A DNA stretch of 62,885 nt, the filler included, from Sluysia triapertura (lineage: Eukaryota), in NCBI GenBank assembly GCA_046118255.1. It is 5 parts of 5 records of this genome, joined end to end, with 100 filler letters (N's around TTAATTAATTAA, not from the genome) between each part and the next. Parts side by side here need not be neighbours in the genome. Positions count along the whole stretch, not along the records: positions 50,937 to 62,885 come from JBJNIA010153715.1; 4 more parts are not named here. One strand, 5' to 3'. Position 1 is the stretch's first letter. Each line of letters begins with the position of its first letter. Position numbers and translations under genes: made by a program. A model generated the notes under the pieces. The model was not told where the DNA came from and did no database searches. It saw only the letters and a list, made by a program, of their open reading frames with translations. Below are positions 1 to 62,885 of this stretch, in pieces.

Positions 1-728
1 GTTTGAGATGCTTATTGAAAGGTTGTAGTTTATTTAATTTTAAAAGACGATTACAAAATAAATCCTAGCGTATTTGTAGTGTCGTTAAAATGAGTATTGA
101 TAATGAATATGTGTAAATGAAGTAGGTTTAGTTTGGTGTAGTTGGTTAGAGATTTTAATGTAAATGTTTTCTATGTCTGAGGTACTTGTTAGCGTTGTTA
201 GATGGTGTTTGTGTATTTAAGGTTTCTTTATTATATATTGTGGTTGTGGTTTGTTTGATCAAATAGTTTTTGAGTGAATGTTGTGGATTATTCGGGATTA
301 ATTATCAGAGTATGTTGTGAAGTGGATGGTTGAGACTGTTAATCGAATTGTTGATATATATGAGTTGTTAAGATATTATAAATGTCGAGTGTTGTTTATG
401 ATGATTGAGTTGTAGTTCGATATTATGTTTTGGTGAAATTTGAATTATGGGTGTTGAATATACTGTTTCTCAAGCTAAAATAACATGAATTTATAAAAAA
501 AATGTTCAGAAATGCATTAACGCGTAAACAAATAAAAATAGAGTTTTTTTAGAATTTCATATTTCATTTTAAAATAATTTTTCATTTACATGATTCAAAC
601 ATTCCATCAAAGAAATTAAAACAGTCGGTAATGCATGATTTACCTTGATTATTGAAATAAATAAATTATTGGTACAATTTAATATTTTGCAACAGCTTAA
701 TTAAATAATGATAATTAAATAATTTTAC

Positions 729-885
729 TTGCATCTGTAAACAATGGAAATAATGCCGAATTCTTATCCGAAAATAAACCTAAAATTGTAGCTTCGTTAG
801 GATTCATATAATTTTTCAAATCTTTTAAAGAATTCACTTCAATAGCAGCATCTTTTTTGTTTTCTAATAACCATGATACAATGCC

Positions 886-934
<49 letters not shown>

Positions 935-1501
935 TTATATTTAAATATATAATACTCAACCAGATGCATCTCTAGGTCCATTATAAGGAGAATGTCTTTG
1001 CTTGCGAAATAAAAATAATGTCGGATAACCGCTAACTTTATAACGCTGTGCAAGTTCAGTTTGTGCTGTAGCATCTACAGCTGCCAGTAATATTGGCGGA
1101 TCATTTGTTGACAAAATTTTAGCAGCTCTTTCATATTCAGGTGCAAGACTTTTACAATGACCACACCTGAATTTATTTTAAAATAAATGTAAATTGATTA
1201 CAATTATAAATAGATTAAAAATGAATATTATTTCAATACTTCTAAAACAGTTTATTTAATAATATGTACAAAATAAAAATAAAAAGCTGTCACTTTTGTA
1301 GGTACTGCATTTCCTTGTATAAAATCCGCACTTAATATATAGCCCGCATTATAAAAATCAACTTTTAAATATAACCCGCACACATATTAATTCTTTAGGA
1401 TCAATAAAATAAATAAACTATTGATATATAGCCTGCACCACAAAAATACACTTTTTTCAATGTATAGCCAGCGGGCTATAGACAAGAAAATACGGTAATT
1501 C

Positions 1502-1553
<52 letters not shown>

Positions 1554-4435
1554 CTGCATAAATTTTTATATCGTACATACACTCCTTGATTCATTATTTT
1601 TATTATTTCTAAGAGATTCTGGACTTCTATAACTTAAGCATTTAAAGATTGCTGTTGTGACTTTGAATTTCACTCTTCCTTTTATTGGTAAAGAGCATAA
1701 TTCTTTAAGATAACATGACATTTGAAATCTTTTTACTTGAAAAATTACTCCTGCTAATAATTTCAATGTTAGCAATTTCAGTATGGAATTAAATACAATG
1801 TATCATTATTAAAACCAATACTATCACAAGCCAATTGAATTATTTTATAATTAAATTCTTGGTATAAATTTTTCATTTTTATTAAAATTTTAGCAATTTT
1901 GTTTATTTTATTTCATTTTCCTTTGGGAATGAATCAAGATAACCAAAAAATAAATGTGTATCAACCACATCATCCAGGAAATATCCCTATTAATGTATTA
2001 CGATCGATAGTTATGTTATGTAATGTTGAGAAACATATCATTTGAAGTGACTGCAGAAAAATTTAATGTTTAAGAATTAAATATTTGTTGGTTGGATTTT
2101 TTCTATTTATTGTTGTTTTTCTATTAAGATTATATTTATCATATTAAATTTAATTTTTAATTTAATATCATAACTTGTAACACTGAATATTGTGAAAAAA
2201 TGAAGAGCAAAGTATTCACAAGTAAAGCGGTATAATTAAATATTTCGCATAATCAAAAATTTCATTGACATTTAATTCTTGTATAAGTTTCTATTCTTAA
2301 AATGTTTCGGTAATCGAAATTTCTAAAAGAAATTAGTTCTTGGTTTGTACTTATTTTGTGTCCGAAAAGTTTTAATCAGATACCCAGTTGTTAACCATTA
2401 AAATTAATTTATACTTTTTAAGCATAATCAAGAATTCTAGAGGTATCTTTCCTTGAAGTATTTTCAATTTATTTTAAATATCAATGTAAAACCTTTGCAA
2501 ATTGTCAAAACCTTTACGTGGTAGCAGAGTACATTCAGTTATTACAGTTATTGCCAACAATGATGGTGAAAGAAACGTGCTGGAAATTTTCCATTTTTTT
2601 CCAAAAAAATTTTCACTTTTTCAGATACTTATTTTAATAATTCTTTATTTAGAGAATTGAATTTCGACTGTCAATGATATTATCTAATGATAATTTGAAT
2701 GTAATTGAATTTGAAATTTCAAAAGTATTATTACAAGCCATGTTAGATGTTTTCATAAACAAGACTACCTTTATTACATGTGCAGTTAACAGAGCCGAGA
2801 CAGCATCAGATAAAATCAATGTTTTATTTAAAACTTTGAAAAATCATATTGTGATGATCAAGACATTATAAAGTACTCTGAACATTTCAAAGTGTTTAAA
2901 TTTTAGAAATTGAACGTTATGTGTTATTAATCGTAAATTTGTGTTATATATCTGTAACGCAAACCTGCATCTTTGGAGTTCACGTTTCTCCATGATTCTA
3001 TATTAACTAAAGTTGATCAACACGACCAACAAGAGCAATAAGAAAAATTAGGAAGAAAGGTCATGCTGGAGGTCTACGAAGGTGATAGTGGTGTTGGGCA
3101 ATCTAGGTAAATGTTTCCCGATTAGAATTCGCTGAATATTACGACTTAGCTGAATTTCATAGTTTTAATTTGTATCACTTTTCTGAGAATCGTGATTTAA
3201 GTGCACTATACTTTATTATATTTGGTTTAGAAATTAAAGTTTCCCACTTTTCGTTATGTGATGTATAAAGTAGAAAATAATGTTTTCCTTAATAAACCAT
3301 GCTGACCTTACGTAGTAGTTTTAGTTTCAGAGTGCATAGCAGTACTAGTAATTGGTGCTGAGTTATAAATAAATTCGGAAGATTTTCTAAAAACCTTCCT
3401 CAGGGCTTATTATTGCTATATTTAATAAATCAGAAAAGTTAACATATAAAACCCTAAAATGGCGATGCATTATGCAATTCAAAAGAGAAGTATTACATTA
3501 CAATATATAAATTTAAGTTACCTTTATATTAATTTCGAAAATTTTTTAATTCAATTCCACATCTACAATATGGTCAAATTCATGTTCAACATATTGCAAG
3601 TAGTTTGAAATAATTAGTTTTATACAGAAAACAGAATTTTGTGTTTAATGTTTCATTTGGTGATCTTTTAAACTTTTATATATTGCACATTTAGAGTAAT
3701 AATCGAATTACATTTTACGTTACTTTAAATTGTTAAGGTATTTGAAAATAGTGCTTTCATTTTACCACAAAAAATCAACTAACCAAGGTGCAAAAAATTC
3801 GACCAAAGTATAATCATTGCTTTCAATATGTTGTGTAAAATTATCGTTTGTTAAAGTCAACACTTTTTTACTTGGTGGTTTCCAATCTGGTTTATTAACA
3901 TCAAGCATGAATTTTACTATAGTGTCTTTATCACGATTGCCTTCATAATCGTATACATCACCGTTTTTGAAAAACTTTAATGTAGGATATCCTTGGATTT
4001 CATACCTTAATATTAATATATACATCAAAACCATTTTTAAATTTTTAATTATAATTGTTAAATTTCAATTAAAACATAAATGTGTACTTAGCAGATACTT
4101 CCGTCTCGACAGAAGAATCAACTTTTGCAACTTCAATGGAATATTCCTTCAGTGATTTTGAAATTTCAGAATAAATTGGAGCAAAAGCCTTGCAATGTCC
4201 ACACCTTTTGTTAAATATTTACAATATTATATAAATATTACCAAGGAGCATAAAATTCAACTAAAACTATAGAATTGTCTTCAATAAATTTATCAAAGTT
4301 TTTATGAGTCAACACCTTAACATCATTTTCTACTGCAATTTCTTATAATTGTTAAACAAATTTATAAAATTTACCTTCAGAACAAAAACATAATTCAAAG
4401 ATTATAAAAAGTACTAAAAGTAATTTAATTATCAT
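729..4435 (-). CDS. PDIA4: Protein disulfide-isomerase A4 (ERp72)-like, 5' part (6 exons; gene probably continues beyond the left edge of the window)
   Basis: Spliced by eye with GT..AG introns. Exons: 4435-4375 (signal peptide [20 protein letters not shown]), 4341-4242, 4204-4088, 4005-3784, 1166-961, 884-729. This gives two tandem thioredoxin domains (VEFYAPW|CGHCK and VEFFAPW|CGHCK, each with GYPTL), the linker PDWKPP, then the start of a b domain. The a0-a-b order is the ERp72 architecture. Introns are 33, 37, 82, 2617 and 76 nt. Confidence 0.92.
887..933. repeat. (AAT)n microsatellite in a PDIA4 intron
   Basis: Pure TAA/AAT run; it produces the poly-Leu in ORF 715..1074. Confidence 0.95.
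1305..1495. mobile_element. pogo/Tc2-type MITE (~190 bp) in the long PDIA4 intron
   Basis: Imperfect TIRs: left CTGCATTTCCTTGTATAAAATCCGC; right, reverse-complemented, CCGTATTTTCTTGTCTATAGCCCGC. TA on both flanks (1303-1304, 1496-1497). Internal repeated TATA(G/A)CCCGCA sub-terminal motifs typical of Tc2/pogo elements. Confidence 0.7.
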
Positions 4436-7400
4436 ATTTATTCTGATTATAATTAAAAATAAATATTTTCAAAATTATCTTTAATGACCATATAAATCTT
4501 CACTTATTTTATATTTTACAATTAATATCTGTTGCATTTGTATTATTTTTGCGTGATACAATTCAAACATACGTATAATAAATAAAGGTCATTTTTTATA
4601 TTTACATCAAATTAACATAAAATTGAAAGCCCTCTCTTATACTTGAACGAATTCCATTGGTTTTTTAAAAATTAATAGAAATATATAAACAAGATTTCTT
4701 ATATTTAATAAGAAGTTTCATATATGTTAGGTACATAATTCTGAGTTATTTAACATGATTCTATTTTATACACTTTTGAACATCAAAAACACGTATTTGT
4801 GAAATTTGTGATATACAAATCAAATGAATAATTTTAACATTTTTATTGTTTTGTAGTATACAATTATAAGATTTTAATTTAACGGTAAATATATTTTTAT
4901 TGGAACTATTATGATATAACAACTATACGTAAAAAAATAAGAGCATTATTCTTTGCAATTTCAAGGTAATTGTATAAATAGGCTGAATAAAAAAATTGGT
5001 ATTTTATTATAATCATCAGTAATAGTCGCTTTTGATTCACCATCTAGCGCAGAATAATTTTTAAATTAATGTACACTAATATATTGCAGCTTAAGGCTAG
5101 ACATTTAAGTAAATATGAAATGCTTTGAGCGAAAAATACTGTTATCGATATTTGATAGCTGACTTTGTTTTTTTGAAAAACGATAGTCGGGCAAATTTTC
5201 TATTTTTAGCTGTAGTTTATATGTCTATTTACAAAAATAATATATTTCTACAAATCAATATTTTTGCTACAAATGATTTACTATTAGGTTGTTTTTATCT
5301 TCATCTTCAACAAATATTATGGTAATGCTATGGTTCTTGAGACTTAGGAGAAAATATTTTATCAAAAATCTTATTCATATTGTATTGAATTCGAATGACT
5401 CACATGATATCATTTCTCCAATGTGGATCTAAAATTAAATTAATTATTAAAAATTCATGAAAAATAATATGATTTAAATAATTTATTTTGAAATTCAAAA
5501 TAAAAATTTTAAAAGCTATCTCATTTGAAAAGTAATGTTGGGTTAATTCCTTTGGTGGAGAGTTTCCTATAGGAATTTTTAAAAGAGTTTTATAAATTTT
5601 ACAAATTTTCTTTCAATTTCTGCTAAGATCCTTTAAAGCAACTTAATCTTTCTAAATATAATTAAGGAATATTGAATGATATTATATAATGTTTATTAGT
5701 TATGTTTTAGACAATTATTTTTTATACTTTAAAATAGTATACTGTATTATTGTTGTAATAATTATTATAATTATTATAGCAAAGTACTATTAAATAAGTA
5801 TACATAGTTGCAATTTCATTTGTTAATAATAATAATAATAATTGTGTAATAAATTTTTTGTGGTTGTTTAAATTATATGCTAATGTAAAAATTTGTCTCA
5901 ACTTCTTCTAAGCCTTTGAAATTTAGCTTTTGTCTCTTTAAATCTGTATTAAGTTCAAATATGTCTGAATATTATTTTACACTATAAAAGTCTTTACTCT
6001 ATATTATCAATTCAAATTTCTTTATAAAATTTTTAACTTTAATTTACAATTTCACCTGGAGGTATCAGTTAAAATACTCGTCCTTTCTGTTCAGGATGGA
6101 AATGCTTAATAATTTGATAATAATAGGTTTATTAATATTTAAATACTTAAATCTCAATTTAATTATTCCGTTAAATTCAACTATTCAACTATAATCTTTT
6201 GGATTTAGTGTTCAAATTTCTAACTTAATATCTTCTGTATATGTTTATCTTTTCTTCCTCTTTTATAGTCCCACTCTTAGTTAAGATTAATTAACAATTG
6301 GTATAATTGTTATATATCGTATAATGTTTCGATATACCAGTTTAAGCGTTTAAAACTTCTTTCTTTCTGTGCTGTGAAATTTTCTATTGAAATTTAACAA
6401 TTTTTTATTTCCTTTTATAGTAATTCTCAATATATACAAATTATTAAATTAAATCCATATTATAAATTCAATAGTATTAAATTCAATAGTATTAACAGTA
6501 CAGATAAATAATTTCCATATGTAGACAGTAAATAATTTCACTATGTAAAATTCAATAATATTAATAGTATATAATTTCACTTTGCTGTTATCATTAACAG
6601 TAAATAATTTCAATATTAGTTAATGTTAAATATAGATAGTGAAATTATCTGATAACAATAATAAGTAATTGAAAATAATAATAATAATTTCTAATAAATA
6701 ATAATAATAATAATATTGATATAATAATAATGATATTTATTGCCTTTAAATTCTAAAAATGATTATATTTAAAATTTTATTCTTTTAATTGCTACAGTTA
6801 AATGAAATATTATGTTTAAAATTTTAAATGATATTTTAAATGAATGTTAATGCTACAGTAATATCTTCAACAAATCTTGTTTAAACTTTAGAATTTCGCA
6901 ATAATGTCTTGCTTAAACTTATGCGCTGTCTTGTTAAGTTTTACTCTATTTATTATAATCCACAGAGATAACGAATTCAATATACTTACAAGTTTGTAGA
7001 AATTATCTGTATGAAGTTTGTATAGTCTGTATAAATTATCAATATAATTACCATTTGTAGAAATTCTACAATCAATGTTATTACATAAATATTAAATAGG
7101 ATTATGCAATATACTATTTATTTTAATCACATTCAATAAACCATTTTAGACACTATCATACATTATTATTCAAATTTACTACCACTATAATTATTATTAC
7201 TATTATTTTTCATATATTATTCAGCATACAATTTTAAGAATTTACGCATAAATTATTATTATTATTTTATTCACATTCAAATATGTTCATTATATTTTTA
7301 TTATAAGGTTCACCATTTATTTCAAACATTCAATCCTATTACATTTGTATTAATTATCTTTTGTATTCACTAATTACATTCCTATTTTTCATGCAATTAT

Positions 7401-10400
7401 TACATCCACATATTTTCCTATTTTCAAACATTCTAATTTTTAGTGGCTCACAATTTATATTTACACGTAAAATGTTTTTTAGGCAAATGTTTAAATCATT
7501 CATTATTCAATTTATCTCGTCATTCGCATTATGCTATTCGCCTAAGGCTCACCATTTAAAACACCAACATTTTCAAAATATACTTAAACATTATTGAAAC
7601 GGTCATAAGATCTTATAAATTTACATCGTTATTATTTCTAAGCATTTTCATTTTTATTTTAAACATTCGACAATATTTTCATTTTCAGGCATTCATTCTA
7701 TTATAGCATTCGATCGTTATATTTACCTCAAAATTAAACAGTCCGTTGTAAACAAATATTCATAACTTATTTCAAAGTATTTTATTTTTATGCCATTTTC
7801 ATTTGCAATAATAATAGTGACGGTAAGCATGTACAAAAAGCTGATACCGTATATTTAAATAATAATCATAATCATAATCATAATAATTCAATAATTTAAT
7901 AATTTAATAATATAGCCAATTTAATATCTAATATTACTACCCCTATTGAAGATTATACTATAATATGGTTAACTCTAATACAATAAAGTTGACTCTAATA
8001 AATTAATTCCTATATAAAATTACTGAGTAGATTGTAGGTCTATAATATAGGCAATTATGTATAGTAACTTACACAAATTATGCAGATTTTAAGGTTAAAA
8101 CTTTAATTTGGTTTTAAAAAGATATTGTTTGGTAAAGATATTTTGCAAATTATAAGATTAATTTGAAGCATTGTAAATATTTGAATTTCAATTTAACGTT
8201 TGACAAATGATTTTCCGATAAGTGAATTTAAAGAGATTGAGTGCGTCATGATTATTCGATATTTACCGATGTCAGATTAATGATAGAAAACTGCTGTAAA
8301 GTCGATTTCTTTACTAACTTCAAAAATTATTGGTAATGTTAACCAAGAACAATTGAATATTGTGCGGAAGCTTTGTATCAGGCTTGATTTATTAAAAGAT
8401 TACAATCACTTAATGTTTTGTTTAAACTTGATTATATTAATTTTGATTTTTTTGTTACTTGAACATTGTATGAATTTATATTCATCAAAGTTAATTGTTA
8501 ATTACCTATTATTTGATTCATAATTGAACATTCATTATAGTTAATAATTTATAATTCTGTGATACCGATGATACGTTTGGGTTAAATCTTATTTTGATTT
8601 TCAATTTTGACAATATAATAGGTAATTAAATTAATAGTAATTAAATAGGTAAAATTAAAGAAAGACATAAAAATAATGCTTTTTTATATTATCATTTTGG
8701 TTATATAATTAAGAACTTTCACTTTGTGTTTAATAGTATTTGTTTTTAACTTTTTCATTTTTTTTCTTTGCGTTAATTTTCAGTAATTATTCTTGTGTGC
8801 TAATTAACTGTGATGAATTATTGGCTTTTTGGCTTTTTATTCCGATGTTTATACGTGTTTTTAAGTATTTGTTTTGCATATAAAAATGTTTTATGAATTA
8901 TTTTTAGGTGTTTAACAGGTTTTCTTCAACTATTAGAACCACAAACTTTTTATTTATTTTCAATTCACATTCAATATTTTAATATTTTATTAATACTTTA
9001 GTGAAATTGTAATTAAGTACTATGATTACCCATGGCATCATTAGTTTTTTGTCGAGGCCTTAAAAGGCCGAAATGAACTAAGCCATTCCTATACTTTCTA
9101 GCGAGACTTTTAAAATGTGCATGTCATATACAAAGAGTTTATTAGGAAATTTGCATTCCAATAAACAGCATTTAGTTTTTTTCGAAACTTCGATGATAGT
9201 AATAAATTCTGTTAAATGATCTGTCTTTGCTGAGGGACTGGAATGCAAATATTTCTACAAAACTTCTACATATATTTCTATTGTTTACAGATGAAAGTAA
9301 AACCAATGTCTTTGTTAAATCGGCACTTTCATCGAAAAAGTTTCAATTTGGGTTTAAATCTATGGGAAATTTTGTAGCTCTATTCAAACTTTGGGTTGAA
9401 TTGGATTTTCGTATTGCAGAATGATCTTACCGCTAGATTGGCGAGATCTTCAATTTCATTAACCGTCAAAGAATAATTGTTTTAGGACATTCAGTGCTCT
9501 TTGGTAATGCAACGAAGGGTTCCGAAATCATTCTTAACTTTCTTAAGGAATTTAAGAGGTGTCAAAAGGCTTAAAGATTGACTCTTGAAGATCAGATGTA
9601 CATTAGGACTGTAAACAAGAACTTATTTTAATTATCAGATCCTGTGTAAGAAGTATGAATACCCTAGTAAATTTGTTTGCAGACCTTAATGTCAGCTTTG
9701 ATTACGAGAAACAGTCATTGGGAGTTCCATTGGAGACAGCATTTACTTTGATTTGACTACTTGTTGGGTTCTCATTGAGTTGTGAGTGTCACTACCGCCT
9801 AGTAGTTTGTACTTGATCATACTTGTGCATAAACCTGGCACCTTTAATTGTTAAATACAACATTCCAATATGTTCAACACAAACGCAGAGTAAACCGTGG
9901 GATAAAGAAAGAAAGAACGTATAGTGCAATTCGGGTAGGTTCACATCTAGTGGCTGTGACATAACCATTTAGGTTTTGATGCAAGCAAATTATTCCACTC
10001 ATCTGCATCGCCATTCGAGGATTCTGGACCTACTGTGACTTCTTCCTACAATCAGCTCCACTGGTCCAATGGATCATTATTTTCTTTGCTTTAGTATAAT
10101 CATACTTATCATCAACTGCAGCATCGCCATTGGTTTCATCTACTTCATCATCCTTGGAAGGGACATCGTCTCTATTACAAAACAAATCTGGTACCAGGTA
10201 CAGGTGAGAGGCAACAATAATAATAAATTCATGTCCATATTGACTACAGGGACTATTACGGAGGTAAGCCTGATATACACCATGAGTCTAACGGCAAAAA
10301 CTTGTTCCCCACTGAAAACTATCACAAAATGATAATATATGATATGATTCAAGATATAATTTGTTATATATTTATAAGTCATTCAATATTATTTGAGTAG

Positions 10401-10529
10401 ACGTTAGATTCTTTCAATTTACTATTAGTTAGATTTCTATTAATTATTAGTAGGTTGATATTTTAATTGTTTATAGTAATAATTATTATAATAAATTAAT
10501 ATTGTTCATCGAGTATTGTTTTCTTTTAG

Positions 10530-11654
10530 TTTGCATTTTATGGACTCAGTGAAAAAATGGGACTATTTGCAAAAGAAATATTCGAATTACTTATGAATGA
10601 AGCAGCTTGGGATGTTGATTTTGAAAGTGTTAAAAAGAGAACTATTGAATATATAGATAATTTTAAATTCGAAAAACCTTTTATTAAAGCAAGAATTTTA
10701 ATGGATTGTTTGATTTATGAAAATAAATGGCTTCCTGAAGAGTTATTATCTTGTTCAGATAGTTTAGTTTTGTTCAATTTTCTAACATATAATAATGTTT
10801 TTGGTATTGTTAAATATATAATTTTATTAATTTTACCTATTTCGATCAAGCCTTATATCTCGAACAAAACAGGTGTAATCTTGTGTTTGTACTAGACATT
10901 TGAAAATCACCATACGAATTACAAGGCCTTGCTATAATTATAAACAGATGTGATTGTATAAAATAAAACATTATCTTTTTACTCTAATACTGTATTATTC
11001 CAAATGAAAAGTGTTAGAATTCAACGAAACGGTTCGACATGTTCGTTTAAAGGAAAGATTATGGATCAAAAATATTTTTTGAATTACGTGAAAAATGTCA
11101 GATTGTTGCGTACATCTTAAAGGCAAATTGACTTCAGTTTCAACCTATTCAGACTATTTATCATTTTCGGATGTTTATACAAAATAATTCCACTTTTCAT
11201 TTTTAGTTATTTGTTTTAGGTAATATTAATATTTTCGATTGTATTTGAATTTGTAACTTTGGTTTTGTAACTTCAAAATACCTTTAAATAAGTTTTATTT
11301 TGTGAAAACTTTAAAAAAGAACACTTTTTATATCACCTTTTTCCTTAATTTAATTTCTTGAAAATTACCTAATTTCCCTTCATCGAAAGCCAAGACTTTT
11401 TTGCTCCGAAATTCTTAAATTTGTTGACTAATTTCTGTGGATTCACTTTTAAAATACTATTTTTGGTTACATAAACAGTTACTATCCAATATTGGCAAAA
11501 TCAGTTTTAAGGTATCTTTCATTTTGATTTATTTGTCTTAACTTATTTATTTTTTCAGAAATAAATCAAGAAAGTTTTAGAGATTTCATGAAGAAATTTT
11601 TTGAAACACTCTATATAGAAGGATTAATTTATGGAAATTTCTTGCCAGAGGCTG
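10530..11654 (+). CDS. IDE: M16A metallopeptidase (insulin-degrading enzyme/nardilysin-like), two internal exons
   Basis: Exon 10530-10761 (FAFYGLSEKMGLFAKEIFELL...FESVKKRTIEYIDNFKFEKPFIKARILMDCLIYENKWLPEELLSCSD) splices in phase 1 to exon 11559-~11654 (KINQESFRDFMKKFFETLYIEGLIYGNFLPE). This resembles the IDE domain-3 pattern G(Y/F)xDK...FE..K......NF...P...A......L....W...E....F......L.IE.L..GN. Other exons were not identified; IDE versus nardilysin is not resolved. Confidence 0.75.
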
Positions 11655-13402
11655 GTTTTTTTGTTAAATTATACTTTATACTTTATTTTATCAATTTAAA
11701 ATTATTTAAATATGTATATGAGAAATATATTGTTTTAATTTATAATATTGTGATATAAAATAATTTTCTTTGTTTAAAAATTAATGCATAATTTTAGATT
11801 TAGAATATTAAATATATCTTTAGTAGGGCTGTTCCATGTACATGGATTTTCATTATCCTTGAGTATTTTTTGAAATAAAATTCTAGAATATTTACACTAA
11901 ATTTCTAATTGGGAAATCAATGTTTTATAACACAAAACATGTCTCACTTTGGAATAATAGTTGTTCGTACATACATAATATTACATACTATATAATACAC
12001 ATAATTAGTATAATATATACATCTGGTTGTATTAAAAAGCCATCGAAATTCATAACATTACGTTGTAATTTCATTCTTGGTTTTATTTTATTATGTTTAA
12101 CTGAATTATTAAATCATTCAATGGGAGTTTAATTATTGAGTGGGCTGTTCCCGGTGCACATGTAAAATTTTTATAGGTGTACCGGTGCAGGAAAATCCTT
12201 CAAAGTCCAAGCTTAGTTTAATTTGTAAACAATATGACACTCAGGTTCTCATGACTTCGACAAAACAGATGATCGAATTGATAAAATATCGTAATATTAT
12301 AAATCGTAATTCTAAATAATTAAACTTTTTAAGGCTAAACTGAAAGAATCAGATTCTACAACAAACGAAATAGGTAATACTAATCAAAATGATGGATGAT
12401 AAGTAGAAGGCCAATATTCGTTATAAGTAGTACAATTCTGTGATTTAATATTTATCTTTTACTGGAATTATAATTTTAGATTTACTTTCTGATTCGATTT
12501 TAGTATTGCTAGAATTATTTTTAAATCCACTAAATCTAAGTAGTGTTCATCATTTAAAATGAATTAATATTATGACTATAGTTTTTCTAAATTGTACTTC
12601 ATTAATATTAATTGTTCTTCATTCAATAAAAAATTGACCAATGAAGATTGATTTTGTCTAATTAATTTCATTAAAAGTTTGACTTTATATTTAAAATAAC
12701 GATCATTGTCTTGCAACAAAATTCATTGAATTTTCTTTCATTATCTAAGTTTGATTTTTCATTTTATCAATAGTGAATTCTACCAATCGTCAAAAAGAAC
12801 TGTACATTGACAATGTATAAACTAAAAAGTCTAAATAAGAAAAGTTATTTTATCTTTTCTGATTCATACAACTGTGACATGTGACCAGGCCTGGCATTCA
12901 AAAACTTGTATATCACATTATCAACATCTATAAGTTCGAATTCTTCTCTCTCGATACTTAATAATTATATGTACAGTGGCGGAAAAAAGGGTAGCGGGGA
13001 GTGCTAGGTGTTACGGGGCGCATACTCTTGAAAAATATAAACAGCGAAGGAGTTAATTATTTTTCGTGTGCTATTTTTATAGATTATGTAATAACGATAC
13101 AAATATTTCTTAGTCAACCTAATGTGAAAAATCTAATTTTATTTTTCTAATTATAAAATGAAATTAAAATTAACTAATATTTTTTGAAAATAATAAACTA
13201 TACTAATAAAATCAACATGTATTACCATAAAGGCAGTAAATAATTTAAGAAAATATAAGTTTAAAACCACTTATGCAAATCAAATTAAGTTAATTGCACT
13301 TATTTGAATTTATTTTGATTTTTTATTCATCTAATGCAAATATTTATAACTCAAATTAATATGTTAAGTACAACAATTTAAAAAATTGTGAGTGTAATTT
13401 AA

Positions 13403-13636
13403 CCGTTTTAGTGCAGGAGAATTTTCTTATGCATGTGCTAAAAGTCCGGGATGAAATACGTAGTATTTTTGGGGGGAAACAACGAAAATGGTTATAATTA
13501 ACACTAATTGTTATGTAACAAGTAATTTTGATCAAAAAATATTTTTTATTTTCACTTATTACAAAATGTTTTGCTGCGCCGTATTTTTGGCATACGATAA
13601 GTGAAGTGCAATAGCGCTTCGCCTGGACTCAAGCGG
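13403..13636. mobile_element. piggyBac-type MITE (234 bp)
   Basis: TTAA on both flanks (13399-13402, 13637-13640). TIRs CCGTTTTAGTGCAGG and, reverse-complemented, CCGCTTGAGTCCAGG. Confidence 0.8.
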
Positions 13637-14028
13637 TTAAATCTTTTACTGTTTTATATTTCAATATAAGTTTAGTTTATATATTATTTATAGAAACTTC
13701 AGCTCTAAAATAAAATTTCAAGTTACATTCCAGTTATGTTCCAGTTGTGTTAATATTTGGTTGAATTTCACTTAGAAGTAGTATGTTTAATATTTAAACA
13801 AAATAATAAAAATAAATGTATAATTCAGTATTTTTCGATGATAAAAAATTTTTTTTAAATAACTTAAATTAAATCACATTTGAATTATGTAACATAGTAA
13901 GATTTAAAAATTTATTGTGGTTTTGCACACTTATTTTCTAATTATTTGAATCACTAATTGGTATTAGTTTTGTATGTCTTCATTTCTTGCTCGTGTTAGA
14001 AAATGGAGGATGAAAAGATAAATTTACA

Positions 14029-14323
14029 ATGTTGCGATATTATTTATTATTTACAATATTATTTACTATTGTCCTGAATGCTCAAGAAATTAATAATAAA
14101 CTGATATGTTTATTTTTCATTTATTTTAACAATTGCTATAAAATTATAATTTATAATATTCATTATTACTGTGGTTTGATAATTGAAAAAGATTTTAATT
14201 ATAGTAAAAGCACAGTCACATTTTCTATGTATTTTTAGAGAAATATCTAATACAAATTCACTCTGAAAATTGCAGTTCACAATTTTTTCCATTCAACGTA
14301 TCTAATTTGCAAGAAAATATTTG
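14029..14323 (+). CDS. Possible 5' exons of an unidentified secreted protein
   Basis: MLRYYLLFTILFTIVLNA-QEIN looks like a cleavable signal peptide. A downstream exon-like block (~14239-14323) is bounded by tttttag and gtaag. I could not build a consistent spliced frame. Confidence 0.25.
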
Positions 14324-15707
14324 GTAAGTTATTATTATTTTCATCATTGAAAAATCTTATTTAACATTAGAACCCATAAGATATTGCTTTTGAATTATCT
14401 AAAAAAACAATTTTACAAATGTTACTAAAGTTTTCCGACTTATAAAATTTATGGAAATTATAATTTAATTAATTACATTATAATTAAAATTAATTTTAAT
14501 TTAACCATACATTTGATTTGAAATAAAAAATCAAAGATAAATACGCAAATGTAACATAATATTCATTCAATAATAATTTCATTTTCATTTATTTTAATAT
14601 TACTAAAATTGTAACATAATATTCATTAATTTTAAATTTTAATTTTTTAAAGTTCTCAAATCAAATCTAAAAATGATTTAATTTAAATTTATTTCAAAAT
14701 AAAATTAAAATTATTATTAATAAGATTATATCTATTTAAAATGAGATTTAATAGAGTCAATATAAATTCAAAATTTAATAACAAATAGTAACTAGTTTTT
14801 AATTGAAATAAAATAAATAATCATTTTTAAATGAGATTCTATAAAGGTAATATAACATTAAACGTCACTCTAATATGAGAAGTAAAATTATATTAAATTG
14901 AGATTGAATAAAATTAGTATATATTTAAAAGTCATTTTCGATTAGCATTAATTTAAACTAAAGATTAGGCAGAACAGAAAGAATAATGTAATATCAAATT
15001 ATATCAAAATTATAATAGAGAAAAATCACATTAAAATAAAATTGAATATATGTTATATGTAATCAAAATTTAATAACAAAAATTATTCAGACAAAGTTAG
15101 TACTATTACTTATTATTAGTTTTATTATTATCTGAAACATTAAGCACTATCACTTAATAATAGTTTTATAATTAGTATTATCACTTACTATTAGAATTAT
15201 TATTATTTCATCAACTATCTGACTATATTCCATTAATTATTTGTTAGCGAACTGTTAGTATGTCTAGTTATTATTAATATTTATTATTGCTTATCACATT
15301 ATTAGTGAGAAAAACATAAAAAATTAAATTTTTATTCACTAATAAAAATATAGTATAAACCATAACAACACACAAAAAAAAGAAATTTTTCTAAAACAAA
15401 AATTAAACGGAACTAAAATCACAGCCTGATAATTAGATACTATTTTGGAGAATTTAAAGAAGATGGAAAGCTGAACAATTATTTAAATCTAGGAGAACAT
15501 AACTGGTATTGAAGTACGAACACTTATTAATTTCGAATATTGTTAAAGGTAAATATTGCTAAAGTTTGTCTGAATAATAAAAATTATAAATTTGTTCGGT
15601 TTTACTACTACCTGAACAATTATGAAAAAATTTTAAGTTTACAATTTGGGTTCGCCTACGTCAATCGATTTACCTAAAATGGACGAGTGCGTAGGATTTT
15701 AAAGCTT

Positions 15708-15807
15708 NNNNNNNNNNNNNNNNNNNNNNNNNNNNNNNNNNNNNNNNNNNNTTAATTAATTAANNNNNNNNNNNNNNNNNNNNNNNNNNNNNNNNNNNNN
15801 NNNNNNN
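15708..15807. other. Artificial scaffold-concatenation spacer (N-run + TTAATTAATTAA + N-run, 100 bp)
   Basis: Linker with stops in all six frames embedded in Ns; the identical structure recurs at 26748, 39221 and 50837. Confidence 0.95.
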
Positions 15808-15960
15808 CAACTGGTTGTATATTTTTGAGACATAAACAGTATACAACCTATCACCTAGCTTGTTATCACTGTGAATTCTGTATAAATTATTATTATGTCT
15901 CAATGAAATATTCATCTTCATTTCCAATTTTCGTATTATTTCCAAAAGATATTGGAAATA
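15808..15960 (-). mobile_element. L2/CR1-like LINE 3' fragment (copy of the 17770-18090 family)
   Basis: Reverse complement matches 17880-17945 (AAGATGAATATTTCATTGAGACATAATAAT); 15809-15848 is identical to 39181-39220. Confidence 0.6.
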
Positions 15961-16366
15961 AATGATTTTAATGGAATAATTTATTGATTGTGTACTAATA
16001 TAGAAGAAAATGTTAATTGTATTGTTAAAAGTGTGGATATTAATTAATGAAAATATCAAATATTTGAAAATTTATTAATAAAGAAACAACTAAACTAATT
16101 GTTCATTCATTGATAACTAAGAACATAGATTTTAATAATGGTATACTTTTGGTGTGTTGTAACGTAAATTAGAATCAATATTGTGAATTTTAAATTTATC
16201 TTGTATACAATACTCAATTGTAGATGTAACGTGATTGAATAACATAATTCCGCTTTTACATTTAATGATTAAATCAAAATAAAGCTTAAAAATAAAATAA
16301 GTTAAACAACAAATGTATTATCAAATTTTAAGATATAAATTTTAAATAGGGAAGATGTTTTTCAAA

Positions 16367-17430
16367 ACTAAAAACAAGATTCACAAGACAAAACACAAAT
16401 CATTGAAGCAGTTTCGAATCTTTCTTGACTAGATGTATCCCAAATTTGGAGTTCAAGTGAAACATTTTCAATATTGACTGACTTTACTTGAAAATCATAT
16501 CCAATAATATGTTTATAATCATCTTTGAATTCATTAATACAATATCGATCTAGTAAAGCTGTTTTTCCAACATTTATGTCACCGACAAGGACCGCTTTTA
16601 ATACTGTTTTAAGATTACTCTTTTCAGTCAGTTTTGAATTATATTTATATTTCCAGGGACTTTATTCGCTTGTACAGGTAAATGGTTGGATTTAATACTA
16701 GCTTCTCTAAAAAAATGGTCTTCGTTCTATTGGTATTTCATACAGAACTGTAGGTTCTTTATCAATTCCTAACATGTCATTTGCACTGTCGACTGTTTCT
16801 CCGTACATTTTCGTTACTTCACACACGCTCATTGAATTTCCGAATAATTTCCTCGCTTTACTTAATTTCATAAGGCGAATACCAGACGTAGGTTCTTCAT
16901 TGACCCATTTACGTAATTATTGACAGTTTCTTTCTCTAAATAATCTAATACTTCTGGATTATTAACCAGTGCCATTTGTTGATTACTTTTGTATGGATCC
17001 ATTAATGTTTCGTCTCTTTCATCTTTTGGTTTTTTATTTATTTCTCTTAATGTAACTAACTGTAATAATAATTGTTCTTTTTCTGAAAATATTCCTTTTG
17101 TGACAATATTAACAATTGAAGCTCTTTGGTGTCGATCTTCTATACATTTAGCTTGTAATTCTTCCATAATAAGTTGATTTTCTTGTAAATCCAGTTCAGT
17201 TTCTTCTAATGCTTCTTCTAGAATTTCTAATTCTTCCTTAAGTATCGCTTTGAGTTTTAGTATTTTGTTGGCTAATTTCTTCAAGACATTTCTTTATTTC
17301 TTCATTTTTTTTATTCAATTATTCATAATGTTTATTTTTTTCAGCCAATTCTTGTTGCAATTCTTCTAACATTTGCTTTTCTTTTAATTTAATATCCGAT
17401 AATAACCGTTCTTCTTTTTTTATTTCGTGA
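16367..17430 (-). pseudogene. Disrupted, intronless coiled-coil + Rab GTPase (large Rab; RASEF/Rab45- or CRACR2A/Rab46-like)
   Basis: Coiled coil EIKKEERLLSDIKLKEKQMLEELQQELAEK...QLVTLREINKKPKDERDE, then the Rab domain KAVLVGDINVGKTALLDRYCINEFKDDYKHIIGYDFQVKSVNIENVSLELQIWDTSSQERF (~16410-16600). In-frame TAA near 17322, frameshifts, G3 changed to WDTSSQE, and no NKxD/SAK motifs before the stop. Confidence 0.75.
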
Positions 17431-17769
17431 TTTCCGTTTTATGTAACGAAAAGAAATATTAATCAATGAATAAGAGAAAGATGTGTCACATAGGGTTAAG
17501 AAAAATTTAGTACAGAGTGAGGAAAATGGCTATGGTAGAAAAATTAAAAGATTTGAAATTGCTTTTATAGAAATTTCATTGTTGGTTATAGATTGAATTT
17601 CAAATTATGAAGATTTAATATATTGGGTTGTTTAACTGTTATGAGGTGTGCAGGTGTTTGACTTTTTGTGTAGTGGAAAATTTTAAATAAATGAGCAGGA
17701 GCACCACAATATTGTACTCAATTTCATGTAGAAAAGTGGAAAAAATACAATTAATAATTAATCAAAGAG

Positions 17770-18090
17770 CAAGATTAATTTTCCAATTCGGAAGAATATC
17801 TCATGTAACACCATATCTTAAGGAATTACATTGATTGTCAATAAAAGCAAGAGTAAAATGCTTAAATTACTGAAGTCCTGAATATCTCTTAGAAATAATA
17901 AAAATTTGGAAACCAAGATGAATATTTCATTGAGACATAATAATCAGCTACCATGGAATACCAAATACTGGAAGATTATGAAATATTTAAGAAAAAGGCA
18001 AAGTTCTTTCTGTTTCAGAAATATTATGGTGAATGATTTAATTTAAGCGCTTTTACGTACTTACGTAGTATGTATGTGCGCAATTTAAAT
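17770..18090 (+). mobile_element. L2/CR1-group LINE 3' end remnant
   Basis: Translates ARLIFQFGRISHVTPYLKELH*LSIKARVK, the characteristic C-terminal H(I/V)TP.L..LHWL....R motif of L2/CR1/Rex1 ORF2. Downstream sequence is shared with 15808-15960 and 39040-39220. Confidence 0.75.
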
Positions 18091-18829
18091 TAATATATTC
18101 TTATATTCTTATTTCACATACCGTTTATTAACTGCATTAATGACAAACATGAGTTCGTATTCAACAATATTTCTCTCCACGAAATTAATGTCAATCATTT
18201 TATTTAATTTTATTATTTACCTTAAAATAGTGTAACACATTAAACTTTAAATCCGAGTGCTTGTAACTAATTTCAGAAAATATACTGACCGAAATAATAT
18301 TCACTGCGCATCAGTAATTATAACACATTTCAAATATTGTATTATCTATTGTAACTTTATACACAGGTATGTTGAATATTTATTGTGTTACCTTTTTCAA
18401 TATTATTTTAATTAACAAGACTTCAGACTGAAATATTACCGACAAATTTTTGTAGAGGGTAATATTTTTTTTTGTATTATTTAAAAAAATACAGATAAAA
18501 CTATATTAACACATAATGTCATTATCTTCGTAAAACAAAATATTATTTTAAAGTATAAACTATTATTTTGATTATTTTAATAACTTTGTTATTTATTTTT
18601 TATTCAGGTTGTTTGAATTATCGATTTATCTCAAGAAACTATATTCCTAATAAAACAAACTTCCTCGACTAAATAAATGGTATATTTTTAATTTTATTAG
18701 ATTGAACAATCTAATAATGTTCTTATCATATCAACAATATCAGAAGAATTTAGTTAAATTTTTTAAATTCATTTAAAAGCAGTTTAAAAAAATTGTTGAT
18801 TCCATTTTTACGTAAAAAAATTGTTTTAC

Positions 18830-19335
18830 AAAAGATCTGAACGTGAAAGAATTCTTGTTTACAGTGAGGAAGGATATTAACAAGTCACAATTGCTGAAAA
18901 TATGATGATTTCACGTTGCGTTTTTAGCAAATCGGATTATAGGCTAGTAAAGCAATGTCTGGCAGACCAACAAAACTTCAGAAACGCACGATAGACAAAT
19001 TAAAAACATGCTATTGTCTCATAGAAATAAGCAGCAAAAAATTCCTTTCAACGTTATTAAAAAATCGATTCCGAAAAATTGGTTTGTACGATGGATTGGC
19101 TGCCTGAAAACCACTTTTAAAATCCAGAAAATATAAAGAAAAGATTAATTTGGGTTAAAATACTTAAAAATGAGTCCATTAAGCATCGCTAGACGTGCTT
19201 TGGACAGATGATTCGAAATTCGACATTTTTGGCTAACGGCGTTTTCAGGCGATTTCCAGAAGGGTTTGTGGAAAATTGTTTAGTACCAACAGTAAAACAT
19301 GCTGGGGGTCAGAGGGTTGTTTTGGAAACAATAAT
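18830..19335 (+). mobile_element. Tc1-family transposase remnant (degenerate, truncated)
   Basis: Motifs SGRPTKL, RFRKIGLY..AA*KPLLK, KRLIWVK, VLWTDDSKFDIFG and CLVPTVKHAGG appear in order, with stops and frameshifts. Confidence 0.85.
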
Positions 19336-19377
19336 GTTAGAAAAAATTTTAGAATAGAAAAAATACGTATATTAAAA

Positions 19378-19419
19378 TGGACTGACCGGGAATCGAACTC
19401 GGGGCCTCTTGCTGCGCAG
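19378..19419 (-). tRNA. 3' half of a tRNA (Ala-like); pseudogene fragment
   Basis: Minus strand reads ...GCAAG AGGCC CCGAG TTCGATT CCCGG TCAGTCC A TTTT: anticodon-stem 3' strand, variable loop, T-arm/B-box, acceptor 3' strand with U70 and discriminator A73 (the Ala pattern), then a T4 Pol III terminator. The 5' half is absent and the anticodon is not readable. Confidence 0.65.
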
Positions 19420-19429
19420 TTCGATTAAA

Positions 19430-20318
19430 AAAACATGTATTAATATATAATAGTTTTAGTCTCTCCTTTCTCTTTTTTATAGAAGGAAAGTAATCTTCTT
19501 TCTTGCATTCAGGGACTTTGTAGGACATGGGCGCGGTATGCGTTATTCGAGGACTCCACAGCTAGTCGTACCAGAGTCTTGATTTCGCTCTTCTGGAAGC
19601 CAAGCGCCTTGAGAAACTTGTCATTCTCGGGATCCCATGACCCTAAGACTCCAACGACGAATGTATCCAGAGACACTTTGCACTTCAGTTGTTTCTGCAG
19701 TTTGCCTTGGAGATCAGCAAACTTCGAAATATTGGTGGTTCAGGCTATTTCGAAGTTTTTCTTCAGGTTCACGACATCAATCATGGACAGTGGGATACGC
19801 ATTCTTTAAATTCTCGAAGTGGTGAGGATCTCAATCTCCAGGATGAGATGAGTAGTCATATAGTCCATGAATGTTGGCAGGTGAGTGATTTTAAGTGGGT
19901 CAAACGGTGGTAGTATTCCACTACTGTAGTACTGGCAGATTTCCTCTGGTGTGGGATTGGTAGGAGGGTTGGCCCTTCCAATAATTATATGGAATGCTTT
20001 GGCTTGGTTTTCAGCGAAGATCTTGTCCAAGCTGGGTTGTAATGGTTCGCGTTGCAAGCTTGGTTTGTTTTGTCATAATGTTTGAGAATTTGGGTGGGTT
20101 AATCTGTTGGATAACATCGCATATGGATTGGGATATTTCATCTGTCGGGGTGTCACTAGTGTTTTGGAGTCTGTTTAACAGTGATTGGATTGAGGGAGGT
20201 GGTTGTTTATGTTTGATTTTCGAAGATGGGTTGATCTCTTGAGCCACAATATTGTATATGGGCTGCCGGATGGCTCGAATGTCACGCGTGATAGGGTCTC
20301 TTAGGTCAGGATTCCGTT
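19430..20318 (-). mobile_element. Internally deleted RLE-type non-LTR retrotransposon (NeSL/Utopia/R2-like)
   Basis: Markedly GC-richer block. C-terminal frame reads SMIDVVNLKKNFEIA*TTNISKFADLQGKLQKQLKCKVSLDTFVVGVLGSWDPENDKFLKALGFQKSEIKTLVRLAVESSNNAYRAH, matching the RLE tail (IDV...K..KY..L...V.VG.LGSWDP.N...L..LG...S...Y..H). Upstream frames (20011-20247, 19806-20057) resemble the pre-RT region. No RT motifs lie between them. Confidence 0.8.
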
Positions 20319-20319
20319 T

Positions 20320-20441
20320 TTATTGTAATGCAGCATCACATATATAGGGTCCACAATCAGTTGGTCCAAACCATGTAGGATATTGTATTGGTCCGATACC
20401 TGTAATCTTGTGATACTGGTGTAATATATCATGTAATAATT
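20320..20441 (-). CDS. Probable terminal exon of an unidentified gene
   Basis: After a ctag acceptor: LLHDILHQYHKITGIGPIQYPTWFGPTDCGPYICDAALQ*. Protein-like composition; family not recognised. Confidence 0.3.
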
Positions 20442-20584
20442 CTAGTTTTTATGATTTTTTTACTAAATTATTACTAAATTACTAATTATTAATTATTACT
20501 AAATGTTATTATTTTATTTTTATTTTATTAATTTAATTTTAATCTTAGATTAAAAGTGAACATTATGTTACAATTTAAACAAAC

Positions 20585-20732
20585 NNNNNNNNNNNNNNNN
20601 NNNNNNNNNNNNNNNNNNNNNNNNNNNNNNNNNNNNNNNNNNNNNNNNNNNNNNNNNNNNNNNNNNNNNNNNNNNNNNNNNNNNNNNNNNNNNNNNNNNN
20701 NNNNNNNNNNNNNNNNNNNNNNNNNNNNNNNN
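20585..20732. other. Scaffold gap (Ns)
   Basis: Run of N without the stop-codon linker. Confidence 0.95.
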
Positions 20733-21113
20733 ATTACCTATTAAATGACAATTTTGGTCACATCTCGAAGAAAATTAACTAACATCATTTTTCTACTAAA
20801 ACATGTACTAACTTGTTTTTAATATTATTTTTATACTGTTATTTGATTCATAATTTCGATATGAATTGCTAATAAGTAACTATAGAAATGTAATTACTTT
20901 ATTTTCACAAAGTAATAAACATTCAAATTGCAAATATAGCATTCAAATTTCAAAGTAAAACATTAGAATTAATTACAAAGAAGCATAAATAAGACAGTTC
21001 GCAGACTTATTAAGAAAAATGTTTCTTTAATAATTTATGTAACTATGATAAATAAATATTACATAATTAGTTATGCTAGATGATCATGCAATATTCAATT
21101 TTATTAAACAAAC

Positions 21114-22050
21114 CAATCATTGTTAGAGGTATACCAAAATCTAATGCATTAATAGCTGTCCATTTTCCAGTACCCTTCTACAATACATATTATAATTTAA
21201 TAATTTTATTAAACATTTATTACTTAAATATAAATTAAAAGAAATTACGAAATTTATATTTGTGGAAAAGTTATGTTTTAGTTTAAATATTATATTTAAT
21301 AAAGAGAACATTCGCAATATGAATATGAATATGGGTCAGTGACAAGTTTTTCTTGTGTCTCAAGGAAAGAGTAAGAAAAATATTCACGAAAACTCTAAAC
21401 ATTTAAATAAATTATTTTAATTCTGAAGTAATGCTTACTATCTAAAAAATATTTCGAATGATTTCTATTCTGGACGTGCGGCAGACGCGGAAGTACGTCT
21501 TACAAAATGGTTTTTGCATCGAAAAACGATGTCCATAAATAAATTCATGTGAAATCTTGTGTATGTATTTATTTTCTTTTTATGTTAGACACACTCAGTA
21601 TTTCCGAATTTATCACGCATGTACGATATGCATTTGGTAAACGTTTTAAATAACTTATTTTACCGTTATATTACAACCGCTTCAATTGTTGTAAATATAA
21701 TGAATGTTTCATTTTAAAATAAGACATTTCTTATGTAGCGTAAATTATGTTAATTGAATCAGTTCCCGATTCGTCTCTAAAACGCGGTTATTTCTTAATT
21801 TCTTTCTAATGGTAGAAATGGAAATATTAATATTAAAATTATTAACATTTTTTTATAATTTTAGAATACCTTTTTATTAAATTATTTTTCAAATTAATAA
21901 TAAAGTATAACAAAAATAATAAACCTGTCCAGCTTTATCCATAATTTTATTTATTAAATGTTCTCCAGTGACATCTTTAAATTTCATAATATTGGCTGTG
22001 ATTTCGATAAGGAAAGATTCTAATTCTGATTCATTCCAACTATCAAAAAC
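21114..22050 (-). CDS. PGD: 6-phosphogluconate dehydrogenase (decarboxylating), two internal exons
   Basis: Exon 22050-21925 VFDSWNESELESFLIEITANIMKFKDVTGEHLINKIMDKAGQ joins exon 21177-21114 KGTGKWTAINALDFGIPLTMI(G). Both have AG/GT boundaries, and together they give the 6PGD signature I.D.AGQKGTGKWT. No other 6PGD exons were found on this scaffold. Confidence 0.92.
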
Positions 22051-22899
22051 CTAAAATATTTTATTTTATTATGTAGTTATTCTTTTATATACAAAACAAG
22101 ACCATCACATACGCATCAGTCAATAATTTCCATACTACAAGATAATCCAATAGTATGTTATATTTATAAAAAAATTATTTCATATTTAGGAATTTTTCAA
22201 TTACATATTACTAATATTTCAAATTAGCTACTAAATCCATTTGAAAAAATACTTCCAACATAAAATCAAAATAACGATGAAAATACGTAAAAATGCTCTA
22301 CTTCTGAACGATGTAAAATATTTAAAATGATTTTCAAATATTAAAATTAATGCATCCATCATAGCAATGCTATCTGGCCTCCGTATATATCATTTACACA
22401 TTCCAATTTCAAGAGCCTACAACTTCTCTATTGTAAAACGAGAACACTCTTCAGTTACTCGCCATTTGACCTTTCATTTCATCTTAAAACCAACAAACCA
22501 AGAGATTAATGGTAGAGTGTCTTTCAGATGAACACGTCTATATGATGTAATCCTCGATTTTCGGAAGAAGTGAATTTAAAATAATGACTGCACAATGAGG
22601 CGGAACTCAATATTCGTTTCGAAGAAAAGTGGATTCAAGAAAAATGATGCAGTAAATTCAAACATGACTTAGAGTTTTAGTGAAGAAAAAGTTAAAGATA
22701 AATGGGCAATGGAGATATTGGATTCGTGGATTGAGAATGAAATTTTGGTTGATAAAAACATCAAAGTCACGAGCGAATCAGTAGGATCCAAGTCAAGAAT
22801 TTTATTTTAATATGTGGAGAGAGTATGAGAGAATGTCGTCAAATTATTCAAATCTGTATGGTATTACTAATATTACGCAATTAACGAAATTTAGCCGTA

Positions 22900-24130
22900 A
22901 TATGATTTCAGTAACCATAATATAAATAGTCAAAATGGTTTGAAAAGCATTGATATTATTTATACATTTTCTTTATACATATTTTCGTTGATGAAACGAT
23001 TATTAAAACAAAGTAAAATTGTTATTTTTAAAGCTTGGATAGTTAAATTGAGATGGGCAAATATAATAAGAAAATATCAAAACATTTATATTCAATAATT
23101 GTACAGCTTGCAGGAGTATTTCCTATGACAAGAAAGTTACATTCGACATGTTACTATTTAAAACGATCATCAGGAGGATGAGGAATTTCACATGAAAGTA
23201 AATTTATCTAGTAAGATAAAGTAAAAAAAGAAGATCCTTATAAATGCATTTGAAATACGGATAATGGTTAATATGTTTCGTATGATGGTGCAATGGAAGT
23301 TTAGATGGACTAGGAATTTTATTAGAGATTTGTAATATTATGGCTTAGAAAACAGAATAACTCAAGTCATATAAACGTTACTTAATTAGAGATCTATGTA
23401 TGATATGGAATTTGAAATTTGTAACTATTAAACTTAATATTAAATCAGTAGTATCTTGGATCAAGAGTAAAAAGGTCAATACCAAATCATTTTTTGAATT
23501 GTTAATAAAAAGATTATCGAAGAACATAATTGAATAGAAATTGTTTCTGTTACATAGGTAAAACAGAAAAACTAAGTAAAATTATACGATTAAATATGAA
23601 ACTGAAAAACTAATGTCACTTAAGAATCAAGCGTTTGAAATTTTTATGCAGTTAAACTCTACTGATTAAGCAAATAATGACACGGTGTCAAGAATAATAA
23701 TATATCGATCCAGCACTAATTAAATGGAAATCTAGTTATAAAGAATAATTGTATCTAAATCTTGAGCAAATATAAGGTTTTCTTAACATTTCTCGCAATA
23801 AGCAGGCCTAAATGCAATGGAATTATAGAAAGCAATCATAAAACAAATTGCGGCAATATCTAAGATTGGTATTAAAGAAGCCATTTGTTGGTATGATACT
23901 ACATCTTCGGAAAGGAAGGAACCGCCATCTTGGTTAATATATCGGTATCAACATTCGAGTTTGGAAAACACACAAAACATAAATAGATAAATAACGATGA
24001 TTCCAATATGCAGTTATTTGGATCAATCAGTTATTATTCCAATCAGTGTATTTGGATCAAACCTCATAATGGTTTAAAGTTACCCATTAAGCTAGAAAGA
24101 AATATCGAAATGGTTATTACAAACTATATC
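22900..24130 (+). mobile_element. Highly decayed RLE-type (R4/Dong-like) non-LTR retrotransposon remnant
   Basis: RKLHSTCYYLKRSSGG*GIS (~23130-23190) resembles the post-RT LYL.R..GGRGL motif. ILHLRK(E)GTAILVNISV and VIIPISVFG (~23890-24055) resemble the RLE core. Many stops; boundaries are approximate. Confidence 0.4.
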
Positions 24131-24527
24131 ATAGTATACGTAACCAATAGTTGTAAAATTAGCATACATAAATATAAATAAAATTATTCAATAATATAAA
24201 TGCTTATTCAATAATGTAAAATTATATTTACAAAATATGTATATAATTAAAAAATTATAAAAACATTGTTTATTATCAAATTCTATATAAAAAATTTTAC
24301 AAGATTGTTTGATTACTTTTAATTATTAAATAAATTCTTGTCTTGTTAAAGCTTTTTGCTTCTGCCGACTCGTATTTCTAAACCATCTTTCAAAGAAACT
24401 GTTACAACATTTAAAACGACAATAATTTTTTAATCTCTGATCTTGTTATAGTTTGAATCATAAAAGCAGAAAGTTGGGATTTAAAATATGTAAAATATTC
24501 CTCATTACTGTTAAGTTGAGGTGAGAA

Positions 24528-25120
24528 CCGTGTTTCCCCGAAAATAAGACCAAGCGTGATGTTTATAATCGATTAGGATAACTAGTAAAATTCAATAAAA
24601 CGTTCAAGGACCATTTACGCATGGAAATTAATGACTAGATTGAAAACAGAACTGTAAGGAATGACCGTGAAGCTTACACCATAAGAGATCTTGACCTCAG
24701 TAGCAAATTCATGGAAAAAAATCACAGAAAGCTATGTTACGAACACATTACGAGCAGCCTTCTCATTCGATGAGACCTTTATTGCTCAAAAAGACAGAAT
24801 AGTTGCGAAAATTCTGCAGGAAATTCAGTTAATCGAAAACTCCGCAGAAATTTGGAGACATCTCAGAGGAAAGTGAATGATATAAATCAGTCATTTTTGA
24901 ACGATTTATAGTTCGTGGTTTCTAAACATAAATCGTGTTATTCATTAATAAATGTAGATCGGTTTTCATGTTTCTTGTATGTTTAGAATTTTCATAATTC
25001 TCTACTTTGCAACATTGTTTTTCGATAGATGAAAATAACACATCCCCAAAAATAAGCCCTAGTGTCATATTTTGGAGTGAAAATTAATATATGCCCTGCA
25101 TTATTTTCGGCGAAACACGG
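24528..25120 (+). mobile_element. Internally deleted pogo/Tc2-like DNA transposon (~590 bp)
   Basis: TIRs CCGTGTTTCCCCGAAAATAAG and, reverse-complemented, CCGTGTTTCGCCGAAAATAATG. TA on the right flank (left flank is AA). Sub-terminal AAAATAAG(A/C)CC repeats. Residual DDE_1 C-terminus INKTFKDHLRMEIND*IENR...VANSWKKITESYVTNTLRA. Confidence 0.85.
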
Positions 25121-25741
25121 TAAGGAGACAAAAACATGTACGAAATTGTTTTTTCCTCCAATAAAGCAATAATATTTCTTCGATGATGGAATCTATAATT
25201 GTCTATAATCAGCATATTATTTGTATAAATTTCAAAACCATTTCCGTTGAAAGCACCACATCTGGTTTCGTAACAGACAACGAGAGTTACTTCAATCGCA
25301 ACCAAACAGCTAATATTTGTTCCTCTTGTAGCCTTAACTAGTTTATAAATCATTAAAGTTTGTATTCGTAAAGGACTAAAAAAGTTTATTTATATTTACG
25401 AATAATACTATTTATATTATTGAATCGTTTTCTTTATATTTATAATTTTATTTATATTTAAGCATAACCCTGCAATACATAATAAAAATAACTAAGTTAG
25501 TAGTAAAAACAAATAATAATAGATAATACTACATATTAATTACATATGATTGTATATTAATTACATAATAATAGTTACGTATTAATCGTGTTATTTATAT
25601 TAATAAATAATAAATTTAAAACAGCATAATATCCAGTAATGCCCATATTAAATAACATAATTGCTTTTCTATAACATAAAAATGATTTTAGAACTTATTT
25701 TTAAAATTTGAGTAAACCGAATAAATTTAAGCTCATCTTAA

Positions 25742-26220
25742 TGTTAGGTTGTTGACAACCCAGTAAAATAATAAAAATCATTTTTAAAAAAAATTATTTT
25801 CTCAAAAACATACTTTCCAAAAAATTCGTTTCTAAAAATAGAAAAGAAGTTACTAGAATGTTCTAGAATATTCAATCGATTCCTATTGGCTGGTGAGTTG
25901 TGTATGAACTAGCATCAATCATAAGCACCATTTCGCATTTGCCATTTTCAAAATTTTTAAAATTCTTTATTTTGAAGTTTTAGCAGTTATTATTCAGTTA
26001 AATATTTTCATCAAGAGGCAACATGAGTTCAACATTAGATCATAACAATTAAAGGATCCCTATCTTATTCAGACAATTGTCGAAAATACATGTTTTGGTA
26101 AGCTCATATTGTAAGGTGATTTCAACTTTTGCAGTTGAAATTTTAAACTACACTTAGAATCCTTATTATTTATTTATTGGTCCCCCATACATTGAGGAGT
26201 AAACCCTAACTTAAAATATT
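25742..26220 (+). mobile_element. LTR family B, partial copy
   Basis: Begins TGTTAGGTTG, like the reverse complement of 31490-31499. Shares CTAGAATGTTCTAGAA..TTC.ATCGATT, GCCATTTT and ATACATTGAGGAG blocks with the reverse complement of 30627-31499. Confidence 0.65.
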
Positions 26221-41236: not shown

Positions 41237-41829
41237 TTTAATTTAAAAGCTGATCATAAAACAATTATTTAATTATTGAGTTAAATTTATAAAAATTATT
41301 AATGTCAACACATTTTATTTTTAGTGTTTAATAGATTGCTTTTAATTGTCAGCCGTAATTATCACTGGCTGTTCACCCAGAAAGAAAGACACAGTAAAAT
41401 TAGCTACTAGCTAAAATAATGTTATTTTACGGACAATTAAGATAGTGGTAGAAACAACTAAATGATAATTTTTAATTAAAAATAATGATTATAATAATTG
41501 TAGTAATAATAACAAATAATAATGATAATAAAAATGACTGAAATAATAATAATTGTAACAGTAGATAAAACAAGATAATGCATAAATCTCTTTAATGCAT
41601 TGAACACGAACTTCCTTTTATGTAATCTGTTTTTCTAGATATTAAAATGTATAAAAGAAACCTGATTTAATAGTTACTGAGATATATAATGTGGCGAGGA
41701 TTGATGGAAGAATGAAGAAAATAATACGAAATTAAAGATGTTAAGGAAGTGGTAATTTGATTGCAATGTCTAAAATGATTTCAGAGTATTAATTTAATGT
41801 CTTCAATGGTATTAGAGATTGTAAACTTG

Positions 41830-42290
41830 AATTGTTATGAATTAAATTTTAAGACGTATATTTGATAATTTGAGATGTAATTGTGATTCAAATGTTATAA
41901 GATAATGAATGAAATGTTTTAAATGTGATTTGATGGTTTTAACCGAAGGTACTGTTTGGATGTTGAGAACTTATGAAGTTAAGTGTTTTGAGATATAAAA
42001 AAATGATTTTAGTGGATCTGAAAGAAATATAATATAAAAGGTTTGGATGAAAATAGTTAAAGTGTCGTGAAATGTTTTAAATTTAAATTAAATGAATTAA
42101 ATTTAAAATATCTCAATTAATTTTTAAAGTAATTCTTCGATGATTTTCAATGTTGGGTATGATATTGATGCTATGGAATTTGATGTCTAAAGTGTTTGAA
42201 AATAGAAAAAGAATTGTGAAATGTTGCGAAGGGTGATTTTGTTGTGTAGTGATGAAATAAAATTTATAAGGTGATAGATTGGTCACCAAA
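41830..42290 (-). repeat. Repeat family A copy (G/T-rich on + strand)
   Basis: Aligns by eye with 49990-50400 and 58190-58476 (e.g. TGATGGTTTT.AC.GAAG, AAGTGTTTTGAG.TAT.AAAAA, GTGGATCT.AAAGAAAT). Confidence 0.7.
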
Positions 42291-44820
42291 GCATTTTACA
42301 TCATATTTCTGCAAATCCATTAAAGCCTTTTTACTTTTCAAAACATTTTAAATTCGTAAACCCATAACATCAAAACTATACTTATGTTTAAATAATTAAT
42401 GTACCTTTTAAATTTCATGTAAAACATTTTAACTCAGAATTTCACAACATTAGAGTCACAATTTACATTTTGAATTATCAGAGATACATTCTGAATTATT
42501 CAAAAACATCTTATGTCCAAAATCCTTAACATCATTTAACCTTTAATATCACCGAAATACACCAAATTCACATTTCAAAATCATCTTAAAACATTTTAAT
42601 CAAATCGTAAACATTTTTAGTTAAGATGATACACATATCTTTTAAGAAAATCAATAAGATCCAAATAATTTTATATAAAGCATTTAAGATTGTAAAAGAA
42701 TTTTTTATTTAATTTATGTATAAAAGAATTAAAGATTATGCAATAAAGGCCATCATCATTATTATTACTATTATTTTTATTCTAATTTATTATTATTTGT
42801 ATGCACTTTATTTTTATTAATTATTATTGTGGCTAATAAATACACACGCAAATAGTTCGCAATTTGAGAGTTATTTTAAAAAGCAAAGTAGAAAAAGGAG
42901 CAGACGGTAGTCGTTTAAAACGTTAAACGTTCGCAATAGTTTTTAGCATACTTATTAAATAAAAATGAATAAAATATCGAGCAAAGTTATGTGTATTAAC
43001 CATGATGCAAAGGAAAATGTGATAACAGCTGAAGACGTTCAAGTTAAAAAATCTCCATTAGTAATATGATTATTTATGGATAAGCACCGATCACAACAAA
43101 TACCTGGTCATGTTCGACTCCATGTATGTACGAATTAGAATTAAATGGTAAAAAGTTTACGTTTGATATTTATGATATATTCGATAATGAACATCCACAA
43201 TGTATGCTTACCTTGTATTGCTATCAGTGTTCGATCTGACACGAAAATTTAAATACAAAATTTTAGATAATTCTTGTAATGTATTAAAACTTTATGTTTT
43301 TGTTATATCTAATACGCGAGTAGTCAATAAAATTTGCAAAAGCGTTAATTTCGGATTGGAATTTGATGATCAACTTATGTCAAAAACTAAACTTAGTCAA
43401 TCCAATGAATCAGTTCGCCATCACCATGCAATCAATATTCATTTATGTCTATAATTTTACATCAATTATACTTCATTTAATATTTTTATAAATTTTATTT
43501 TAAATTTAATATACATCAATTTTTAAATATTTTAATTTAATATTAATAATAATAATATTAATAACAAAATGCAAACCTGGATGATGATGAGCATAAATTT
43601 AAATAAATTTCCAATAATTTCGTAATTTAAAGTTTTAAATAAATTTCCAATTAATAAATTTTCAAATTTCCAATAATTTAAATAAATTTTCAAAATAATT
43701 CTTAAATTTGTAATTTTTTCAAAATAATTAAATATATTAATTGATGTTAATGTGTTTATACTTTATACTATGAATGCGTTATATGAATGCTTATTCTTAT
43801 TCTATGAATGCTTTATTTACATAATTAATAATAATTTTAATAATTTTTAGCAATATTTATAATTTTAACCAAAACATAAAATATAAAATATAAAATATAA
43901 AATACACATAAATTATAGATAATTTTATTTACAACTTTTACAAATAGAAATATTAATTTACAAATAGACAATGATAAATATTTTCATTTACATAAAATGG
44001 GACGCCAGATATTTGAAGGAATCAAAATGTTCACTATTAGACTATTATCATTCGAAATAATTATTTATTTACATTCTATTTGAACTAATTAAAAATAAAA
44101 GGAGTATATAAACATTCATCATTTAACAAGTTAAATAGATTCGAAATTAAATCTAATAAATCTTCTTTTCATACTTATGAATTAGAAATTATTTGAATAC
44201 CTATACATACCCATACATATACATATATACATGTTCAGTTGAAATAGAACTTATATATCTCTCTTTGATGATTCTTTTACATTTTCACTTAAGGTTTTGA
44301 TGCATATTCAACATCATGACAATGTACATATTCATTGCATTTATGAATTAGCTCGCATAATAAGATTAAACACGATTTATCAAAATGTCTATCACCAAAA
44401 CAATCAAATGTCACCATTCCATGACTAATGATTATTTAAACAAATGGTATTAATTCGAAAGAAAAGAAAAATATAAACAGTATACATAATTCACGAAAAG
44501 AGAATGTGGAAATGGTCCAACCAGTGATGCTAAAGCGGATGAGGGAGGATGAAACTAATTATGATACAAATACGATGGATTATAATAATTTATTTGTTAA
44601 TGGTTTTATTTTTGATTTTATGGTTTGTGTTATATGAGATGAGGTTACGAATTTTATTGGGTGATTTTTATATAAATTTGTGATTGTACGTGGTAACAAA
44701 AGTATAGTACATGACTGGGACACCACAACGATAATCAACAAAGTTTATATTAACGCATCAATAATAAAATTTAACGATAATTTCTAACGATACATAGTTA
44801 GATTCTGGTATTCATTGTAC

Positions 44821-45370
44821 TGCCGTGGTTTTCTTAAAGCTAAACCTACGACAAAATGGAATTTGAGCCGGATTCAGTTACAGTAAACGTCTTACAAGTA
44901 TAGTAAGCGTTCCTGTGATCTTAAAGTTAAAACTATTGCTATATTCACTTAAAAATTACGTTTAGCACATTCCTAACTTAATGAATTTTTAAGAGGGTCT
45001 TTAAATATCACAATAGAAAAAAATCAATCAATTTTAACTGTATTAAACTAAATGTAGGACTAAAAATAAAAATAAAGTTTAAAGAACAAAACTTTAAATG
45101 TTATTATAAGATTAAAAACCTTTTGGGATCTTTAATCCACTTCAGTTGAAAGTTTCCCATCAATATATCGGGGTTCTTACAATACAGTAAAAACCACATT
45201 AAAATAAAATAATTTATCATTTCATGGAAAAGATGAAACTGGAACAAAAAAGGAGATATTTTTTGTAATGTTTTACTATGAATCCACTTGATTAAATATT
45301 CCAATCTTTGTAGAAGCTGAACTAACAGAACGATGGATAAAGTGACGACTAACAAGTTCAAAATGGCGCA
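44821..45370 (-). mobile_element. LTR family B, 3' portion, fused to the gypsy pol remnant
   Basis: 44821-45180 is clearly similar to 30627-31000 (TGC(C/T)GTGGTTTTC.TTAA.GCTAAA.CTACGACAAAAT...GTTACAGTAA.CGTCTT). Confidence 0.7.
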
Positions 45371-46960
45371 GACTACTAATAAATGTGGTAAAATAATTCA
45401 TTTTACCTTCATTCAGGCGGTGACTTGCTTAAGCTATAACTGCTTCGAGCTTGCCTTTATGCCCTAAAATTGCTCCGATAGTGTTATTACTTGCATCTGT
45501 TGTTAGTATGAAAATTATTATTAACATCCGGGAAGAGTAATACGGATCCGTAGTTAGTTTTTCCTTTAAATATGCAAAAGCAATTGCCTATTCCTCTGAC
45601 CATTTAAATTCAGCATCGTTTTGGTAAATTTTTTTAATGGCTGTGATTTTTTTAAATTCCTTTATGAATTTTATATAATAATTTGTACCACTTCTACATC
45701 TGGTTATGGAATTTAACTACTTTTTCGAAGTTGCTAGGATTCGGTTTAATGCAACCTTTTGATTTGTTCTTCTGTCCAAACACACTTTAATTTTTTATAT
45801 TTTTAAAATATTTTCAATGCGTTGCGAAATCTCTTGAAAAAAATTATACCAAAACATTTTTACATCATGATAAAACGAAGTTCATATATATTCATATAAT
45901 TCATCACCATATGTAAAAGCTGTTTTATGTTACTCTTTTTCTGAAATTTCTATCTGGCAATCTGCATTGCGCAAATTGCGAGTTGCAAAGTGTGTGGCGT
46001 TTTCCAACGTGTCCGACATTTGTCTATTCTAGGCAACGAGAAAATGTCTTTTCTAATTCCCTAAAATCTAAACAAAACCATATTCTCCGTCTTTTATCTT
46101 TACTGATAATATTGGTAATGAAAATGGAGAGAAGCGTGGTCTTATTATCACAATCTGATCTTGCATTTCCTTTTGATTACATATTGGAATCCTACATGGT
46201 TTCTTGAAGAAGAATGTATTCTTTGTCAATGGTATTTCATGTTTAATTATCATTTATTTTTGCTATTGCTCTTGGATACTTGTAAATAACACCATATAAT
46301 TGTTCTTTTGCCTCTCTGTTAAGTTCTTTGTAATTTGAATTTCTCCGTAGTATATTTCCTATTTTATGGTTTTATTTTTAGGTTTATTTGCAATAGTAAT
46401 TATTAATAGCCTCTATTAATATTTTTTAATACGTGTCTCTACTTTGTACTTAGTAATTCTTCTAAATTTAGTACCTGCGCATAATTATCGTTGGTTTAGT
46501 TTATTAATTTAATTTCCATCACAAATATAAGAAATTGAAATACATATCAATATCTCCATGTTTCTTGATTATACACATAATGTGACTTGTTTGCAGACTC
46601 TTCGAGCTTCTACTTAGTAAACAAAGGCTCATCCAAGAATATATCATCATCATCATCTAGTGTTCTTCTAGATGACTTTCCATTAACCTATACTTATCGA
46701 ATTCTAATGTTGCGATAAAATTTCAATACCTATTATCTTTTCTTCGGGACATAACCCACAGTGGGCTTTCATTATACCAATTATATGTATGGCATCTCTT
46801 GTGACACCTCCTAAATGAGATAAATGATCAGTTATCAGTTAAAAAAATCGCATTAATTAAAGAAGCCACTGCTTCTGTGCTTATTAATGCGGAGATTAAT
46901 CTACCATTTATTTCAATGTTAACCATTGGTTTTTTTGCGCCGTTATAGTTATTATGGATA
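45371..46960 (-). mobile_element. Ty3/gypsy LTR retrotransposon pol remnant (protease-RT-RNase H)
   Basis: In order: protease-like VNIEINGRLISALISTEA (~46870-46925), RT CFDFRELEK...QIEISEKE*HKTAFTYGDELYEY (~45890-46080), connection FKWSEE*AIAFAYLKEKLTTDP, and RNase H FILTTDASNNTIGAILGHKGKLEAVIA*ASHRLNEGKMNY. Many stops and frameshifts. Confidence 0.85.
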
Positions 46961-47954
46961 CATATTTTCATGTAAACTGCATTAAGTAGTGGTGACTTTC
47001 CTTAAGGTCTTTGTTTTATTTTTATTATTTTGTATTGTTTGTAGAACTATAACTTCAGTTTTCTTCAAAACATTTATTTAAGAATTCGCATAATGTGAAA
47101 GGTATTTCGCTAAGACTGGAAACATCCGATTATTAATTTCCAAGTGAAACCTGAAATCATATAAATTTCTAAACTGAAAACATTTGAGACATAATAAATT
47201 CGATTACCTTAATTGTTATATAAATATCTATTAATCCTAAAAAAATTTGTCTTAAAATTATTTTAAGACAAATTATTTCCACATTTATTTTAATGTATTT
47301 TGGACTGTCTTTTTAAAGTGATTGGTTACAAATAATAATTCAAAATTTATTTGACCATCTTGTCCTACAATTGCTTTATTTACTATATCAGTCAATACTT
47401 TTGATCATTTAAGGGAAACAAAATTTTTTCCCTTGCATCCTGAATATTTTCATTTGCATGGAAACCAGAATGTAGAATATAATTTGTTGCAAGAAATTTT
47501 AGTTTATTTTCCAACTTCAGGTGTCTTAACCTGACTCCGATGTGGTAAAGAAATCCATAAATTATCATTAATTATATATTCCAGTGCCATTTGTGGTAAT
47601 ATATTTGTTACGAATTGTATTAAATTTTAATTTGAAATTATGAATATAGGAAAATCTATTAACAGAATTAATTTATTTAGATTTAACAATATTAGAGAAC
47701 TTTAAAAACAAATAGTGTAATCGTAGTTTACTATGCCAATATCGACCTTATTAAATATGAAATAAATATAAAAATAAACACCACATTGATTTATTTTATT
47801 TAAATTTTTGAATTCATTAGTTAATTTTTTATATAATTAATGCATTTTCTGAGTATATCTCGACGTGATTAAGATTGGGATTCTAGAAAAAAATAAAAAA
47901 TAAATATACAATTCGATTCATATAGAAATAAATTAAATTAAATTTCAGAATTAC

Positions 47955-48881
47955 CTTTAAGTTTTCTTTGTTCGTCGAATCTAATGATGTTGATGCCAAG
48001 TTTGATAATAAACTGAATCTACTATGGTAATCACTGAAGTTCGATGTCAAACCATATGTATCTATGATTTCTGATGACCGTATACAATTTCTCTCATACC
48101 GAAAACATTCGCCATTCTGCGTTATTCCACATAAACATGTTTTAATATTTGTCTTGATTGGCATAAGACTGTAACGTTGTATGAGAAAATGTGATGTTAC
48201 TATAGCAAAGTTTCAAAAGGCCAATCCGTGATTTTACTTTTGATTTGTTTTTTATTAATGATATTGTTTTATTTGTGATCATTACGAGTCGACATCTATT
48301 GCATTAGACACAACTAATTTATGAATTGTTACAAATATACTAATAGAGACATCTATAATTTGAAGTACTAACATGGTTCGAATCAAATTGTTATTAACAT
48401 GTTGTACATCTTGCTTATCTACTAATCTGCAAGTATTAATATTAAAAAGTACAAATTTCTTAATAGGCAATGCTTTTAGTTCACTTTCTAAACAATGACA
48501 ATATCTCATGTTCAATGATGATATTAAATAATAGACAAGATTACAATCACTATCAGTTGAATGAGTACTCATTGAATTATAAGTTATAATCTTGAATAGA
48601 TAATTTTTATAATGATCATTATTGATATCAATTTTTGTTTGTATCCAATTCGTAGCATCATTTAACAAAGCGAAATAACAATTTCTTTTAATCAATAATT
48701 CGTTACAAAATTTGTTAGATTCATCGTCCAAATTATTATCTTTTACTTGCTGAATATTGATGGAACAGACAACATAACCAATTTTGAGATTATTATTTTT
48801 ATCAAAGTTGAATACTAAATTTATATCAAAATATTTAAATAACATATACAACTGGAAAGTAAATGTATTTTCTATATTCAT
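47955..48881 (-). CDS. Hypothetical protein (199-aa ORF plus a probable downstream exon)
   Basis: A 600-nt open frame is unlikely by chance at this AT content. A further frame 48164-47955 ends at a gtaatt donor. No domain recognised. Confidence 0.35.
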
Positions 48882-49839
48882 TATTGAACATCAATGATCA
48901 TAAGAATTATATTTAAATGAACAATGTTACTTTAAGTATCTGATTGTTTTAGAGAAGATTAATTATAAATAATTCTCTCGATTTTTTTATTACGTTTCTT
49001 CGTAAATCAGTTTTTGTTACTTTATTTTTTTGTCTCGTGAAATTATAAACAGCGATAACAATGACACTCTTAATATTCTGCTGAAAAAAGGAATAAGACG
49101 AGGATGTGATGTAAATGTATTCTATTAGATAAAAAACGTATTGCATAGTATTTATATTGTTTCTGTTATTTCATGGGATGTTTGAGTTAATATCCAAAAG
49201 AAATTGTTCATAAATTTTTATTATATAAATTTTAAAATACAATTTATCGATTGTAGGCCAATGGTATAGTAGTAACAAAATATTGATATATAATTAACTG
49301 TCATCAGTCGACAGTTAATAAGACAACACAACAATGATTTTAAATACCAGGTCAAATACTGAAAAGTACAAATAATTATGAGGGTAATGATTAAAATTTT
49401 GTAGTTCAGAATATTAATTAATAAAAATAATGATGATAATAAATAATATTAAATAATAATAATTATAATAAAATAATAATAAAATCATAATGAAAATTAA
49501 ACATATAAATCCTTTCTTTGTTTGTTACACGAACCTTCTATAATTTTATTGTTGTTTCTTGACATAATCTAAATAAAATTCCTTTAAAATCTTGATAATT
49601 TTAACTTATGAAATTTCTTTTAGTTTAAATATAAATGAATAAGATTACATAAATTATGTTCTTTTTATCTTTATTTTTTTAGAGTTTTCTAAATAAAATT
49701 ATAGATTTCTTTTAGCTTTCGACTATGACAACGGTTCATCTACTTCTCTAAATAATTTTGTAATAGTAGTTTTGATTCTCATTTCCTTTGAAAAAGAATT
49801 TGTTAGTGATTCCAAAGATAAGATAATGTTTGAAAGAAA

Positions 49840-50407
49840 TGATTGACAACTAAAATGTTTAAGGAATGTTATTTTGATTACAACGTCTACAATGGTTTAA
49901 AAGTGTTAATTTAATGTTTTTTTTACTAGTGACGAGTGTTAAGAGATTGTGAAATTGAAGAGTTTTAGATTAATATTGGAATAGACATTTAATGACTTAA
50001 AATATAATTGTGGTTCTAATGCTATAAAATAGTGACTAAATGTTTTAAAAGTGTTTTCCAATGTAGACTGATGGTTTTGACTGAAGATAAAGTTTGGATG
50101 TTGAATGCTTGTGACTTTAAAGTGTTTTGAGGTATGAAAAATTATTTTGGTGGATCTAGAAAAAATAAAATATAGTAAAGGTTTTGATAATAAAATTGGT
50201 AAAGTGTTATGAAATGTGGTTTTGTGTGTGATATGTTAAATTAAATTTGAAATGTTTTGAATTAATTTTTTAAAGTAAATCTTTGATGGTTTTCGATGTT
50301 GAGTATGATCTTTATGTTTAAAGTGTTTGAAAGTATCAAGAATTATGAAATGTTGTTATGTCATGATAAATTAAAATTTGTTAAAGTAATAGGTTGGCCA
50401 CCATACA
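49840..50407 (-). repeat. Repeat family A copy (probable LTR)
   Basis: Minus-strand start TGTATGGTGGCCAACC; homologous to 28087-28242 and 41830-42290. Confidence 0.7.
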
Positions 50408-50622
50408 AATACATTTGAACAATGTATGGTTTAGGTTTCACTTTGTTGCTTGTTAATATTACGCATGTTACTCGTTTTAAGAATGTTTGAATCTTGCCAC
50501 ATAACAGTGGTAATTCATTTGTACATCCTGCCTCTGGGCTTATTTGTACCTCTATTATTTTACATTTACTTATATGTAGAACTTCTCCCATTAATCTACC
50601 AAATATTTCTTCTTCTAATGGT
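50408..50622 (-). pseudogene. Fragment of a chuvirus-like / retroelement env-type (class III-like) glycoprotein
   Basis: EEEIFGRLMGEVLHISKCKIIEVQISPEAGCTNELPLLCGKIQTFLKRVTCVILTSNKVKPKPYIVQMY resembles the G.FG...GEV....KC...EV......C..ELP.......F..P.T..L.......C....P.MY segment of chuviral G-like proteins. Confidence 0.6.
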
Positions 50623-50836
50623 TGTAGTGGTCAACCCTATAATGCAAAATCAAAATAAATCTTATTTAAATAACCTTACTCACAACCATACTTTTCAACC
50701 ATAAACACTACATAATCATCTCATAAAACAACAATACACAATTATAACACTCCACCAACCTACATTCAACAACAAATCAATCCATATCTCAAACATTTCC
50801 AACTCAATAAATTCATAACATCCACTCATTAAACAC
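50623..50836 (+). repeat. Repeat family A-like copy (C/A-rich), running into the spacer
   Basis: Starts TGTAGTGGTCAACC; strong C/A skew like the other family A sense strands. Confidence 0.5.
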
Positions 50837-50936
50837 NNNNNNNNNNNNNNNNNNNNNNNNNNNNNNNNNNNNNNNNNNNNTTAATTAATTAANNNNNNNN
50901 NNNNNNNNNNNNNNNNNNNNNNNNNNNNNNNNNNNN
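50837..50936. other. Artificial scaffold-concatenation spacer
   Basis: N-run + TTAATTAATTAA + N-run, 100 bp. Confidence 0.95.
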
Positions 50937-51489
50937 GAAGTAAAATTGAGCAATTTATTAATATTAATTTTAGTTTTCTTTAAAATGTTTAAGTTTATAT
51001 AATTATTTTTGTTTTGTATTTGGAATTTTATAAATTTTCGGATACAAGCTAAAATATCGAATTGTGAAGATATTTGAAGTTCGCAATTGTTCAGAGAAGT
51101 GTTAAAGATATGAAAAAGTTTTGCAAAATTAAATGAAGATGTTCGTTAATATATCTAAAGACTTAATGTTAAATCAACACAATAACAATTATTCAAGAAA
51201 TAATAATCTATTATTTGTCTCGAACAGACACTACAATTTGTCACTCATCTCCACTTTATCCTTCACTTCTTGATCGTATTGTGACTGTTTACATTAATAC
51301 CTTTTGTAATGTTTTCAAATGTCTTATTATTTTGAATGCTTCATTATTATCAAATCAAATTACAAATATGGATATCTAGTTTTATACAATAAAAATAAAC
51401 TCGACATTAGTATAATTTTGAATGTTTTACTGAAATAATATTTATATACTTTTTTCACATTTCTTCTAAATGTTTGCAAAATGATAAAA

Positions 51490-52047
51490 TTATTTGTAAA
51501 TACAAAAGTCAAACTTTGCTGCACAATCAACATAAGAATTTGTCGAATATTCTTCGAAACAGTTGTTATAAAATCCTCCATAATGATCAATAATAGAACT
51601 TCGAACCAGTTGTAGAAAATTAGGTTCCGATCCTACATAGTAACATAAAGGTTTAAGTTGTAAATTGCAATATCCATCATACATTTTTTTAAATATAACA
51701 GATGCGCAATGCTCTGCATTATCGCTATTATTAGGATCATTAGAATACCAACTATATTCTGTATTGACAACTGAACCATTCACACACATCCAGTTAGATT
51801 TATTACTGTATCTTTCAAACATTAAATCATTTACACCACTCCAAAAATAGTCATTAAATCCAAGTTTATTGAATTGATCTGGACACACCAAAGAACCTTT
51901 ATTTTCAGTACAAAGTCTTTCAGCGTCACAATATTTAACTGTTTGATTGATTATCAAATAGCAAACATTATTCAATAAAGTATACGGACTCGGACAAGCT
52001 TCTACAACTAATAATTTTAGTAGAATTATTAGTATAATAAACAACAT
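51490..52047 (-). CDS. Secreted C-type lectin domain protein (possible C-terminal PAN/apple-like segment)
   Basis: Signal peptide MLFIILIILLKLLVVEA. CTLD: CPSPYTLLNNVCY...AERLC...GSLV...FWSGVND...W...DPNN...EHCA...MYDGYC...PLC. Then CFEEYSTNSYVDCAAK. A 49-nt GT..AG intron after CAAK could extend the CDS to 51360. Confidence 0.88.
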   Translation of the reverse strand: MLFIILIILLKLLVVEACPSPYTLLNNVCYLIINQTVKYCDAERLCTENKGSLVCPDQFNKLGFNDYFWSGVNDLMFERYSNKSNWMCVNGSVVNTEYSWYSNDPNNSDNAEHCASVIFKKMYDGYCNLQLKPLCYYVGSEPNFLQLVRSSIIDHYGGFYNNCFEEYSTNSYVDCAAKFDFCIYK

Positions 52048-52530
52048 AGTATTAATATGAATTTTATTAATTTAATATTTTAAAAATATTATCCTAAATA
52101 TATACTATAAAAACATTGCTGGAAAATAGATACTGTCTGTCATTTTCCCATTTTGATTGTATTTTATAATAACCTCAAACAATCACATTTATTTAATTGT
52201 TCAAATTTTAGACAAAGTTATCACAATATTTAACTGTTTGATTGATTATCAAATAACAAACATTCAATAAAGTATACGTACTCGGACAAGCTTCCACAAC
52301 TAATAATTTTAATAGAATTATTAATATAATAAACGACATAGAATTAATGTGAATTTTATTAATTCAATTCTTTTTAATGTATTTACTTTTAAAATATTAT
52401 CATAAATATATGCTATAAAAATAATGCTGGAAAATAGGTACCGTCTGCCATTTTTCCATGTTTCATTGTATTTTATCATAATTTCAAACAATTACGTTTA
52501 TTTAATTGTTCAAATTTTAGACAAAATTAT
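51927..52530. repeat. ~295-bp tandem duplication of the lectin upstream region and first 40 codons
   Basis: 51927-52221 and 52222-52530 are near-identical. The second copy encodes MSFIILIILLKLLVVEACPSTYTLLNVCYLIINQTVKYCDNFV* (ATG at 52339). Confidence 0.9.
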
Positions 52531-53754
52531 TATAATTAAAAAGAAAATTATGTACCAATGATAAATATATAATTTTATAATTGTCTATATCTCTAACTTA
52601 ACATAACAATTTTTAATATTATCTATCAGGAAATTTTGAGAAATTTTGAAATAAATTTAAATTACAATATCGTCATTTTGAACTACTTTCTCTTTTATTT
52701 TTTAAAAGTTCAATGTTAACAAATATTAATAAGTAATATTTAATAAATAATATTGTTAATTTGTTATAACGTAAATTGTGTTTGTATTTATACAGCAAAA
52801 ATAGGGTATATATAGTTATCTATACATCAACCTATAGATAAGTTAATTAATACAAAAGTAAAGTTTATATTAGAGATATTTCGTCGAAAATTAAACTTTG
52901 ATTTTAATTTCGTGCTTCTAAAATAATTTTTGAAAGATCACGACATGCTTGTTGAAAACCAAATCTATAATATAACATGGTCAACTCAAATTAATTTGAG
53001 TATAAAATTACAGGGCCGGTCAATGTACAAACATATTCGTAGGTTAATAATACAAATTCATATAAACTATATAAATAATGAATTTGCATCTAGATTTAAA
53101 TTCAAAATCTCAATAATCCAAGATTTAAAAAATTTAATGATTAATCGGTGTCAGACTTCCAATATTGAGGTTAATTTTAATATATAATGATTAAGTGGTG
53201 ACAAAACTTTATTTTTATGCGAAGGAGTGGTCCAAGTGTTCTACTTACTATTTTTAGACGAACGTTTCGAGTTGGCAGAAAAGGATTGTTTGGTTATGGA
53301 TTTACTGAATCATAATTTATTGTTATTGTTATTGTTGTCTTGTTTCTGTGTTATAAAAGATTGTTTGTTATTAATTTTATGTTTTTCGTGTAATGTTGAA
53401 GTTGCTTTTTTATTATTGTTAATCGAATAAGTGATGACTTTTGAAATGTTATTGTTGTTTTGAGTAGGTTCAACTTGATTTGATGTGATGTTATGAATAA
53501 GTATTGGATCAAATTTTATTGGATTTTGACATTGTACTTTTGTCATAATTAAAACATATTTTATAATGTTAATTTCTCTAATTAATTTCTTCTTTATGCT
53601 GAGTAGTATCGCTTTTATTTTGAAATTGTGAGTGAGAAGGTGTCATATGTGTAGTTTTACATTGGACGGATGATACTAATATGTTTTAATTTTAATTTAA
53701 CTAAAGATGATTTTAATTTTTGAGGGTTACAGATCATTTTGGCGAATATTTAAT

Positions 53755-54206
53755 CAGGTGCCGACTAAGGCTTAGGCAACCCAAGCAGTGCCTAGGTCCC
53801 GTAATTTTTTGAGCCTGAAAATTAGATTTTTAATTTTTATAATTAATTTTTATTTTATTAACGTGATATTAATAATTATTGTTGAAACGTATCCAAATTG
53901 TGCCGAATCGTTGATTGATAAATAACTCTATTAATTATGACAAACAAGTTGACGAGTTTGCAGAATTAAAGTGAGAAAAAAAGTGATATAACTAATCAAT
54001 CTGGGTATATTTGTTTAAGTATTATTGTTTGTTATGTTTATTTAATTTTTGTACATCAATATTATTTTTTCCTTTTTTTTTCTTGGAACCCTATAATTAA
54101 ACAGAACTACATACTACATGCTTAAAAACCAAACTACCAAACGCAAGGTATGTGTCACAACTAAACAATAGGCCCGGAATTACAATGCAGCCTTACTCAG
54201 TCACTG
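53755..54206 (+). mobile_element. Non-autonomous hAT element (452 bp) with 8-bp TSD
   Basis: Identical TATTTAAT flanks (53747-53754, 54207-54214). Imperfect TIRs CAGGTGCCGACTAAGGC and, reverse-complemented, CAGTGACTGAGTAAGGC. Residual transposase C-terminus INYDKQVDEFAELK*. Confidence 0.85.
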
Positions 54207-54832
54207 TATTTAATACAGAAGAAGCGTTTTGTAGATTGAGTTGATACTGTATTTATTGGTTGATTCTTTGTGATATATTATTTACATTCGTTAAATATTA
54301 CGCATTTAAAGAGGTATTCGGTGTAATGAAGATATTTACAAATATTTTGCGCTATTTAAATGATCTTCTAGTGATTTGTTCACATTTAATTTTATTTATT
54401 TTATTGTTTCTTACGAATTATTAAATATTTTTAATTTGAAATTTTTATTTTTTGCTTATAAAAGAATGACAGCAATTATTGGTCCAAAATTAATCTAACA
54501 ATATCATTCATTTATTGGTGGGCTCGTATTTATTAATGATCATCTTTAACTTAATTATATCGTTAAAGTAAAATTGTTCGTGTAGAATATTTCATATATT
54601 TTTCTATCTTCTTTCGTATTCACAAATATTCTTTTTAACTATGCCTTTATTTGAATATTTATTTTTCTCGTCTTTTATTCATAAATCTGAAAAATTACAC
54701 TCTGGGTTGCTTAAAGTCAGATACTTACGATTCCTAGTCGGTTGTTGCATAGGATTTTTGTTGCTTATTTAAAGATCATTGAATAAAGGGTCACTTTCTC
54801 GTTATCTCTGTTTAGGTTATTTTGATCTTATT

Positions 54833-54884
<52 letters not shown>

Positions 54885-54886
<2 letters not shown>

Positions 54887-55893
54887 TGAGAACTGTTAAT
54901 AGCAGAACTGTTAACTCTAACTGCACTATGATTATCAAATGAAACCTGATTGAAAATTATATTTTAATGATAATTTTATTATTTATTTATTTTGGTTATT
55001 GTTCAATATTTATAATTTATTTTATTGTTCAAATGTAAAATATTATTTAAAATATTTATCATTATTATAAAGAATTAAAACTAATAGATTTTGTTATACA
55101 AAAAATTAAAATTTTATTTTTAATTAAAATTTAATTTTAATATATTTTGTTTTACCAAAACAAAATAATTTATTTTGTTTTAATTAGTGAAAATTTAAAT
55201 TTGTAAACACAACATGGCCGATGAAAAATTCTATATAAAAGTCACTGACTTTTTCGGAATTTTTCAATAGCCAGTTGGTAAAAAATTTATTAAACTTCGA
55301 AAAAGAAAACTATGTCCATGAAAGTAAGTTTATATTTGTTAAGTTTTTAAAACTTCTCACCGTAAGAAGGGAGAAGCAAAATCTCACTTAAACTTATTTT
55401 TCGATTTGCTTATACCGTAATACGGATAAGTTAAAATCTGTTTAAAATAAACTAACTAAATTCCTAGAATTTAAGTTAATAAACTTATTATTCATATTAT
55501 ACATTGAGTGTTTTGTTATTTCTCTTTTGTCTTTGTGGTGAATAAAACTTTTTCACTAAAGTTGTTTTGTATTATTACTAAGTATTAATATCATTGTCGA
55601 ACGCTAGACCGTAATAAGGCTAGCTTAATATTATAAAATCACATTTAAAGTTTTCAATAATTAGACCGTAACCGGCTAATTTAATATTTTATTGTTAACA
55701 AGTTAGACCGTAAAAAGGCTAACTAAAAATCATTTAAATTTATTATAATTAAAACATTTGAATAAGCTAAAAATCTTCGTAGGTACTCCTTATTGTGACG
55801 TTTATTTATTCAATTTTTCTCTGTAAATCCTAACAGGCAGCCGTCGTTCTGACTTAAGTCATTTTCTGTTAGGCGAACTCTCTCCAGGTCACA
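54885..55893 (+). mobile_element. LTR-like element (family C, ~1 kb) with TATA box and hairpin array
   Basis: TGTGA...TCACA inverted termini, TATATAAAA at 55232-55240, initiator-like CCAGTT at 55271, AATAAA at 55541. No matching TSD (left flank is an AAT microsatellite). Confidence 0.45.
55353..55724 (+). other. Array of five structurally conserved hairpins (stem / bulged A / CC-GTAA(N2-3)-GG / stem)
   Basis: 55353-55376 CTTCTC-A-CC-GTAAGAA-GG-GAGAAG; 55408-55431 GCTTAT-A-CC-GTAATAC-GG-ATAAGT; 55603-55624 GCTAG-A-CC-GTAATAA-GG-CTAGC; 55659-55681 AATTAG-A-CC-GTAACC-GG-CTAATT; 55701-55724 AGTTAG-A-CC-GTAAAAA-GG-CTAACT. Confidence 0.85.
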
Positions 55894-57373
55894 TTTGCAT
55901 CGAAGTTAGGTGAAAACTCATCTTTGCAGACTATTAATAATAATATTATTGACTATCGACTTTATTCGACTATTAGAAAAGATTTATCGTTGTAATAAAA
56001 TATTGTCGAAAATTTCTATTATTAATTTTATATTTGATAATTATAATTTTTTCAGTATTTTAATATAATATCCCAACAGCAGTACTTTAGCAAAAGTTCA
56101 TTAAAAGATGCCAGAATTAGAAATGTTATTGAAAATGTAAGTTGATGTTAATCAATCAAACAAATCAAGTTTATTCTGCAAACCATCTACATCAACAGAT
56201 ACATTAAATATTTTTCAATCTTGTACAGTACGATACACTAAAAGAAAAATGAAAACCAACTGTAGAATAGGAGTATACAAATATATTAGTCATCTCAGCA
56301 GAATTTTCTACAAAAACATGAATCACCCAAAGTAGTCTCGAGTTACGATCAAAGAAAGTGAAATAAATAGATCAAAATAACAAATGCAAAGTATTACCTG
56401 AAATAGGAAAATAGGATTCTGAATCTAGAAAAGTGCAGCAATTACAAAACAATTAGATTCCTTACAACAAAAGTAACAGTTCGGTGTTGATTCCTTTCAA
56501 TCTTTCGGAAAATGTAGCTCAGTCATTATTTCAAGGCTAAAGGATTATTTGATATGGTTCAGAGAACTATTGAAATAAATACGTATTTTTGATGCAAGTG
56601 GATTCAAACCAAAATAAAAGTGAAGATTGTAACTTTACTTATCTAATAAAACCACATCTATTTATAAAAGTCTATTAAATCTTATAATTTGTGAACTTCA
56701 TTATCGTTTTCTGGTGGCTCATTTAAGCAAAACTTTTTCGTTTTAAATTCGTGCTCATCGTGAAATTTTCTAATTATATGAATTAACATGTAAACAGTTT
56801 CTTCGAAGATCTTCGTATACGCAAAAAGCATATCTTGTTTAATTTGTACATCACTATTATTAAAGGGAGTATCAAGCAATGATTTCTTTACTTTATTTTC
56901 TGACAAAGCTTGTGAATTCAGATCAATTTTATTTACAGATAAAATAAAAAGAAAATTCACTGGATTTATCGAATTCGTTTGTAATGAAAAGTATCATTAT
57001 GACTCAGTAAAACGAATTTTAACCTTGACCTCTTAGAAGCCATAACAATTACAAAAACTGATAGAAATTAAAAAAAAATTAAAGTCTTTACGTTTCAAAT
57101 TAATTTGTGAGTACTACTAAAGAACATTACGTTCTGAAGTGTGCTTTGATTGGTTGTCCAACCAGAGATATATAAAAATAATGCAGAAATCATTCTGGTT
57201 GGACAACCAGTAATAAAGCCATACAAAATTGCTTGAGAAAGAAACCGCTATCAGTGGAGACAGTGATTGAAAATATAGTTTAATGAAGTCACCACTCATA
57301 GTGGTAGTTACTAAATTAAGAGGTTTGATACTGAACTTAATTGGAAATAAAAATGGTAAAAATTAAAAATGGT

Positions 57374-57407
<34 letters not shown>

Positions 57408-57543
57408 TTATTATTATTATTACTATCTTAAAACATAAATTTATTTATTTTATCTGAAACATGAACTTGCTTTTTGAATCTTTATTTTTTCAACATATTA
57501 AACTTATAAAACAGGCGAGCCTTAAAGAATTGTGAGTTTGAAA

Positions 57544-58475
57544 TGTTACGGCCGAATATTATGCAATTTGGGCAAGGTTTTGACATGTAATAGTGATGTT
57601 AATGTTTTAAGGAAATGCGTAAAGTGTTTTAATATAAATTTAACTGTTGTTTTGTGGTTTTAAATGAAGATAAATTTAGGTTTAGGTATTTTGAAGTAAT
57701 ATAAATGTTTTATGTGGACATTAAAATACACCTTGTTTTTTGAAATGAAATAATGTTTTTGGCTAAAGATGAACTTGAGCATTAAAAGGTAATGATTTAA
57801 ATATCTTGAAATAATATAAATATTTAAAATGGATTATAAATTTACATTGGTTTTTGTATGAAAGTAATGTTTAGCTATTTGGAGGTGTGACTTAAAATGC
57901 TTTGGAAAAAAATAGTTTAGTGAATGAAAAGAAGAAAAGTTGTAGTCTAGCTTTTATTATGTTCAAAATGTGATTGTGCTGTGTTGCAAATATGATTTAT
58001 TATCTTGCTACATTTAAGTGAACTTATTTTTTTGCAAGGTTAGAGATTAATTGAAAACAGATCATGAATTTAGAGTATCTGAATTGATTTGAAGGTTTCT
58101 GGTAGTTGATTTCGAATGTAGTTGTGGTTGGATTGTTATGAGGTGTCGAATAAAATATTTCTGATTAATCACTTAATGTAAATTGATGGTATTGTATGTT
58201 ATGAGATTGTATATTTGAAGTGTTTTGAAAAGTGGGAGTTTATTTTGGTGGATCTGAAAAGAAATAAGATATAAAACGGTTGTGACGAATTTTACAAGGT
58301 TGATGTGTGGTGTTAAAAGAATATGATTTTAGTTATATTGAATTAGAATTATATAAAAAAAGTTTTAAATAAATTTTAAAGTGTATATTGTAGATTTTGA
58401 AAGTTTATGTGGTTTTAAAATGTTTAAAATAGAATGTTTAATAAAATTTGTTAAAATTAATGGGTTGGCCACCAC

Positions 58476-58476
<1 letters not shown>
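57544..58476 (-). repeat. Repeat family A copy (left boundary uncertain)
   Basis: Minus-strand start TGTGGTGGCCAACCC at 58476; shares TTTTGGTGGATCTGAAAAGAAAT with other copies; G/T skew on + strand. Confidence 0.55.

Positions 58477-58551
<75 letters not shown>
58477..58551. repeat. (AAT)n microsatellite
   Basis: Pure run; source of the poly-Ile ORFs 58365..58562 and 58381..58602. Similar runs at ~1502-1550, 39321-39366, 54836-54884 and ~57375-57406. Confidence 0.95.
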
Positions 58552-58555
<4 letters not shown>

Positions 58556-61500
58556 CTAACATATTTAATAATTTAATATTTAATTTAATAATTTTAAATT
58601 AAATATATAATACACATTATAATTTGAAAATTAATTTAAAATGATTTGCATAAAAGCATTTTACTAATATTTGAATTATCAGATGATTAATTTCACTTAT
58701 CGAATAATAACGTTATACAGTTAGTTGCATTAAAAATCAATTATAAAAGCCCATTTCCGTTAACGCTAAAAATTGAACAAAACTTTGAGTATTATTTTAT
58801 CTAACACATTTCGTTTAATAATTAATGAAATTATTATTTAATAAATTAAATGTTTTTAATTATTTTTTTAAAATAATTTTACTATAATTTATTTGTTAAA
58901 TTTTTATAACAAATTTATGGTTTTAAACAAAAATTTATAATGAAATTATGGAAGTATTATGCAAGTATAAGAGACGACGTCACTAAATCAATAAATAATA
59001 TAATAATAACTAATATCTCTTATTTATTTATAAAATCGAAAATGTCAATGAATTTAAAGTATGCTTCAATAATTATAAGTAGTAATGAAATGATGATAAA
59101 ATAAATAACTAAATAGTAAATACTTTACACTAAAATAATGATAATGGTTAAAATATAAAAAGAAAATAATATATAAAAATAATCTTTTTTTCATTGATCT
59201 AGAAATAATTTATTGTTAAATGTCAATAAGAGAAAAGTAATGCTGACTTTTATTTCAATAGCTTTTATCTTTTTTGTAATACTTTAGTTTTGTAGTTTGC
59301 ATATAAAATAAACAAAGATGTATGTTTAAAGTTGATGTTAAACATGTTTTATATATAAATGTAATTTTTTGTAATAATTAATATAAAACCTAATAAAAGT
59401 ACATTTTTGATTATATTTTATTGAATATTGAAATTTCGGTTTGATTAAACGTTAGAAAGTGTAATTTTTGTTATCAGAAAACAATAATATTTACAGCGAC
59501 GAAGTTGAAGAGTTCTTAGGTGATACCTTCTATGCACTTTCATTTTAAATTAATTATTTCAAATAATTCTTAATTACTAATATTTTTATTGTTGTTAACT
59601 TACTTTATTTTCCACTGATAGCATCTTCAGTGAGCAAATTTCCATTTCTTAAATTTGTTTATTACTTAGAACATCAACAAATTATGCATAAAAGCAAAAC
59701 ATTCAGTGCGGTTATCGAAACAGCAATAGCTTAGAGATATGCAGAATACATAAGTTTGTTTAGTTGATTTAATAAATGAAGTGAAAATAATTTTATGTAC
59801 TATCAAAATCATAAGTTTCAAATCAGCAATTCAAGGGCTGAACCACGAAATTCTTGAAGTGTGCCACCACTACCACCTATACATAAACGACAGCAGAAAA
59901 GTAAAAAAGGTCGTCGTTCCAGACATTCGTCTCGTGTATAATAATAATACACAAACATTTATTCGTCAATCCTAAGAGAAATCAAATGTTTCTGAATCTT
60001 CAAATCACAAATTAGCTGAAAGTAGTGTTGATAAATAATTTAATTGTATAAACTATCTTAAACTGTTTTAATGTATACTTTTGAAAAACTAATTTAACAG
60101 TGTTAAAGAAAATGTTTTAAATGCTTACTAAAACTTGCATAATTTAGCGCATCATAATTCATGAAACATTGTTTGCTAAAACTTGAAACACATTATCCAA
60201 AGATAAAAATGATATTCAACTAATTTATGAGAATTATAATTAATAAGGCTTACTACGTTTATTACACCTTTTAATTTTAGTTTAAAATATTGATTAAAAC
60301 AGCACAGAAACACTCGAGGGTGATTACGAAATGAAAATTTTATGAACTTGAAGTGAATCATAAAATCAAAGTAACATTAGATTTTCTTTTAACTATTAAG
60401 ATTAATCGATGGTATTTAAGATGCTAAGTAAAATATACATGGACCTAATGTTCTTATCAAAATAAAAATCGATTTCAATCGTCCTGAAAATGGCATTAGT
60501 TTTTATGACAATAATTTTTAAGTTCATGATTTGAAAACTCATTTCGTAAATTAGAATTCACATTGAAATTGTACAAGTAACGCATGGTTTGAAATTATTT
60601 AAATTATTTTTAAGCAATATATTTAGAAATTCAACAAAATTACAAAACGATTAAACTTTAAATTAGATTTTAAAATACTTAATATTATTTAATTTATGAC
60701 TTACTAAATTTAGAAAGTTAATTACCAATAATTTACCTTTTGAATATTTAACTAATGAGTAAACAAAAAATTGCAAAACACAATTCCATTTAAAACAATT
60801 AACTCATAAAGATAACAATTGAAATCAATTAAACTAAATTCACTTTGCCATTTTTACATTTTAATTTTCTTCAATTTTGATAGACTTTGACTAAGCAAAA
60901 TAATAAAAACAAGTTAAGCCTTCATAAAACTAATTAATATTTTCAATTTAGTCAATGACATTGAAAGTATAAGCACACATGCATATATGTATATCAACAT
61001 ACATACATCCATTTATTGTACAATGACTAATCATGAAGATGATAATTATCACTATTATCATTATGAAGTAATAGAAATGAGAAAATTGTCACTGTTAATA
61101 TATCTTACAATACATTATTTATTTATTCTGGTAATCTGCACAATTACTGGTAATACTTTAATAATACAGCTAATAATTATGATAGATCCATTAATTTTTT
61201 ATCCTTACGTAAATCAATGGCTATCTTGATGAATTTTAATTAAAAATCAATACATACACCAGAGTAATAAAGTCTTACAATTATAATTTGACACTTAACT
61301 ATTTTCTTTTTTATACTATGACTTAAGTGGTTATTATTTTATTATTACACTATGAGATTTCACAAACTGTAAAACAATGGAGATCTTTATTACGAAAATC
61401 TTATATAAATTTAATTTAACAACCATAAGCGTTACTACTAAAAACTTAGTAAACCAAATTACATAACCCTGTTTAATTCAGATTAATTTATTATTTAACA

Positions 61501-62885
61501 TTATTTATTCTATCTTGTTTAGAGTTCGATTCAAATATATTCGGGATGCAGATATAATAATGAATAATTATAAATTCATTCCTTAAAAAATGTAAAAAAT
61601 TGTAAAAATAAATAGACATTAATTATTAGCATTAATATGTTTCAATTGAGTAATCTAAATATTCTTAGTTACCTCATCATTAGTTACTACTTACACTAAT
61701 GCTATTAAAATTTTCCAATGAACGATTCATTCTGATCCATGTACTTTCTTCAGGCTTTGATTAAAATTTCAAAACCTTCAGACCGAAAACCATATGATTT
61801 ATTTCCTTTTAGATGTGTCTAAATGAGAGAAGATATGGAAAGTGAAAACACCCAGATTATTCACTGAGTAATATATATGAATTTATTGTTTAGTATATAT
61901 ACTTTTTTCTTGGATTTCTAAGCACACTTTATCTTTATTTTTGTATCATTTTCTACAGAGTGTATATAATTCCAGAGAATGATTAATATCACAACTTTTC
62001 GTGGATTTTATACACACATATATCACAATCATAAACACATTTCATCCCAAATTAACACTTCATACATAAATAAATTACTAAACAGATTACTCAATTCAAA
62101 CAAAACATATACACAGTCGTAATAATTTATACATACTATAATTTTATAATTGTTATCTTAATAACTATTGTCATAATAATACTAAATTGTTGATTTTGTG
62201 ATTGTTGCTGTTGCTGTTACAATTATTTTAACTTATTGTTTCCTTTTTGTATGTATGTACACATGTTTATCTTTATGTAATTAATTTTTTATTATTCTTC
62301 GCATCTTATCATTATTATCCTTGTTTATACATATTTCATTACATTGCCCAAAATTGTTTAACATAAAGATATCTAATTTACAGATTACAGATTTTCAATT
62401 TTTTCTTTTAATATATGAAAATGAAATATTATTAAATTATTATTAAAACTTTATTAAAATTTATATTATTTACATCTATTATTATTTTTGTTTATTATTA
62501 CAGTATTTTGAAAAATATATTAATAATTCATTAACTATAAAAAAATCAATAATAAACTAGCTTTAGACATTTCTTAATGACTATTGCTAAAAATATAATG
62601 AGTTTTGACGAGAACATACCTTATGATGGTTTCTTTCATTTTAAAAATTATTAACTATGGGTGAAAATGTTGATTTATACGTTTTGCGGTTACGAGTTGA
62701 ACACCATTTTATGGGGGAAAAAGTTAGTTTATATGGTTTGTTGTTATGAGTTAGACACCATAATATGGTATAAGATAGACTCGAGGGCGTTAAATTAGAC
62801 AATGTAAGAAGGTAATAGTTGATTTTAAACTTTGAAAACTTACATTCATTTTTATTGTTCGTATGTAATAATATTTTATGAACGA

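Follow-up and report, generated by a model that had tools for sequence, protein, structure and literature searches.

The locus and its surroundings

The hairpins described in this study were identified in the genome of Sluysia triapertura (GCA_046118255.1), within a window of 62,885 nucleotides that comprises the whole stretch of DNA analysed and that consists of five parts joined end to end. They reside in the last of these parts, a piece covering positions 50937-62885 (JBJNIA010153715.1) with a GC content of 19–30%, where reading frames are nearly absent whichever genetic code is applied and where attempts to rescue open reading frames with the ciliate code or other codes gave no signal. The one convincing gene of this piece, located on the minus strand at 51490-52047, encodes a secreted C-type lectin of 185 residues (Pfam Lectin_C, E=1.3e-5), whose relatives among 1.8 billion representatives are exclusively distant animal proteins with a sequence identity of at most 34% (crinoid, krill, coral), which identifies the DNA as that of an animal. 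The 5' end of the gene and its promoter region are tandemly duplicated at 51926-52536 of the window, in units of about 295–309 bp sharing 86–98% identity. No protein relatives were found for the remaining open reading frames of the piece, no tRNA genes were detected within it and its letters carry no soft-masking that would flag repeats.

Other features of the piece are found on both sides of the array. On the plus strand, a GC-richer island at 53757-53840 contains a 10-bp hairpin (53769-53798) followed by the sequence CCCGTAA, a run resembling an Sm site (A-U6-GAG) and an AT stem-loop, in a layout that recalls the gene of a small nuclear or spliced-leader RNA and that matches no Rfam family. 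A near-perfect 17-bp inverted repeat at 57139-57227, which forms a long hairpin and is scored by the mir-582 model at 32.9 bits against a threshold of 84, may represent a foldback of miRNA-like or MITE-like type, and a stretch of 1 kb at 57437-58436, with a strong GC skew of +0.48 to +0.64 and no open reading frame, may constitute a degenerate repeat.

Five hairpins with invariant caps and covarying stems

The array extends over about 370 nt of non-coding and very AT-rich sequence (55353-55724) and contains five hairpins on the plus strand. All of them (n=5) are built in the same way: a lower stem of 5–6 bp is followed by a bulged A in its 5' strand and by two C:G pairs, which close a 6–7-nt loop that starts with GTAA. 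They are listed here together with their scores from the covariance model described below:

Hairpin 1, 55353-55376, plus strand: 6-bp lower stem, bulged A at 55359, CC/GG, 7-nt loop; 36.3 bits
Hairpin 2, 55408-55431, plus strand: 6-bp lower stem, bulged A at 55414, CC/GG; 35.8 bits
Hairpin 3, 55603-55624, plus strand: 5-bp lower stem, bulged A at 55608, CC/GG, 7-nt loop; 38 bits
Hairpin 4, 55659-55681, plus strand: 6-bp lower stem, bulged A at 55665, CC/GG, 6-nt loop (one more pair possible); 32.7 bits
Hairpin 5, 55701-55724, plus strand: 6-bp lower stem, bulged A at 55707, CC/GG, 7-nt loop; 38 bits

The spacers between successive hairpins measure 31, 171, 34 and 19 nt. Their common motif ACCGTAA(N2-3)GG starts on the plus strand at positions 55359, 55414, 55608, 55665 and 55707, and is expected 0.82 times across the whole window, with none of 100 shuffles reaching five occurrences. 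The heptamer ACCGTAA itself is found in five copies, all on the plus strand (55359-55713), and nowhere else on either strand of the window. An earlier note on this DNA had reported five such copies that are absent elsewhere and closed by stems of 5–6 bp, and both statements were confirmed in our scan of the two strands, where each of the five copies is enclosed by 5–6 complementary bases.

The bare shape, in which five lower pairs are followed by a bulge, two further pairs and a 5–8-nt loop, was encountered 136 times on the plus strand of the piece, compared to about 106 occurrences expected in simulated sequence. Since this shape is common in AT-rich DNA, the signal resides in the combination of a shared cap with pairing and not in the shape alone. 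For a random 12-nt core in the piece, the probability to be flanked by at least five contiguous pairs is P=0.0135, which for five out of five cores amounts to about 4.5e-10, and a chance origin of the five paired cores is excluded.

The constraints acting on the hairpins are observed directly in their alignment, where 39 out of 40 stem cells contain standard pairs and where six of the eight stem pairs have changed on both sides. The covariation score of this alignment was not reached in any of 500 shuffles and, in a control where the partner was slid by 1–3 columns, pairing was retained in only 20–55%. When pair states are counted for each column, the five copies require no fewer than ten compensated changes that are independent of each other. 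Together, the pairing, the double changes and the shuffles bear out the proposal of the earlier note that the compensatory variation reflects a constraint on pairing instead of being the residue of a simple tandem duplication. The cap behaves differently, with nine invariant positions (the bulged A, CC, GTAA and GG), whereas none of the 12 columns of the lower stem is invariant (Fisher p=3.4e-6). The cap is thus constrained by its sequence and the stem by its pairing.

A covariance model made from the five 28-nt hairpins and run with filters turned off across the piece, as previously suggested, detects these five alone at 33–38 bits, followed by a next match at 13 bits. Although copies without the cap would have escaped notice in the initial identification, the model search sees nothing between 13 and 33 bits, which argues against decayed copies nearby.

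The relationship between the copies extends beyond the hairpins into the sequence on the 3' side of their stems. The hexamer AAAATC follows the stem after a single base in hairpins 1, 2 and 5, and it is found after a 10-nt insert in hairpin 3:

AAAATC of unit 1, 55378-55383, plus strand: followed by TTAAA
AAAATC of unit 2, 55433-55438, plus strand: followed by TTTAAA
AAAATC of unit 3, 55635-55640, plus strand: shifted by the 10-nt insert; followed by TTTAAA
AAAATC of unit 5, 55726-55731, plus strand: followed by TTTAAA

In each of the four units bearing the hexamer, which occurs 15 times on the plus strand in 11.9 kb, TTTAAA or TTAAA is located within 1–4 bases past it, and hairpins 3 and 4 share the sequence TTAATATT on the 3' side of the stem. 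The previous description of the spacers as unrelated has therefore to be abandoned, and the common flank blocks identify the array as the product of duplication of a 42–57-nt unit, whose copies have since diverged. These units are old, since their divergence is such that Tandem Repeats Finder does not call a tandem repeat over 55353-55724. A simple tandem repeat or minisatellite, with head-to-tail units that are at least about 70% alike, was rejected on the same ground and because the likeness between units is confined to the cap and the short flank blocks. The fact that the hexamer survived while every position of the stem turned over suggests that AAAATC is part of the functional unit.

When folded singly, the hairpins adopt the described structure with energies of -7.0 to -10.1 kcal/mol and z-scores between -2.5 and -4.3. 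All five are also retained in the minimum free energy fold of 55270-55900 (631 nt of context), the region whose folding had been proposed in the earlier note, with mean pair probabilities of 0.77–0.99, and the structure of the 171-nt spacer and the 3' flank is ordinary (z about +0.3). Folding quality is equal for the plus and the minus strand. The sole wobble of the array is found in hairpin 2, whose loop could close two more pairs and whose outermost pair is G-T, which is a G-U wobble if the plus strand is read and an A-C mismatch if the minus strand is read. The sense of this wobble and the location of a candidate promoter on the plus strand together confer a mild preference for plus-strand RNA, and the molecule concerned is most likely an RNA read from this strand.

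Upstream sequence and alternative origins of the array

The region upstream of the hairpins contains two short features on the same strand:

Candidate core promoter, 55232-55276, plus strand: TATATAAAA at 55232-55240 and an initiator-like CCAGTT at 55271-55276
12-codon open reading frame, 55312-55350, plus strand: contains GTAAGT at 55324-55329 and stops 2 nt short of hairpin 1

The assignment of a TATA box and initiator, which was already part of the earlier note, is a tentative one. The two strands of the piece, with DNA of 24% GC, contain 58 copies of TATAAA, and its presence carries little weight for this reason. The combination of a TATA sequence with YCAGTY 31–37 nt downstream is unique in the piece, where it is found at 55234 and places the putative promoter 80 nt upstream of the array, but this pairing was sought post hoc. 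At 55145-55182 of the window, 70–90 nt upstream of the TATA box, lies a 9-bp palindrome that is perfect, has ACC as its loop and precedes a direct copy of one of its arms. The suggestion that the loops sequester a 5' splice site does not agree with their sequence, as GTAAG is present in hairpin 1 only and as positions -1 and -2 are occupied by C in all five cases. A MITE or other element with terminal inverted repeats was likewise rejected, with the best inverted repeat bracketing promoter and array (21 out of 25 positions) being matched in 11 of 40 simulations.

The array had previously been placed into an LTR element, in whose R-U5 or leader RNA the hairpins would act in packaging, export or transactivation, a scenario that is a special case of an RNA platform. 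The segment in question is bounded by TGTGA (54886-54890) and TCACA (55889-55893), which provide TG...CA ends with short inverted termini at a distance of about 1 kb, and both the TATA sequence with its initiator upstream of the array and the GTAAGT between candidate promoter and array, in a position as expected for a leader splice donor, would fit such an arrangement. However, 5-mers of this kind are, like TATA boxes, frequent at this composition and the terminal ones are the only part of the LTR frame that fits. The sequences adjoining the two ends, (TAA)n before 54886 and TTTGC after 55893, display no match of 4–6 bp that would qualify as target-site duplication, there is no TGG-type primer-binding site in the first bases past 55893, and a (TAA)17 microsatellite is found before 54886 in place of a polypurine tract. 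Within the 12-kb piece, the check for paired LTRs revealed neither a second copy nor a long direct repeat of 54886-55893, which has 3.9 kb of the piece on its left side and 7 kb on its right, and none of 15 open reading frames carries a retroelement Pfam domain, including gag and pol. An AATAAA about 50 nt before the (TAA)17 run gives the region 54783-54885 the appearance of a retroposed 3'-end tail to the left of the supposed LTR start, and if this is what it is, TGTGA would be mere flank. While a solo LTR is possible, we regard a leader signal of a retroelement as very unlikely.

The conserved features might alternatively be read in DNA. As single strands exposed during replication, the hairpins could be recognized by a strand-specific nuclease, a transposase or an HUH-type replication initiator, enzymes for which the recognition of a stem by its structure and not its sequence is usual. 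When DNA folding parameters are applied, the hairpins still form (at -3.9 to -5.6 kcal/mol and with z-scores as low as -4.75), neither strand is excluded by folding and, on the minus strand, every loop ends with TTAC, which recalls the nick sites of HUH initiators and which we consider as a lead only. Conversely, their stability as single-stranded DNA is about half of the RNA value, no open reading frame resembling a Rep protein, transposase or recombinase is contained in the 12 kb, five irregularly spaced sites in the same orientation correspond to no known origin or transposon end, and the inverted repeat around the array is of the quality obtained by simulation as described above, all of which make this explanation highly improbable. 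In double-stranded form, the array could consist of binding sites for a transcription factor or insulator protein, as found in the leaders of some insect retroelements, with the cap serving as protein site. An invariant 9-base core repeated five times in one orientation between AT-rich spacers, and a second conserved block, AAAATC, at fixed offset would both be expected in this case, yet it leaves the co-changing arms at six positions unexplained and the arms do not form a fixed half-site. We thus consider duplex sites as quite improbable, too.

The remaining explanation dispenses with function and views the array as the product of a local duplication that has decayed, with short palindromes kept perfect by template switching during replication. 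This process is able to generate hairpins and to maintain them, and in the absence of selection it can imitate compensatory change (PMC8794818). Like our hairpins, the resulting quasipalindromes consist of short inverted repeats that are perfect and seem to have changed in a compensatory manner. In line with such an origin, the units have been shown to be duplicates and chance hairpins abound in AT-rich DNA. In contrast, an invariant asymmetric cap with a bulge, as present in the array, is not expected from this mechanism, which also does not account for the persistence of this non-palindromic element next to fully diverged arms, nor for the perfection of all five units and of no other sequence nearby. 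An array devoid of function is for these reasons rather unlikely.

A putative multivalent dock and its relation to known systems

Our preferred explanation for the array, to which we assign, based on evidence from a single locus, a probability of about 0.4, is that of a multivalent RNA platform serving a cap-reading protein. According to this proposal, the five diverged duplicates would each present the same apical module, consisting of the bulged A, the two C:G pairs and a loop that begins with GUAA, while the sequence of the stem would be free to drift as long as pairing is kept. Four of the five units would in addition carry a single-stranded AAAAUC tail. A single protein or oligomer might then recognize the cap by its sequence and the stem by its shape, and the presence of five sites within 370 nt would provide avidity or nucleate an assembly on the transcript. 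Whereas the hairpins, their covariation and the contrast between cap and stems are observed, the identity of the molecule as RNA, its strand, a protein as reader and any downstream role, which may concern localisation, stability, the formation of a scaffold or packaging, are inferred. If transcribed and conserved, the array would constitute a multivalent hairpin tag of natural origin in an animal, following the rule of a fixed cap, a free stem and a fixed tail. If true, this rule would allow the reader protein to be found directly and might establish a new family of RNAs. Should the element turn out to be a repeat family, its annotation could rely on the rule as a structure-based signature. 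Already at this stage, the locus offers a clear case of compensated change within a single locus, in which a constraint on the sequence of the cap can be separated from a constraint on the pairing of the stem.

Our searches for relatives have not revealed a known family. In Rfam 15, the best scores for 55200-55900 at E-values up to 10 were 13–18 bits compared to thresholds of 40–94 and concerned exclusively bacterial sRNAs, and a search across the whole piece detected no family near the array. Among 2.9 million viral contigs, no related array was found; 96 and 35 single pattern matches are consistent with chance and the 35 two-motif matches, when rescored with the covariance model, reached at most 20 bits. 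A specific two-hairpin pattern gave no match in a metagenome collection, where a looser pattern retrieved five chance matches, on contigs of 43–49% GC and lacking complementary arms. Pattern searches of prokaryote genomes returned no match, and a search for the motif in the full-text literature found nothing relevant. The 3' end of a Helitron, DNA sites for Myb, bZIP or ETS proteins and a CRISPR- or REP-like array were rejected due to a misfit in core positions or spacing, and no tRNA-like identity was detected.

In its general organization, the array resembles several RNAs that engage proteins by repeated hairpins. The 3' UTR of the transferrin-receptor mRNA contains five iron-responsive elements, which share with the array the occurrence of several hairpins in one RNA, covarying stems, a loop of invariant sequence for one protein and a single bulged base in the 5' strand. 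However, the bulge of the iron-responsive element is a C, with an upper stem of five pairs separating it from a loop of six bases that differs in sequence, whereas it is an A two pairs below the loop in the array. The Rfam models of the element do not match the array at E-values up to 10, and no iron-related gene is found nearby. RNAs of the CsrB/RsmZ type similarly display one loop motif on many hairpins of a single RNA. These RNAs are bacterial and titrate one protein, and their loops contain GGA and follow no bulge rule.

The coat-protein operators of RNA phages carry a bulged A in the 5' strand, two pairs below the loop, as do all five copies of the array, and likewise have a lower stem of free sequence. 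Together with dispersed packaging signals, they illustrate that multiple weak copies can act together. The likeness to the MS2 operator drawn in the earlier note is thus real with respect to the position of the bulge, but it does not extend to the loop, which comprises 6–7 nt instead of the 4 nt of the operator. The context of the array is moreover animal-like and non-coding, with no phage or coat gene. Finally, the roX boxes and the A-repeat of Xist act as protein docks on non-coding transcripts of Pol II, and they parallel the array in their short conserved hairpin modules and their uneven AT- or U-rich spacers. Their motifs are unlike those of the array, which has no Rfam match. By motif and geometry, the array belongs to none of the classes of iron-responsive elements, phage operators or lncRNA stem-loops. 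It might instead, as we tentatively propose, represent an undescribed class of animal cis-RNA, defined by GUAA-loop hairpins with a bulged A, a CC:GG cap and an AAAAUC tail, which would serve as a putative multivalent dock for a cap-reading protein on a non-coding transcript or on the leader of a mobile element.
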